Source: an uncultured Elusimicrobia bacterium (GTDB lineage: Bacteria; Elusimicrobiota; Elusimicrobia; 2-01-FULL-59-12). From it: 64,000 nt of DNA. Position 1 is the stretch's first letter. Each line of letters opens with the position of its first letter. Positions 1 through 64,000 of this stretch are shown here, piece after piece. The notes beneath the pieces were generated by a model. That model did no database searches and had not been told where the DNA came from. It saw nothing but the letters and a program-made list of their open reading frames with translations. The stretch covers positions 448,001 to 512,000 of the forward strand of contig OY969767.1 in assembly GCA_963702895.1 (NCBI GenBank), written 5' to 3'. The translations under genes and the position numbers were made by a program.

Positions 1-261
1 CAGGCAGGAGGCGAGTTCCGCAGGCTGCGCGAACCACCCAGCCGGGGTGTCCGGGAGCGCCGGAGTGAGTCGCCTCCCTCCCCCACGGCAAGAACCCCCG
101 AAGATTTCCTGCATCGGAAACGGCCAAGGGACTGGAGATGACAGGCCTAATATTATTAGGATGATCCCCAATGTGGTCCGCATCGCATTGGAAAGAGCGC
201 TTCTGGTTGATACTGGCGGCTTCGAAGTCTTAATTCCACCTCTACAGAAAAGGAAACTGTC

Positions 262-2508
262 ATGCATAAAATGATGCAAGCTACGCCGTTTGAAGTGATG
301 TCCATCTGGATTGTTCTTGGAATTGCCATGCTGGGGCTGGCCTACGCGATGCTCTTGCGCAGCCAAATCCTCAGAATGGATACGGGTACCCCCAAGATGC
401 TGGAAGTTTGGAACGCGATCCGCCTTGGCGCCGATGCCTACCTCGGCCGCCAGCTCAAAATCATTACCCCTTTGATTCTGGTGCTTGCGGTGGTCCTCTT
501 CTACTCGGTTTACATCGTTCCCCCGACCGCGGAGGCGCTCGAGCGCTTTGAAGGGTACACCCCGGAGAAAGTCCGCTTTCTGATCGGCATGGGCCGCGCG
601 ATCGCCTTTATCATGGGCGCCGGCTTCTCACTGATCGTCGGCCAGTTCGGCATGCGCATGGCGGTCCAAGGGAACGTCCGCGTCGCGGCGGCCTCGCGGC
701 GCAGTTTCTCGGAAGCGCTTAAAGTGGCCTACCGCTCCGGAACCATCACCGGCATGCTCACGGACGGCCTGGGACTTTTCGGCGGCACCGTCATTTTCAT
801 GTACTTCGGGGTGGCCGCGCCGGACGCGCTCCTGGGCTTTGGCTTCGGCGGGACGCTCTTGGCGCTCTTCATGCGCGTGGGCGGCGGTATTTACACCAAG
901 GCCGCGGACGTGGGAGCCGACCTCGTCGGCAAGGTGGAAGCGGGCATCCCGGAGGATGACCCCCGCAACGCCGCCGTGATCGCGGACCTCGTGGGCGACA
1001 ATGTCGGCGACTGCGCCGGTATGGCCGCGGACATCTTTGAATCCTATGAAGTCACGATCGTCTCGGGGCTGATCCTGGGTCTCGCCCTCGTATCCATCAC
1101 CCACGAGCTCAAGTGGATCATTTTCCCGCTTCTCGTGCGCGGCATCGGGGTGCTCTCGTCCATCATCGGGACCTACGTCGTCCGGGGCTCTCCGGGTGAG
1201 GAGCGCGGCAACGCCCTTTCGTCCATCAACAAGGGGTTCTACACGTCGGCGCTCATTTCAGTCGTCGCCTTCTTCTTCCTCGCGCACTACTACATGCACG
1301 AGTGGCGGGCGTTCCTTTCGGTCTTCGCCGGCATTGTGCTTGCCATCGTGCTCGACGAGGTGACGAAGTACTTCACCGACACGCACTACCGCCCGGTCAA
1401 AAGCATCGCGGGCGCATCCAAGACCGGATCGGCGACGCTCATCCTGCGCGGCCTGGGCGTCGGGTTTGAGTCGGCCGTCTGGCAGACCCTCGTCATCGCC
1501 GGCGCGATCTTCGCGGCCGTCCTCATCTACCGCGGCCAGCCGGTGATCTTCGTGCTCTACGGCGTCGCCATGACCGGCATCGGCATGCTCACCCTCACCG
1601 GGAACAATGTGGCCATGGACTCGTTCGGCCCCATCGCCGACAACGCCAACGGCATCGGCGAAATGGCGGGTTTGGAACCCAAGGCCCGCAAGATCATGGC
1701 GGACTTAGACGCCGTCGGAAACACCACCAAGGCCATCACCAAGGGTGTGGCGATCGGTTCCGCCGTCATCGCCGCGGTCTCCCTGTTCGGTTCCTATCTC
1801 ACCGACGTGACCAACGTGCAGGCGCAGATGGGACTGGGCGAGCCGCTCCGGCTCCTGAACACCGGCATCCGCATTTCCCAGCCGGTCGTCTTCATTGGGT
1901 TCCTCATCGGCGGCGCGGTGCCCTGGCTCTTTTCCGGGCTCTGCATCAACGCCGTCACCCGCGCCGCCTCCCTGATCGTGGAGGAAGTGCGCCGTCAGTT
2001 CCGCATTCCGGGGTTGATGGAAGGGACCGTCGCGCCGGATTACAAGCAGGCGGTGGGGATTTGCACGCAAGCGGCACAGAAGGAGCTCGTGAGCCTGGCG
2101 CTCATCGCGATTTTGACCCCGCTCCTCGTGGGGATGCTCCTGCGCGTGGAGGCCCTGGGCGGGTTTTTGGGCGGTGTGATCCTTTCCGGACAGCTGCTCG
2201 CGGTCTTTATGGCGACGGCGGGCGGCGCCTGGGACAATGCCAAAAAGCTGATCGAAGACGGCATCTATGGCGGCAAAGGCTCGGAATGCCATAAAGCGGC
2301 CGTGGTCGGCGACACCGTGGGGGATCCCCTCAAAGACACTTCGGGGCCCGCGCTCAATCCCATGATCAAGGTGATGAACCTTGTGTCGCTTCTGGCGGCG
2401 CCGATCCTCGTGCAATACGACTTGTCGCACTGGGGCATGTGGGTGGCGATCTTTATCTGTTCGGCCGTGGTCCTGGCCTCCATCGGCTACTCCAAGCGGG
2501 AAAGCTAG
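262..2508 (+). CDS. hppA: Membrane-bound H+-translocating pyrophosphatase, probably K+-independent
   Basis: Motifs GGGIYTKAADVGADLVGKVE, DLVGDNVGD, GDTVGDPLKD. GNTTKA has Lys at the position that marks K+-independent enzymes. Confidence 0.95.
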   Translation: MHKMMQATPFEVMSIWIVLGIAMLGLAYAMLLRSQILRMDTGTPKMLEVWNAIRLGADAYLGRQLKIITPLILVLAVVLFYSVYIVPPTAEALERFEGYTPEKVRFLIGMGRAIAFIMGAGFSLIVGQFGMRMAVQGNVRVAAASRRSFSEALKVAYRSGTITGMLTDGLGLFGGTVIFMYFGVAAPDALLGFGFGGTLLALFMRVGGGIYTKAADVGADLVGKVEAGIPEDDPRNAAVIADLVGDNVGDCAGMAADIFESYEVTIVSGLILGLALVSITHELKWIIFPLLVRGIGVLSSIIGTYVVRGSPGEERGNALSSINKGFYTSALISVVAFFFLAHYYMHEWRAFLSVFAGIVLAIVLDEVTKYFTDTHYRPVKSIAGASKTGSATLILRGLGVGFESAVWQTLVIAGAIFAAVLIYRGQPVIFVLYGVAMTGIGMLTLTGNNVAMDSFGPIADNANGIGEMAGLEPKARKIMADLDAVGNTTKAITKGVAIGSAVIAAVSLFGSYLTDVTNVQAQMGLGEPLRLLNTGIRISQPVVFIGFLIGGAVPWLFSGLCINAVTRAASLIVEEVRRQFRIPGLMEGTVAPDYKQAVGICTQAAQKELVSLALIAILTPLLVGMLLRVEALGGFLGGVILSGQLLAVFMATAGGAWDNAKKLIEDGIYGGKGSECHKAAVVGDTVGDPLKDTSGPALNPMIKVMNLVSLLAAPILVQYDLSHWGMWVAIFICSAVVLASIGYSKRES

Positions 2509-2527
2509 GCTTTAGCAAACTTCAAAG

Positions 2528-2610
2528 GGACGTTCCATCACAAACGTAACAAACTCCCGTATCCTTGCGCTTGGCGCACAGGAGTTTGTTACGTTTGTGA
2601 TGGAACGTCC
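2528..2610. repeat. Perfect 30-bp inverted repeat with 23-nt loop between convergent genes
   Basis: ggacgttccatcacaaacgtaacaaactcc (2528-2557) and its exact reverse complement (2581-2610). Confidence 0.9.
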
Positions 2611-2707
2611 ACATCAGTTCTGAAGTCGGCGCTCTACTACCCGTTCCCGACGGAGGCCGAGCTGAAGGACAAGCACTATCTCTGGTGGAGATCCGCCGTT
2701 TAAGTAC

Positions 2708-2752
2708 CGGGGTAACGGGGTATCGGAGTAACGGCATATCGGGGTAACGGAG
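2708..2752. repeat. Degenerate 8-bp tandem repeat (CGGGGTAA-like)
   Basis: cggggtaa cggggtat cggagtaa cggcatat cggggtaa. Confidence 0.8.
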
Positions 2753-2828
2753 CGTCGGCCCGGGCAAACGGCCCTGACAGCCAGCCGTTTCTCCGATACT
2801 CTGATAACCTGCAACTCCCCTCGCTACC

Positions 2829-5800
2829 TCAGGCGCTGCGGAAAACAGAACGCATCGAAGGTAGATATTTCTTCCCGTGTCGGTGGTCCGCCCCGAAGAA
2901 GATGGTCATTCCCTGAATTAGATTGACTGCACCAAATGCCGTGAGGAGGGCGCTCTGAGAAGCGCCCAGAGGTGCGAGATTTAGCAGAATCGCACCGGTC
3001 AGGAATTGAATAGCCCCTGGCAAGAAATAGAACAGGGCCAGCCTGACATCTGATCCTATCTCTGGAGGGTTCTCGCGATATCCTTGGGTTAACCAAAGGT
3101 GCGCCTTTTCGTAGAAGTTCTTCCCGGCGAGCAAACGCAGGCCTCCGCCGAGAGCCAGATGCAGGCCCACATGTGCCAGATAAAAGATCCCTGTTGCAGC
3201 TATTACAACGAGCATTTGGCGGAGCCCAAAATGATGAGCGTCCACCAGTGGAAGGAATCCGACGATGGCGCTAAGAATCGTAAACATCCCCTCTTGCGAT
3301 GCTGTTTCTGAATTTTTTCTCGCGGGTCTTCCAATCCTTGGTTCACTTGTTGGTGAAAATTCCCTGATCATGCGTTCGCGGCGTTGTGCTTGTATCGCAG
3401 GGTCTGGCGTGTAAACAAAATATTTATCAAGGACGACCTTGACTGGAAATGTGGGGTTTCCGGGAGTGAGCTCGGAGTGGAAGATACCGCCGTCTTCCGT
3501 ATTTGGAATGACAAGGCTCAGCGGGCTTTCGAGCGGTGTCTTCACCAACTGATATCCCGCTCCAAGGACTTTATCGGCATCTTTATCAAACAACGTAGCC
3601 GGGAAAATGATAGGTCGCCCGGACACGTCGGCCCATACTTTCATGTACATTAGGAAAGCGGGCAGAAAATCCAATTCAGACCGAACAGAGTACACATTGC
3701 TAGTCGCTAGAAGAGGTCCTTCTTGGGATCGAGCGATGGAAAATCTAGCCAAACGGTCCCTCCCGCGATTCTCTTCCGTTTTAAGGAATGCATAGACAGC
3801 GTGAATCCAAGGATTTTCCCAGTACGCCCGGATGTTGTGGAGTATGTGCTGTCTGTAGCGGTATGTGAAATCCAAAGAGCCGTGTGTTCCTGGGAATCCT
3901 ACGAATAGGCTTTCGAAGGGTTTATAAGCGGCGTCCAAAATAACCAGTTCCGATTTCAGAGATTGTCTTTGAATCTCTCTGGTCAAGTTTTGAAGGGTCA
4001 GGAGGTTGTCCGTCAGTCTTTCGATCTCGTCTCGCAGTCCCGTCAACATCTGCGCCTGCTGGTGGGTATGTTTCTTTCGAGCTTCCAAGTGGAGTCGTTG
4101 AATTGCTTCAACGATGGAGAGCAGGACACTGCGGAGGGAAGTGGCGATGATTTCACTTTCCTTTGATAATTGTTCATCCGATCGGAGCCTGATGGTTCCC
4201 TCCATCTCTAGTAATTTCAGGAACTGTGGATCAATCTTTTCATGGGAGCGCAGGGCCACAAGGTTCGGATCTATAAGCAAGGATGCTAAACCGGCACGCA
4301 CCTCTTTCCAGCATCTCATTCTGCTTTCCATGGCGTTGGAGTACTGACGCAGGTGGATGGGGATCTCGATGGCTCCCGGGCCCTCCAACCAATCAGATAT
4401 CTGGATGGGGTCAGCTTCGCGGCGTTGTTTGAGAGACCCCCTATAGTATCTTGATGATTCCTGCAGAGCAGCGCTGGCGTCACCTGGATACCTTTGCAAC
4501 ATCTGCGTATAGCGGATGAGACATTGCTTAAAGATCTCTGCTCCAGGTATTACGTGCTCTTTTATATGCTCATAGTAATGCAAGGCGATCTCCAGATCTG
4601 GATGAACACTGATGCGACGCAGGGGGTCGAACGTAACCCCCAATATCATGGAAAGAGGGATGGTCTCACGCAGTCCAGCGATTTCTCTTATTGCCTTTTC
4701 CAGCGCTGTATAGACGGATTTACTTTTAATCGTTCTCCGCGGTGTCGATTCATCCGGCTTCCATTCCCTGATCAGGTTCGAGAGCACGTTGCTGACGGTG
4801 GGGATGGCGCCCCGGGTTCCGGTCATGGATTCAGAGAATTCCGTCAGCGAGCGGAGAAGTGTGCCGAGTCCTCCCAACAATCCGCCATACTCCTTTTTCG
4901 ATAGAAGTGGCCAAATATCGCTCAACGCATTTAGGAGATCATGAATCTTCGGTCCAAAAGGGGTCGAAAGGGCTTGCGCTGCATATTGAAGATTGCTCCG
5001 ATTCTCAATCTTTTCGCCACTGATCCAAAACTGGTTCAACAGCAAAGGTAGATCTCTGCGCCTAAACATGAATAAGACAATCAAATGGGCGAGAAGGTCT
5101 TTGGGATTTAATGTTTCCAATCGGCGGACACGTTCAAGCGATTCGCTTGAACCACGGAGTCGATTCCAAGTCACGATGAACCTGCCGCGTATGTTCTGAT
5201 CATCGATGTTAGGTGCCCCAAATTCCAGCTCAGTTAATAAGGTGCGTTCAAAGGCAATAAATTCCGACTCCGGGTCCGAAATCCCTGATCCAGGAAGACC
5301 GTCATAAACCGAAAGGGGGTGCCCAAGCCATATCAATGCCTCGAGGGTTTGTTCCCAGGCTGTCGTCCGGTCAATGGCGATGAGGCTGGGGGAGCCCCGG
5401 GACGAGGCCAGGATCTTCATTACCCATTGCATCACGTGCTGGGCATTCTGCCATGTGTGCGTGATGGGCGCAGAAGTGCGCAAAGGGTTTGATTCGTATT
5501 GAATATAACGAATGACATCATCTATGGAGCTGGTTCCCCGGAGCTGGCCGGGGCCAGCAATACGGATTTCTTCAGCCTTGGCGATCCTCTCGATGCGTTC
5601 CACGAGCGAAGACCAGCGGAGATTGTTGTCCCGCACGATGTGCTTCGCTTGAATTTCAATCATCTTTCGAGCAAGCAGGCCCGCCAGCTGATCTGGTGTC
5701 AATCGTTCAGCGAGCTTCCGGCCAATAAAAATCTTGTTATCCATCGAAGAAGCTATGCTCGTTTGATGGCCCGGCGCCTCTTCCTCAAACACAACGACGG

Positions 5801-8800
5801 AGATTTTATTGAGCCAACGGTTGTAATCAATGTTTCCGAAGGGTATCAGAAAGTGCGTGTAGGACACGAGCCCAGGGGGTGTTAACATCAGAAATAAGGT
5901 GCGCGTAAATATTGCAAACCGATCCATAAGTTGTACTGCATTGCGGATCCACCTTGCCTTTGGGCGGGAGGGACTCTCCACGGCGAGCCCTCGCAACTGA
6001 TCAAATGCCGCGCGGCACTTGTTGATCAGCTCCCTGTTGTCCGAAAGGATCTCATCCATTCTGGGTGGAGTGATCGAACGCAAATCACCGGCGCTCGCGA
6101 TGGTTCTCGGGAGTCCTCCGCGTGCTTCATCGTGCGTATAGAGTCTTCGCGTCCCTCCCAAGGGTTCGCGGCGCTCCAGCGGGCCGGGTCCCAGACTTGC
6201 TTCTGCGTCAGCAGGAACTTTCCTTTCCAAAAGCCTAAAGGCGAAATTAAGAAGCAATATGGTCAAGTATCCAAAAACAACAAGGCCGACTATCTGCATC
6301 GCGAAAAATGAGACGTCTCCGGGGAAAGAAGGTCCCAGCGGCCAGGAGGAAGAGAGCGGCGTCAAAAGCCCCGCGAAAAATGAGACGTCTCCGGGGAAAG
6401 AAGGTCCCAGCGGCCAGGAGGAAGAGAGCGGCATCAAAAGCCCCGCGAGGGCGCTCCCGATCACGAAGGAACCTTCCATGGAGGCCCCGCCGTGGGGTGA
6501 GTCTTCTGCTGAGTCCGGATGAAGTCCTGATGCGGACTCCAAAGAATGACTCTTAGAAAAAGCGTCACGAATATTCTTCACGCGATCCCGGAGTGGCACG
6601 GGGATATCGTTAAGGCTCCGGCGTAGAGACGGCCGCGCTGTGGCATCTGAATAGCGATAGGGAGTGGCATGTTCTCCTTTCTTTTCTTGAATCAAAATCT
6701 TAAACCGCCCAGTATCAGTGCTCTCATCGAGAAAATCTCGCAGCGCTGCAGGTGACTGCCGTTCCGAGTTTGGCCCAAACCGTCCTTTTAAGGCCTGTTC
6801 TCGCACAGAGGTTCCGCTCATCAAATCACGCACCAACCCAAACCACGTCGTGTGGAGCGCTGTGTCTTCCCCGCGATTTGCCAAGGCTGTGAAGTTCAAA
6901 TCCGCCGTAATTTGTTGCTGCAAAATACGTGGGTGATAGGGAGGGGTGAGTTGTTCCTCCAATGGCACCTCTCCTCCATAGATATGGTGTTGAGGTGCTC
7001 CGGTGTGAAGATGTCTGAAAAGATCAGGAGCGCTGTGTCCATAATCCAACGTGAAAATGAACCCGGCTTCAAGGGCGCGACCGACATTTTCGACAAAAGA
7101 ATCCGCTTCGGTGTTGGCGAAGATCGTCCATCTCTGTTGTTCATGGCTTGCCAGGGCTGTGGCATAATCCTCGGCGTTTCGCTGGAGATGCTCGGCGACT
7201 TCAGGAATCTGTTGGGAAGGCACGTAGGTCTCTGTGTAGGTAATGCTGGCAAGCCGGGATTGAATGTCGCCCGGCGGCAGGCCCCCAACCGCCGATAGAT
7301 ATTTTTCAAAGCTTGATCGCGTTAGATACATGACGTTAACGCCGTTCAGCGCTGTCCGATCCCGGACCTCCGCGTCTTGTTGCCGGATGAGATCGTTCAA
7401 TTCCTGTCCGGAACCGATCTCGTCCAAGAGAGCAAGATGTTCAATCGGGATTTGCGGTATAACGAAAGCCACTTCCGCTTCACCTTGTGTTGTCAGAACG
7501 ACTTTGTGGGAGCCTAAATCATCCAGAAGCTCGTTTGTGAAGATCACCCCCTTGATCCTTCCCCCCATTAATGTGGCGAGTTTCGCTTGAGCTTCCCCCA
7601 ATACCGCATCCATTTTCCCTTTGTCAATATAATCACGGCCTTCCGCCGCCTGGCGATCATGTAGGCGAGCAGACTGCTCTATAATCGTGTAATGCAATTG
7701 GTTCCAGAAATCTCGCCATTCTGAGCTGGAACCATGTGAGGCACGGGACTCGACATAGCGCATGACGTCTCGAGAGAGAATGCCCGTTCCACCACCAAAT
7801 TCGACGAAATGAAACACATCCTGGGGCGAGAGGGATTCGTTATGACGCATATGTTGCCACATGCTAAAGAGGTGTTCCGCAATCATTCTCCCGAACAAAG
7901 GAGACAGCTCGACAGGCAGGGTCGAAAAATCTTCGTGGGGACCAATTCCCGCTCGATAACGATAATACAGCTGGTTGACAAGCGACATGAAGTCCTTAAA
8001 AGAGACGAAGAGTTCTGGCGCGACATTCTGCAGACGCTCAGGGAGGGAAATCGGTTCTGAGGGCTCGGCCGCGGCCTCGGTGGCAGGGATATTGCGCTCT
8101 CGGCGGGTGGGTCCGGAAGGATGAGCAGATAAAGGATTTGCAGGACGTGATCCGTCGCCCATTCGAGGCGCCAGGCCAGCGCTATCGGAGGGGCTTTCCG
8201 CCGAGGGTCCGATTCGTCCAGGTTCGGAAGTGACAGAAGCTCCCCCAGTCGGCGACCCCGGGCGGTTCGGAACTGAGCTTGAGTCAGGCGGGGACTGCAA
8301 GCGCTCCTTCATGGTTTTCAAACGTGCCACAAACCGTTCGAAATTTTTTCCCTTCATTCTTGCAGGCAGCCAATCCTGATTACTTTCCAGCCATTCCAAA
8401 AAGGCTTGAATACCGCTGACGAGTTCCTGTCTTACTGCGTCGGCATCTTCGCCTTCTTCAACATAAGGCTCCATAAATGCTTCGTCCGATATTCTGTTGC
8501 TCTGTCGAATCAAGATCTTGAGAAAATCAATCCGGCTGTTCTTATAGAGCTTGTTTTTAAACGGCGGTTCCGTGGCCACGACCGGGAGTAGGAATCGAAT
8601 CCGTTTGGCGATCTGTTTCTGGGGGAAATTTGGCTTTTCGGGAGTTTGAACTTCGAAGATAATCCTCAAGTTGTCCGTGCCGTCAGCCGATTTCGCGGCC
8701 TGAATATGAATGCTGGCCTCGTCGCGAAACCGGCTCCCGTACAGCGCATATCCCGCCTTCTTATAGTTTGTCATCAGGGTAATGATATTGATCAGGCGAT

Positions 8801-11800
8801 GCTCGATCATCCGGAAGGTGTCTCTGATTTCTTGCGCGATTCGATCCCGGTAGGCGACCATGATAGGGTGATCCGCAGGGGGGACCTTTTCCCCGGGATG
8901 GTCGCGCAAAAACATATTGCGGGGTCCATTTTCCAGGACGTCATGAAGCAATCCGCCTCCGATGAGGATGACCGGGTCTCTTTCTCCTTGTCGCAACAGG
9001 AGGGCCATGACGCTGGCAGGATGAACGGCGTAGTCGCGCCCATCCAGCCGTCTTTCGGGATCCCGTCGTTCTCCGTCCTTCGATACGGAGTGAAATTTCT
9101 CCATCAGCCGGATGGCGTCTTGAACCATAATGAGGGACTCTTCATCCTCTTGGCCGGGAGTTCCTTCTGCAAGATCGGAAGGCATGGGTTCATCGATATC
9201 GCCCTCCATCTCCTCGTCGCCCGCAAATGGACTGACCAACTTCTCCATGACCCCATCCAGGAAACGTCTGATTCTCCCTCTCCCAAATTTCTCCTGCAGC
9301 TTTTCGAGGGTCTTGACGGCCGTCGCATCGAAAATATCACCGGGCCCCACTTCGAAATGTTGGATCGACAGGTCGTGCGCTCGCTGCATTTGACCAAGGA
9401 CGCCCTGCAGGATAGTGATCGCGGATATTTCCGGAGCATCTAGCGAGGAAGGGATGGAAAGCGCGAAATTCAGCCAGAGAGTGCCGCTTTCCGTTTCTTC
9501 GTCGATGGTCAACCGCGCAATGTTCGCTAATGGCAATAGTGTGTTCAGGGTCGCAAAGAAATTCTTCATGAGGAGGGGATTGTCGGGAATCTGCACACTG
9601 GCCGTGACCCGTTTGATCGGCCGTGGCCCGGTGTTTGTGGGTGATAGGCGCAAGGCATTCATCTTTTCCACCAGAGACGTCATATCGACGTGGCGGTCTC
9701 TTTGCAGGACGAGACGCAATAGCCCAGTTCCTTCTTCGGCCGGGAGCGTACGCGAGCCTGCCAAGAGACGCGCTCCATGGTCGACGATCAAACCCATCAC
9801 GTGGGCAAAGATGGCTGGCTGATCTTTGGGGACCCGGATCAGGACGACCACCGTGTCCGATGTTTCCGCCGAGAGGTCCAGAGTGGCATTGATTTCGACA
9901 AAATCGGGAGTTGGCGTGTTGGCCTCCGGGGGTGGAAGATCGACGCCCGGCACCGTGGGCGCGATGGGGACGGTCGGAATAGGTGTTGGCAGGGCCTCGG
10001 AGGTCTGTATTGGGGCTGGGCTGGGCTGGACGGCCTCCACTGGCGCGGGCGATGCTGGTCTTTCCAGACGGGTCGCTTTCAAACGGCCTACGACATCGTC
10101 AAACGAGAGGACCCCGCAGGCGATGGCCAGCAGCGCGTATTCCGCATTGGGGACGGGCATTCCCTTCTCTCCAGCTAAGTCAGCAAGGCTGCGGCTGTAT
10201 CGTGCTAATCTGGGAGGAGTCCCGGCATTTTCCAGATCCTGGGTCGCCAGGGCAATCATTTCACCACGAATTTCTTGCCAGAGTGCCTCCTGGCGTTCAG
10301 CCACATAGGTATCGCGATGGGTAAGGCCCATGGCGGCCAGTAGGTGGTCGGCGTCGGGGAAGGAATGCTTCGAGGCCAGCGGCCCGAGGACTTGCCGTAA
10401 GGGCTGAAGCCAATTGGGTGACGGTCCACGGGGACGTGGACCCGTCTCCCTTTGCAGTCGTTCATGCAATTTCTCCGTGCCCTCCGCAGCTAATTCTGCT
10501 AACTGGGAGGCCCGGTCATCACTCTGGCGCAATTCGAATTCGACGAGAGCAGGCAAGGTGGAGGCGGATCTCATCATGGTCCGCAAGGACGCTGGGTTAT
10601 GTCTGATTGAAGCACCCTCCCTATCGGGCACATTGTCTGGCTTCACCTCATCTCCGTCTTCCAGTCGATATCCGAGGTCGACCCAGAATCCTCGATGCCT
10701 TCCCCGCGAAATATTGGCTCCACGGGTCCGGGGCCCCAAGGCGTTCATTTGCGCCAGGGCATCCGCCACGTTGCCTCTTCTTGACCCTCCTTTGGGGACG
10801 CACGCCGGAATCAAGTTTTCAGTATGTTCGTCGAACGGAGCGTGGAAGAAAAAAATGAAGGGATTAACGAGCTTTTCTCCAAATTTATTGAAAGTTCCTC
10901 GAGGGTCACGCTCATCCGGTTCAAAAGGATCATAGGCAGGGAGGACAAGAGTCAGCTGCTGTACCAGATAAGCCCAGCGGGCTTTTGTTGGACCGTAGCG
11001 GTATCGCCAATAAGCGTCCTGGTCATCGAAAATCTGGAATTCGTGCGGCCGGCGCTCGCCTGTTAACACGCGTTCGAACGAGGTGTGAAACGCCCAGTCC
11101 ATGCGTGAGGGGTCCGTCTGGTATTCGAAATGCTTCGCGATCCTGGCAGTCACATCGTTCTGTTGATCTGCATTGGTGAGAATAACGCTAAACCGCAGGA
11201 TGTCCCTTATCTCGCCGACGTGGCCATACCCCCTCTTGTCCGATCTCAGTTTGCGCATGACGGCGCCAACAGTTTTCAAGTTCCACGAAATTACCACTCC
11301 CTCGGGCAAGTCCTTTTGAATATCTCGTGCAGTCTTGTCCAGATAATCTCTCATCTCCGGCCAGGACATTTTGTATTCGGCTTGGATATCAGCATTCATC
11401 TTGGCATAGGCAGTAGGATCCGCCAATTGCTCGGCTTCATCCAGCAGTGAAGTGCTCAAGCCGGGCATGCCGAGGCGCTCGAGCAGGGGGACGTACACTT
11501 CGCTGATTTCGCGGTAGGTCTCATGCAGGACGTCGGAAGACACATTCGCTCCTTTCATCGTGGCCAATTTGGTTGCCATGGTCAGCAAAAGCACATCCAG
11601 AGAGCCCGCCTTTTTCGCATAGTGACCCATCAGATCCGGAATGGCCCAGCGGTGCTTGTCCAGCTGCTCTTTTGTCAGTCCGTAGCTCGTCGGGAACGTC
11701 TTGTTTACTTTTTCAGTCACTGCGAGCAGCCTGTCTTTTTCAGCTTTTTGGAGTCCCATTCGGCGTCGTTCCGATTCAGTGGTGCGGAGGAGGAACGCCG

Positions 11801-12803
11801 CGGCTAAGACATCAGGATCCACTTCGAGATTCAAGGCGCGAATCATCAAACGGTATTTCGCTGCGACATCGCTGCAGAACGTAGAATCCTCACTCCCTTG
11901 GCCCATATCGCGCTGGCTATAGATCTGGGCGGCTGCGGCGCGAGCTTTCTCCACGATCAGAGGATCTCTCGGGGGCGTTTGTTCGTCGGGGGCTGGTTGG
12001 CCGGCCGGATCCGGCGCTGACCCGGAGGGGGATGCGTCCATGATGGCAGGTACTCGAGTCCAGTCGCGGTTATTCATTTCATGGTAATAGGTGCTGAGCC
12101 AGAGGCCCGGAAGCGTGAGCAGAGGTGTGGCCAGCGCCGCAAGAAGCGCCGCTGTGGCCGGATCGGCGTGCGGGGCAAAAACGCGCGCAAACACCAGAGC
12201 GGCTCCCAGCGTGGTCGCTAGGAATACCCCGGTCAGGCTTCTGGCTGTCTGCCGCACTTCGTCACGCTGAGCATCCGTGAGGTTCCAGCCTGTCCGGTGG
12301 TCGATTCTGTGCCGGGAAACGAAATAAGGGATGCTGGTACGGTAAGCCAGGTAACCCAATCCGCCGGCAACGGCCATGCCGATCCCAACCAGGGGCGCGC
12401 CGGTCACGCCCAGTTTGATCAGGGAGGCGATGGCTGCAAGGGAACCGGCGGCGGCCCCGGTCCAGGGCAAGTAACGGACAAGGAATTCCTGCTCGCCAGG
12501 CTCGGAAATTTCGCGGTTGATACGCGCCGTGAAATCTCTGTACATTCCGGCAAAGGACTGGAAAGGCTGAAGTTTAATGAGCCGCGCGGCAAGCGCGGCG
12601 GGGGCCAGAGCGTCTTCCTGGAAGCGCGCGTTCTGAAATGAGGTGGATGCGGAGGTCGTCGGTGAAAGGCTTTGACCCGCCGCAAACGATAAAGCGTGCG
12701 GGTCTGCGGCAAGCGCGAAGACGAGAATCAGCGATGTCAGCCGGTAAAAGGTTCGATTCATAAGAATCCCAAACACGCCTGCGCGCGCGTTCGATAGGTT
12801 CAT
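2829..12803 (-). CDS. Giant (3324 aa) multi-domain membrane protein with RelA/SpoT-like, ACT, HD-hydrolase and MidA-like SAM methyltransferase modules
   Basis: Single uninterrupted ORF with signal-like N-terminus and several TM clusters. Motifs: EVYVPLLERLG, HEFQIF, YRLEDGDEV, YAVHPASV..LLHDVLEN..AKSADGTDNLR, FVEFGGGTG..TNELLDDL..TLDYG. Exact start uncertain. Confidence 0.85.
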   Translation of the reverse strand: MNLSNARAGVFGILMNRTFYRLTSLILVFALAADPHALSFAAGQSLSPTTSASTSFQNARFQEDALAPAALAARLIKLQPFQSFAGMYRDFTARINREISEPGEQEFLVRYLPWTGAAAGSLAAIASLIKLGVTGAPLVGIGMAVAGGLGYLAYRTSIPYFVSRHRIDHRTGWNLTDAQRDEVRQTARSLTGVFLATTLGAALVFARVFAPHADPATAALLAALATPLLTLPGLWLSTYYHEMNNRDWTRVPAIMDASPSGSAPDPAGQPAPDEQTPPRDPLIVEKARAAAAQIYSQRDMGQGSEDSTFCSDVAAKYRLMIRALNLEVDPDVLAAAFLLRTTESERRRMGLQKAEKDRLLAVTEKVNKTFPTSYGLTKEQLDKHRWAIPDLMGHYAKKAGSLDVLLLTMATKLATMKGANVSSDVLHETYREISEVYVPLLERLGMPGLSTSLLDEAEQLADPTAYAKMNADIQAEYKMSWPEMRDYLDKTARDIQKDLPEGVVISWNLKTVGAVMRKLRSDKRGYGHVGEIRDILRFSVILTNADQQNDVTARIAKHFEYQTDPSRMDWAFHTSFERVLTGERRPHEFQIFDDQDAYWRYRYGPTKARWAYLVQQLTLVLPAYDPFEPDERDPRGTFNKFGEKLVNPFIFFFHAPFDEHTENLIPACVPKGGSRRGNVADALAQMNALGPRTRGANISRGRHRGFWVDLGYRLEDGDEVKPDNVPDREGASIRHNPASLRTMMRSASTLPALVEFELRQSDDRASQLAELAAEGTEKLHERLQRETGPRPRGPSPNWLQPLRQVLGPLASKHSFPDADHLLAAMGLTHRDTYVAERQEALWQEIRGEMIALATQDLENAGTPPRLARYSRSLADLAGEKGMPVPNAEYALLAIACGVLSFDDVVGRLKATRLERPASPAPVEAVQPSPAPIQTSEALPTPIPTVPIAPTVPGVDLPPPEANTPTPDFVEINATLDLSAETSDTVVVLIRVPKDQPAIFAHVMGLIVDHGARLLAGSRTLPAEEGTGLLRLVLQRDRHVDMTSLVEKMNALRLSPTNTGPRPIKRVTASVQIPDNPLLMKNFFATLNTLLPLANIARLTIDEETESGTLWLNFALSIPSSLDAPEISAITILQGVLGQMQRAHDLSIQHFEVGPGDIFDATAVKTLEKLQEKFGRGRIRRFLDGVMEKLVSPFAGDEEMEGDIDEPMPSDLAEGTPGQEDEESLIMVQDAIRLMEKFHSVSKDGERRDPERRLDGRDYAVHPASVMALLLRQGERDPVILIGGGLLHDVLENGPRNMFLRDHPGEKVPPADHPIMVAYRDRIAQEIRDTFRMIEHRLINIITLMTNYKKAGYALYGSRFRDEASIHIQAAKSADGTDNLRIIFEVQTPEKPNFPQKQIAKRIRFLLPVVATEPPFKNKLYKNSRIDFLKILIRQSNRISDEAFMEPYVEEGEDADAVRQELVSGIQAFLEWLESNQDWLPARMKGKNFERFVARLKTMKERLQSPPDSSSVPNRPGSPTGGASVTSEPGRIGPSAESPSDSAGLAPRMGDGSRPANPLSAHPSGPTRRERNIPATEAAAEPSEPISLPERLQNVAPELFVSFKDFMSLVNQLYYRYRAGIGPHEDFSTLPVELSPLFGRMIAEHLFSMWQHMRHNESLSPQDVFHFVEFGGGTGILSRDVMRYVESRASHGSSSEWRDFWNQLHYTIIEQSARLHDRQAAEGRDYIDKGKMDAVLGEAQAKLATLMGGRIKGVIFTNELLDDLGSHKVVLTTQGEAEVAFVIPQIPIEHLALLDEIGSGQELNDLIRQQDAEVRDRTALNGVNVMYLTRSSFEKYLSAVGGLPPGDIQSRLASITYTETYVPSQQIPEVAEHLQRNAEDYATALASHEQQRWTIFANTEADSFVENVGRALEAGFIFTLDYGHSAPDLFRHLHTGAPQHHIYGGEVPLEEQLTPPYHPRILQQQITADLNFTALANRGEDTALHTTWFGLVRDLMSGTSVREQALKGRFGPNSERQSPAALRDFLDESTDTGRFKILIQEKKGEHATPYRYSDATARPSLRRSLNDIPVPLRDRVKNIRDAFSKSHSLESASGLHPDSAEDSPHGGASMEGSFVIGSALAGLLMPLSSSWPLGPSFPGDVSFFAGLLTPLSSSWPLGPSFPGDVSFFAMQIVGLVVFGYLTILLLNFAFRLLERKVPADAEASLGPGPLERREPLGGTRRLYTHDEARGGLPRTIASAGDLRSITPPRMDEILSDNRELINKCRAAFDQLRGLAVESPSRPKARWIRNAVQLMDRFAIFTRTLFLMLTPPGLVSYTHFLIPFGNIDYNRWLNKISVVVFEEEAPGHQTSIASSMDNKIFIGRKLAERLTPDQLAGLLARKMIEIQAKHIVRDNNLRWSSLVERIERIAKAEEIRIAGPGQLRGTSSIDDVIRYIQYESNPLRTSAPITHTWQNAQHVMQWVMKILASSRGSPSLIAIDRTTAWEQTLEALIWLGHPLSVYDGLPGSGISDPESEFIAFERTLLTELEFGAPNIDDQNIRGRFIVTWNRLRGSSESLERVRRLETLNPKDLLAHLIVLFMFRRRDLPLLLNQFWISGEKIENRSNLQYAAQALSTPFGPKIHDLLNALSDIWPLLSKKEYGGLLGGLGTLLRSLTEFSESMTGTRGAIPTVSNVLSNLIREWKPDESTPRRTIKSKSVYTALEKAIREIAGLRETIPLSMILGVTFDPLRRISVHPDLEIALHYYEHIKEHVIPGAEIFKQCLIRYTQMLQRYPGDASAALQESSRYYRGSLKQRREADPIQISDWLEGPGAIEIPIHLRQYSNAMESRMRCWKEVRAGLASLLIDPNLVALRSHEKIDPQFLKLLEMEGTIRLRSDEQLSKESEIIATSLRSVLLSIVEAIQRLHLEARKKHTHQQAQMLTGLRDEIERLTDNLLTLQNLTREIQRQSLKSELVILDAAYKPFESLFVGFPGTHGSLDFTYRYRQHILHNIRAYWENPWIHAVYAFLKTEENRGRDRLARFSIARSQEGPLLATSNVYSVRSELDFLPAFLMYMKVWADVSGRPIIFPATLFDKDADKVLGAGYQLVKTPLESPLSLVIPNTEDGGIFHSELTPGNPTFPVKVVLDKYFVYTPDPAIQAQRRERMIREFSPTSEPRIGRPARKNSETASQEGMFTILSAIVGFLPLVDAHHFGLRQMLVVIAATGIFYLAHVGLHLALGGGLRLLAGKNFYEKAHLWLTQGYRENPPEIGSDVRLALFYFLPGAIQFLTGAILLNLAPLGASQSALLTAFGAVNLIQGMTIFFGADHRHGKKYLPSMRSVFRSA
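6301..6448. repeat. 72-bp tandem duplication inside the giant gene
   Basis: Two near-identical copies encoding AGLL(M/T)PLSSSWPLGPSFPGDVSFF. Confidence 0.95.
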
Positions 12804-13552
12804 AGAGTGTACGAGGCTTGAGATCGAAACGAAATGGAGCGAATGTCTCTATCTTTCGGCCCAAAAGACCCGGTGTCTTTTTAGGTCTAGTTCTATATGC
12901 TTTTTAACAGGCCAATATTACGGGGAGGTTGCCCGGGAAACTGCATTTGCTGTCTCCCCGGCACGTCGTAAGCCGGCCCTCCAGACTACCGGCGGGCCGA
13001 GCGCCACACACCCGGCGCTCTCCGCCTGTCGTGTGGCGGAGGGTCGCCGGGTGTCTGGAGACCCGGGGTCTATCACCGTCGACAAAAAACTCATGGATCC
13101 CCTACTTACGACCGTGAGGGATGACGGCACAAAAAAGTCCCGACGTCTCAATCGATAAAGAACGTTCAACAGAACTTTTCCGGTTAATGGGGAGGAAGTA
13201 TCTTCCTGTCTAATTACCAGTCTATTTTGATAAGTCGATAGAATCAGAGGACATCACAGAGGCGCTACGGGTTTGTTGTATCTTCCAAGACCGCGAGCGG
13301 AACGGCGCCCTTTTCCACCTTCCGGGCAAGTCCGTTCCGGCCTTCGACGACAACGTCCTCAGCCGCGGCCCAGGCCAAAGGCGACGCCGATCAGATGAAG
13401 GCGCTGTCGGACTGAGCCTCCGGTTTGTTTGGTATCAGTGATGCGCCACGGACCCCATTCGGATCGGGGTCCCTTCGGGACGAAAACCATGTCAAGCATA
13501 GTAAGTCGAAAAATACTCGACATACCATGTTAGTTATGATATACCATGCCCC

Positions 13553-14212
13553 ATGGAACTTGACGACCTGCGAAGGCGCGTGGCCGGGGAAGAATTCGAC
13601 TATCAGATGCTGATGGACGTTTTGCGGGGGTATGACCGTCCCCGGGACAAGGTCCGCGCGCTGCTCAAAAAGAAGTCGATCATACGGGTTAAGAAGGGCC
13701 TGTATGTCTTCGGAGAAACGCTGGCCAGGCGTTCCTATTCCCGGGAAGTCCTGGCCAATCTCATTTACGGACCTTCCTACATTTCTCTGGATTACGCGCT
13801 CCATTACCATGGGCTGGTTCCCGAGCGGGTGGAAAGTATCACCTGCTGTACCCCGGGCCGCGGGCGCCAATTTTCGACCCCCATCGGCCGTTTCAGCTAT
13901 CGCCAGATTCCTGCCGCCGCGTACGCGCTGGGAATAGACCAGGTGAAACTGGATGAGGGCCGCGCGTTTTTAATCGCGGTCCCGGAAAAAGCACTTGCCG
14001 ACAAGCTGGTGGCCGATCGGGGGACCGCCATCGCGAGTCCGGCCGAACTGAAGACGTATCTCGTCCATCACCTTCGGGTTGATCTGGAGGAATTGGCCGG
14101 TATGCAATCCAGTCTGATGGCGCGGATCGCTGTCGCTTATCGTTCCCGAAAACTCCACTGGCTTAGTCAGTTGATCCATCCATCGGCAGGAGGGAAAACC
14201 CATGATGAATGA
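13553..14212 (+). CDS. Type IV TA antitoxin, AbiEi-like
   Basis: PSYISLDYALHYHGLVPE and A.PEKALAD motifs; overlaps the AbiEii-like gene. Confidence 0.85.
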   Translation: MELDDLRRRVAGEEFDYQMLMDVLRGYDRPRDKVRALLKKKSIIRVKKGLYVFGETLARRSYSREVLANLIYGPSYISLDYALHYHGLVPERVESITCCTPGRGRQFSTPIGRFSYRQIPAAAYALGIDQVKLDEGRAFLIAVPEKALADKLVADRGTAIASPAELKTYLVHHLRVDLEELAGMQSSLMARIAVAYRSRKLHWLSQLIHPSAGGKTHDE

Positions 14213-15071
14213 GGCCGTCGTCCGGATGCTCGCCCGCTATGAAAGCCGGACCGTGGAGGATCGCGTCCAGGCGCTGCGTGAAATCCTGCAAGAAATCGCC
14301 CTGCTGGGACTCTGGCGCAGCAAGTTTTTCGACAAAGCGGCCTTCTACGGCGGGACGTCCCTGCGGCTCCTGTATGGGCTCGACCGGTTTTCCGAAGACC
14401 TGGACTTCTCACTCTTGCGGCCGATGCCGGGCTTTGACCTGCGGCAGTATGCGGGCGCCCTGGAGCGGGAAATCGCCTCGTTCGGCTTTGATGTGCGGCT
14501 TGAAAAGAAAGAGAAAACAGCCGAGAGCAGAATCCAGTCCGCCTTCCTCAAGGCCGACACCGCAAAGCACCTCCTGGTGGTTGAAACCGCCGAAGCGCTC
14601 CTGCGAAAGATCCCGCGCGGGCAGATCATCAAAATCCGCCTCGAAGTCGACACCGACCCGCCGCCCGGATTCGAAACGGAAAATAAGTTTCTCCTGCATC
14701 CCATTCCGTTTGGGGTCCGCACCTACGTCCTGCCGGATCTTTTCGCGGGGAAGATGCACGCGGTCCTTTGTCGACGCTGGAAGAACAGAGTCAAGGGCCG
14801 CGACTGGTACGATCTGGTGTGGTATGCCGCCCATCATCCAAAACTGCATGCGGCGCATCTGGCGCAGCGCATGCTCCAGAGCGGCGATCTGAAAACTGGC
14901 GTCTCTCTGACGCAAGATCAGTGGATGGACATGGCCCATGCCGCCGTTGACCAGCTCGACGTCGCGATGGCCAGAAAAGAAGTCGAACCCTTCGTGAAAA
15001 ACCCGTACGCGTTGAAGGCCTGGTCACCGGCGTTTTTTCACGACGTCCTTAAACGGGTCGTCCTCGTTTAA
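14202..15071 (+). CDS. Type IV TA toxin, AbiEii nucleotidyltransferase
   Basis: FYGGTSLR..RFSEDLDF, GKMHAVL, KGRDWYD. Confidence 0.92.
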   Translation: MMNEAVVRMLARYESRTVEDRVQALREILQEIALLGLWRSKFFDKAAFYGGTSLRLLYGLDRFSEDLDFSLLRPMPGFDLRQYAGALEREIASFGFDVRLEKKEKTAESRIQSAFLKADTAKHLLVVETAEALLRKIPRGQIIKIRLEVDTDPPPGFETENKFLLHPIPFGVRTYVLPDLFAGKMHAVLCRRWKNRVKGRDWYDLVWYAAHHPKLHAAHLAQRMLQSGDLKTGVSLTQDQWMDMAHAAVDQLDVAMARKEVEPFVKNPYALKAWSPAFFHDVLKRVVLV

Positions 15072-15115
15072 GCCCGGCCCATAAAAAGGCGCTGTCGGAC
15101 TAACCGGAAATCTTC

Positions 15116-16997
15116 GTGCGCCAGGACAAACTGCACTGAACCCAGTGGATGAAAGATCCACGGCCCAAGGCCTAGCCAGCCAGGGCATAGCTCGTCTTGC
15201 ATCGACGGCCGTGAGGTCGGAGGCGAAGCGTAGACAAGCGACAACGTAGGCCGCAAGGTGATAAACCGATGGAGCCCCGAAAAGAACGGTAATGTTGTGG
15301 AAGCCGAGGCTGTGAAGATCGCCGAAGGCAACAAGGTTCCAGCCAAGACGGCAGGGAGGGAGCCTTTCCGCCGGGGTCGTACGAGGGCGGCATGTGTTGA
15401 AGGGACAGTGACGGGACCTGGGAGGCCTGCCGGGAGTCTGGGAGACTGGACACCGCCAACCCGAGGGACAACCAAAGGGAAACGGACCGGCAGGAGTCAG
15501 AGAACCCCATAGTACCTGAGAAGCGGGTAACGACCGTGGAGGGAAGGGGGCGACAGGAGGAGGAAGCGATGGAGGGACAGGGAGCTGATTCACAGAAGTC
15601 AGAGACTTCCTTAACGAAACTCCGGCGCGTAGCGGAGCAAGCGAAGCAGAATCAGAAGATGCGCTGGATATCGGTCAATCACCTCATGGACACCGACCTG
15701 TTGCGGGACAGTTGGAAACGGATCCGCAAGAGCGGAGCCAGCGGGGTGGATGGCCAGACAGCGCAGGCATACGGACAAGACCTAGAGAAGCGGTTGGAAG
15801 AGCTTCATGAGCGACTGAAGGCGGGGACGTACCGGGCACCGCCGGTAAGGCGGGTGTGGATTCCCAAGGCGGACGGCAGGCAACGGCCGATCGGGATACC
15901 GACGTTGGAGGATAAGATCGTCCAACGGGCGGTGGCCACGATCATGGAAGCGGTGATGGAGCCGTTGTTTCTGGAGAGTTCGTACGGGTACCGGCCTGGG
16001 CGGAACGCCCATCAGGCGCTGTGGTCCATACAACGGACGCTGATGTATCAGCCGATCCACTGGGTGCTGGAGATCGACCTGGAGTCGTTCTTTGACACCT
16101 TGGATCACGGATGGCTGAGACGGATGGTGGACGTACGGATGGGCGATGGGGTGATCCAGCGGCTGATCGGGAAATGGCTGAGTGCGGGAGTGATGGAGGA
16201 AGGAAGGGTGACGCGAACGGATCAAGGGAGCCCGCAAGGCGGTGTGATTTCGCCGATGTTGGCGAATATTTATCTGCACTACGGGATAGACCTGTGGTTT
16301 GCGAAGGTCATCCAACCGAAACTCAAGGGAGAATCGTACGCGTGGCGATATGCGGACGATATCCTGATGGCGTTCGAGCATGAAGCGGAGGCGCGCGAGG
16401 TCCAAAGGCAGCTTGGGGAGCGTTTGGCGAAGTTTGGCCTTAAGCTCAACCCAAGCAAGACACGCCTGATCCGGTTTGAGAGGCCACGAGACACAAACGG
16501 GGACGATCCGCCGGATCGGAGCGCGTTCGACTTTCTGGGGTTCACGCATTACTGGGCGAGGAGTCGACGAGGGATGTGGGTGGTGAAGCGGAAGACCGCC
16601 GGGAAGCGATTACGGCGGGCGATGAGTGCGGTGACGCAGTGGTGTAAAGCACACCGGCACTGGAAGCTCCGCGAACAGCACCAACACCTGAATGCGATTC
16701 TTCGAGGGCATTACCAGTATTACGGGATGACCTGGAACTGGGTTGGACTGAGCGTCTTTCACCTGCATGTGGTCAGAACGTGGCAGAGATGGTTGAGCCG
16801 CCGGAGTCAGACGGCTTACATTCACTGGGATCGGATGGAACAGATCCTGGAGAACTATCCCTTGCTACCTCCAATCATTATTCATCCTGATCCATGGCGC
16901 ATGGCACGTGAGTCCTTTTCTTGAAGAGCGTCGTGCGGGAAATCCGCACGCGGCGTTCTGTGAGGGGGCGGGAGGGCGACCTCCCGCTCTACTCGAT
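15116..16997 (+). mobile_element. Group II intron (IIB-like, probably bacterial class E)
   Basis: 5' GTGCG at 15116. Domain V gagcgtcgtgcgggaaatccgcacgcggcgttc with AGC triad. Domain VI ending ctactcgAT. Internal RT ORF. Confidence 0.9.
15569..16924 (+). CDS. ltrA: Group II intron reverse transcriptase/maturase, no endonuclease domain
   Basis: GVDG, RPIGIPTLEDKIVQ, PQGGVISP, RYADD, FDFLGF, then X domain; RBS ggagga before ATG 15569. Confidence 0.95.
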   Translation: MEGQGADSQKSETSLTKLRRVAEQAKQNQKMRWISVNHLMDTDLLRDSWKRIRKSGASGVDGQTAQAYGQDLEKRLEELHERLKAGTYRAPPVRRVWIPKADGRQRPIGIPTLEDKIVQRAVATIMEAVMEPLFLESSYGYRPGRNAHQALWSIQRTLMYQPIHWVLEIDLESFFDTLDHGWLRRMVDVRMGDGVIQRLIGKWLSAGVMEEGRVTRTDQGSPQGGVISPMLANIYLHYGIDLWFAKVIQPKLKGESYAWRYADDILMAFEHEAEAREVQRQLGERLAKFGLKLNPSKTRLIRFERPRDTNGDDPPDRSAFDFLGFTHYWARSRRGMWVVKRKTAGKRLRRAMSAVTQWCKAHRHWKLREQHQHLNAILRGHYQYYGMTWNWVGLSVFHLHVVRTWQRWLSRRSQTAYIHWDRMEQILENYPLLPPIIIHPDPWRMARESFS

Positions 16998-17040
16998 CAT
17001 CGGCCAGTTCCTACCGTCTGAACCTGCCGCACTTTTTTGT

Positions 17041-17138
17041 CCCCTCTCCCGCCGCCAGGTGGGAGACCCGCGCTTCCGCAATTTCCTATAGCGCGCAGGT
17101 CCCACGGTCGTAAGTGGGAGGGTAAAGGGTGAGGGCAA
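17041..17138 (+). repeat. Intergenic palindromic repeat (CCCTCTCCC...GGGTGAGGGC family)
   Basis: Close match to the reverse complement of 32401-32500 inside rimO; related copies near 28605-28692 and 36775-36850. Confidence 0.8.
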
Positions 17139-17228
17139 GAGGCCACTGTCTCGGTGGCTGCGGAGTATCACTCGACTGCGGTGGATAAGGCCAGACTTTG
17201 AAATGATAAACTTGAAGCCTTCAATCCC

Positions 17229-18746
17229 ATGACGACACGCAAACGCATCGTGATTGTCGGTGCCGGCCCAGGGGGGCTGACCAGTGCCATGATCCTCGCC
17301 CACCGCGGTTTTGATGTCTCTGTGTACGAAAAGAATGCCGAGGTCGGCGGACGCAACGCCCCTCTACGCCTGGGGAACTACACCTTCGACACCGGCCCCA
17401 CGTTCCTCATGATGCGGTTCATCCTCGAGGAGATGTTCCAGGAAGCCGGCCACAAAGCCTCCGAGTATCTCGAATTCCGCGCTCTGGATCCGATGTATCG
17501 CCTGGTCTTCGACGACCGGGAGATCCTCGTGTCGTCCAACCCGGAGACGATGCGCGAACAGCTGCGCGCCGCCTTCGCGGAAAAGGACGCCGGCCTCGAC
17601 GCGTTTCTGCGGGAGGAAGGCAAACGCTTCGAGATGCTCTACCCCTGCATTCAGAGGGACTACGCGACCCTGGGTTCGATGTTGTCGATGGATCTGTTGC
17701 GCGCCTTTCCGTACCTTGCGGTCACGAAAACCGTCTTCCAGAACCTCGGTCGTTACTTTAAGGAAGAGAAGCTGCGCATGGTGTTCTCCTTCCAGTCGAA
17801 ATATCTCGGGATGTCGCCGTGGCAATGCCCGGCCTTCTTCACCATGCTGCCCTACATCGAGCACCGCTACGGGATCGAGCACGTAATCGGGGGCCTGAAC
17901 CGCATCTCCGCCGCGATGGCCCAGGCCGCCCGGGCCGAGGGCGCCGAGATTCGTTTGAAGACGCCGGTGGAAAAGCTCCTCCTCAACGGCCGCCGGGTGA
18001 CGGGGGTGAAGCTGGCCAGCGGTGAGGAGATCGCCGCCGATGCCGTCTTTTTAAACGCGGATTTCGGCCATGCGATGTCGCATTTGGTCCCGGAGGGGGT
18101 CCTGCGCAAATACGCCCCCGCCAAGCTGCGCCGGAAGGACTATTCCTGCTCCACGTTCATGATGTATCTCGGGCTCGACAAGCGCTATCCCCTCAACCAC
18201 CACACGATCATTTTCGCCAAGGACTACCGGAGTAATGTGAACGCCGTGTTTGGACAAGGGTCCCTCACCTCGGATCTTTCGGTGTATGTCCAGAACGCCT
18301 GCGTCAGCGATCCCACACTCGCGCCGGAAGGCCACTCCACCCTCTACATCCTCGCCCCGGCCCCGAACAACGATTCCGGGCTCGATTGGCCGGCCACCCA
18401 AACGGCATTCCGCAAGAACGTTTTGAGAATCATCAAAGAGCGCCTGAAACTGCCGGACCTGGAGGAGCACATTCGTGCCGAACGGATCATCACCCCGAAC
18501 GATTGGGAGCAGCAGGGCTCGATCTTCAAAGGCGCGACGTTCAACCTGTCCCACAAGTTCACGCAACTGCTCTACCTGCGGCCGCGCAATCGTTTTGAAG
18601 AACTCCAGGGCGTCTACCTCGTCGGCGGGGGGACGCACCCCGGCAGCGGCCTGCCGACGATTTTTGAATCGGCCCGCATCTCCTCCAATCTTTATTGCCA
18701 GGACACTGCTGTGCCCTTCCCGCCGCCCGCCGCGTTGAGGACCTGA
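17229..18746 (+). CDS. crtN: 4,4'-diapophytoene desaturase (C30 CrtN type)
   Basis: GAGPGGL FAD motif, FDTGPTFLMM, GGGTHPGSGLPTIFES. Confidence 0.85.
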   Translation: MTTRKRIVIVGAGPGGLTSAMILAHRGFDVSVYEKNAEVGGRNAPLRLGNYTFDTGPTFLMMRFILEEMFQEAGHKASEYLEFRALDPMYRLVFDDREILVSSNPETMREQLRAAFAEKDAGLDAFLREEGKRFEMLYPCIQRDYATLGSMLSMDLLRAFPYLAVTKTVFQNLGRYFKEEKLRMVFSFQSKYLGMSPWQCPAFFTMLPYIEHRYGIEHVIGGLNRISAAMAQAARAEGAEIRLKTPVEKLLLNGRRVTGVKLASGEEIAADAVFLNADFGHAMSHLVPEGVLRKYAPAKLRRKDYSCSTFMMYLGLDKRYPLNHHTIIFAKDYRSNVNAVFGQGSLTSDLSVYVQNACVSDPTLAPEGHSTLYILAPAPNNDSGLDWPATQTAFRKNVLRIIKERLKLPDLEEHIRAERIITPNDWEQQGSIFKGATFNLSHKFTQLLYLRPRNRFEELQGVYLVGGGTHPGSGLPTIFESARISSNLYCQDTAVPFPPPAALRT

Positions 18747-18750
18747 TCGG

Positions 18751-20202
18751 GTGGACCCTGTCTCCTTAGCCCGGGAGGCCGCCCGCGACTGGCGAGGCCG
18801 GCCCCTTTCCGAGCGCCTCACCTTCTTCAAACGCCTGCGGCTGGTCCTCGCGCGGGATCGCGAACAGCTGGCGCACGAGCTCAGCCAAACGGCAGGCATG
18901 GTCCCTATGGAAGCGCTCTTGAGCGAGCTCTTCCCTGTCCTTGACCTGTTGAAGTACTACGAACGAGAGGCGCCCCGCATCTTGCGCCCGCGGACCCTGG
19001 GCTCGTCGATGAACTACCCTCACACGAAGGCCGAAACGCGCTACCGTCCTTACGGCGTCGTGCTGGTGGTGGCGCCCTCCAACTTCCCTTTCCAGCTTTC
19101 CATTGTCCCGGCCCTCTCGGCCGCCCTGGCGGGGAACGCGGTCGTCGTCAAAGTTTCCGAACTGCGGCCCGGGGTCACTCCGCTTCTGCGGGCTTGTGTC
19201 GAAAAAGCAGGCTTCCCCCCGAACCTTATTCAGTTTCTGGATGGAGGCGCCGAGACCGTGCGGGGATTGATCGGCGCTGGTCCCGACAAAATCTTTTTCA
19301 CGGGCGGTGAGCGCGCGGCGCGAGAGATCCTCAAAGAGGCCGCGGAACGCCTCATCCCCGCGGATATGGAGCTGGGAGGAAGCGATCCCATGATCGTGTT
19401 GGACGACGCGGACCTGGAGCGCGCCAGCCGCGGAGCGGTGTACGGGTCATTCTGCAACTCGGGCCAGGTCTGTGTGTCCGCCCGGCGCCTCTTTGTCCAG
19501 GCCTCCGTTTATGACGCCTTTTTAAGCCGCGTGCTCAAAGAAGTCCCGACGCTGCGGCAGGGACCCGGACTCGAATCGGAACTACCGCGCTTAATTTCGC
19601 CCCAGAGCGTGGATCGCTTGAAAAGCCTGGTGGAAGAGGCCGTGCGCGAAGGCGCCCGTTTGCTCACGCCCTGGCAATGGAAAGACGGTTTCCTGGCGCC
19701 GCTCGTCCTGGCGGACGTTGCGCCCGGCATGCGGATGATGAAAGAAGAAGTCTTCGGTCCTCTCATGATGCTCGCGCCCTTTCGCCAGGACGACGAGGCC
19801 ATCGCCCTGGCCAACGCGAGCCCCTTTGGACTCAACGCCAGCGTGTGGAGCCGCAACCTGAAGCGCGCTCAGGCGGTCGCGGCCCGGCTCGAAGCGGGCA
19901 GCTGCGCGATTAATGACGTTCTCAAGAACATCGGCCGCCCCGAGCTCCCGTTTGGCGGGGTAAAGAAGAGCGGCTTCGGCCGTTACCATGGGCCGGAAGG
20001 GCTTCTGGCCTTCTCGCAGACCTACGCGGTCGTCGAAAACAGCGCCCGGTCGTCTTCGGAGGTGAATTGGTTCCCTTATTCCGCGGAACGGTTCCGCCAC
20101 CTCTCGAATTTCATGGCGCTGCGGTTCGGCGAAGGCTCTTTCCTGGGCAAGATGTGGCGGTACCGTGAAACACTCCGATACTTCCGGGAGGTCATGAAAT
20201 GA
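18751..20202 (+). CDS. Aldehyde dehydrogenase (diapolycopenedial oxidation by context)
   Basis: ELGGSD, NSGQVC, EEVFGP, PFGGVKKSGFGR; sits between crtN and crtNb. Confidence 0.85.
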   Translation: MDPVSLAREAARDWRGRPLSERLTFFKRLRLVLARDREQLAHELSQTAGMVPMEALLSELFPVLDLLKYYEREAPRILRPRTLGSSMNYPHTKAETRYRPYGVVLVVAPSNFPFQLSIVPALSAALAGNAVVVKVSELRPGVTPLLRACVEKAGFPPNLIQFLDGGAETVRGLIGAGPDKIFFTGGERAAREILKEAAERLIPADMELGGSDPMIVLDDADLERASRGAVYGSFCNSGQVCVSARRLFVQASVYDAFLSRVLKEVPTLRQGPGLESELPRLISPQSVDRLKSLVEEAVREGARLLTPWQWKDGFLAPLVLADVAPGMRMMKEEVFGPLMMLAPFRQDDEAIALANASPFGLNASVWSRNLKRAQAVAARLEAGSCAINDVLKNIGRPELPFGGVKKSGFGRYHGPEGLLAFSQTYAVVENSARSSSEVNWFPYSAERFRHLSNFMALRFGEGSFLGKMWRYRETLRYFREVMK

Positions 20203-21704
20203 TTCCACGAAAAGAAAAGGTTGTCGTCATCGGCGGGGGGCTGGGCGGCCTGTCGGCCGCGATTTCGTTGGCGACGGAGGGCTTTTCGGTCCGACTTCTT
20301 GAGAAAAACGACAAGCTCGGCGGCAAACTCAACGTCCTCACCAAAGACGGCTTCACCTTCGACCTGGGGCCTTCCATTCTCACACTGCCCCATTTCTTCC
20401 GGCGTTTGTTCGAAAAGGCGGGACGCCGGATGCAGGATTACGTCAAAATCTTCGAGCTCCAGCCGCATTGGCGCAACTTTTTCGAAGACGGCGCAGTGAT
20501 CGACCTCTCGTCCGACATGCGGGTGATGGAGGATGAACTCCGCAAAGTCACCCCGGAAGAGGCGCGCGGCTTCTACGCTTTTCTCGACTACTCCCGCAAG
20601 CTCTACGCGCTCACCGACTCCGGCTATTTCGAGAAGGGGCTGGAATCCTTCGGCGAACTCGTGCGCCATTACGGCATGAGGCAGAGCCTCGGCTTTGACG
20701 CCTTCCGGACGCTCGATGCCGGTGTCCGGCGGTTTGTCCCGGCGGGCAAGCTCGCCGACATTCTCAATTACTTCATCAAGTACGTGGGCTCGTCCCCGTA
20801 CGATGCGCCCGCCCTTTTGAACCTGATCCCGTACGCCCAATTCGGATACGGACTCTGGTATGTCGAGGGAGGGATGTACGCGCTCGCGGGCGCCTTGCAG
20901 AAGCTGGCGGGGGAGCTGGGGGTGACCTGCACGGTCGGCGAGGAAGTCTCAGAGATTCTCCAGGCCGGCTCCCGGGCCACGGGCGTACGCACCCGGAGCG
21001 GAAGCGTGATCGCCGCCGACATCGTGGTCTCCAACATGGAAGTGATCCCGGCGCACGAACGCTTGCTGAAGACGCCGCCGGCCCTCATGGCCCGTCTGGA
21101 GCGTTTCGCCCCCTCGTGTTCCGGATTTGTCCTGCATTTAGGGGTCCGCCGCCAGTATCCGCACCTGGCGCACCACAATTTCTTCTATTCCCGGGATTCG
21201 AAAAAACATTTCCGCACCATCTTCCACGACCACACGCTGTCCCAGGATCCCACCATTTATCTCGTCGCGCCCACCCGGACGGATCCCGCGCAGGCGCCGG
21301 CCGGGTGTGACGTCATCAAGATTCTGCCGCATATCCCGTCCCTGGACGCGCAACATCCTTTCAGTTCTGCCGACTTTCAGGCTTACCGGGAACGGGTGCT
21401 AACAAAACTCGAACGCATGGGCCTCACGGATTTGCGCAAGTCCATCGTGTGCGAGGACCAATGGACGCCGGCCGATATTCAGGCGCGCTATTACTCGAAC
21501 AAAGGCTCGATCTACGGCGTCCTCTCCGATCGCTGGAAGAACCTCGGTTTTAAGGCGCCCCGGCGCAGCCCGCTGTGCCCCAACGTCTATTTTGTGGGCG
21601 GAAGCGTGAACCCCGGCGGCGGCATGCCGATGGTGGTGCTCTCCGGCCAGCTCGTCCGGGACAAAATCCTTCAGGACCTCTCTGGCGGCCGGCCTTCCAC
21701 TTAA
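20199..21704 (+). CDS. crtP: Diapolycopene oxygenase (CrtNb/CrtP)
   Basis: GLGGLSAAISLA, FDLGPSILT, GGSVNPGGGMPMV. Confidence 0.82.
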   Translation: MIPRKEKVVVIGGGLGGLSAAISLATEGFSVRLLEKNDKLGGKLNVLTKDGFTFDLGPSILTLPHFFRRLFEKAGRRMQDYVKIFELQPHWRNFFEDGAVIDLSSDMRVMEDELRKVTPEEARGFYAFLDYSRKLYALTDSGYFEKGLESFGELVRHYGMRQSLGFDAFRTLDAGVRRFVPAGKLADILNYFIKYVGSSPYDAPALLNLIPYAQFGYGLWYVEGGMYALAGALQKLAGELGVTCTVGEEVSEILQAGSRATGVRTRSGSVIAADIVVSNMEVIPAHERLLKTPPALMARLERFAPSCSGFVLHLGVRRQYPHLAHHNFFYSRDSKKHFRTIFHDHTLSQDPTIYLVAPTRTDPAQAPAGCDVIKILPHIPSLDAQHPFSSADFQAYRERVLTKLERMGLTDLRKSIVCEDQWTPADIQARYYSNKGSIYGVLSDRWKNLGFKAPRRSPLCPNVYFVGGSVNPGGGMPMVVLSGQLVRDKILQDLSGGRPST

Positions 21705-22157
21705 ATGCGCGTTGGCGTTCGTTCGTGGCGCTTGGGAGCCCTCCTCGCCGTGACCTCGATGGCCCTGGGTCAAACCCATCCCGAAGCCGGCAACCTCACC
21801 GTGACCGTGGAAGGCCTCCTTCCCAAGACCGGCCTTGTGCGCGTCGCCTTGTTCCAATCCGCGGACGGCTTTCCAGGAAACACGAACAAGGCTTTCTCGA
21901 TCACCCGGGCGGCTGTCACATCGAGCCGGGAGACCCTCACATTCGAGAATATCCCTTATGGATCCTACGCCATCAGCGTCTACCAGGATTTGAACAAGGA
22001 CCATCGGTTGAACAAATCATTTTTCGGGATTCCCAAAGAACCGGTCGGGTTTTCCAATGACCCGCCCATGAGAAAAGGGCCGCCGCATTTTGAGGACGCT
22101 GTCTTCCTCTTCAAGGATCCGTCGAAGACAGCCATGGTTCACCTCAGGACGCGATAA
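21705..22157 (+). CDS. DUF2141 family exported protein
   Basis: Signal peptide; GSYAISVYQDLN..GIPKEPVGFSN. Confidence 0.85.
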   Translation: MRVGVRSWRLGALLAVTSMALGQTHPEAGNLTVTVEGLLPKTGLVRVALFQSADGFPGNTNKAFSITRAAVTSSRETLTFENIPYGSYAISVYQDLNKDHRLNKSFFGIPKEPVGFSNDPPMRKGPPHFEDAVFLFKDPSKTAMVHLRTR

Positions 22158-23290
22158 TGCCGGATTGGGCTCACTCCTTCCTCGCGCTTGACCTTAGCCT
22201 GTGGCTTCACGCGTCGTTTTGGATCGTTGGTTTTCTGGTCCTTTTTCGAATACGCGCCTTGGGGGATTCTCGGGGAAGCATACCGCCCGGGAAACCTTCC
22301 GTGTCGGTGATTATTCCCGCGCGAAATGAGGCGGAACGCCTGCCGCCCCTTTTGGATTCGCTTCAGCGCCAATCGGCCCCGCCGTTGGAAATTCTCGTGG
22401 TGGACGACCACTCCACAGATGGCACCGCTCTCCTGGCGGCAGGCAGGGGCGCCAGCGTTCTTTCCTCCCAAGCGCTCCCTGAAACGTGGCTGGGAAAACC
22501 CTGGGCTTGTTATCAAGGGGCTCTTCGCGCCAAGGGGGATCTGCTCATTTTTCTCGACGCGGACGTCGTGCTCGAAAAAACGGGACTCGAGAAAATAGCC
22601 GCCGCCCAGCATCAGAGCGGTGGTGCCCTCTCTGTCCTCCCTTATCACACGGTGCAGACAGCGGCAGAACAATTCTCCGCCTTTTTCAATCTCATTCAGG
22701 CCGCCGGCTCCAATGCGTTCACCTTGATGGGCCCTCGGGTCACTCATCCACGCCCCTTTGGCCCGGTGCTGGTGGTTTCCAAAAAGGATTATTTGAAATT
22801 CGGTGGACACGAGGCCGTCAAAGGCAGTGTGGTCGAGAACTATTCGCTCGCCGAACATCTTCGCCAGCACAAGATCCCCTTAACCTGTTATGTGGGAGAG
22901 AAAGCCGTCAATTTCAGGATGTATGCAGGAGGCCTACGGGACATCGTGGCTGGCTGGAACAAGTCTTTTTCGTCGGGAGCCAAGGGAACGCCGCCGGGCG
23001 TCCTCATTGGCCTTTGCCTCTGGCTGACGGGTTGCTTGGGAACGGCCCGGCACCTGGGGACCTCCCTTGGGATGGGAAGAACCGGGGAACTCCCCTTGCT
23101 CCTGTTCTTCTATGGCCTGTATGTCTTTCAAATTCGCCGGTGGCTGAACCAACTGGGGACGTTTCATTTTCTCACCTCCCTCTTCTTCCCCATCCCCGCG
23201 GTCTTTTTTGTTCTGGTGTTTGTGAAGTCCGCTGTTTCCTCGATGATGCATCGACCCTCGACCTGGAAAGGGAGACACATTCCTTCATGA
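22157..23290 (+). CDS. crtQ: GT2 glycosyltransferase (CrtQ-like)
   Basis: IIPARNE, DDHSTD, WLGKPWAC, FLDAD, FRMY; operon context. Confidence 0.8.
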   Translation: MPDWAHSFLALDLSLWLHASFWIVGFLVLFRIRALGDSRGSIPPGKPSVSVIIPARNEAERLPPLLDSLQRQSAPPLEILVVDDHSTDGTALLAAGRGASVLSSQALPETWLGKPWACYQGALRAKGDLLIFLDADVVLEKTGLEKIAAAQHQSGGALSVLPYHTVQTAAEQFSAFFNLIQAAGSNAFTLMGPRVTHPRPFGPVLVVSKKDYLKFGGHEAVKGSVVENYSLAEHLRQHKIPLTCYVGEKAVNFRMYAGGLRDIVAGWNKSFSSGAKGTPPGVLIGLCLWLTGCLGTARHLGTSLGMGRTGELPLLLFFYGLYVFQIRRWLNQLGTFHFLTSLFFPIPAVFFVLVFVKSAVSSMMHRPSTWKGRHIPS

Positions 23291-23760
23291 GAATGATCGT
23301 GCTTTCCACGTCCGCCACGATCATTGTGGACGTGTGCGCCTGGCTTCTCCTGCACATCGGCATTTCCAAATGGCTGACCGGCTGGGACGTAAGCCGTTTC
23401 AATCCCGGCCGCTGGCTTTACCGGGAACGCCGCTGGGAAGAGGGAGGCCTGTTCTACAAAAGAGTGTTCCGGGTTCAGCGTTGGAAAAAATGGCTGCCCG
23501 ACGCGGCCCCCTGGTTCAAGGGCGGATTGGCCAAGAAAAACCTTCCTCCCTTGTCGAGAGATTCCCTTGAAAGGTTTATTGTTGAAACCTGCCGGGGAGA
23601 ATTGGCCCACTGGATTTCAATGGGAATGGCTCCGATCTTCTTTTTCTGGAACCTCCCCTGGGTGGGGGGACTGATGATCCTTTATGCGCTGGCCGCCAAC
23701 CTGCCTTGCATCATCACCCAACGCTATAACCGAGTTCGTCTTTCACATCTTCTGGAGTAA
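23287..23760 (+). CDS. crtO: Glycosyl-diaponeurosporenoate acyltransferase (CrtO-like)
   Basis: WKKWLPD, ETCRGELAHW, NLPCIITQRYNR; ATGA overlap with crtQ. Confidence 0.85.
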   Translation: MRMIVLSTSATIIVDVCAWLLLHIGISKWLTGWDVSRFNPGRWLYRERRWEEGGLFYKRVFRVQRWKKWLPDAAPWFKGGLAKKNLPPLSRDSLERFIVETCRGELAHWISMGMAPIFFFWNLPWVGGLMILYALAANLPCIITQRYNRVRLSHLLE

Positions 23761-23782
23761 CCGGGGTCAGGATTCTCTGAGA

Positions 23783-24183
<401 letters not shown>

Positions 24184-24230
24184 CGACGATCTTGTCCAAC
24201 TCCGCCGCATTCCAAAGAAGTGGGCGTTAG

Positions 24231-24734
24231 ATGAAAAAACGCATCGTCGTCAACGACCGGATGCAGTGGAATTATGCCTACGATCGCACCGAGCCGGTAG
24301 GCCGCCATTTTGCTCCCGACTTTAGCCCCGAACTCACCCCCAAGCAAATGCTCCGGCTCGGAGTCTTTGGCGGCAAGTACATGACCGACTGCCGGAAGGA
24401 ATTTCCAGCGGACGGGTTCGCCCGCGCCAAACTCTCCCCGGACCGGCGTGATCCCGACCTGAATTATTTTGAAGTGAACGCCTCCCAGCCGTTATCGGCG
24501 TGGCGGCAAAACGGCTGGATCCATCCGGAGGATCCGCGAGGCTGGTTTCAGTGGTATTGCCGCTATTACATGGGCAGGCGCTGCGAGGATGATGCGCGGC
24601 AGATTCAACGGTGGAAGGCCATCCGCCGGCACATCGCCCAGCTCAAGAAACATTGCCCTCCCGGCGCGCTCCACTGCCGCCGCCGGCAGCGCCAGGTGTT
24701 GCTCCACTGGGCCTATGACTCAAGGCGAATCTGA
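24231..24734 (+). CDS. Conserved hypothetical protein
   Basis: LTPKQML.LGVFGGKY, DPRGWFQWYCRYYMGRR, RQ.LLHWAYD. Confidence 0.75.
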   Translation: MKKRIVVNDRMQWNYAYDRTEPVGRHFAPDFSPELTPKQMLRLGVFGGKYMTDCRKEFPADGFARAKLSPDRRDPDLNYFEVNASQPLSAWRQNGWIHPEDPRGWFQWYCRYYMGRRCEDDARQIQRWKAIRRHIAQLKKHCPPGALHCRRRQRQVLLHWAYDSRRI

Positions 24735-24812
24735 CCTGGAGAAGCGTATAATCTTAAAGAACGAACGAAAAAGCATTCAGGGGTCTTCAAGGGATCCCTA
24801 CAGGAGGTGGCC

Positions 24813-25247
24813 ATGAATCAGAAGATTCTGCAGCGGTTGGAACGCTTTGAGAATGTCATCATTGTCGCGCTGATCGGTTTGATGGTTCTGGTGGTGGGAC
24901 TCTCCACCGTGGAACTGGCGGTCGTTCTGGGCCGGGATATCTTGTACAGCCCGTGGCATTTGCCGGGAATCACGGAGTTGCTCGAGATTTTCGGCATGTT
25001 CTTGCTCGTGCTCTTGGGCCTGGAGCTTTTGGAGGTCATCAAGGCGTATCTCGTCGAGCATGCGATCCATGTGGAGATCGTGATGGTCGTGGCGCTCATC
25101 GCCATCGCCCGGAAAGTGATTATCCTGGATTTGAAGTCGACCCAAGCCATGATGCTTCTGGCCATTGGAGTCATTATTCTGACGCTCTCGATCGGTTACT
25201 ATCTGATCGCCAAAGTGCATCAGGGTCGACACCCCCCGAAATCCTAA
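24813..25247 (+). CDS. PsiE family membrane protein
   Basis: Four TM segments; LGLELLE..K.Y..VALIAIARKVIILD; RBS ggagg. Confidence 0.85.
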   Translation: MNQKILQRLERFENVIIVALIGLMVLVVGLSTVELAVVLGRDILYSPWHLPGITELLEIFGMFLLVLLGLELLEVIKAYLVEHAIHVEIVMVVALIAIARKVIILDLKSTQAMMLLAIGVIILTLSIGYYLIAKVHQGRHPPKS

Positions 25248-25259
25248 TAGAGGAGATCT

Positions 25260-27989
25260 GTGATGGAACGCATCATTGGAAAACATTGGCACCATTTGCC
25301 ATTCTCCGAAGTGGCCCAGCTTTTGGGTACGAGCGTCGAGCGGGGGCTTCCCCTTTTTGAGGTCCATCACCGCCAGGCCCAGTTCGGTCCCAATGAAGTG
25401 ACCGCCAAGAAGCCCCGCAGCGCTTGGCGCGCCTTTGTCTCCCAGTTCGCCCAGCCGCTCGTGTACCTCCTGGTCGTGGCCTCCGTGGTGACCGCGGTCT
25501 TGGCGCATTATGTGGATGCGGGGGTCATCTTTGGCGTGGTCTTCATCAATGCCATCGTGGGCTATCTTCAGGAGTCGAAGGCGGAAGCCGCCGTTGAATC
25601 GCTTAAAAGCATGGTCTTGACCGAGGCGACCGTCCTGCGTGACGGGACCAAGCGCCGCGTCTCCTCCCGGGAACTGGTGCCCGGCGATTTCGTGATCCTC
25701 CAATCCGGCGACAAAGTCCCCGCGGATTTGCGCCTCGTCGAATGTAAGGACCTCCAGGTGGACGAATCGGCGCTCACCGGGGAGTCGGTGCCTGTTCTTA
25801 AACAAGTGGGCCAGATGTCTGTCGAAACGGTGCTGGCAGACCGGCGATGCATGGCTTACGCGGGGACTTGGGCGACCTACGGACAGGGCCGAGGAGTGGT
25901 CGTGGCGATTGGCAATCGCACCGAGAGCGGCCAGATCGCCGAAATGATTTCCCGGGCGACCGACCTTTCGACCCCGCTCACGCGCAAGATCGCTGAATTT
26001 AGCGGTGTTTTGCTTTATGTGATCGGAGGACTTGCGATTCTGACCTTCGGGGTTGGCATACTCCGCAAAGAGCCCATGATCGACATGTTCATGGCCTCGG
26101 TCGCTCTGGCCGTTGGGATGATCCCCGAAGGCCTGCCGGCCGCGGTGACGATTACGCTTGCGATCGGGGTCAAGCGTTTGGCGGGACGCCGCGCGATCAT
26201 CCGAAAACTCCCGGCTGTCGAAACCCTGGGCAGCACGACCGTCATTTGCTCCGATAAAACGGGAACCATGACACAAAACCAAATGACAACCCAGCGGGTG
26301 CGCAGCGCGGAGGGTTCCTTTGAAGTCACAGGAACCGGGTATGCGCCTGAAGGACGGCTCGAGCGTGCAGACGGCGCGCCCCTGGCTTCACTTCCCTCGG
26401 GCGTCCAGAAGGTGCTCATCGCCGGTGCCTTGTGCAACGACTCCCACATCTCCCAAGAAGGAGGGCTTTGGAAAGTTCAAGGTGATCCCACCGAGGCCGC
26501 GCTCCTCGTCGCGGCGCGCAAAGCGGGCCTTTCTCCTGAAGATTTGGCCCAGACCCTGCCGCGAATCGACGTCATCCCTTTTGAGTCGGATCGTCAGTAC
26601 ATGGCGACGCTGCATCAGGTCCAGTCCAAAGCATCCCACCGGGTGTACGTCAAAGGGGCCGTGGAGCGCGTCTTAGACCTCTGCGACCGGCAGTTCGGCG
26701 CTGCGGGAAAGGAAGAAAAGCTGGACCGTGCCGCTATTCTGCGGGACGTCGAAGCGTATGCCAAAGAAGGCTTTCGGGTCCTTGCATTCGCCGAAGCGCC
26801 TGCGGAGGCAGCCCACCCGTCACTCACGCAAGCGGCTTGGCAGGGCCATCTGATCTTCACGGGACTCCAGGCGCTCATGGACCCGGCTCGCCCCGAGGTG
26901 ATGGCGGCTGTGGCCGCCTGCCACTCGGCGGGCATTCAAGTCAAGATGATCACGGGGGACCATGCCCTCACCGCACAGGCGATCGCCGCACAGCTCGGGC
27001 TGCGTGGTGGCGGATCACCCGGCAAGCTCAAGGTCCTGACCGGCCAAGAGCTCGCCGAGCTCACCGATGAACAGCTCATGACCGTGGCCGAGGAGACCTC
27101 CGTCTTTGCGCGCGTTGATCCCGCACAAAAGCTCCGTCTTGTGGAAGCGCTCCAGGCCCGCGGACACGTCGTGGCCATGACGGGAGACGGCGTGAACGAT
27201 GCTCCCGCTCTCAAACAAGCCGAAATCGGAATTGCGATGGGAAAAGCAGGGACCGATGTCGCACGGGAGGCCGCGGACATGCTCCTCACGGACGACAACT
27301 TCGCCACGATCGAAGCCGCGGTGGAGGAAGGTCGTGGCGTCTTCAACAACCTGACCAAATTCATCATCTGGACCCTCCCGACCAATCTTGGGGAGGGTGC
27401 GCTGATCATGTTTGCCATCTTTCTCGGCCTGGAACTCCCGGTCACGCCGGTGCAGATCCTCTGGATCAACATGACCACGGCGCTCTTCCTTGGTTTGATG
27501 CTTGCTTTTGAGCCAGCCGAGCCGGGCATCATGCGCCTCCCCCCGCGTGATCCCAAACAGCCGATCCTCACCCAAGCCCTCGCCATGAGAATCTTTCTCG
27601 TAAGCGCTGTGATGGCCGTGGGCGGGTTCTGGATCTACGACCATATTGTCGAGGGGGGAGGAAACGTGGCCGAAGCCCGGACGATCGTGGTGAACGTGAT
27701 CGTTTTTGTTGAGCTTTTCTATCTCTTCAACTGCCGGTCGATCACACGTTCTCCCGTCGCGGTGGGGTTTTTCGCCAACCCATGGGTGATCTTTGGCTCT
27801 GTTGGGATGGCTCTTCTGCAGATTCTCCTCACGTATGTCCCGCTCATGAACCGCTGGTTCGACACAGCGCCCATCTCGGGTGAGGGGTGGCTCAAGGTGC
27901 TGGCCTTGAGCGCCGTAAGCTATATCGTCATTGATCTTGAAAAGAGAGCTTGGCCGCTCTGGGCCCGCCTGAAACCAAAGGGCGTCTGA
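25260..27989 (+). CDS. Cation-transporting P-type ATPase (type II)
   Basis: TGES, PEGL, DKTGT, TGDGVNDAP. Confidence 0.95.
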   Translation: MMERIIGKHWHHLPFSEVAQLLGTSVERGLPLFEVHHRQAQFGPNEVTAKKPRSAWRAFVSQFAQPLVYLLVVASVVTAVLAHYVDAGVIFGVVFINAIVGYLQESKAEAAVESLKSMVLTEATVLRDGTKRRVSSRELVPGDFVILQSGDKVPADLRLVECKDLQVDESALTGESVPVLKQVGQMSVETVLADRRCMAYAGTWATYGQGRGVVVAIGNRTESGQIAEMISRATDLSTPLTRKIAEFSGVLLYVIGGLAILTFGVGILRKEPMIDMFMASVALAVGMIPEGLPAAVTITLAIGVKRLAGRRAIIRKLPAVETLGSTTVICSDKTGTMTQNQMTTQRVRSAEGSFEVTGTGYAPEGRLERADGAPLASLPSGVQKVLIAGALCNDSHISQEGGLWKVQGDPTEAALLVAARKAGLSPEDLAQTLPRIDVIPFESDRQYMATLHQVQSKASHRVYVKGAVERVLDLCDRQFGAAGKEEKLDRAAILRDVEAYAKEGFRVLAFAEAPAEAAHPSLTQAAWQGHLIFTGLQALMDPARPEVMAAVAACHSAGIQVKMITGDHALTAQAIAAQLGLRGGGSPGKLKVLTGQELAELTDEQLMTVAEETSVFARVDPAQKLRLVEALQARGHVVAMTGDGVNDAPALKQAEIGIAMGKAGTDVAREAADMLLTDDNFATIEAAVEEGRGVFNNLTKFIIWTLPTNLGEGALIMFAIFLGLELPVTPVQILWINMTTALFLGLMLAFEPAEPGIMRLPPRDPKQPILTQALAMRIFLVSAVMAVGGFWIYDHIVEGGGNVAEARTIVVNVIVFVELFYLFNCRSITRSPVAVGFFANPWVIFGSVGMALLQILLTYVPLMNRWFDTAPISGEGWLKVLALSAVSYIVIDLEKRAWPLWARLKPKGV

Positions 27990-28022
27990 TTTTTCTGCGG
28001 CGATCATTCCGTCTGAAAGGAG

Positions 28023-28604
28023 ATGAAGAACATGGGGAAGGGACGACTGGAGGCTTTCAGCGATGGCGTGATTGCCATCATCATCACAATTATGGTGTTG
28101 GAGCTTAAAGTACCGCACGGGAGGGAGTTTTCGGAGCTTGCGCCGCTCGTGCCGGATCTTCTGAGCTACATCTTAAGTTTCGTTTATGTCGGGATCTACT
28201 GGAACAATCATCATCACATGCTGCAAGCGGTCCGCCAGGTCAACGGCCGGATCCTGTGGGCCAACCTCCACCTGCTCTTCTGGCTTTCCTTGGTCCCTTT
28301 TGTGACGCGTTGGATGGGGGAGTCGCATTTTGCCGTTTTGCCGGTCTCTCTCTACGGCATGGTCCTACTTATGGCCGCGATCGCCTATTTCATTCTGACG
28401 CGCTCCCTCATCCGGCATCACGGCAAAGATTCGGCGCTCGCCCTTGCCATTGGGAATGATTTCAAAGGAAAAGTTTCACTCGCCCTCTACGCGGTTGCCA
28501 TTCCTCTGGCTTATGCGAGCCCCTGGATTGCTGTTGGGCTTTATTGGCTTGTGGCTTTCATCTGGCTTGTGCCTGACCAACGCTTCGAGAAATCGATTCA
28601 CTAA
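28023..28604 (+). CDS. TMEM175 (DUF1211) family K+ channel
   Basis: RLEAFSDGVIAIIITIMVLE signature. Confidence 0.92.
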   Translation: MKNMGKGRLEAFSDGVIAIIITIMVLELKVPHGREFSELAPLVPDLLSYILSFVYVGIYWNNHHHMLQAVRQVNGRILWANLHLLFWLSLVPFVTRWMGESHFAVLPVSLYGMVLLMAAIAYFILTRSLIRHHGKDSALALAIGNDFKGKVSLALYAVAIPLAYASPWIAVGLYWLVAFIWLVPDQRFEKSIH

Positions 28605-29021
28605 CCCCACCCTCCACGACCAAGACAGCCTCTCCCCTCATGGCGGATGCCTCTCTATGGGCTGCTGCCGCTTCCTTTGCGCAAAGGGAGAGGTTGTGCT
28701 CACCGGGCTGCCAGACCCTCTTCGCTCAAGAAGCTTTAATACCGCGCGAGCAAGTGCCTTGGTCACCTTTCTTGCCCTAAGCATTCTCCGTGGTCCGATC
28801 GAGGCTTTCGTGACTCTGCTGGCGACCGTGGCGTTGGGGGCGGGCTTATACTTGGGGCTGAGGCTCGTTCAAGCATGGATGGGCCGTTTAGAACGGCCGC
28901 CTTTTTCTTCAAATCCTTCCCTTCACTTTCTTCAACAAGCCGCGTAACGGCCACATCGCTGAAGTCACGATTGGCGTTTCGGTCCCTTTGACGAAGTTGC
29001 GCTTAAGAGGAGGGAGGGAAC

Positions 29022-30074
29022 TTAAGAATAGGTATAAGATTTGAGGACGATAAGCCACATGATGGCGAGGACGACCATGGCCCCTAGGGACTTCCCAAAG
29101 GACCCTCCTGGCCGCCTTTTCAGCTGAAGACCCACAATCAGAAGAGAAGTCAGCATGAAGCTGTCCAGCGGTTTCATCCAGAGCGCTTGCATCAAGGTGT
29201 ACCTGCTGCCAGGTTCCGGGTTCACCATGAGGAGAACGATTTTCATAAGCAGGGGAACCATGGCAAGTCCGGTGATTCGAACGGCAACACGGGCTGCCAC
29301 CGAAATGTGAACAACATCAGCAAACACGGCTAAAAACCCTGTGAGCATGGCCCAGGCGCCCATCACCGTGCCTACCGCACGAAGCAGTTCGAGCGCTTGG
29401 TCGGGGCCTTCAAAGATCATAAAACCCACAAGAAGGAACATCATGAAGGAAGCGCTCAGGATTGCCGAGAGCCGCCAAGTTTGAAAATGGGATGTTGAGG
29501 GAAGGCTCAAAGCGGGCACGGTCCCTCTTTCGTCGCCATCCAACTTGGGAGCGTTGCTCAGAAGAGGGAAGAGTGTTTGCTCGGGTCGTTGTGACATCAC
29601 GACGTCCTTCAAATGGATGGACGCCCGCTCGCTTTGGATGCTGCGAACCAGTGACTCCGGCGCAAGCGATAAGACGGGAGGCTCTTCAACGGCACGTGGC
29701 TGGTGGGGCAACTTGAGCAGTCGATGGATCTTTTCCTGCAAGATATCGATGTTGAACGGTTTGAGGAGATAGTCATCCGCGCCCATCATCGAGCCAAGCA
29801 GCTGCTGATTGGGGTGTCTCGCCGCGCCGCTCATCATGATGATCGGCATCGTGGCGGTCTCGGGATTTTCCCGGAAACGTTTCACCATTTGAAATCCGGT
29901 GGCATCGGGGAGCATCACATCCTGGATCACCAGATCAGGTCGGATTTCCTTGGCCTTCTCCCATCCCTCATTTCCGGAACGGACGACGGTCACATCGTGG
30001 CCTTCACTCGAGAGGAAGTCTTGGAGGAGCTGCGTCACCAGGGCGTCATCATCGATCACGAGGATACGGGACAT
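29022..30074 (-). CDS. Response regulator receiver fused to a C-terminal multi-TM domain
   Basis: ILVIDDD..DVMLPD..GADDYLLKPF, then a linker and about 5 hydrophobic segments. Confidence 0.75.
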   Translation of the reverse strand: MSRILVIDDDALVTQLLQDFLSSEGHDVTVVRSGNEGWEKAKEIRPDLVIQDVMLPDATGFQMVKRFRENPETATMPIIMMSGAARHPNQQLLGSMMGADDYLLKPFNIDILQEKIHRLLKLPHQPRAVEEPPVLSLAPESLVRSIQSERASIHLKDVVMSQRPEQTLFPLLSNAPKLDGDERGTVPALSLPSTSHFQTWRLSAILSASFMMFLLVGFMIFEGPDQALELLRAVGTVMGAWAMLTGFLAVFADVVHISVAARVAVRITGLAMVPLLMKIVLLMVNPEPGSRYTLMQALWMKPLDSFMLTSLLIVGLQLKRRPGGSFGKSLGAMVVLAIMWLIVLKSYTYS

Positions 30075-30356
30075 ACGCAACTCATAGGATATCATGCTTT
30101 TGAGCCTTTGGGGTTTCGTGTCCCTGATGAACGAGGCCAGTGGCGCTCAGGCGCATAACCGGCGTTAACTTTCCGCAGTGAAACACCCTATAAGGACAAC
30201 CTGTTTTAACCATGGCTGGATCGACGTCCTCCCGCGCGCTGAACAATGGCCTGGGGCCATTGTGGTAGGAAAAATATGGGAATTAGGCCTTGTCGAGGAT
30301 GGACTTAGAGGAAAGAAGGGGAAAATGGCACCTGGCGCGTCAAGGACCCGACAGCT

Positions 30357-31400
30357 TTAGAGTGTTTGGGTGTCGATGACGAAACGGTAGCGAACATCGC
30401 CCTTGAGGATGCGGTCGTAAGCCTCATTGATTTTGGAAGCGGGGATCACTTCCACGTCCGAATACACTTTGTTCTTGGCGCAATAATCGAGCATTTCCTG
30501 GGTTTCTCGTATTCCTCCGATCAGAGAACCGGCAAGGCGCCGGTTCCCCATGATCAGGGAAAAGGCTTGCAGCTCGGCGGCTTTGGGAGGCGCGCCCACG
30601 AGGACCATCACGCCACCCACCACAAGATGCTCGAGGTAAGCGTTCATATCATGAGGCGCGGAAACCGTGTCCAGAATGAAGTGGTACCGGTCTCTGAGCG
30701 CGGCGAGAACTTCGGGTCCAGAAGCGAGGACAAATTGCTGGGCCCCCAGGCGCCGCGCGTCTGGTCCTTTTTTGGCGGAGGAGCTAAAAACCGTCACGTC
30801 CGCTCCCATGGAAGCCGCGAGCTTCACCGCCATATGCCCCAACCCGCCAAGGCCGATCACGCCCACCTTTTGTCCTTTTCCGACTTTCCATTGCCGCAAG
30901 GGGGAGTAGGTGGTAATGCCCGCGCACAAAAGGGGTGCCGCGCGCTCCAGAGGCATTTTGGGAGGGATCTTGAGCGCGTAGGTCTCATCCACAACGATCT
31001 GGGAGGAATAGCCGCCATACGTAGGCGTTTTCATATCCATTTCGGTGGAGTTATAGGTAAAGGCCGTATGGACAGAGCAATACTGTTGCTGCTGCTTCTT
31101 GCAAGCGGGGCATCTCCGGCAAGAATCCACGAAACAACCCACGCCTGCTGCCGCACCCACTTTAAAGCGTTTGACTTTGGATCCGATACGGGAGACGAGC
31201 CCCACGATCTCATGCCCGGGCACCATGGGGAAGGCTGAGCCTCCCCACTCATCGCGCGCCTGGTGAATGTCCGAGTGACAGATGCCGCAGAAGAGGATGT
31301 CGATGAGGATGTCATGGGGACCCAGTTCGCGCCTGTGGAACGGGTAAGGTTCCAGGGGGCTTCCGGCTTGGTGGGCGGCGTATCCTTTGACGGGAATCAT
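30357..31400 (-). CDS. Zn-dependent NADP alcohol dehydrogenase (CAD family)
   Basis: CGICHSD, GHEIVG, GLGGLG, DVRYRFVID. Confidence 0.93.
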   Translation of the reverse strand: MIPVKGYAAHQAGSPLEPYPFHRRELGPHDILIDILFCGICHSDIHQARDEWGGSAFPMVPGHEIVGLVSRIGSKVKRFKVGAAAGVGCFVDSCRRCPACKKQQQQYCSVHTAFTYNSTEMDMKTPTYGGYSSQIVVDETYALKIPPKMPLERAAPLLCAGITTYSPLRQWKVGKGQKVGVIGLGGLGHMAVKLAASMGADVTVFSSSAKKGPDARRLGAQQFVLASGPEVLAALRDRYHFILDTVSAPHDMNAYLEHLVVGGVMVLVGAPPKAAELQAFSLIMGNRRLAGSLIGGIRETQEMLDYCAKNKVYSDVEVIPASKINEAYDRILKGDVRYRFVIDTQTL

Positions 31401-31411
31401 CGGCGTTTCCT

Positions 31412-32890
31412 CTACTTCTCTGCCGGGGCGGCGGTGAACTCGTAAGCATCATAGCCAGTGAGGGTCGCTTTGACAAATCGGCCGCGCCGCGCGGCAGAGC
31501 GCGGAAGCCGCACCACGGCATCAATCTCAGGGGCTTCGCGGCGCGTGCGGCCCAGCGCCGACTCGCCTTCCGTCTCTTCTAAGAGAATCGTCTCTGTGGT
31601 GCCGATCCGGTTTTGGGCTTTGGTGTGAGCCACGTCATAGTAGGCCTCCGTGAGGGCCTTTAGACGGTTTTGTTTTTCATCTTCCGAGATCTGGTCCGGT
31701 CTTTGGGCGGCCGGGGTCCCCTCTTCCCGGGAGTACGCAAAGGCGCCGAGGTAATCAAAGTGGCCTTCTTTGATGAAGTCGAGAAGGCAGAGAAATTGTT
31801 TTTCCGTTTCGCCGGGCGCGCCCACGATGAACGTCGTCCGAAGGGCGAGCGCCGGCGCCCGGCGGTGGATCGTGTCCAGAAGCTTACGCAAACCCGCTTC
31901 GTCCGTTTTGCGCTTCATCTCGGCGAGCATCCTGGAGTCGATGTGCTGCAGCGGCATATCGAGGTAGGGGAACTTCTCCGGCCTTTCTGCGAGGACGTCA
32001 AGGATCTCTTCCGTCATGGAGGCGGGGTGCATGTACATCAGCCGGACCCAGCGGATGCCGGAGATCTGGGCAAGTTTGCGAAGAAGCGATGGAAGGCCGT
32101 CCGACGTCCGACGTCCGACGTCGGACCTCGGACCTCGGACGCTGAACTGGAAGTCTCTTCCCCAGTCACCGGTGTCCTGGGCAATGAGGGAAAATTCTTC
32201 CACGCCAAGTCCCGCCAGCTCCCGGGCTTCTCTCAAAATGGTTTCTTCGGAGCGGCTTTGGACAGGGCCGCGCAGGCGCGGGATGACGCAAAAAGAACAA
32301 GGATGACGGCAACCTTCGGAGAGACGCAGATAGGCGCTCGCTGCGCGTTGTGTCTCCTTCTCCCGCGGGGACGCGGGAGAAGGTTGGGATGAGGGCGAGA
32401 TTGTGCCCTCACCCTGCGCCCTCCCACCTACGACTGGTGGGACTGGCGCGCTATAGGAAATTACGGGAGCGCCGGTCTCCCGTCTTACGCCGGGAGAGGG
32501 AAAATCCATGAACCCGCCGGGCTTGGCGCGGTCCAGAAAACGCGTCTTGGGTCTTTCCAGGAGCTCCGCGACCTGTCCCAGCTGGCCGGTTCCAAGGAAG
32601 GCGTCCACTTCCGGCATCTCCTGGAAGATCTCGTCCCCGTGCTGCTGGACAAGGCACCCGGTCACATAGAGTTTTTTGCCGACCCCCTTCAGGCGCGCGG
32701 CTTCCAGGATGGTATGAATGGACTCTTTCTTGGCCGCTTCGATGAAGGAGCAGGTATGGACGACGATGGCATCCGCGTCTTCCGCGTTTTCCACGACACC
32801 GTGCCCGCGCGCGCGCAGCACCCGCGATAGATGGTCGGTATCGGCCGTGTTTTTGGCGCAGCCGAGGGTCAGGATGGCGACTTTGCTCAT
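31412..32890 (-). CDS. rimO: Ribosomal protein S12 methylthiotransferase RimO with two repeat-derived in-frame insertions
   Basis: TLGCAKN, TCSFIEAAKKES, GCRHPCSFC, PYLDMPLQH, APEID. Confidence 0.92.
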   Translation of the reverse strand: MSKVAILTLGCAKNTADTDHLSRVLRARGHGVVENAEDADAIVVHTCSFIEAAKKESIHTILEAARLKGVGKKLYVTGCLVQQHGDEIFQEMPEVDAFLGTGQLGQVAELLERPKTRFLDRAKPGGFMDFPSPGVRRETGAPVISYSAPVPPVVGGRAQGEGTISPSSQPSPASPREKETQRAASAYLRLSEGCRHPCSFCVIPRLRGPVQSRSEETILREARELAGLGVEEFSLIAQDTGDWGRDFQFSVRGPRSDVGRRTSDGLPSLLRKLAQISGIRWVRLMYMHPASMTEEILDVLAERPEKFPYLDMPLQHIDSRMLAEMKRKTDEAGLRKLLDTIHRRAPALALRTTFIVGAPGETEKQFLCLLDFIKEGHFDYLGAFAYSREEGTPAAQRPDQISEDEKQNRLKALTEAYYDVAHTKAQNRIGTTETILLEETEGESALGRTRREAPEIDAVVRLPRSAARRGRFVKATLTGYDAYEFTAAPAEK

Positions 32891-33125
32891 GATCAGTCTG
32901 GGTTCTTCGACGAAGGCGCCTATTTTATCACATCGGTCGTGGCCTGTCGGAGTTCGTGTCCATCGCGCGCGAAGGGGCGGGTCTGGCAGCGAGCATGGAA
33001 TTCGCCAGGCCGTCGATGGTTGGGCGGAAATCACTCCCCACCGCAGGTGGGGGATGGGGGGCACGCCCAACCGAGACGGCGCCGAGAATTCCTCTGCTCG
33101 CAGAAGACCCCGCCCTTTCGTAGGA

Positions 33126-34226
33126 CTAGATTAGAGCGCTAACGGCTTGGCCGACTTCTTCGGTCGTGGCAGGCCTGCCCGCCGAAGCCTTGGCGAAGGC
33201 GGGTTTGAGATCAGCGGTCACTTTGCCGGAGGTCAGCACTTTTTCGATGGCCGCGTTGACCGCGTTGGCTTCTTTCGTAAGGCCAAAACTGTACTCGAGC
33301 ATGGCAGCCACTGAGCCGATCGCGCCAAGAGGATTGGCTTTGTTCTGGCCGGCGATGTCCGGAGCCGATCCATGGACCGGCTCGTAGAGCCCCACCCAGA
33401 CGCCAGGGCGCTTGGCGTCCCCGATCGAGGCTGACGAGAGCATCCCGATGGAGCCGGCGAGCACCGCGCCTTCGTCGCTCAGGATATCGCCAAACAAGTT
33501 TTCCATAAGCACCACGTCAAAGCGTTTAGGGTTTAAGATGAACTGCATCGCGCAATTGTCGACCAAGATGTGCTCCAGGGCGACATCGGCAAAGTCTTTC
33601 GAGACCTCCGTGACCACCTTCCGCCAAAGTTGGGAGACTTCCAGGACGTTCGATTTGTCGACGCTGGCGAGTTTCTTGCGGCGCTTGCGCGCGAGCCCAA
33701 AGGCCATCTTGGCCACGCGCTCGATTTCCGCTCGGGTGTAGGCCATGGTGTTGACGCCGCGCTCCTCGGGGCCCGATCCCGAGATGCCGCGCGGCGTGCC
33801 GTAGTACAGGCCGCCCGTGAGCTCCCGGACGATGATCATGTCGACGCCGTCGACCAGATTGTTTTTGAGGGGGGAAGAATCGAGAAGCGCTTTGTACGAG
33901 CGCACGGGCCGAAGGTTGGCGTAGACCTTGAGGGTCTTCCGTATGCCCAGAAGCCCCTTCTCCGGGCGCTTCTCCGGCGGCGCGCTGTCAAATTCGGGAA
34001 GGCCAACCGCCCCCATGAGCGTAGCGTCCGCTTCGAGCGCTAGCTTTTCTGTTTCGGGTGGAAAGGGGTTTCCCGTCTTGTGAATGGCGATCCCGCCGAG
34101 CAGGCCTTCCTTAAGGGAAAGCTTGTGTCCAAACTTGGACGCGACGCGCTCCAGGACCCGGACGGCCTCGCGGGTCACCTCGACCCCAATGCCGTCTCCC
34201 GGCAACACCAGAATGTTCATTTCCAT
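33126..34226 (-). CDS. leuB: 3-isopropylmalate dehydrogenase
   Basis: GDGIG, RELTGGLYYG, ENLFGDILSD, EPVHGSAPDIAG. Confidence 0.95.
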   Translation of the reverse strand: MEMNILVLPGDGIGVEVTREAVRVLERVASKFGHKLSLKEGLLGGIAIHKTGNPFPPETEKLALEADATLMGAVGLPEFDSAPPEKRPEKGLLGIRKTLKVYANLRPVRSYKALLDSSPLKNNLVDGVDMIIVRELTGGLYYGTPRGISGSGPEERGVNTMAYTRAEIERVAKMAFGLARKRRKKLASVDKSNVLEVSQLWRKVVTEVSKDFADVALEHILVDNCAMQFILNPKRFDVVLMENLFGDILSDEGAVLAGSIGMLSSASIGDAKRPGVWVGLYEPVHGSAPDIAGQNKANPLGAIGSVAAMLEYSFGLTKEANAVNAAIEKVLTSGKVTADLKPAFAKASAGRPATTEEVGQAVSALI

Positions 34227-34258
34227 AGGCTGGTCATTATAACTGGGCAAATCGGAAA

Positions 34259-34456
34259 TTAGTCTCTCTTGGATTGGCGGCGTATCGCATGAGCGAGAGC
34301 GCGCAGAGCGTTGTTGACCGACTTGGAGTCTGGAAAGAGTTTCGCTATGCCAGGCTCAAGAACAATGATATTGGTCCCACGAGCATAGCGCTTAGCGTAT
34401 TTCCCTCGCGTCCCCTTGCGGAAATCATATTCGCGAAGCATTTCTGAATGTTTCAT
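34259..34456 (-). CDS. Putative antitoxin partner of BrnT
   Basis: EYDF..G.RGKY..FPDS.SVN.ALR; directly downstream of BrnT. Confidence 0.75.
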   Translation of the reverse strand: MKHSEMLREYDFRKGTRGKYAKRYARGTNIIVLEPGIAKLFPDSKSVNNALRALAHAIRRQSKRD

Positions 34457-34457
34457 T

Positions 34458-34745
34458 TTAACCTTCTTCATAAATGGCCTTTTCGTGTCGTGATGCTTCC
34501 CGCGCTGAGATGATTCTGACAGCATTCCCATTTTCAGTGTGGACGACGACCACCACAGTTCGAAGCCGGTACGACAGGCCTATTATGACAAAACGATCTT
34601 CGTAAATGGAGTGTAGCGGATCAGGGATTGTCATCGAATGCGGGTCGCCGAATACCGTGCTTGCCTCTTCAAAAGACACCCCATGCTTCTTTCGATTGCT
34701 TCTGGCTTTCTCAGAATCCCACTCGAATCGTAAGTTCAATGCCAT
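34458..34745 (-). CDS. BrnT (DUF497) family toxin
   Basis: FEWD..K...N.KKHGVSFEEA..RIISAR.A. Confidence 0.92.
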   Translation of the reverse strand: MALNLRFEWDSEKARSNRKKHGVSFEEASTVFGDPHSMTIPDPLHSIYEDRFVIIGLSYRLRTVVVVVHTENGNAVRIISAREASRHEKAIYEEG

Positions 34746-34826
34746 GTCTCCCTTGCGCGATGAAAGTCTCTCTATCTCTTAGATGCAAAAAACAGAGAAA
34801 TATTCACGATATTTGGGTGAATCGAG

Positions 34827-34872
34827 CTAAATGAGAAATTCGGCCCAGAGGAAGGCGAGATCGGAGGCTTGG
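34827..34872 (-). pseudogene. Remnant copy of the xth 3' end
   Basis: Encodes QASDLAFLWAEFLI*, compared with xth QASDHTFLWAEFDR*. Confidence 0.7.
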
Positions 34873-34988
34873 CTGCCGTGCCCGGTCATTCCGCTCGAGA
34901 ACCTCTTTAGGGCAAATAGCCATTGACAGCCCATGGCGCTACTCCTAGACTTGCTGGGTCATTTGAAATACGACGAGAGGAGCCATCC

Positions 34989-35570
34989 ATGAGCACAACG
35001 ATCTGGTCTCATCCTCACTATGTGTTACAGCAAAAACTGTTTTCCATGTTTCATACCGAGTTCCGTATCATGGACCCGCAAGGGGCTCCGATTCTTTTCG
35101 CGAAGATGAAAGCGTTCAAGTTAAAGGAAGATCTCCGCATTTTCTTCGATGAAGCGATGACCCAAGAGGCGATGGTGATGAAGGCCCGGCGCATCCTTGA
35201 TTTCGGGGCAACCTATGATGTGATGGACCCTGCCACGAATCAGCGCATCGGAACGCTGCGTCGAAAAGGCATCAAGTCCATGATTCGTGATGAATGGGCC
35301 ATCCTGAACTTTGATGACCAGCCCATCGGGACGATTGAGGAAGATAGCTGGCTGTTGGCACTCATTCGACGATTTTTGTGGAGCCTCATGCCGCAACATT
35401 ACCACGCGACCGTCAACGGTCAGCCGGTGGCTCACTTCCATCGCCACATCAGCTTCCTGACCATGAAGATGACGATGAACGTTCTGCCTTCGGGAGCCGG
35501 GCAGATCGATCCCCGGGTGATGGTGGCGGCCATGCTGCTGCTCTCGGCTATAGAAGGCCGGCAAAGTTAG
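34989..35570 (+). CDS. LURP-one/scramblase-like protein
   Basis: K.FKLKEDLRIF..KARRILDFGATYDV..G.L.RKG.KS. Confidence 0.7.
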   Translation: MSTTIWSHPHYVLQQKLFSMFHTEFRIMDPQGAPILFAKMKAFKLKEDLRIFFDEAMTQEAMVMKARRILDFGATYDVMDPATNQRIGTLRRKGIKSMIRDEWAILNFDDQPIGTIEEDSWLLALIRRFLWSLMPQHYHATVNGQPVAHFHRHISFLTMKMTMNVLPSGAGQIDPRVMVAAMLLLSAIEGRQS

Positions 35571-35572
35571 GT

Positions 35573-36676
35573 TTACTTCGTCGCGGGTGGTTGAAAGCTT
35601 TTGCAACGTCTTTTGAAATCTTCCCAATGGATGGCGGGTGCCCGCGTGGTGGGCGGCAATGTCTTCAGGGCTTCCTTCAGGTAGAGCGCGCGATTCTGGT
35701 CCGCTGGGTGCGTGGAAAAGTACTGAAGCCAACCCTGTTGACTGCTTGTCCCTGTTCGCTCAAAGAACCGGACCATGCCTGATCCTCCAAGCTGAGCTTT
35801 TCTCAGGAGTTCCAGCCCGCCGAGATCCGCTTCTTTTTCCTGGCTGCGAGAAAACTGGAGATCGGACAGGTCGGAAAGGAGTTCAGCCGCGCGGCTTCCA
35901 CTCAAGAGAGCATCGAGGAGCAGGCTAAAACCGTACTTGTTCACGATTTGGTGCAGCGAGTGGCGCTCCAAGACATGTTGAATCTCATGGGCCAGGACAC
36001 CCGCCAGCTCTTCGGGTGTTTCGGCCGCTTCGATCAAACCCGTATGAACGTAAATAGAGCCTCCTGGAACTGCAAAGGCGTTCACGGTCTTCTTGGGGAC
36101 CACGCGAAAACGGAAATCGTAGCGCAGGAGCGTCTCGCTCCCCGCGACCTGCTTTCCCAGCCGTTCAATTTGATCTTGAACAAAAGCGTCTTGAACAGCC
36201 TGCATCTCAAAGCCTTTTCCAAGGTAGTGGCCCAGCTTCTTCTCCCAGGCCACCGGCATAAGGTTTGCTGCGGAAAAGAGGAGCACACGATACGCGATGA
36301 AAAGGGCAATCGACCCTCCCGCCAGCGTGAGTCCGAAGCGGACCCGGTACTTCCATCGGGATGTGAATCGTCCGAGGCGCATCTCACGGATCCGGTCTTT
36401 CATCGGGTAAAGAGCAGGATGCGCGATATCGTCCAAACCGCGTTCCGCATCGGGTCCAAGGTAGACGCGCACTCCTTTTGGATGACGTGAACAGAGAATA
36501 ATCTGGTTTTTCTCAGCTCCTCCAAGTTGGAGTTCGAGTCCTGATAAGGGGAGGCGCATGGAAGGCTTTCCGGAGACTTCCACCAGGGCGTGATCGAACA
36601 CCCACTCCAGTGTCGCTGGCAGGGGTTGATCGGGAGGATGGCCGTCTACGCCGAAAACGGTGACGTTATGTTTCAT
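35573..36676 (-). CDS. M48 family Zn metallopeptidase
   Basis: NAFAVPGG, LAHEIQH, SRSQEKEAD, STHP. Confidence 0.9.
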   Translation of the reverse strand: MKHNVTVFGVDGHPPDQPLPATLEWVFDHALVEVSGKPSMRLPLSGLELQLGGAEKNQIILCSRHPKGVRVYLGPDAERGLDDIAHPALYPMKDRIREMRLGRFTSRWKYRVRFGLTLAGGSIALFIAYRVLLFSAANLMPVAWEKKLGHYLGKGFEMQAVQDAFVQDQIERLGKQVAGSETLLRYDFRFRVVPKKTVNAFAVPGGSIYVHTGLIEAAETPEELAGVLAHEIQHVLERHSLHQIVNKYGFSLLLDALLSGSRAAELLSDLSDLQFSRSQEKEADLGGLELLRKAQLGGSGMVRFFERTGTSSQQGWLQYFSTHPADQNRALYLKEALKTLPPTTRAPAIHWEDFKRRCKSFQPPATK

Positions 36677-36774
36677 GACAAGCTCAGGCGCCTTTCCTGG
36701 CACCCTTCATTTTCTGTTCCTTTGCCGGATACCGCACTCCTTGCGGGTGCGGAGGAGGCGCCGTCATACGACCG

Positions 36775-36850
36775 TGCCCTCACCCTCGGCTCTTGCTGCG
36801 CTCGGCCTCTCCCTCTCCCGCGTGCACGCGGGAGAGGGTGGGGTGAGGGC
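36775..36850. repeat. Palindromic repeat (CCCTCACCC/CCTCTCCC..GGGAGAGGG family)
   Basis: gccctcaccc..cctctccc..gggagaggg..ggggtgagggc. Confidence 0.75.
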
Positions 36851-36889
36851 AGAGATGCCGCAGGCCTTGTGCCTGCGGAGTTTCACTTT

Positions 36890-37174
36890 TTAAGCGCTCT
36901 TTTTGTGCCATTCCTCGAGTTTTTCGGCCAGGATGGAGTGGATGAGGGTTTGGTAGGGCATATGTTTTCTTGCCGCCATCGTACGCAATCCTTCGAGTAA
37001 ACTAAGGTCGACCCGAATAGAGATAAGGTGTTTCATCGGACGAGCAAACTCTACCTTGACAAGGTTTTCTTTTTTCATAAGGGACGAAGTGTCATGCGTG
37101 TCCCAGAAGTTGGCCTCTTCTTCATAGGACTTGAATTTCGGAATCTTATTGGGTAGTGGTTTCAATCTTTTCAT
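36890..37174 (-). CDS. CopG/BrnA-like antitoxin
   Basis: IPKFKS.EEEA.FWDTHD..ISIR..PYQTLI. Confidence 0.88.
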   Translation of the reverse strand: MKRLKPLPNKIPKFKSYEEEANFWDTHDTSSLMKKENLVKVEFARPMKHLISIRVDLSLLEGLRTMAARKHMPYQTLIHSILAEKLEEWHKKSA

Positions 37175-37437
37175 AGGAGTTGTTGATAGCGTTTTCGTTC
37201 CGTGTAGGTCATATCGAGGGCCGTAATAACTCGGGCAAGTCCGTTGCCGAGCATCTTGATAGCGGCTGAGACATACCGCCCTGCGCTGGTCCTGCCGTAA
37301 AGCATATACAGTCCTGAATAAGATCTCACCATACGATACGGCTCTTGAAGGGTTTCATCTACTTCGTCCTGGCTTATCCCGTGGCGCAAGACGTGCCCGA
37401 TATTCTCCGAGTCCCACCTGAAGCAGACAACCCTCAC
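37171..37437 (-). CDS. BrnT-like toxin
   Basis: FRWD..N..H...HGI...E..E; GRT..GRY; ARVITA..M...E. Confidence 0.85.
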   Translation of the reverse strand: MRVVCFRWDSENIGHVLRHGISQDEVDETLQEPYRMVRSYSGLYMLYGRTSAGRYVSAAIKMLGNGLARVITALDMTYTERKRYQQLL

Positions 37438-37690
37438 GACTTTCCCCTTGATTGTATGTGTATATACATTGCATTACAAGCCCATACGGACGAATCCTCC
37501 TCTCCCTTAGATGCAAAACACCGGAAAATATTCACGACTTTTTTAAATTCTGGAGAGGCGGCAGCCCAGAAAGGCGGCCCCCCGGAGTATCGGCAAGCCA
37601 GAGAGGCGGGGAGTGGAGGACCTCATGTAAAAGAGTACCTATCGCCGATGTTCAGGAACGCCGACATTCTGGAGTGCCGAAGTTCCGGGG

Positions 37691-38476
37691 CTAGCGATCG
37701 AATTCGGCCCAGAGGAAGGTGTGGTCGGAGGCTTGCGGGGCTTGGCGGGGAGCCGTGTCCACTTCGACTTTCGTGCAGCGCTCGGCGAGGGGCCGGGTGG
37801 CCAGGATATGGTCGATGCGCCAGCCGAGGTTGGCTTCCAGAGCGGTTTTGCCGCCGGAGCGGAAGCGGTAGTCCCAGAAGGTGAACTGCTGCTTGCCGGG
37901 ATGGAGCTTCAGGAACACGTCCTCAAATCCCCAGCTTAGCGTATCGGCGTAGGCCCGTTTGGCGTCTTCATGAAAGCAGACGTGATCCCGATGCTCTTCG
38001 GGATGATGGACATCGAGGTCGCGCGGGGCGACATTCATGTCGCCGCACCAGATGACGGGGTCGTCCGGTTTGAGATGCTTCGCAAAGTAGGTCCGGAGTC
38101 GTTTAAACCATTCCAGTTTATACGCGTATTTGGGAGACTCCAAGAGATGGCCTTGCGGAATGTACGTGTTCACGACAGAAAAGGCTGCAAATTGGGCGTG
38201 CGCGAGCCGCGGTTCGTCCGAATCGGGACCGTCGCCCAAACCAAAACGGACGGATTCGGGCTTTGTCCGACTCAAGATCGCCACGCCGTTATAAGACTTC
38301 ATGCCGCGAAAGGCGACGTAGTAGCCGGCCTCATCAAAAGGCTCTTGCGGGAATTGGTGGTCCTGGACTTTGGTTTCCTGTACGCAGAGGACGTCGGGTT
38401 GATGTTGTTGGAGCCAGTCGAGGATCGCATTCTGGCGCATCCGGATCGAATTCGCGTTAAACGTCGCCAGTTTCAC
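37691..38476 (-). CDS. xth: Exodeoxyribonuclease III
   Basis: TFNANS, VQETK, YNGVAILS, CGDMN, WRIDHIL, SDH. Confidence 0.95.
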   Translation of the reverse strand: MKLATFNANSIRMRQNAILDWLQQHQPDVLCVQETKVQDHQFPQEPFDEAGYYVAFRGMKSYNGVAILSRTKPESVRFGLGDGPDSDEPRLAHAQFAAFSVVNTYIPQGHLLESPKYAYKLEWFKRLRTYFAKHLKPDDPVIWCGDMNVAPRDLDVHHPEEHRDHVCFHEDAKRAYADTLSWGFEDVFLKLHPGKQQFTFWDYRFRSGGKTALEANLGWRIDHILATRPLAERCTKVEVDTAPRQAPQASDHTFLWAEFDR

Positions 38477-39160
38477 GCGATCATTCTAGCATCCAGCATA
38501 CCAGGCGAAGGAAAGGTATCTCCGCTCCAGCGTAGGGCCTGGCAGACACCGTTCACTCCGTGGCGTTTTGCCATGCGCACCGTCTCAGAGGAACGCAGCA
38601 TGTCGCCAGCTCCTTTCGGACAGACCTCACAACTCCTTGTCCCCCAGGCCCCCTATGTTAAGTGGATGGGGGACGGCGTCGGCCTCGTCCTCCTGATAAG
38701 CGCATAAGAGCGTTATCGTCGGGACCGCCCCATCCTTATATCGGTATAGGAAAGTGGGGTGGACAGTTCGGTCATGGCGTCCTCAAGGAGCTGGCTCAAA
38801 ACGCCAAATCGTTCACCGGAATCTGCCAGGCCCTCCGCTGGAGAGGCGGGCATGCGAGTGACTTGAGGCTTGAGCCCCGAAGGCGGAGACGGTTCTCCGA
38901 ACACTGTTCGCCCCGCTTCTCATGAATGACTAAGAGGCCGGGGCTGTCGACTCTACCCACGCCTCCGGCGCTTATAAAGTGGGCGGGACGACGAAGCCCC
39001 CCGTCCACTTAAACTGGGGGGTCCGGGGGGCGAGGAGTTGTGTGAGGAGTCGGAGCCTGAGGGGCGTACCCCCCAGTCTTCTGGGGGGACAAGCCGAATG
39101 GAACGAGCAGACCACCTCTCCAGCGGAGGACAATACGAATGAAAGTCCTCTTCTATGAGT

Positions 39161-40960
39161 CTAGCGGTTGAGGAGCCAGCCTTCGAGGTAGATGACGAGC
39201 GTCACAAAAGCGCTCAGCTGAAGAACCACCCAGGTCATGGCCTTAATCCATTGGAGGGGAGTGTAGCGGGGATTGATCTCCTTGCGGATAAAGGCGTACG
39301 CCACGACCGACTGCGCGCAGCCGATGTGTGTCCAGCATCCGCCGACCGCGTAGCCCGCTATCTGCGCCATCGCAAAAAGATGGAGCAACCCGACGTCGAG
39401 GCCATGCAGCGCCCGCGCGGCAAAATCCGCGACCACATTGTTGTCGAGGATTGCGGAAAGGAAAGTCGCGCCCCAGTACTGGAAGTAAGCGACATGAGAA
39501 GCTCCCCACCGCGAGATCCCGTCCTGAAGGAGGTGTGCAAGACGATCAAAGAAGCCCATGCGCTGCAAGAATGCGATGGAGAGGAACAAAGGGAAGAGAA
39601 ACAGGTATTCCTTGAACTCGTGCGCGGCATCCCGAAGCGCGAGGGCCCTCATTTTGGGAATGGCATAGATCCCTAAGAAGGCCACGACAAACCCCGCGAA
39701 GGAAGCAATAAAGAGAGGGATGTCGTGGTTGACGGCATGGGCAATTAAAAGCCCTACAAAGGGGATGAAGGACAAGGCGCCTATCTTTTGAGCGTCGAGT
39801 CGCGGCCTGGCGGCGGCCTCGATGGCTTGCCGCACTTTGATCTCCGAGGCGTCCCGAGGGAGATCCCGGTTTTGTAGAAGGTGTTCATAATGCTCTTCCA
39901 GGGGCTTGGCGAGCTCTTCCGAGACAAAGTGACCGAGAAGTTTCCGGCGCAGCCCCGGAGGCACCCGTTCTTCGAGGAGCGCTTCACCCAAAGGCTCACC
40001 CTGGAGCACCCGGTGCTGAAGGGAGGCGAAGCGTTCGCCCAATTCTTCCTTGTGGGCATCCAGAAGACCCACGGGGGTTAAGACTTCACCGTGACGGCTG
40101 GCTTGCAGAAAGCGCAAGTCGGCGTTATGCGTGTCGAGGATGTCTTGGGCCGCCATGTTGATCCTACGACGGCCGAGGCGTTTCCGAAGGTTCCATACGA
40201 CAATCAGGTAGCTTCCGACCGCCACCGGCAGGCAGTAGCGCAGGAAGAAGGCGTTGTCGAGGTGGGGGTATAGGTTGGCTTTCATGATGAGGTTGGGCGG
40301 TTCTCCGTAAGCCATCCACATCCCGCTCACCGTGGTGATGACCGTCGAAACGATCACAGCAAAGATCATGTCCTTTTCCTGGGCGCGTCCCAAAGCCAGG
40401 ATAATCACCAAGGTTCGGATCATGAGGCCGATCATGGACACGCCGTCTAAGACGCCGGAACTGGCGGCCACGATCACCGCCAGCAGAGCCACGGTCCTGA
40501 AGACCCGTCCTTTTTGACGGCGCAGGATGTTGCCGCTGATCGTCTCCAGGAGTCGCGTTTGGGCGATCACCGACACAAAGAAGGTCAGCCCCAGGATAAA
40601 GAGCATGGTATCGGCGTGGAAGAGGCCTTCGAGACCTTGGAGCGTGAGGAAGTGATGGTGGGTGAAATCAGCGAGGGCGGCAGGCCCGCGCTGTGCCAGA
40701 GTTTCTTTTAAGGAAGAAGCAGGCCACCACAGCGGAAGGAAGGTCCCCAAAATGACCATCCCCATGCCATAGGTGAGGGCATTTTTGTCGAGTTGGTAGC
40801 GGAAGGATCCTAAAAGAAAAAGGCCAAGAATCGTGGCGAAGAGTTCGATCGCCACCCAAGCGGGACGGGTCCACCCCGCGAAGCCCGCAAGAAATAAGGC
40901 GCTCGCGGCAAAGGCGCAGCCGATGATGAATTTGCGCGGAGAAAGATGAACCGTTTCCAT
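39161..40960 (-). CDS. ArsB/NhaD/NhaB superfamily ion transporter
   Basis: Many TM segments; SGVLD, GEPPNLIM, LSAILDN; long soluble insert in the middle. Confidence 0.78.
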   Translation of the reverse strand: METVHLSPRKFIIGCAFAASALFLAGFAGWTRPAWVAIELFATILGLFLLGSFRYQLDKNALTYGMGMVILGTFLPLWWPASSLKETLAQRGPAALADFTHHHFLTLQGLEGLFHADTMLFILGLTFFVSVIAQTRLLETISGNILRRQKGRVFRTVALLAVIVAASSGVLDGVSMIGLMIRTLVIILALGRAQEKDMIFAVIVSTVITTVSGMWMAYGEPPNLIMKANLYPHLDNAFFLRYCLPVAVGSYLIVVWNLRKRLGRRRINMAAQDILDTHNADLRFLQASRHGEVLTPVGLLDAHKEELGERFASLQHRVLQGEPLGEALLEERVPPGLRRKLLGHFVSEELAKPLEEHYEHLLQNRDLPRDASEIKVRQAIEAAARPRLDAQKIGALSFIPFVGLLIAHAVNHDIPLFIASFAGFVVAFLGIYAIPKMRALALRDAAHEFKEYLFLFPLFLSIAFLQRMGFFDRLAHLLQDGISRWGASHVAYFQYWGATFLSAILDNNVVADFAARALHGLDVGLLHLFAMAQIAGYAVGGCWTHIGCAQSVVAYAFIRKEINPRYTPLQWIKAMTWVVLQLSAFVTLVIYLEGWLLNR

Positions 40961-41069
40961 AAATAAAATAGGAGCTGGCGCGCGCCAACTCCTCTGTTGG
41001 ATGAACTGAACATACTAAATCACTCGCGCGCGTTCCAGCTCCGGTTCCGAAAGGCCAGGCCGCCTGCGG

Positions 41070-42149
41070 TCAATTGCTCGTGGGATAGTCTGTATAGCCC
41101 TTTTCCGAACCGCCGTAAAACGTCGAAGGATCGGGTTGGGCGAGCGGCTTGCCTTGCCGAAAGCGCTCGACTAAGTCAGGGTTGGAGATGAACGGCGCTC
41201 CGTAACAAGCCAATTGAGCAACACCCTTGGAGAGAAGGCTCTCGCCAAGGGCTTGGGTCAGTCCCCCATTGATGATGATGGCTCCTGGGAAGATCTTGCG
41301 TATCGATTCGGTCACGCGCGGCAGGGAGGGGTCGGCCGCCATGGGACCGCTATAGGCCTCTAACATATGCAGGTAGGCTAAGGGGAGTTGATTCAAGAGG
41401 GCAATGGCCTTGGTGAACGTATTCATGGGTTGGGAGTCGCTCATGCTGTTAAAGCTGCTATAGGGGGAGAGCCGAATGCCTACGCGGTGTTCCCCCAAAG
41501 CGGCGATTGCCGCTTGCGTCACGTCCACCAACAAACGGGCGCGGTTCTCGGCAGATCCCCCATAGGGACCGCTGCGCGTGTTGACGCCGTCCCGCAGGAA
41601 CTGGTCCAAGAGATATCCGTTGGCCGCGTGAAGCTCGACGCCGTCAAAGCCGGCGGCTTTGGCGTTACTCGCGGCTCGTCGGAACTGCTCTACAATGCCT
41701 GGAAGTTCTGTGTCCTTCAACGACCGTGGGGCTTCGTAGGGCTGCATCGAATAGTCAGCGGCCATCACCTGGCCTTGGGGAGGCAGGGCGCTGGAGGACA
41801 CCGGCTGTTCGTTAATTAACGTCCGGTGCGCGATGCGTCCTGTATGCACAAGTTGGGCGTAAATCTTGCCCCCAGCCGCATGCACCGCGTCCGTCACTTG
41901 TTTCCAAGCCAGGACCTGTTCCTGGTTCCAGAGCCCTGGAATATTGGGGTAGCCGCACCCCTGGAGCGAGACGGCTATGGCTTCTGAGATGAGGAGCCCG
42001 GCGCTTGAGCGCTGGCGGTAATAGTCCGCCATGATGGGTGTGGGGATATGACCGGCCGTTGCTCTTGAGCGGGTCATAGGCGCCATCACGACTCGGTTCG
42101 CCAAAGGGAGGCCATGAAGATCAAACTTTTCCAATAAGAACGAATTCAT
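41070..42149 (-). CDS. nemA: Old yellow enzyme family alkene reductase
   Basis: NRVVMAPMTRSRA, ELHAANGYLLDQF, FISNPDL, GYTDYP. Confidence 0.9.
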   Translation of the reverse strand: MNSFLLEKFDLHGLPLANRVVMAPMTRSRATAGHIPTPIMADYYRQRSSAGLLISEAIAVSLQGCGYPNIPGLWNQEQVLAWKQVTDAVHAAGGKIYAQLVHTGRIAHRTLINEQPVSSSALPPQGQVMAADYSMQPYEAPRSLKDTELPGIVEQFRRAASNAKAAGFDGVELHAANGYLLDQFLRDGVNTRSGPYGGSAENRARLLVDVTQAAIAALGEHRVGIRLSPYSSFNSMSDSQPMNTFTKAIALLNQLPLAYLHMLEAYSGPMAADPSLPRVTESIRKIFPGAIIINGGLTQALGESLLSKGVAQLACYGAPFISNPDLVERFRQGKPLAQPDPSTFYGGSEKGYTDYPTSN

Positions 42150-42305
42150 AGGGATCGGGGTCCTTTCATGCGGAGAATAAGTCGCTGGTGCGCACAGGGG
42201 ATAGTACAAATTAGAAGAACAATAGTTCCCGTCCCCTTTCCCCACAAGGTACCTGCCGGAAAAAATACTTGACCTGAGCGGCGCGGATCACGTATCCTAA
42301 TGCCG

Positions 42306-42380
42306 TCCCAACGAAGGGAAGAAGCATTTAGCGGCATAGAGGCCTCGGTCGAGCTGTCAGCAGACCGGGGTTTTTTATTT
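42306..42380 (+). promoter_or_regulatory. ANTAR-type dual-hairpin antiterminator overlapping an intrinsic terminator
   Basis: tccc-AACGAA-ggga and ggc-ATAGAG-gcc hexaloops (A1, G4). The second hairpin overlaps cctcggtc..gaccgggg-tttttt. Confidence 0.75.
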
Positions 42381-42480
42381 TCAAGGGGCGCCGCTTGGAC
42401 GTACCCTCACCCAGCATCCCACGACGGCATGCCAGCCCATAGGCGAGTCTCGAAACGACATTAAAAGGAGGAGTAAATCT

Positions 42481-44004
42481 ATGAAATGGCACACCCGTAT
42501 GGAGAAGAGGTTGTTGTGGATGGTGGGAGGAATGCTCCTGGCGCTGGCGTCATCGGTCATCGCCACAGAGGCCCCGCCGGCCGTTGACTTAGCCGCACAA
42601 GTGTCAACCCTGACGGCGTCCTTGGGAGACCACAAGGTCATGATGGATACGATGTGGGTTTTGATCACCGCCATGCTCGTATTCTTTATGAATCTGGGTT
42701 TCGCCATGGTGGAGTCGGGTTTCTGCCGGGCGAAGAACGCTGTCAACATTCTCTCCAAGAACTTCATTGTCTTTGCCGCTTCTTCTTTGGCCTTTTGGAT
42801 TATCGGCTGGGGACTGATGTTTGGCAATGGGAACGGCTTCCTAGGATTGAATGGCCTTTGGTTCCTGGGTGGCGCGGACAACAGCCCCGCTTCCGGGGCT
42901 GCCTACCAAGGGGCTTATAACGCGATCAGTTGGGCTACGGTGCCTTTCCTGGCGAAGTTCTTCTTTCAGCTGGTCTTTGCGGGTACAGCCGCAACGATCG
43001 TATCAGGTGCTGTGGCGGAACGCATCAAATACAAAACCTTCATCCTCTTCACGCTGGTCTTGGTGGGCGTGATCTACCCGATCGTCGGCCACTGGATCTG
43101 GGGAGCCGGGTGGTTGGCCGCCAAGGGGATGTGGGACTTCGCGGGATCGACCGTCGTTCACTCGGTCGGCGGTTGGGCGGCTTTGGCGGGAGTGCTTGTC
43201 CTGGGACCTCGCTTTGGCAAGTATGGAAAGGACGGGTCGGTGAATGCCATTCCTGGCCATAACCTGACCTCCGGCGTCATCGGAGCTCTCATTCTTTGGT
43301 TGGGGTGGTTCGGGTTTAATCCCGGGTCCACGATGGCCGTCATACCCGGGGACATTGCCCGTATTTGTGTGACGACCAATACGGCAGCGGCCATGGCTCT
43401 GCTCACTTCGACCCTTGCTTCCACCTACCTCATCGGCAAGCCCGACCTGGGCATGTCGATCAACGGTTGTTTGGCGGGCCTGGTGGCCATCACGGCTCCC
43501 TGTGCTTATGTGAGCGTGACGAGTTCGGCCATCATTGGCGCGATCGCAGGCGTCACGGTCGTGATCGGCGTCCTCTTCTTTGACAAAATCAAAGTGGATG
43601 ATCCGGTAGGAGCGCTTGCGGTACACTTGGTCCATGGCGTGCTCGGGACGATCTTTGTCGGCTTGTTTGCCCAAGATCAGTTCATTCCGAACACGACGGG
43701 CAATGGTCTCTTCTTTGGAGGAGGAACCAAGCTGCTCATGGCACAGCTGACAGGCGTTGTGTCGGTCGGATTGTTCACGTTTATCCTGTCGTATATTGTA
43801 TGGCAGGTGATCGATAAAACGATGGGCATCCGGGTGACGGCCGAAGAAGAAATTGAGGGATTGGATATCGGGGAACATGGCAACAGCGCCTACCCGGAAT
43901 TCGTCACTCGCAAACCGGCGATGAGCCACTTCGTGGCTGTGCCGCAAACACAGCCCGTCGCACGGAGAATTGCGACACATGTGATGGAAGGGAGTCTGCG
44001 ATGA
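42481..44004 (+). CDS. amtB: Ammonium transporter
   Basis: FFQLVFA, SGAVAER, DFAGSTVVH, WFGFNPGS, DDPVGA. Confidence 0.97.
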   Translation: MKWHTRMEKRLLWMVGGMLLALASSVIATEAPPAVDLAAQVSTLTASLGDHKVMMDTMWVLITAMLVFFMNLGFAMVESGFCRAKNAVNILSKNFIVFAASSLAFWIIGWGLMFGNGNGFLGLNGLWFLGGADNSPASGAAYQGAYNAISWATVPFLAKFFFQLVFAGTAATIVSGAVAERIKYKTFILFTLVLVGVIYPIVGHWIWGAGWLAAKGMWDFAGSTVVHSVGGWAALAGVLVLGPRFGKYGKDGSVNAIPGHNLTSGVIGALILWLGWFGFNPGSTMAVIPGDIARICVTTNTAAAMALLTSTLASTYLIGKPDLGMSINGCLAGLVAITAPCAYVSVTSSAIIGAIAGVTVVIGVLFFDKIKVDDPVGALAVHLVHGVLGTIFVGLFAQDQFIPNTTGNGLFFGGGTKLLMAQLTGVVSVGLFTFILSYIVWQVIDKTMGIRVTAEEEIEGLDIGEHGNSAYPEFVTRKPAMSHFVAVPQTQPVARRIATHVMEGSLR

Positions 44005-44342
44005 AAAGAATTGAAGCGATTCTAAGGCCAGAAAGTATTGGGCCGGTGCTGGACGCCTTAAAAAAGGCGGGATGCCCGGGTGTCATGGTGACCGAAATTG
44101 AAGGTCACGGCAAGCAAAAGGGGATCTCTCAAAACTGGCGCGGGCAGGAGTATAAAGTGGACCTGCTTCCCAAGATCAAGGTCGAAGTGATTGTGTCGGA
44201 TAAGGACCTTGCCTCTATTGTGAAAACGATCGCGGCAACCGCGCAGACCGGAAAGATCGGAGATGGCAAAATCTTCGTGACGGATGTCGCGGATGCCCTG
44301 CGTATTCGCACCGGTGAACGCGGAGAAGACGCCTTAAACTAG
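44001..44342 (+). CDS. glnK: PII nitrogen regulatory protein
   Basis: [28 protein letters not shown]. Confidence 0.93.
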
Positions 44343-44357
44343 GACGTTTGTAAGACC

Positions 44358-44399
44358 AACCTCCGGCAGCAGGCTTCGAGCCAGCTGCCGGAGGTTTTT
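44358..44399 (+). terminator. Rho-independent terminator
   Basis: aacctccggcagc..gctgccggaggtt followed by a T run. Confidence 0.8.
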
Positions 44400-44469
44400 A
44401 TATATAATCGAGCGCTACAGGGACCGCCTGCCTCAGCGTCGAGTTCTAGCGAATCCCCTCATTAATCCC

Positions 44470-47400
44470 ATGACGAACCGTTGTCCGCACAAACAAGGGC
44501 TCTACGACCCGGCGTTTGAAAAAGACGCCTGCGGGACGGGTTTTGTCGTCGATATTCAGGGCCGGAAGTCCCACAAGATTGTACAGCAGGCGCTCCAGGC
44601 GCTCGATAACCTGCGCCACCGAGGCGCCTGCGGCTGCGAGGAAAACACGGGGGATGGCGCCGGGATCCTGATCCAGGTCCCGCACGCCTTCCTTCATAAG
44701 CAAGCGAAAGCCTCCGGTTTTGCGCTGCCCTCCACCGGCGAGTATGGGGTGGGCATGGCCTTTCTTCCCAAGGGCGCCGAAGACCAAAAAGAGTGCCAAA
44801 AGCGCGTGGAAGCGATTGTGGCGGAAGAAGGGCAGAAGTTCCTCGGCTGGAGAGCCGTCCCCACCAACAACGCGATGATCGGCGCCACGGCCAAAGCGGC
44901 GGAACCCTCGTTTAAACAGTTTTTTATCGGCCGTTCCTCCAAGCTGAAGGAGGACATGGCCTTTGAGCGCAAGCTCTACGTCATTCGAAAGCGCGTCGAA
45001 GCCGCCATCCGCTACTCGGGCTGGCAAGGCGGCTACTCGTTCTACATCGCCAGCCTCTCCCATCGGACGCTCGTTTACAAAGGGATGCTCATCTCCAATC
45101 AGGTGCCGGAATACTTCCCGGACTTGCAGGACCCCGCCATGGACTCGGCACTTGCTCTTGTCCATTCCCGGTTTTCCACGAACACCTTTCCCAGTTGGGA
45201 CCGCGCTCATCCCTACCGCTACATCGCCCATAACGGTGAAATTAATACGCTCCGCGGCAACGTCAACTGGATGTTCACGCGGCAAGCCTTGTGCCAATCC
45301 GATCTTTTTGGCGACGATCTCAAAAAAATCATTCCCGTGATTCGCATGGATGGTTCCGACTCGGCCATTTTCGACAATGTCCTCGAGTTCTTGGCCCTGG
45401 GTGGGCGCTCGCTGGCTCACGCCATGATGATGATGATCCCGGAGCCCTGGCAGCACCACGAAAACATGTCGGATGAGAAAAAAGCCTTTTACGAATACCA
45501 CTCCTGCCTGATGGAACCCTGGGACGGCCCGGCTTCGATCGCGTTTACGGACGGCCTGCAGGTGGGCGCGGTCCTTGACCGCAATGGCCTCAGACCCTCC
45601 CGGTACTATGTGACCCAAGATGATCTGGTCGTGATGGCCTCTGAAGTCGGTGTGCTGGATATCCCGCCTGAGAAAATCCTCCACAAAGGGCGGCTCCAGC
45701 CAGGCCGCATGTTCCTGATCGATACGGTCGAGAAGCGCATCATCGCCGATGAAGAGATCAAGCGCAAGATCTGCACCGAGAAACCCTATCGCCTGTGGCT
45801 CAAGGAAAATCTCGTGAAGCTCGAAGACCTCCCCGAGCCTCCGGAAATTCCCGAACCCGATCACCCGACGATGCTTCTGCGTCAGCAGGCTTTTGGGTAT
45901 ACCTTCGAGGACTTGCGGGTGGTCATGGCGCCGATGGCCGAGAGCGCCGTGGAAGCAGTTGGTTCCATGGGCGACGATACGCCGCTGGCTGTTCTTTCCG
46001 ATAAGCCGAAGCTCATCTACGATTACTTCAAGCAGCTCTTTGCCCAGGTGACCAATCCCCCGATCGACGGTATTCGCGAGGAGATTGTGACAGGTTCTGA
46101 AACTGGCATTGGCCCCGAAGGGAACCTCTTAGACCCCCGGCCCGAGAGCGCGAGGCAAATCGAGCTCAAATCCCCGATTCTCACGGATGAGGAGTTCTAC
46201 AAACTCGTCCACGTCAACCACCCTTGGTTCCGCTCACGGGTCTTCCCCATGGTGTATCCCGTGCGCTCTGGCGGCAAGGGCCTGGCAGAGGCCCTCGACA
46301 AACTCTTCGCGGATGTCGACCGCGCGATCGAGGACCACATCAATATTGTGATTCTCTCCGACCGCACGATGGACCGCGAGAACGCCGCGGTTCCGGCGCT
46401 CCTCGCGTGCGCGGGCCTTCATCACCACTTGATCCGCCGCGGGACGCGCACGCGGGTCGGGATCATCTTGGAATCGGGTGAGCCGCGTGAGGTGCATCAC
46501 TTTGCGCTCCTCGTCAGCTACGGCATCAGCGCGATCAACCCGTATCTGGCCCTCGAGTCTCTCGATGACATGAGACGCCAGGGCATGCTCTCCAGCGACA
46601 TCGACCATAAGAAGGCCGTCAAGAATTACGCCAAGGCGGCCGCCAAAGGGGTCCTGAAGGTCATTTCCAAGATGGGGATCTCCACCATCCAGAGCTACTC
46701 CGGCGCTCAGATCTTTGAAGCGATCGGCCTTGATCAAAGCGTGATCGATAAGTATTTCTGCTGGACCCCATCGCGTATTGGAGGTGCGGATCTCGAAGCG
46801 CTTGCCAGGGAAGTGGAAATGCGTCACCGGCACGCCTTCCCCGATTATGGCGTCGCGGGCACGAAGACCTTGGAACCTGGTGGTAAATATCAGTGGCGAA
46901 AAGAGGGCGAGCATCACCTTTTTAATCCCGAATCCATCCACTACTTGCAGACCGCCTGCCGCACCAACAATTACGAGCTTTATCAGAAGTATGCCTCCCT
47001 GATTAACGGTCAGGCGACGCGCCTGGCCACCCTGCGCGGCCTGATGGACTTCCAGAATGGCAGCCCCATCCCCATTGACCAGGTGGAGCCGGTGGAGGCC
47101 ATCGTGAAGCGTTTTAAAACGGGGGCGATGTCGTATGGCTCCATCAGCCAAGAAGCCCATGAGACGCTCGCGATCGCGATGAACCGCCTTGGAGGAAAAT
47201 CCAATACAGGCGAAGGCGGCGAGGACCCCGAGCGTTATAAACCTCTGCCGAACGGCGATTCCAAAAAGAGCGCCATCAAACAAGTGGCCTCCGGGCGCTT
47301 TGGCGTGACGAGCCAATATCTCGTGAATGCCGTCGAGCTCCAGATCAAGATGGCGCAAGGGGCCAAGCCCGGCGAGGGCGGCCAGCTCCCGGGGAGAAAA

Positions 47401-49068
47401 GTCTATCCTTGGATCGCCAAAGTCCGGCACTCCACTCCTGGCGTCGGGCTCATTTCACCGCCCCCTCACCATGACATTTACTCCATCGAAGACCTGGCGG
47501 AGCTCATTCACGATTTGAAGAACGCCAATCCCCAGGCGCGCATCAACGTCAAGTTGGTGTCGGAAGTGGGTGTAGGAACCGTCGCGGCGGGCGTGGCCAA
47601 GGGCCACGCGGATGTGGTCCTCATCTCGGGCCACGACGGAGGAACGGGCGCCTCGCCCCAAACGTCCATCAAGTACGCGGGCCTGCCCTGGGAGCTGGGG
47701 CTTGCCGAAACCCATCAGACGCTTGTCTTAAACAAGCTGCGAGACCGGATTGTGGTGGAAACCGACGGTCAGCTCAAGACGGGCCGCGATGTGGTCGTGG
47801 CGGCCCTCTTGGGTGCGGAAGAATACGGATTTGCTACGGGTCCGCTCGTCGTCATGGGATGCGTCATGATGCGCGTGTGTCACTTGGACACTTGCCCGGT
47901 CGGCGTCGCCACCCAAAACCCTGAACTTCGCAAGCTCTTCACGGGGGATCCTGATCATGTCGTGAACTTTATGCGCTTTATCGCCCGGGACATGCGCGAG
48001 ATCATGGCGCAGCTGGGTTTTCGCACGATCAACGAGATGGTGGGGCGCGTGGATAAGCTCAAAATGAGAGACGCCATCGATCACTGGAAAGCCAAGGGCC
48101 TTGATTTCTCCAAGATCCTCTACCAGGTTCCCATGGGTCCGGAAGTGGGCCGCTACCAGCAGGTGGCCCAGAACCATGGCCTGGATCAGGCGCTCGACAG
48201 GACAAAGCTTTTGGACCTCTGTAAACCCGCCCTTGAGAGGGGGGAGAAGGTGAAGGCGACCCTCCCGATTAAAAACGTGAACCGCGTGGTCGGCACCATG
48301 GTGGGCAGTGACATTACCCGTCGTTACGGTCCCCAGGGCTTGAAAGAAGACACCATTCACCTCCTCTTTCAGGGTTCCGCTGGTCAAAGTTTTGGCGCCT
48401 TTATCCCTCCGGGGATGACGCTGGAGGTGGAAGGCGACACCAACGACTATTTCGGCAAGGGCTTGTCCGGCGGGAAGCTCATCGTTTATCCTCCCAAGGG
48501 CTCTTCCTTTGTTCCCGAAGAAAACATCATTATTGGCAACGTCGCTTTCTACGGCGCGACAGCGGGGGAGGCTTATATCCGAGGCGTTGCGGGCGAGCGC
48601 TTCTGCGTGCGCAACTCCGGTGTGCGGGCCGTGGTCGAAGCGGTGGGCGACCATGGTTGTGAATACATGACGGGCGGGCGCGTGGTGATCCTGGGCCCCA
48701 CCGGCCGAAACTTTGCGGCGGGCATGTCCGGAGGTATCGCGTATATTCTCGACACGCAGGGGACCTTCCCGGTCCGGTGCAACAAACAAATGGTGATTTT
48801 GGAAGCGCTCAGCGATACGAACGAAATCGCCGAAGTCAAAGCGATGATCGAGCGTCATGCGACCTACACGAAGAGCGCCGTGGCCGAACGGGTCCTTGCT
48901 TCCTGGAGCGCCATGGTGCCGAAATTCGTCAAGGTGATTCCCAAGGACTATCAGCGCGTGCTGGAAGCCGAAAAACGCGTTCGTTCCCAGGGACTCTCCG
49001 GAGAAGAAGCCATCATGGCTGCTTTTCAGGAAAATGTAAAAGATGTGGCAAGGGTGGGCGGCAACTAA
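44470..49068 (+). CDS. gltB: Glutamate synthase large subunit
   Basis: DACG N-terminus, [32 protein letters not shown]. Confidence 0.98.
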
Positions 49069-49100
49069 TGTCCCGTGTCTCGCGTCCTGCGTCCCGAGTC
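49069..49100. repeat. Heptamer array, left arm
   Basis: tgtcccg tgtctcg cgtcctg cgtcccg agtc. Confidence 0.8.
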
Positions 49101-49112
49101 AAGTGAAAGAGA

Positions 49113-49655
49113 ATGGCCAAGTTCGAAAAATTTGAAGATATTGAAGCATGGCAGATTTGCCGTGCCCTTATGAAATCGATCTATGAGGTCACGTCTCGTA
49201 ACGAGTTTGCTCGAGATTTTCCGCTTCGAGATCAGATCCGGAAGGCGGCCATATCAGCGCTGTCAAATATTGCGGAAGGTTTTGAGCGAGGTGGAGACAA
49301 AGAGTTCCGGCAATTTCTCTCCGTAGCAAAAGGCTCCATCGGTGAAATGAAGGCGCAGCTTTATGCCGCTTTTGACGCAGGATATTTAAAGGACGAGAAA
49401 TTCCAAGATCTTATGGAAATGGCGGATCATGCTGCGCGCAAGATCGGAAGTCTCATGCAATATCTGGCCAGTTCTGAATATAAAGGTGTCAAATTCCGAG
49501 ATTCCGATGCGGGACTCGAGACGCGGGACGCGGGACTCAAGACACAGGACGCGGGACTCGAGACGCGGGACGCGGGGCTCAAGACACAGGACGCGGGACT
49601 CAAGACACAGGACGCGGGACTCGAGACGCGGGACGCGGGACTTCATCATGGGTAA
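49113..49655 (+). CDS. Four-helix bundle protein (23S rRNA IVS/TIGR02436-like) with repeat-encoded tail
   Basis: [37 protein letters not shown]; tail (DAGL(E/K)T(R/Q))n. Confidence 0.92.
49506..49641. repeat. Heptamer array, right arm (reverse complement of left arm)
   Basis: ggacgcg/ggactcg/agacgcg/agacaca units with a 21-nt higher-order period. Confidence 0.9.
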
Positions 49656-51132
49656 ACCTACTGGGTTTTTAGAATTTCAGCGGGAACTTCCAACCGATCG
49701 CCCTCCCGAAGAGAGGACACGCGATTGGAAGGAATTCCATCATCCTATGTCCGAGGAGAAGCTTCGGACCCAGGGTTCGCGCTGCATGGATTGCGGCGTG
49801 CCGTTCTGCCACACGGGCACCTTGATCGCCGGCATGGCCTCGGGATGCCCGATCAACAACCTCATCCCGGAGTGGAACGATCTGATTTACAAGAATCTCT
49901 GGCAGGAAGCCTTGGAGCGCCTTCATAAAACGAACAATTTCCCGGAATTCACCGGCCGCGTCTGCCCGGCCCCTTGCGAGGCCGCCTGCGTGCTCGGGAT
50001 CAATAGTCCACCCGTTACGATCAAAAATATTGAATACTCCATTATTGAAAAAGGATTCGCTTCGGGATGGGTGACACCCGAGCCTCCCGCCAAGCGTACC
50101 GGCAAGAAGGTTGCGGTGGTGGGATCGGGCCCCGCGGGCCTTTCCTGCGCGGCACAGCTCAACAAGGCGGGACATCGGGTGACGGTCTACGAGCGCGCCG
50201 ACCGCATCGGGGGACTTCTCATGTATGGCATCCCCAACATGAAGCTCGATAAAGAGTCTGTCCAGCGCCGTGTGCGTCTCATGGAACAGGAAGGCATTAC
50301 CTTTGTGGTGAACACCGAAGTCGGGAAGAACCTTCCCGCGGAGAAGCTTCTCACCGAGTTTGACGCGGTGGTCCTGTGTACCGGCGCGACCAAGCCCCGG
50401 GATCTCTCCGTGCCGGGACGGGATCTCAAAGGCATTTACTTCGCGATGGAATACTTGCGCGCCAATACGCAAAGTCTCTTAGACTCAGGCCACAAGGACA
50501 GAAAGTTTATTTCGGCCAAAGACAAGGATGTCATTGTGATTGGCGGTGGCGACACAGGCACCGATTGCGTTGGAACTTCGCTTCGGCATGGGTGTCGGAG
50601 TCTCGTCCAGTTTGAGATTCTGCCGAAGCCGCCGCTCGCGCGCGCGGCCGACAACCCCTGGCCGCAGTGGCCCAAAATCTATAGCATCGATTATGGGCAA
50701 CAGGAAGCGGCGGCCCGCTACGGCCAAGATCCTCGCGTTTACTCGATTTCAACCAAGCGGTTCGAAGGAGACGCTCAAGGGAATCTGAAAGCGATCCATA
50801 CCGTCGGAGTGGAGTGGGTGAAGGGTCCCACAGGTCAATTCCAAATCAAAGAGGTGCCTGGATCTGAGAAAGTCTGGCCGGCACAGCTCGTGCTCCTAGC
50901 AATGGGTTTCCTCGGTCCAGAGGATCCGTTGCTCAAGGCGCTCAAGATCGAGCAGGACCCCCGGTCCAACATCAAAGCGGACTACGGCAGGTATTCGACA
51001 AGCGTACCACGCGTTTTCGCCGCGGGGGACGCGCGCCGCGGGCAGTCGCTCGTGGTCTGGGCCATCAACGAAGGCCGGGGCGCGGCGCGCGAATGCGACC
51101 GCACCCTGATGGGCCATACCGAGCTTCCCTGA
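49648..51132 (+). CDS. gltD: Glutamate synthase small subunit
   Basis: [34 protein letters not shown]. Confidence 0.97.
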
Positions 51133-51140
51133 TACCTCGC

Positions 51141-51989
51141 ATGCCACGGCCGAAACCTCAGCCTACGCCGCCACCTTCCAGACAAGACCCCGATGTCATC
51201 TCCAGCCGCCAGAATCCCCTGATCAAGGAAATCATCAACATACGGGACGATCGGGATTCACCGCTCTTGTTTCTGGAAGGGCCCCGGCTGATCCATGAGG
51301 CGGTGAACGCCAACTGCAAGTTGGAGATCCTTGTGGTGAGCGAAGAATTTCCCCAGATTTCGTTCCTGGAGCCGATTCTCGCCAAGACCACGCGGGTCGT
51401 CAAAGTTTCGGAAGCGATGTTTCGCGCCATCTCGGATGTCGAAAATCCCCAAGGTCTCCTCGCCATCGGTCGCGAGCCGCTGTGGTCGTGGGAGGAGATC
51501 TTCGCCCGCAAGCCAGCCCCGGTCCTGATTCTGGACGCTCTTCAGGACCCCGGCAACGCCGCCTCCATCATCCGCACGGCGGACGCCGCGGGCGCCGCGG
51601 GTATCGTGACGACCCCGAAAACCGTGCATCTCTATTGCCCCAAGGCCCTGCGCGGCGCGATGGGGTCCTCGTTGCGCGTGCCGATCCTGGAGCATGTGCC
51701 GGTTGAGAAAATTGTGTCGATGCTGCGCAAGGCCGGTTATCAGATCGTGACGACGCCGCTGGAGACGAGCCAAAAGGTTCTTCGTTATGATCGACTCGAT
51801 TGGACCCAGCCTTGGGCCATGGTTGTGGGTCAGGAAGCCAAAGGGATCTCTTCCGCCTGGGACAAGGTGTCGGACGCATGCCTTCAGATCCCCATGAAGG
51901 GGCCGGTGCAGTCGCTCAATGTCGCGGCGGCGGCCGCTGTTTTGCTCTACGAAGCGTTTCGCGCACAGAACAAGGAGGATCAAGGATGA
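51141..51989 (+). CDS. TrmH/SpoU family RNA methyltransferase
   Basis: QDPGNA..IIRTA, GQEAKG, IPM...QSLNV. Confidence 0.92.
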
Positions 51990-52690
51990 AAACACAGCTT
52001 GTCATGCTCGCGTGGGTCGTGCTTGGGGTTTCCGCTTTTGGGTTTGCTGACAGTGACAAGAAAGAGCGTACCCTGACGGTCCAGGGACAGGGGAAAGTCT
52101 TCACGGTACCGGATGTCGCCAGGATTTCCGTCGAAGTCAGCCGGGACGGCGTGGAGCTGGACCCCGTGTTGGTGCAGGTCCGAAAAGATATGGCGCGGGT
52201 GCTGGAAGCGATCCAAGGCCAAGGACTGCCTGAAAAGGACATCCAGACAGAGCTCTTTCAGGTTCACCCCAAAGTCGAACGTGACAAGAACGGCAATCAG
52301 CGCCGTGTTGGCTTTGTCGTCACGAACCGCGCCTCCGTCAAGGTCCGTGACATCAAGAAAACCGGGAAGGTCCTTTCCGTCGCTTTATCGGCCGGCGCGA
52401 CTTCCGTGAACGGCCCGGACTTTGAGCTCGACAATCCCTCGGCTGCCGAACGGGAGGCGCTCGCCGCCGCGACGAAGGACGCCAAAGCCAAAGCCCAGAC
52501 GGTCGCGGAGGCGGCTGGCGTTCAGCTGGGAGAAATTTTGTCCATCAATCCTCAGCAGGTCAGCTGGCCTTCGCCGAGGCGCTTTGCCGCGCGCGCTATG
52601 ATGATGGACTCGGCGATGGCGGAGGAGCCCATCGCCGCGGGCGAACAGACGCTCGTGGCTTATACCTCCATCACGTTTGTAATTAAATAA
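51986..52690 (+). CDS. SIMPL (DUF541) family exported protein
   Basis: Signal peptide; TVQGQG.V...PD; A...AKAKA..VA...GV.LG. Confidence 0.9.
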   Translation: MKTQLVMLAWVVLGVSAFGFADSDKKERTLTVQGQGKVFTVPDVARISVEVSRDGVELDPVLVQVRKDMARVLEAIQGQGLPEKDIQTELFQVHPKVERDKNGNQRRVGFVVTNRASVKVRDIKKTGKVLSVALSAGATSVNGPDFELDNPSAAEREALAAATKDAKAKAQTVAEAAGVQLGEILSINPQQVSWPSPRRFAARAMMMDSAMAEEPIAAGEQTLVAYTSITFVIK

Positions 52691-52704
52691 GGCACTTTCA
52701 GTGC

Positions 52705-52826
52705 TGTCATCCCCCCCGGCTGTAAGGGGGGGACGCCACACAACAGGCGTCCGACCGTAGTGTGTCGGATCCATCATTCCACTTACGACTGTGATAGACC
52801 CCGGCTGACGACCGCCGGGGTGACGG
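52705..52826. repeat. REP-like inverted repeat pair
   Basis: gtcatccccccc.. and ..ccggggtgac arms between convergent genes; a related sequence lies at 60335-60366. Confidence 0.6.
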
Positions 52827-52844
52827 CCTAACTGAACTTTCCCG

Positions 52845-53477
52845 CTAGTCGTGATCCTTCGCCGGAAGGCTGTGCAGGTTCATCTGTCCGGGGAGAGTCG
52901 CCCCCGCCGAAATGATGCTTTGGATGCCTTGTTGTACGGTGAGGGACGTCATGCGGACCTCTTCAGGCTTAAAGAGGAAAAGGTCGCCTAAGTACAGGTG
53001 GTTGGTCGGGACGTAGACGGAAATCCTCTTCTCCTTTTTAGACGCCTCTGTTGTTTCGACTTCGCTCGTGACAAAGCCCAGGCTCAAGCCCCCTCCTCTG
53101 GGATGCTCCACCAGGACCACGCTGCGAAACGAGGCTTGGGACTGAGGCGAAAAAATCTGCATGACTTGCTTGGTCGTGTTGTAGATCGCCCGAAACACCG
53201 GGAGTTCCATGAAGACATAGTCGATGAGCTTGAGCAGGTAGCGCCCCACCACGTTCGAGCTGAGCGCGCCAGCCAGAAGGATCAAACCAAGCGTGACAAA
53301 GAGCCCCAGACCCGGGATGCGATAGCCAAAGAGCCTCTGCGTGATCGGCAAGGCCCAGTTGTCCATGAAGTGAAAGAGCCACGAGATCACCACCCATGTC
53401 GCGGCCAATGGCAAGAGCACAAAGATGCCGGTCAGGAAGTAGCGCCGGAGCGTTTTGCCTAGCATGGGCTTTATCAT
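52845..53477 (-). CDS. DUF502 family membrane protein
   Basis: YFLTG..VLLPL..T, P..RAIY..KQ, VLVEHPR, VYVPT. Confidence 0.88.
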   Translation of the reverse strand: MIKPMLGKTLRRYFLTGIFVLLPLAATWVVISWLFHFMDNWALPITQRLFGYRIPGLGLFVTLGLILLAGALSSNVVGRYLLKLIDYVFMELPVFRAIYNTTKQVMQIFSPQSQASFRSVVLVEHPRGGGLSLGFVTSEVETTEASKKEKRISVYVPTNHLYLGDLFLFKPEEVRMTSLTVQQGIQSIISAGATLPGQMNLHSLPAKDHD

Positions 53478-53500
53478 ACCTCTATCCCGCGAGGATTTTT

Positions 53501-53594
53501 CGAACCGGCGAGTGGGCGAGCCGGCGTGTCGGCGAATAGTCGACCAGCTATTGGAGCTGCGTCCGGACCGCCCGCGGAGAGCACTTGAAACGCT
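53501..53594 (+). repeat. Module X, copy 1
   Basis: Near-identical to the 3' part of 55541-55665; each copy precedes a TA pair. Confidence 0.9.
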
Positions 53595-53632
53595 CCGTTG
53601 CAACCCCCTGCCGCTCCTGTTAGAATGGCGGT

Positions 53633-53902
53633 ATGAAAGTGAACCGCGATCTCCTCTGGGACTACCACTTTAGTGAAGAAGAACTGGAAACTGAGTCCTT
53701 CCGCCAGTGGTATGTCGCTCGTGTCCTGACGCAGGGAACCTGCGAAGATATTCATGATCTAGGACTGCCGCTCATTCGCCGGCACCTTCCCGATCTGTGG
53801 CTCCCATCCGCCATACGACATTTCTGGGAATGGTATTTTGCGCTCCCTCATGCCCAATCCACCCGACCCGATACTTACTACTTTCCAGATCGAGCTGCTT
53901 AG
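53633..53902 (+). CDS. Small putative antitoxin (DUF6922-like)
   Basis: LLWDY..WYVARVL..G...D..FWEWYF; overlaps an AbiEii-like gene. Confidence 0.75.
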   Translation: MKVNRDLLWDYHFSEEELETESFRQWYVARVLTQGTCEDIHDLGLPLIRRHLPDLWLPSAIRHFWEWYFALPHAQSTRPDTYYFPDRAA

Positions 53903-54506
53903 CCGCATCGCTCGATCTCCGCTCAAGAAGACTTTCTTTTTGACGGGAGGAACGGCTTTGTCGGCCTGCTATCTGCGGCATCGTTTATCGGAAGATCTTG
54001 ATTTTTTTACGGAAGAACCCCATGCGGTCAGGCAGGTCGAAGCCCATCTTGCGGCCCTCGTCCGTGAAGCTTCCTGCAAACTGCGCATTGCCAGGCAATT
54101 TGACACTTTTATAGAAGCGTTTGTGACGTCTCCCCAGGGAGAGACGGTCAAAATTGATTTTGCCCAGGACTCTCCCTTTCGGCTGAGACCGATCGAAGTC
54201 TCCGAGTACGGCATCCGTGTGGATAATGCGCTGGACATCGCGTGCAACAAGCTGTCGGCACTCTTTGAACGGGCAGCGTCCAAGGATTTTGTAGATCTGT
54301 ACTTTATCACGCAGAAGTTGTTTCCATTTCAAGAGCTCCTGAGGGACGCCCGGAAAAAGCATGTCGGGCTGGACGCTTATTGGCTTGCGATCGCCTTCCA
54401 GCGCGTTGAGCGAATTGACAAATGGCCGGTCATGAAAATCCCCTGTGATTTTGAAGCTCTCCGCGCCGACTTCCTGGCCAAAGCCCGCGAACTGCTGGCG
54501 CCTTGA
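53850..54506 (+). CDS. AbiEii-family nucleotidyltransferase toxin
   Basis: LTGGTAL...YL.HRLSEDLDFF, NKL.AL..R...KDFVDLY. Confidence 0.9.
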   Translation: MPNPPDPILTTFQIELLSRIARSPLKKTFFLTGGTALSACYLRHRLSEDLDFFTEEPHAVRQVEAHLAALVREASCKLRIARQFDTFIEAFVTSPQGETVKIDFAQDSPFRLRPIEVSEYGIRVDNALDIACNKLSALFERAASKDFVDLYFITQKLFPFQELLRDARKKHVGLDAYWLAIAFQRVERIDKWPVMKIPCDFEALRADFLAKARELLAP

Positions 54507-54529
54507 AGCCAAGGAGACTGTCCTTTCCG

Positions 54530-54894
54530 ATGATCTGATACGGCAGATCCTGGGTACCGTACGGCGGATCCGCCGCACGGAGCCTAAGATCCGCCCCATG
54601 GTTCATAGAATCCGCCTCTTTCCCAAGGCCCAAGGCCTTTCTGCCCATGCCGTCCTGGGTTTTTATTTAACCTAATATTAACAGTGCCGCCATTTGGCCG
54701 TAACCTGCCTCCGCTATGCTTTATGGCGATGGGGCGCCAGAGCACACGGCGCCCGCCCACGTAGGCGAGGACCGCTTTTCAGGGTGGCCCGCCGGAAAGG
54801 GCGGATCCAGATAGGCACTATCAAGGAGCCCCACAATACGACCGCCTCGGCGAAAGCCTGGCGGAAACGGGTCCCCCGAGAAGCTTTGTGGGAC
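54530..54894 (+). repeat. Module L, copy 1 (collapsed 21-bp repeats plus structured leader)
   Basis: Highly similar to both ends of 58188-58952. Confidence 0.9.
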
Positions 54895-54914
54895 ACCAAA
54901 ACGAGGAGCTAATC

Positions 54915-55160
54915 ATGAAACGCTTAATTCGAGTCTTAGCAGCCCTGGCTGTAATCGTCACAATCGGTGGAGTTGGCAAGAGCTTCGCTGATGATAATCG
55001 GGAGATGCTCTGCCAAGCTGCACTAGTGGTAGAAGACTGGGCGAGAGAAGATTGGCTTGCCTGCATAAGAGGATACACAGAAGAATCGTGTAAGAGTCAA
55101 AGGGATAACTATAGTCAGGCCGTTCAGAATTCGATATGGTGGTGCCAAATTATGATTTAA
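54915..55160 (+). CDS. Small secreted 4-Cys peptide (81 aa)
   Basis: RBS gaggag; Sec signal MKRLIRVLAALAVIV..SFA; 4 Cys in the mature part. Confidence 0.8.
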   Translation: MKRLIRVLAALAVIVTIGGVGKSFADDNREMLCQAALVVEDWAREDWLACIRGYTEESCKSQRDNYSQAVQNSIWWCQIMI

Positions 55161-55253
55161 CTTTTCATAGTGCAGTCTTCAGTAAACGGTAAGTTTATAA
55201 CACCCCCCGCCCGGGCGAAAGCCCCGGCGGGGTGCTGTGGTTTTGAGGGGACG

Positions 55254-55350
55254 GTCCTCGGAAACTCGGTAAGTTTTAAACAACATCCCTCCGCCCGGGC
55301 GAAAACCCCCGGCGGGGGATTGTCTTGTTGGACCGAGCTAGCGTGTTGGC
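55254..55350 (+). repeat. Module H, copy 1 (long hairpin; partial copy at 55186-55235)
   Basis: ctcggt..accgag closing stem with a ccgggcgaaa.ccccgg apex; repeated at 59733 and 62799. Confidence 0.9.
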
Positions 55351-55376
55351 GAACCGGCGAGTGGGCGAGCCGGCGA

Positions 55377-55490
55377 CCCGCCTACGCTAAAGCTACGGCG
55401 GGCAAGCCCGGCGACCCGCCTACGCTAAAGCTACGGCGGGCAAGCCCGGCGACTCGCCTACGCTAAAGCTACGGCGGGCAAGCCCGGCGA
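55377..55490 (+). repeat. Three tandem 38-bp palindromic REP-like units
   Basis: cccgcctacgctaaagctacggcgggcaagcccggcga x3. Confidence 0.9.
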
Positions 55491-55540
55491 ATCGCCCGCC
55501 ACTACATCACGGCGGGCCCGCCAACGATGTGATGGCGGGG

Positions 55541-55665
55541 CGAACCGGCGAGTGGGCGAATCGGCGAACCGGCGAGTGGGCGAATCGGCGAGCCGGCGTG
55601 TCGGCGAATAGTCGACCAGCTATTGGAGCTGCGTCCGGACCGCCCGCGGGGAGCACTTGAGCGCT
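55541..55665 (+). repeat. Module X, copy 2
   Basis: Matches 53501-53594, with extra octamer units. Confidence 0.9.
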
Positions 55666-55729
55666 ACACAGACGAAATTGGCCTGGTAGCAAGAGAAGCG
55701 GGATGCTATACTTAAGCAGGTAATCGAAA

Positions 55730-55918
55730 ATGAAATGCAATGCCAATCCTCATTCCAAGCGTGATCCCAAAAAAGCTCTGGAAATCCTGCGCCGCAGCCA
55801 GAATCTGTCTAGTCGCCACGGCGGCCCTACCCAAGGGATGACCAAGGACGAGATCATCCGGTCCATCAAAAAAACCCGCGAAGAGTTGTGGTCTACGTAT
55901 CTTGCGCCTCGTTCTTGA
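55730..55918 (+). CDS. Small putative antitoxin
   Basis: GMTKDEIIRSIKKTREELW; overlaps the PIN gene. Confidence 0.65.
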   Translation: MKCNANPHSKRDPKKALEILRRSQNLSSRHGGPTQGMTKDEIIRSIKKTREELWSTYLAPRS

Positions 55919-56321
55919 CTCCAACGAATACATTCTAGTTTTCGGCAGCGAACGGGATCCCGCGAGCGAGAAGCTCTTGGCTCAAATCGCTGTGAAGTCA
56001 AACAAGTACACGCTCAGCATTTGCCGTCCAATTTTGGACGAACTGGGCCGCCATCTTCTCCCCCGCCAGTTAAGCGATGTCTACTCCTTTCTGAACGCAA
56101 TCACCGTTAACATCGATGAACGCTGGGTTGTCCCATTTGAATTTGTTGAGCGTTATATCGAACGCGGGCTAAAGCGCGGAGACGCTTTTATCGCAGGGTA
56201 TACGGAGTGGGTAGGCGCGGATTGCCTTGTTTCAGAAAATCGTGCCGACATCGTCAGTCAAGCCAAGCTCTTTCCTTTTCGAGTATTCACCGCCGAACAA
56301 TTCATAAAAAAACATCACTAA
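55902..56321 (+). CDS. PIN domain (VapC-like) toxin
   Basis: RLVLDSN, ILDEL, GDAFIA, CLVSEN. Confidence 0.85.
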   Translation: MRLVLDSNEYILVFGSERDPASEKLLAQIAVKSNKYTLSICRPILDELGRHLLPRQLSDVYSFLNAITVNIDERWVVPFEFVERYIERGLKRGDAFIAGYTEWVGADCLVSENRADIVSQAKLFPFRVFTAEQFIKKHH

Positions 56322-56672
56322 TTTGCGCTGGAACGACGCCCCAGCCATCGAGATATCATGTGGTTATATTACGCGGTATTATAACCGCCTGTCAGTCGGC
56401 GCGGGCGATCTGCGCGGACTGCAGAGTTTTCGGGACTATTACGGCCGCAAACACCAGGCGTGGCTTTTCTACGCCGGCGACACCCCGAAAAGACTCGTTA
56501 ATGTCAACCTTCGGCCCTGGCAAAGCGGCCTGCGCGAGCTTGTCGAGTCACCATTGAATGGGCGGACGGTCCGTGACGGTCATGAGTCTTCTAACCCAAA
56601 AGCTCACGTAACGCCCAAGTCTCATCGGAGCACTTTTCACCGTTTCGGTACCCCTTCCGTCGTCACCCCGAT

Positions 56673-57886
56673 TTCTATGACCTCGGTCAAGCATTTTTTA
56701 GGATCCGAGGATTGACTGACCTATAGTCAGCAAGATACGGTGACTTTGTGCGCAGTACGGCACAGATAATGCGCAAGAGTTTGTTGGCAATGTTGTTGAG
56801 CGCCAAGCGTTTGGCTTTTCCGGCTTGTACTTTTCTTTCAAAGTAGTGCCTGAACTGCTGATGATGTGTGCGAAGGGATCGGGCTGCCAGGTGCAATAGC
56901 TTGCGGATGATGTCCGGACCGATCCCGCGAGAGCTTGCATTCTTGCGCACGGAAGTTCCGCTGGAGTGTTCGAGTGGGCACATGCCCAAATACGAGGCGA
57001 TGCGGCGGGGTTCCAGGGATCGCGTAAAGCCTTGGCTGATGACCATCAAATGGGCCGTCAAGAGTCGGCCCACCCCAGGGATGGTGAGCAGCAAGCTCAC
57101 CATGGGGCCAATGGTGGGGTGGTTTGAGATCAGTTGATCCAAGGCCTGATCGATTTTTTTGATCTGTTCTTTGAGATGGCGGATGGTGTCCAGGAAGCTT
57201 TGTTCGGCGAGGATCGTGCGAACGACTTTCCGGCTGATGGCCGACAAGGCATTTTGATTGGCGGTCATCTGGCCGGTCAGCTGCTCGCGCGTCGTCAGAA
57301 GAACACGGACTTGTTCGATCAAGGCTTCCGAGGGTTTCCAGAACGCGAGTTGATCGAAAAAGCGCCAGGCATATTCGGCGAGCTGGCGGCTATCGATGGG
57401 GTCGCTTTTGGCTCCCAGGGGGTGAAAGGCGCGTTTGGTTTTATGCGGCGCCTCCACCGACACCGGATAGCCTTTGGCACAGAGCCAGTAGCAGAGCTGC
57501 TCCGCATAAACACCGGTGGCTTCCATGCAGACCACGGTATTGGTGGAATCGACTCCGCGTTTCTTAAACCAGGCTTCGAATTCCTCAAAGCCGGCGGGTG
57601 TATTGGCGAGCGTCTGATGTTTGGAATACTTTTGTTCGGCTGAGCTGTAATGTGTTGCGCTGAAGGTTTGATCGGCGATATCAACGCCTATGTAATGGAG
57701 AGGTGGGTTCATAAGGCTCCTTTTTGTAAGTGCCGACATTCGTGATGCGAGCTTTGCCTATTAAGGGTTTTTATGACATCACTTCTATCTAGCTTTGGAT
57801 CACGAAAGAATGGGGTCTTTACCGGGGTATGGTTTTCACCTTGGCGAAAGTTAGACTTATTCCATTCTTGTCGGTGTCTTCTTCTA
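56673..57886 (-). mobile_element. IS110-family element
   Basis: Recombinase ORF, structured upstream non-coding end, and TTCTA at both putative boundaries (56673-56677, 57882-57886). Confidence 0.75.
56687..57712 (-). CDS. IS110 family DEDD recombinase/transposase
   Basis: IGVDIA, CMEATGVY, KSDPIDS, IPGVG, P..HSSG. Confidence 0.95.
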   Translation of the reverse strand: MNPPLHYIGVDIADQTFSATHYSSAEQKYSKHQTLANTPAGFEEFEAWFKKRGVDSTNTVVCMEATGVYAEQLCYWLCAKGYPVSVEAPHKTKRAFHPLGAKSDPIDSRQLAEYAWRFFDQLAFWKPSEALIEQVRVLLTTREQLTGQMTANQNALSAISRKVVRTILAEQSFLDTIRHLKEQIKKIDQALDQLISNHPTIGPMVSLLLTIPGVGRLLTAHLMVISQGFTRSLEPRRIASYLGMCPLEHSSGTSVRKNASSRGIGPDIIRKLLHLAARSLRTHHQQFRHYFERKVQAGKAKRLALNNIANKLLRIICAVLRTKSPYLADYRSVNPRILKNA

Positions 57887-58187
57887 GAGTCTACAAAGAC
57901 TCGAGAAAAGTCTAATAGGCGAAAGCCGGCCCTCCAGACTCCCGGCGGGCCGAGTCGCCGGACTTGTGGAGACCCGGGGTCCAGTCCATCGGATGTTCTG
58001 GATACCGGCCCGCCAGACTACCGTCGGGCCGCCCGCCAGGGTAGTGTGGAGGGCGGCGTTCGCCGGTATGACGGCATTGGCTTACGTGAGGATTTGGGTT
58101 CTTTACGCTTCCGTTGGGCAATTCCCGTAAGCGCCCGAGCCTCGCCATGATCGGCTCACACGCCATCGGCCTGGTCAAAACGATCTT

Positions 58188-58952
58188 ATGATCTGATACG
58201 GCAGATCCTGGGTACCGTACGGCGGAACCTTGGTACCATACAGCAGATCTTCAGTACCGTACGGCAGATCTTTGGTACATACGGCGGATCTTCAGTACCG
58301 TACGGCGGATCTTCAGTACCGTACGGCGGGTCCTTGGTACCATACGGCGGATCTCCGGTACCGTACAGCAGATCTTTGGTACCGTACGGCGGATACTAGA
58401 TATCGTACGGCAGATCTTCGATTCCCATGCAGCGGATCTGCCCCATGGTACTGAAGATCTGCCCCATGGTACTGAAGATCTGCCTCATGGAGCTTGAAGA
58501 TCCGCCTCATGGTACTGAAGCTCCGCCTCATGGAACCGAAGATCTGCCGTACGAAGCTGATGATCCGCCGCATGGTTCCTCGAATCCGCCTCACGGTTCC
58601 TCGGATCCGCCTCACGGAGCCTAAGATCCGCCGCACGGAGCCTAAGATCCGCCCCATGGTTCATAGAATCCGCCTCTTTCCCAAGGCCCAAGGCCTTTCT
58701 GCCCATCCTGTCCTGGGTTTTTATTTAACTCATTTTTAACACTGCCACCATTTGCCCGTAACCTGCCTCCACTATGCTTTATGGCGATGGGGCGCCAGAG
58801 CACACGGCGCCCGCCCACGTAGGCGAGGACCGCGTTTCAGGGTGGCCCGCCGGAACGGGCGGATCCAGATAGGCAATATCAAGGAGCCCCACAAAACGAC
58901 CGTCACGGCGAAAGCCTGGCGGAAACGGGTCCCCCCAGAAGCTTTGTGGGAC
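58188..58952 (+). repeat. Module L, copy 2 (expanded inverted 21-bp arrays plus structured leader)
   Basis: (tacggcggatcttcagtaccg)n followed by reverse-complement units, then the leader shared with copy 1. Confidence 0.9.
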
Positions 58953-58968
58953 TTAAAGGAGACAGAAA

Positions 58969-59220
58969 ATGAAGAAAGTATTCTTAGGTGCTGCGCTGGT
59001 GCTCGGTATCAGCTTCTTTGCCAATCCTCAGCAAGCGTTCGCATGGTGTTACAGCATCGGTAATGGTGAAACGCAGTGTGTTGAAGTTTACCGCGACGCT
59101 CCCGAATGCGATGGCGGACAGCTGGCCTGGGTCACTGAAGGGGTCATGTCTGATGGCGTCTTCTGGATCAGCAGAGAGTACTCCTACTGTCGCACGTGGG
59201 GGGTACCTCAAATGTACTGA
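58969..59220 (+). CDS. Small secreted 4-Cys peptide (83 aa)
   Basis: RBS aaggag; signal MKKVFLGAALVLG..AFA; 4 Cys; terminator-like hairpin 59250-59290. Confidence 0.8.
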   Translation: MKKVFLGAALVLGISFFANPQQAFAWCYSIGNGETQCVEVYRDAPECDGGQLAWVTEGVMSDGVFWISREYSYCRTWGVPQMY

Positions 59221-59732
59221 TGTTTGAATAACGAATTAGCTGTAGTTCACAAAAACGCCCCACCAGACGTCTGGTGGGACGTTTTGTTTTGTCCGTAAAT
59301 CCAGCCGATTCCTTGGCCCTTCGCGGAGAATTATTGTGGAGTTTTGAAGTTTTGAGGGGACGCTCATTAGAGGTTTTTCCGTCAAGTGGCGAAAGATCTC
59401 CTCCCGCCGTGTCGTGGCTGTTGATGTATCGTGAAACCTCCGTTGTAGACGTTGCCGCATCCAGGTTCTCTCTTTTTTAGGTTACGGCACGAAGCCGCAC
59501 CAGACACTCATCAGGATCAAGACGAACACGATGAACTGCGCTCATCCCTGCCCCCTCACGGGAGCCCAGAAAACCATTGGTGCCCGGCTCTGTCCAGACT
59601 CATGATCGCCCGACGTCTGGCGATCGACAGTTCTGTGGCTGGCTCGCCCGACTTCTGGCGGCTGCCATCCCTTTGTGGCTCAGCGCCGAGGCGTCTTCGC
59701 CTAAAACAGCGGGTGACGGAAACGGCTAATCA

Positions 59733-59828
59733 GTCCTCGGAAACTCGGTAAGTTTTAAACAACATCCCCCCGCCCGGGCGAAAGCTCCGGCGGGGGATTG
59801 TCTTGTTGGACCGAGCTAGCGTGTTGGT
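59733..59828 (+). repeat. Module H, copy 2
   Basis: Near-identical to 55254-55350. Confidence 0.9.
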
Positions 59829-60010
59829 GAACCGGCGAGTGGGCGAATCGGCGAATCGGCGAACCGGCGAGTGGGCGAATCGGCGAACCGGCGAGTGGGC
59901 GAATCGGCGAACCGGCGAGTGGGCGAATCGGCGAACCGGCGAGTGGGCGAATCGGCGAACCGGCGAGTGGGCGAATCGGCGAACCGGCGAGTGGGCGAAT
60001 CGGCGAACCG
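59829..60010 (+). repeat. 24-bp tandem repeat built from octamers
   Basis: (ggcgaatc ggcgaacc ggcgagtg) about 7 times. Confidence 0.95.
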
Positions 60011-60179
60011 GAACGGCGGCAGACCGGAGCGGCGGCTTGCCGGAGTGGCGGTGAGTGGTAGCCTTAATAAAAGAGTACCTATCACCGATGTTCTGGAGGG
60101 CCGATTCTCTGGAGGGCCGATGTTCGGGAGCGCCGACAAGGAGACCCGCCTACGCTCAAGCTACGGCGGGCAAGCCCGG
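60001..60179 (+). repeat. Module Y, copy 1
   Basis: Apparently identical to 62988-63166; diverged copy at about 37555-37685. Confidence 0.9.
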
Positions 60180-60306
60180 CGAACTTCCGACACGGGGACG
60201 CGACCCCCCCCCCCCCCCCCATCACGTTACGAGGATTTTGAGTTTCACTCGCCGCCTCTCCAGGATTACCGCCTCTGCACGACACCTGCCGTTCGCGCGC
60301 ACATAT

Positions 60307-62121
60307 CCCAAATAATCCGATAAGCCACCCCTGACGTCATCCCCCGCGGCCGTCAGCGGGGGATCCATCGACGGCCTTGGTGTAGGTGTTGGTGGCGGGA
60401 TCGAAGACGAAGGGTTTCACTTATTGGGTGAAAAATGAGGGGTCAACACAGGAGGCTTTGAAAAAGGGTGCAGCGCGTGATTTTACAGCGACGCGCAGAG
60501 GCAATAAAATACCTCGCAAGCCAGAGTGGAATCTGAACTGCGAGGTGCTTTTATGTTACTGAAGAACTTGGACGTATACAAGGTCTCGACGACGGATCAA
60601 GCGGTGACGAGTTTTGCAGGGCTGCCGTTGTTGTTGGGGACGGCACGGAGCCTGGGGTTGGAGGAGCGGCTCAATGCGCTGCCGGTGAAGGAGCGGGCGC
60701 GGGGATACGATCCTGCCGAGAGTATTTTGGGGTTGATGGGATCGATCCAGGCGGGCGGGGAAGCGCTCGAAGACATCGGGCTGCTGCAAGGGGACGAGGG
60801 GATACGGCGCTTGCTGGGGGATTTTCCGGCAGCGAACACGTTGGGCGAATTTCTTCGGCGTTTTGGGCGCAAGACGATTCATGGGTTGGGATGGGTCCAG
60901 CTCAAGACGGCGGCGAAGGTGATCCGGGCCTGCGAGCTGTCTATTGTGACGATCGATATCGACGCTTATTTTTTGGAGTCACAGAAGGAAGGCGTCTTGA
61001 TGAATTACGATGGACTGGAAGGGTATTGTCCGGTGATGGTCAGTTGCGCGGAGCTGAAGATGCCGCTGGCCGGGGCGTTTCGGGCAGGCAATGCGAGCCC
61101 GATGGCGAACCTGGCGAGTTTGTTGCGGCGGGTCTTGCGGCAGTTTTCCGGTTTGCGGATGAGGGCGCGCTCAGACAGCGCGGGGTATCAGGCGAAGGTG
61201 GTTCGGGAATTGGATCGGGCCGGGGTGGACTTCACCATCACGGCGCGCAAGGATGATGCCGTTTTGGAAGCGATTCGGTCGATTCCGGAGAAGGCCTGGA
61301 AGAAGTACAACTCGCCGGTCTATCCCCATAAGGGATCTGAGATTGCCGAGACGGTGCATGCTTTTGGGGAGGCGGACAAGGATATCGCCGCATTTCGGTT
61401 GGTCGTGGTGCGCTGGCAGCAGGAGCCGCAAGGCGAGCTTTTCGATAAGGAGCACTTTGAATACCATGCGGTGGCGACGCGGTTCACATGGGAACCGGGA
61501 TTGGTTCTGCAATTTCACCGTAACCGGCAGGATGGGTCGGAGAACGTGAACCGGGAGATGAAGAGCGAGGGTGGGTTTGGATTATCCAAGCTGCCGTGCC
61601 GGGATTTTATGGCCAATGCCGCCTATTTCCAGATCGCGATGTTGGCGTCGGTGGTCACGGCAGCCTTCAAGCATTTGGTTCTGCCGAAAGCCTGGCAGAG
61701 CTTCACGATCCAGACGCTGCGGCACCGGCTGATCCGCTTGGCCGGGACAGTGTGCCGGAAGTCGCGCTATCTGTGGTTAAAGATTCCGGAAAACTACCCG
61801 TTCCGGCGGGTTTTTGAAGAGGCGCGCTATGGCGTGTTGGGGCTGTCTGTGGTGATCGCGTCTACCGGTTGATTGACGGGACGGCGACACCGAAGGCATC
61901 GACGGAGGGAAAGAACCGAACAGAGGGTCGGAGCGGCGAAAACTGCCGCAAAAGGCCGACAATTGATCAGACGGTAGTCTGAACCGCCTCCGAGGGAAGC
62001 CAAGGGTACCCGAAGCAGGCGAGAAACCTGGTCGCCGCGGCGACCGAGCGGTGAAAAATTGGGACCTATGTGTGGCCTACGTCAAAACGCAGCGCTGCAG
62101 AAAATTACCGGAGCTTTTGGG
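60307..62121 (+). mobile_element. IS1380-family insertion sequence
   Basis: Imperfect terminal IRs cccaaataatccg / cggagcttttggg, flanked by an ACATAT direct repeat. Confidence 0.75.
60553..61872 (+). CDS. IS1380 family DDE transposase
   Basis: TSFAGL, IDID, GY.P, R.GNA, RSDSAGY, EN.NRE.K, FMANAAY. Confidence 0.9.
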   Translation: MLLKNLDVYKVSTTDQAVTSFAGLPLLLGTARSLGLEERLNALPVKERARGYDPAESILGLMGSIQAGGEALEDIGLLQGDEGIRRLLGDFPAANTLGEFLRRFGRKTIHGLGWVQLKTAAKVIRACELSIVTIDIDAYFLESQKEGVLMNYDGLEGYCPVMVSCAELKMPLAGAFRAGNASPMANLASLLRRVLRQFSGLRMRARSDSAGYQAKVVRELDRAGVDFTITARKDDAVLEAIRSIPEKAWKKYNSPVYPHKGSEIAETVHAFGEADKDIAAFRLVVVRWQQEPQGELFDKEHFEYHAVATRFTWEPGLVLQFHRNRQDGSENVNREMKSEGGFGLSKLPCRDFMANAAYFQIAMLASVVTAAFKHLVLPKAWQSFTIQTLRHRLIRLAGTVCRKSRYLWLKIPENYPFRRVFEEARYGVLGLSVVIASTG

Positions 62122-62170
62122 ACATATTTGACCACTTGCACGGTAGGCGCTAATGTGTTAAACTAACCGC

Positions 62171-62461
62171 GTGATCAAGGACTTTGGCGATGCTAGTTCA
62201 GAGGACTTCTTTCATGGGGTTTCTTCGAAGGCGGCGCGTAAGATCCCGCAAAATCTGGCATCTGTCGCGCATCGAAAATTGGACATGCTGAATGCCGCTC
62301 AAACACTGGCTGATTTGACAGCGCCTCCCGCCAACCGATTGGAAGCTTTGAAAGGGGACCGGAAGGGTTACCACAGTATCCGGGTCAACGATCAATTTCG
62401 GGTTATTTTTAGGTGGGTGGACGGCCATGCCCATGAGGTCCAGATCGTTGATTATCATTAG
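62171..62461 (+). CDS. higB: HigB (RelE-like) toxin
   Basis: RKLDML..PPANRLEALKGDR.G.HSIRVNDQFR..F.W..DYH. Confidence 0.95.
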   Translation: MIKDFGDASSEDFFHGVSSKAARKIPQNLASVAHRKLDMLNAAQTLADLTAPPANRLEALKGDRKGYHSIRVNDQFRVIFRWVDGHAHEVQIVDYH

Positions 62462-62490
62462 ACGGAAAGTCATCGAGAAAGGAGGCTAGA

Positions 62491-62763
62491 ATGATCCCAT
62501 CCCACCGCGAACCCACTCATCCCGGGGAGGTGCTTCTGCAGGAGTTTTTGAAGCCCCTGAAAGTGAGCCAAAGCGCGCTAGCGGCCAAGCTGGGGGTTTC
62601 ACTCCAGCGGGTGAATACCTTAATCAATGGCAAGCGCGATATCACGGCGGAAACTGCCGTGCTCCTGGCTCAATTCTTTAAGACCACACCTGAATTCTGG
62701 ATGAATCTGCAGGTTGCCTGCGACCTCTACGAGGCCAAAAAGCGTCTGCTCCATGCGGCATAG
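62491..62763 (+). CDS. higA: HigA antitoxin
   Basis: PTHPGE.L..EFL.P; IT..TA..LA..F.TTPEFWMNLQ. Confidence 0.95.
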   Translation: MIPSHREPTHPGEVLLQEFLKPLKVSQSALAAKLGVSLQRVNTLINGKRDITAETAVLLAQFFKTTPEFWMNLQVACDLYEAKKRLLHAA

Positions 62764-62798
62764 AACGGTGACGCAGCGCCCTAGGCCATAAGGACCGC

Positions 62799-62890
62799 TC
62801 CTCGGAAATTCGGTAAGTGTGTAACACCCCCTGCCCGGGCGTAAGCTCCGGCGGGGGGGTGTATTGTTGGACCGAGCTAGCGTGTCGGCG
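62799..62890 (+). repeat. Module H, copy 3 (diverged)
   Basis: Same ends and apex as copies 1 and 2, with compensatory stem changes. Confidence 0.85.
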
Positions 62891-62987
62891 AATGGACGAA
62901 CCGGCGAATCGGCGCACCGGCGAACCGGCGAGTGGGCGAGACGGCGACCCGCCTACGCTAAAGCTACGGCGGGCAAGCCCGGAGAAG

Positions 62988-63166
62988 CGGCGAACCGGAA
63001 CGGCGGCAGACCGGAGCGGCGGCTTGCCGGAGTGGCGGTGAGTGGTAGCCTTAATAAAAGAGTACCTATCACCGATGTTCTGGAGGGCCGATTCTCTGGA
63101 GGGCCGATGTTCGGGAGCGCCGACAAGGAGACCCGCCTACGCTCAAGCTACGGCGGGCAAGCCCGG
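62988..63166 (+). repeat. Module Y, copy 2
   Basis: Matches 60001-60179. Confidence 0.9.
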
Positions 63167-63269
63167 GGACGGCGGGCGAAGTGCAATATGTTTGGGCGCC
63201 TTTGACGTTTGATAGACACGCCTATTAAATATACTAGACAGATCTATTATATTCTGCTATCCTTGCAGC

Positions 63270-64000
63270 ATGCTGACCCGGGAATTTGTTCGAACGTTGG
63301 TCCAACGAATGCGGGAACCCTCGCCGCTCATTCAAGTGGTCTTAGGACCGCGCCAGGTGGGGAAGACCACCGGCGTGCTGCAGATGAAAGAGACGTATGC
63401 CGGGCCATCGTTTTACGCGACGGCCGATGACACCTTGTCCGTCTCCAACCGGTGGATCCAGGAGCAATGGCAGGCCGCGCTGGAAAAGGGCCCTGGGACG
63501 GTGCTCATCATCGATGAGATTCAGAAGATCCAGAACTGGGCGGAAGTGATCAAGCGGCTTTGGGACGCCCAGGCGCGTTCTTCCCAAAAGTTGAAGTGCG
63601 TGCTGCTGGGGTCTAGTTCGCTCACCCTGCAAAAGGGACTCACGGAGAGCCTGGCGGGCCGCTTTGAGCTCGTGGCGGTGCATCACTGGAGCTACCCGGA
63701 ATGGCACGAAGCCTTCGGGGACGACCTGGAGGCGTTCTTGCGTTACGGCGGGTACCCCGCGGCGCACGCCTATCAGAACGACTACCCCCGGTGGTTCTCC
63801 TATCTGAAGTCTTCCGTCGTCGATATGGTGGTCGGCCAGGATATCCTGGCCCAGCAAACCGTTGCCAAACCAGCACTCTTCCGACAGGCATTCGAAATTC
63901 TTTGCGGCTATCCGGCGCAGGAGGTCAGTTACACCACACTTTTGGGACAACTTCACGACCGCGGCAATACCGATCTGGTCAAACATTATCTGGAACTCTA
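63270..64000 (+). CDS. AAA ATPase (AAA_14/DUF4143 type), runs off the window
   Basis: Translated by hand: MLTREF..GPRQVGKTT, IIDEIQK, LGSS, ESLAGRF, YGGYP. Confidence 0.9.
   Translation, partial: MLTREFVRTLVQRMREPSPLIQVVLGPRQVGKTTGVLQMKETYAGPSFYATADDTLSVSNRWIQEQWQAALEKGPGTVLIIDEIQKIQNWAEVIKRLWDAQARSSQKLKCVLLGSSSLTLQKGLTESLAGRFELVAVHHWSYPEWHEAFGDDLEAFLRYGGYPAAHAYQNDYPRWFSYLKSSVVDMVVGQDILAQQTVAKPALFRQAFEILCGYPAQEVSYTTLLGQLHDRGNTDLVKHYLEL

Follow-up and report, generated by a model that had tools for sequence, protein, structure and literature searches.

At the right end of the window, which is the whole 64,000-nt stretch that was analysed and to whose positions our coordinates refer unless they are given as genome positions, lies a stack of about 11 kb in which toxin-antitoxin (TA), defence and small secreted-protein genes are separated by near-identical hairpin spacers. 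Re-mapping of the sequence gave the following features.

Layout of the gene stack

53503–53588, +: octamer run and X1 (octamer arm and the double hairpin closing it); X core present twice in the genome
53633–53902, +: A1, putative antitoxin, weak DUF6922 match (E 0.011, below cut-off); homolog in G004
53850–54506, +: A2, AbiEii nucleotidyltransferase toxin (type IV TA; Pfam PF08843, E 2e-21; PADLOC AbiEii)
54531–54617, no strand: T21a, short 21-mer tandem foldback element of a genome-wide family
54611–54894, +: L1, AT-rich promoter-like part and 170-nt structured leader with terminal GTGGGAC, 5′ of the ribosome-binding site
54915–55160, +: peptide 1, 81 aa, signal peptide, four Cys; two-helix hairpin model
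55175–55245, no strand: H0, degenerate H copy
55247–55345, no strand: H1, made up of a terminal-repeat arm of TIRYT type, an inner hairpin and a right arm that is truncated
55346–55590, no strand: two octamer runs enclosing three 38-nt REP-like hairpins and the Z double hairpin; each belongs to a dispersed family
55587–55660, +: X2
55730–56321, +: cargo B, 62-aa putative antitoxin and 139-aa PIN-like toxin (label inferred; PIN_3 E 0.19)
56323–56560, +: probable 3′ remnant of an AAA-DUF4143 gene, behind the PIN gene (weak; tblastn to a paralog C-terminus, E 0.85)
56592–58100, no strand: composite hairpin element, split by IS110; intact copy at genome 1281906–1282066
56661–57929, −: IS110; four other genome copies
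58189–58676, no strand: T21b, long 21-mer tandem foldback element, ends as in T21a
58669–58952, +: L2
58969–59220, +: peptide 2, 83 aa, signal peptide, four Cys; four-strand beta model; terminator at 59259–59290
59363–59733, no strand: MITE-like element of 370 nt whose inverted ends (22 nt) are imperfect, inserted at the middle of the GGGAC-N-GTCC palindrome with which H2 opens
59734–59825, no strand: H2
59826–60182, no strand: octamer array (period 24), Y1 foldback element, REP
60307–62121, +: IS1380-like element (DDE_Tnp_1_4), intact target duplication ACATAT; six other copies
62171–62763, +: cargo C, HigB-HigA
62791–62885, no strand: H3
62886–63169, no strand: octamers, REP, Y2, REP
63270–64000 (window end), +: cargo D, AAA_14-DUF4143 ATPase-nuclease, 387 aa (PADLOC PDC-S01)

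The gene for cargo D runs to genome position 512433; behind it come a closing octamer hairpin and a macB-like transporter gene. Overall, the spacer copies are 95–99% identical, with H3 as the exception at about 85%. In pairwise alignment X1 and X2 agree at 73 of 74 positions, the two copies of the 21-mer end plus L at 311 of 328, and those of Y plus REP at 186 of 189; H1 and H2 share 92 identical positions with 4 mismatches and 1 gap, and H3 matches the other H copies at 79–81 of 92–97 positions. The genes in matching slots are unrelated, as evidenced by local alignment scores within the range of 100 shuffles: 23 for the TA slots (shuffle maximum 28), 18 for the peptide slots (maximum 30) and 24 for HigBA against the AAA gene (maximum 28). 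Homology stops abruptly at the module ends in both slots, and alignments show that the second unit keeps no trace of A or peptide 1 and the first none of B or peptide 2. The spacers are markers of the cargo junctions. These data bear out the original prediction of near-identical non-coding modules around unrelated cargo, its module order and strands, and its argument that plain tandem duplication fails to account for the cargo. The inventory itself was incomplete, lacking H0, the element that splits the start of H2 and the AAA-DUF4143 remnant. As for the gene labels, the DUF6922 and PIN matches fall below the Pfam cut-offs.

A promoter-like site (53598–53626) precedes A1 in a consensus scan whose totals are at chance level (promoter/terminator, 5 vs 4.1 and 15 vs 11.7 expected). 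Homologs of the cargo genes are present in other places without X, L or H; that of HigBA, 68% identical, sits within another TA cluster of the congener G001.

Origin of the spacer modules

Most of the spacer modules belong, as local variants, to families of hairpin repeats found throughout the genome, which is rich in such dispersed families (1600 repeat segments). Genome searches return copies of Y, the REPs, the octamers, the Z double hairpin (24 matches) and the 21-mer arrays from all over the chromosome, and the X core and L are the sole modules unique to the locus. The 38-nt REP has 12 genome matches, three of them in tandem in the array, so that a short dispersed palindrome is amplified locally, as in REP/BIME arrays. 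The Y family is dispersed in the congener G003 as well, and the REP has no match in viral contigs. Y, REPs, octamers, 21-mers and the opening arm of H are scattered genome-wide, an outcome that the prediction itself had named as speaking against it. The array resembles the REP/BIME and TnpA-REP systems, as far as excerpts of the literature describe them, in its dispersed hairpins and local tandem amplification. It differs in that its spacers are multi-family mosaics of 100–600 nt between whole unrelated cassettes, with no REPtron; no cognate RAYT flanked by the same REPs is found in the source genome, and the surroundings of 15 Y1 loci in the family yield nothing significant.

By its sequence, H derives from the terminal repeat of a TIRYT (HUH/Y1) element, a kind of transposase element that has received little study. 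Alignment with H1 and H3 shows that the first 24 nt of H correspond to the inverted repeats on either side of an intact gene (Y1_Tnp + Bac_DnaA_C) in the relative G411 (contig C270). Such TIRtron/TIRYT repeat families were described by Di Nocera et al. (2013, PMC3733652), Quentin et al. (2018, PMC6006769) treat them as the same as TnpA-Y1 subclass 2.1, and excerpts of both papers give the TIR consensus as GGGG[AT][CG]A[CG]. The H1 and G411 arms, GGGGACGG and GGGGACGT, agree with it at 7/8 and 6/8 positions. Copies of the arm away from the gene number five in the source genome and occur in 4 of 200 other class genomes; the same search run backward as a control gave 0 matches in those five genomes and 1 elsewhere. 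In line with the excerpted accounts of TIRtrons, a relative has the arm as the terminal inverted repeat on both sides of a Y1 + Bac_DnaA_C gene, and arms occur apart from the gene as singles, dimers and groups. Here, however, the arm shares composite spacers with other repeat families (at least six in all), has only a truncated right partner and lacks a cognate gene in the genome; stacks of TA/defence cassettes at TIRs are absent from the excerpted accounts. Database matches to the inner hairpin of H were discarded as chance, and a single viral match to the TIR pattern as unrelated.

The L module, of 280 nt, occurs in two genome copies, each ahead of an unrelated secreted-peptide gene. Its homology terminates exactly at GGGAC, with the Shine-Dalgarno sequence lying beyond the repeat. 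Both copies contain stem-loops (folding z −2.7 for L1), and two to three of only seven substitutions disrupt pairs, where about half would be expected, numbers too small to indicate selection on the fold. A sigma-70 consensus scan places no promoter within L, and Rfam returns nothing at E ≤ 1 over L or H (48–64 kb) and nothing at E ≤ 10 for L2. By blastn, L has no homologs in 40 relatives and only 20–45 nt matches (E 0.001–0.01) in 400 phylum genomes; a two-sequence covariance model recovers the two known copies in its own genome and no homolog in 149 class genomes, and exact patterns have 0 matches in metagenomes. Rejected candidates comprise three weak covariance-model matches (judged coding or unrelated), 17 exact-pattern matches in viral contigs (all chance) and one in GTDB contigs, located within a gene. 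For L, comparison by eye with consensus motifs led us to drop hammerhead, HDV-like, group II intron, c-di-GMP and SAM-I identities, and Rfam contained no match.

The two peptides downstream of L are predicted to adopt different folds, with a two-helix hairpin modelled for peptide 1 (pLDDT 82) and four beta strands for peptide 2 (pLDDT 81). No homolog of peptide 1 turned up except a signal-peptide paralog at genome 2510364. Peptide 2 has one true homolog (P0006, 51% identity, encoded on a 6.7-kb contig), nothing in Foldseek at E ≤ 0.001 and no match among 200 class genomes. In a word-index search each peptide retrieved itself alone, and Atlas matches stayed below 0.8. L would most likely serve as a promoter and 5′ leader for any secreted-peptide gene downstream, and may be an undescribed expression module. 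It comes closest to the role of the PeSL cassettes of T4-type phages, in which conserved spacers of ~100 nt with a strong sigma-70 promoter and stem-loop lie by orphan genes and are shuffled via spacer recombination (Arbiol et al. 2010, PMC2839356). The likeness is one of functional analogy: the array is chromosomal, has several spacer types and just two copies of L, and, unlike the PeSLs, L stops short of the Shine-Dalgarno sequence.

The variable interval and similar stacks

The SIMPL/DUF502 genes on one side and the macB-like transporter gene on the other bound the interval that the array occupies. In four relatives this interval has other contents: a DCC1-LMF1 gene in G003, two other genes in G001, two others again in G007, and a direct junction of DUF502 with acrB in G004. 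Since the array is absent from all close relatives, no cassette gain, loss or swap is seen at these exact spacers. Excised copies, circles or reordered cassettes were likewise not observed, in a read set (one run of three, with 0.31 of the sequence words) too thin to reveal them. Similar arrangements are common, however. For 65 of the 476 intergenic regions with a repeat partner, the best partner lies within 12 kb (0.9% expected if uniform), in a set that rests on a simple in-house gene caller, counts pairs twice and includes some paralog arrays. These nearby partners are direct in 63 cases and inverted in 2, in contrast to 224 direct and 187 inverted among distant partners. By eye, the same architecture with other local spacers is seen at about 25–26 genome loci. 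A second stack, at genome 1.850–1.857 Mb, contains five TA pairs that can be recognised as such, set between local spacers; one pair has been duplicated along with its flanks. In relatives, single cassettes lie between direct copies of a repeat: a Gp49/HI1420 pair of G008 is flanked by two 118-nt elements bearing the H arm (112 identical positions, 6 mismatches, 5 gaps), a Phd/ParE pair of G005 lies between copies of a TIRYT 3′ end and its repeat, beside the intact gene, and the AbiEii homolog of G004 lies between copies of an AAA-DUF4143 3′ end. The array looks like one case of a common habit of the lineage, in which genes would be added at repeat sequences, and it is not an integron.

The last point bears on the suggestion of a dedicated integron-like system restricted to the locus, which finds no support, given the genome-wide repeat families and the recurrence of the architecture elsewhere. 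A CALIN reading, in which the array would be a true integron cassette array minus its integrase and H would serve as an atypical attC, is very improbable and already largely refuted. The likeness lies in small co-oriented cassettes, including TA pairs with their own promoters, and in a hairpin behind the genes; H is an imperfect hairpin of 75–90 nt with GTTGGAC at its right end, shortly behind two stop codons. Against this, the genome has no integron integrase (IntI; best score to TIGR02249 91.7 bits, cut-off 265), none of the 15 GTTRRRY sites on both strands has an RYYYAAC partner 30–145 nt upstream, and H1–H3 remain alike for ~20 nt past GTTGGAC, where an attC crossover would end homology at GTT. 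With these cores and the TIRYT origin of H, the earlier judgement that H is not a canonical attC holds. Its remark that no recombinase is near likewise stands: none was recognised by eye among the ORFs of the 18 kb beyond the window end, and of the four tyrosine recombinases in the genome the nearest is >130 kb from the array.

Proposed recombination at shared spacers and competing explanations

Clustering of TA and defence genes in chromosomes without integrons has so far been poorly explained. From the loci described above it would seem that hairpin repeats of an ordinary kind, TIRYT ends among them, are landing sites that are copied at each cassette addition. We infer, and hold it somewhat probable, that the cassettes were added by recombination at repeats, which were thereby duplicated. 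The incoming cassette would be a small circle, or an allelic version of the site from a related strain, bearing a copy of a spacer, and one crossover in the shared spacer would insert it and leave the spacer as flanking direct repeats. Two such events would yield the present order. In one, the unit X-A-T21-L-peptide 1-H-REPs would have joined the homologous unit X-B-T21-L-peptide 2-H, whose spacers differ by ~4–5%, the slots having been refilled earlier in separate lineages. In the other, the unit Y-REP-HigBA-H3 would have been added at Y ahead of the AAA gene, the Y copies differing by 1.6%. The recombinase would not be encoded at the site, since host homologous recombination would suffice for 70–330 nt of homology, and TA cassettes would supply their own promoters. 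The two IS elements and the MITE would be later arrivals. If homologous recombination alone is at work, the array would be a chromosomal counterpart of phage spacer-mediated shuffling. In favour of recombination at repeats we count the variable interval, the local direct repeats, the second stack, the bracketed cassettes of G008, G005 and G004, and the cargo homologs that lack X, L or H. Against it we count that two slots must have been refilled between alleles whose spacers are just ~4.5% apart, that simple tandem duplication or co-orientation of genes would also give direct repeats, and that some junctions (the L end, the MITE insertion) fall at GGGAC, a position not expected of homologous recombination.

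Those junctions would suit a TIRYT enzyme. A subclass 2.1 HUH/Y1 tyrosine transposase acting in trans, cutting and joining single-stranded DNA at GGGAC terminal repeats and thereby excising and inserting cassettes, would make the H arms integron-like sites with a different chemistry, an explanation that is possible though not likely. It fits the repeats of the intact G411 gene, the placement of H behind peptide 1, the peptide 2 unit and HigBA, the short GGGAC-type motif right after the stop of the G001 HigBA homolog, the arms adjoining TA pairs in G008 and G411, the G005 pair, and the presence of Y1 genes in 9 of 10 other family genomes. Excerpts of Ton-Hoang et al. (PMC3333891) report in vitro recombination of BIMEs by the TnpA-REP of E. 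coli and put forward that adjacent genes, or fragments of them, may be captured. However, the sole Y1 gene of the source genome (390.7 kb) is truncated, there is no cognate TIRYT, and no Y1 gene lies between two complete inverted repeats in the array. Furthermore, none of X, Y, the REPs and the 21-mers is a TIR arm, the regions flanking 15 Y1 loci of the family gave nothing significant for X, L, H or Y, and both G004 arms flank ordinary genes. GGGAC is short and common, its coincidence with junctions is post hoc, and the published TIRYT accounts, as excerpted, report no activity test. The site may instead be passive debris, a tolerated junk site with inert spacers shaped by independent repeat and IS insertions, in-place segment duplication and illegitimate gene replacement. 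The abundance of hairpin families, T21a and T21b differing in internal unit number alone (as slippage would give), the IS and MITE insertions and the one true duplication with cargo in the second stack all suit such a history, but it is unlikely given the lack of cargo remnants carried over between units, the sharp homology ends and the recurrence of direct-repeat-bracketed cassettes in three other genomes. Least probable is a misassembly joining repeat-flanked pieces from different strains. The contig is single and metagenome-derived, and no independent piece spans the array (eight short identical pieces, no trustworthy joint), but the spacer copies differ by 1.5–18% around distinct cargo, the target duplication of the IS1380-like element is intact and relatives that were assembled independently share the architecture.

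Beyond recombination at repeats, TIRYT enzymes gain a concrete candidate substrate in the G411 gene with its own repeats, plus H. It is quite doubtful, though conceivable, that the lineage possesses a gene-capture platform of TIRYT terminal repeats and other hairpins, integron-like via single-strand tyrosine chemistry, in which L, perhaps a regulatory RNA, would act as a mobile promoter-leader of a new kind, its slot cut at GGGAC and exchanging different genes for secreted cysteine-rich peptides.

Layout of the array

The array, which begins at window position 53501 and continues past the window's end in a 2.72-Mb single-contig genome (57% GC), is a genuine repeat-scaffolded stack of accessory genes, a variation on known REP/TIRtron repeat clusters, and not an integron. 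The module order claimed in the original prediction is confirmed in the sequence, as is the near identity of the noncoding modules: the copies agree at 73 of 74 positions for X, 311 of 328 for the 21-mer end plus L, 92 of about 97 for H1 and H2, and 186 of 189 for Y plus REP. The third H copy, H3, has diverged further (about 82–87% identity to the others). The cargo in equivalent slots is unrelated, as had been proposed: matching fillings align no better than shuffled sequence, and structure models predict unrelated folds for secreted peptides 1 and 2.

Cargo and end of the array
Cargo A: AbiEii with a weak DUF6922 partner
Cargo B: PIN-like pair, match under the Pfam cut-off
Cargo C: HigBA
Cargo D: AAA_14-DUF4143 protein, PADLOC call PDC-S01
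Array end: genome 512433; octamer hairpin, then a macB-like efflux operon

The integron-like cassette system suggested for this arrangement is not supported: no protein in the genome reaches the integron-integrase cut-off, paired attC cores are absent, and the H copies remain similar past GTT. The view that H is not a canonical attC stands, with an RYYYAAC partner at none of 15 GTTRRRY sites. Four tyrosine recombinases and one serine recombinase are encoded, all far from the array, and inspection by eye of the ORFs in the 18 kb past the window end recognized no recombinase.

An IS110 copy (window 56661-57929) sits within a REP-like hairpin, and two of its four other copies have the right flank in common, which suggests repeat targeting. 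Between gltB and gltD, which directly adjoin each other in the relatives G003 and G004, lies a gene for a four-helix-bundle protein (23S_rRNA_IVP; window 49069-49655) with inverted tandem 7-mer arrays on either side.

Origin of the spacers

Most of the spacers are of repeat origin. Y, the 38-nt REP, the octamer runs, the Z double hairpin, and the 21-mer foldbacks belong to families dispersed genome-wide, and the Y family is also scattered amid ordinary genes in the congener G003. Confinement of the modules to this locus is borne out for the X core and L, which have copies only here, but not for Y, REP, octamers, 21-mers, or the first 24 nt of H (the H arm), which have copies elsewhere. H is a composite element. 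Copies of its arm form an inverted group at genome position 634 kb, the arm is present in 4 of 200 other genomes of the class, and in the related genome G411 two H-type arms enclose an intact 347-aa Y1_Tnp + Bac_DnaA_C gene. Arms around a Y1 gene are the arrangement that Di Nocera et al. (PMC3733652) termed TIRtron/TIRYT and Quentin et al. (PMC6006769) assigned to subclass 2.1. In H2, the arm center is interrupted by a 370-nt element with inverted ends.

At genome 627-635 kb (L080:7300-14750), a 115-nt hairpin occurs four times between orphan genes, and the inverted H-arm group includes a 69-nt triplication. Near the contig end (2722023-2724212), a 100-nt hairpin stands in three direct copies between AT-rich orphan genes. 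A Y-family hairpin of G003 (C114; L075:3290-3430) seems to fall within a reading frame that we take to be priA-like.

L is the part of the array with the least explanation. Its AT-rich part resembles a promoter, and its 170-nt leader forms a more stable fold than shuffled sequence (z −2.7 and −2.3); homology between the copies stops sharply 16–20 nt upstream of the start codon. The seven substitutions are uninformative on structural selection; L has no Rfam match, and none of the searches returned a homolog. The only true homolog of peptide 2 is P0006, with 51% identity and the four cysteines conserved. An 82-aa secreted six-cysteine peptide encoded at genome 2510364-2510612, with no L upstream, has a signal peptide like that of peptide 1.

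The variable site and other stacks

The site is variable: the interval after the SIMPL gene is filled differently in all four relatives whose neighborhood was read, G001, G003, G004, and G007.

Filling of the SIMPL site in relatives
G003: one DCC1-LMF1 gene
G001: two other genes
G004: DUF502 immediately adjoins acrB
G007: two other genes

For three cargo units, relatives have homologs at other places, where X, L, and H are absent.

Among 1143 intergenic regions delimited by our own gene caller, 476 have a repeat partner of 40–700 nt. The best partner lies within 12 kb for 65 of these (63 direct, 2 inverted), which with each pair counted twice correspond to about 26 loci, including some paralog arrays; distant partners are direct in 224 cases and inverted in 187. 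A second stack, at 1.850–1.857 Mb (L034:500-8700), has local spacers of its own; these separate RHH-PIN, DUF433-DUF5615 (present twice), DUF7342-TumE, and VapB-PIN, and one duplication there takes in cargo.

Local spacer repeats flank small accessory genes in five (L127, L129, L131, L132, L135) of ten regions of relatives, which were picked because they contained TA matches, SIMPL, or the H arm and are not an unbiased sample. Bracketing by direct repeats is seen in G008, where a 118-nt element carrying the H arm stands in direct orientation on both sides of a TA pair; an AAA-DUF4143 gene and genes for secreted proteins belong to the same array. In G005 (C53; L127:9570-11400), two copies of a TIRYT gene's 3' end with its repeat lie upstream of the intact gene and have a Phd/ParE pair between them. 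In G004 (C2; L070:6400-9400), the final codons of an AAA-DUF4143 gene flank a DUF6922/AbiEii homolog on both sides in direct orientation, and another such gene comes next.

The array on G008 C45 (L135:4250-10300) has two spacer families; one 200-nt repeat includes the signal-peptide start of a gene for a secreted protein, resembling a replacement gene start. The source genome has eleven AAA_14-DUF4143-like loci at E<0.001, cargo D included, with clusters at 743-746 kb and 1575-1582 kb among them.

Proposed addition of cassettes

On balance, we favor addition of cassettes by crossover in the spacers, for which host recombination would be enough. Cassettes, either circles or allelic versions of the site, would enter by a single crossover within a shared spacer, leaving that spacer duplicated. 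One event joining two alleles would fit the divergences of X (1.4%), L (5.2%), and H (about 4–5%); HigBA may have been added later with its own more diverged H3, which would fit the Y-pair divergence of 1.6%.

The main rival, catalysis in trans by a TIRYT transposase, is consistent with the H arm, the junctions at GGGAC, the Y1 genes in nine of ten other genomes of the family, and the recombination of BIMEs by TnpA-REP in vitro described in PMC3333891. However, the only Y1 gene in the source genome is truncated and the majority of spacers are not TIR arms, and we consider this rival unlikely. The stack could still be passive debris, because no movement was observed, though we hold this slightly less probable again. 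A bolder reading, in which HUH enzymes drive a capture platform and L serves as a mobile module for expression, is also unlikely. In functional terms, the array is comparable to the PeSL shuffling described for T4-type phages (PMC2839356).

A full-text literature search covering few subscription papers returned TA stacks at TIRYT repeats in no title or abstract opening, and the accessible portion of PMC5581495 adds nothing further; supplements of the TIRtron papers may list cases. The truncated Y1/RAYT-like gene (L085:5674-5930, genome 390.7 kb) still lies within an inverted repeat of another family.
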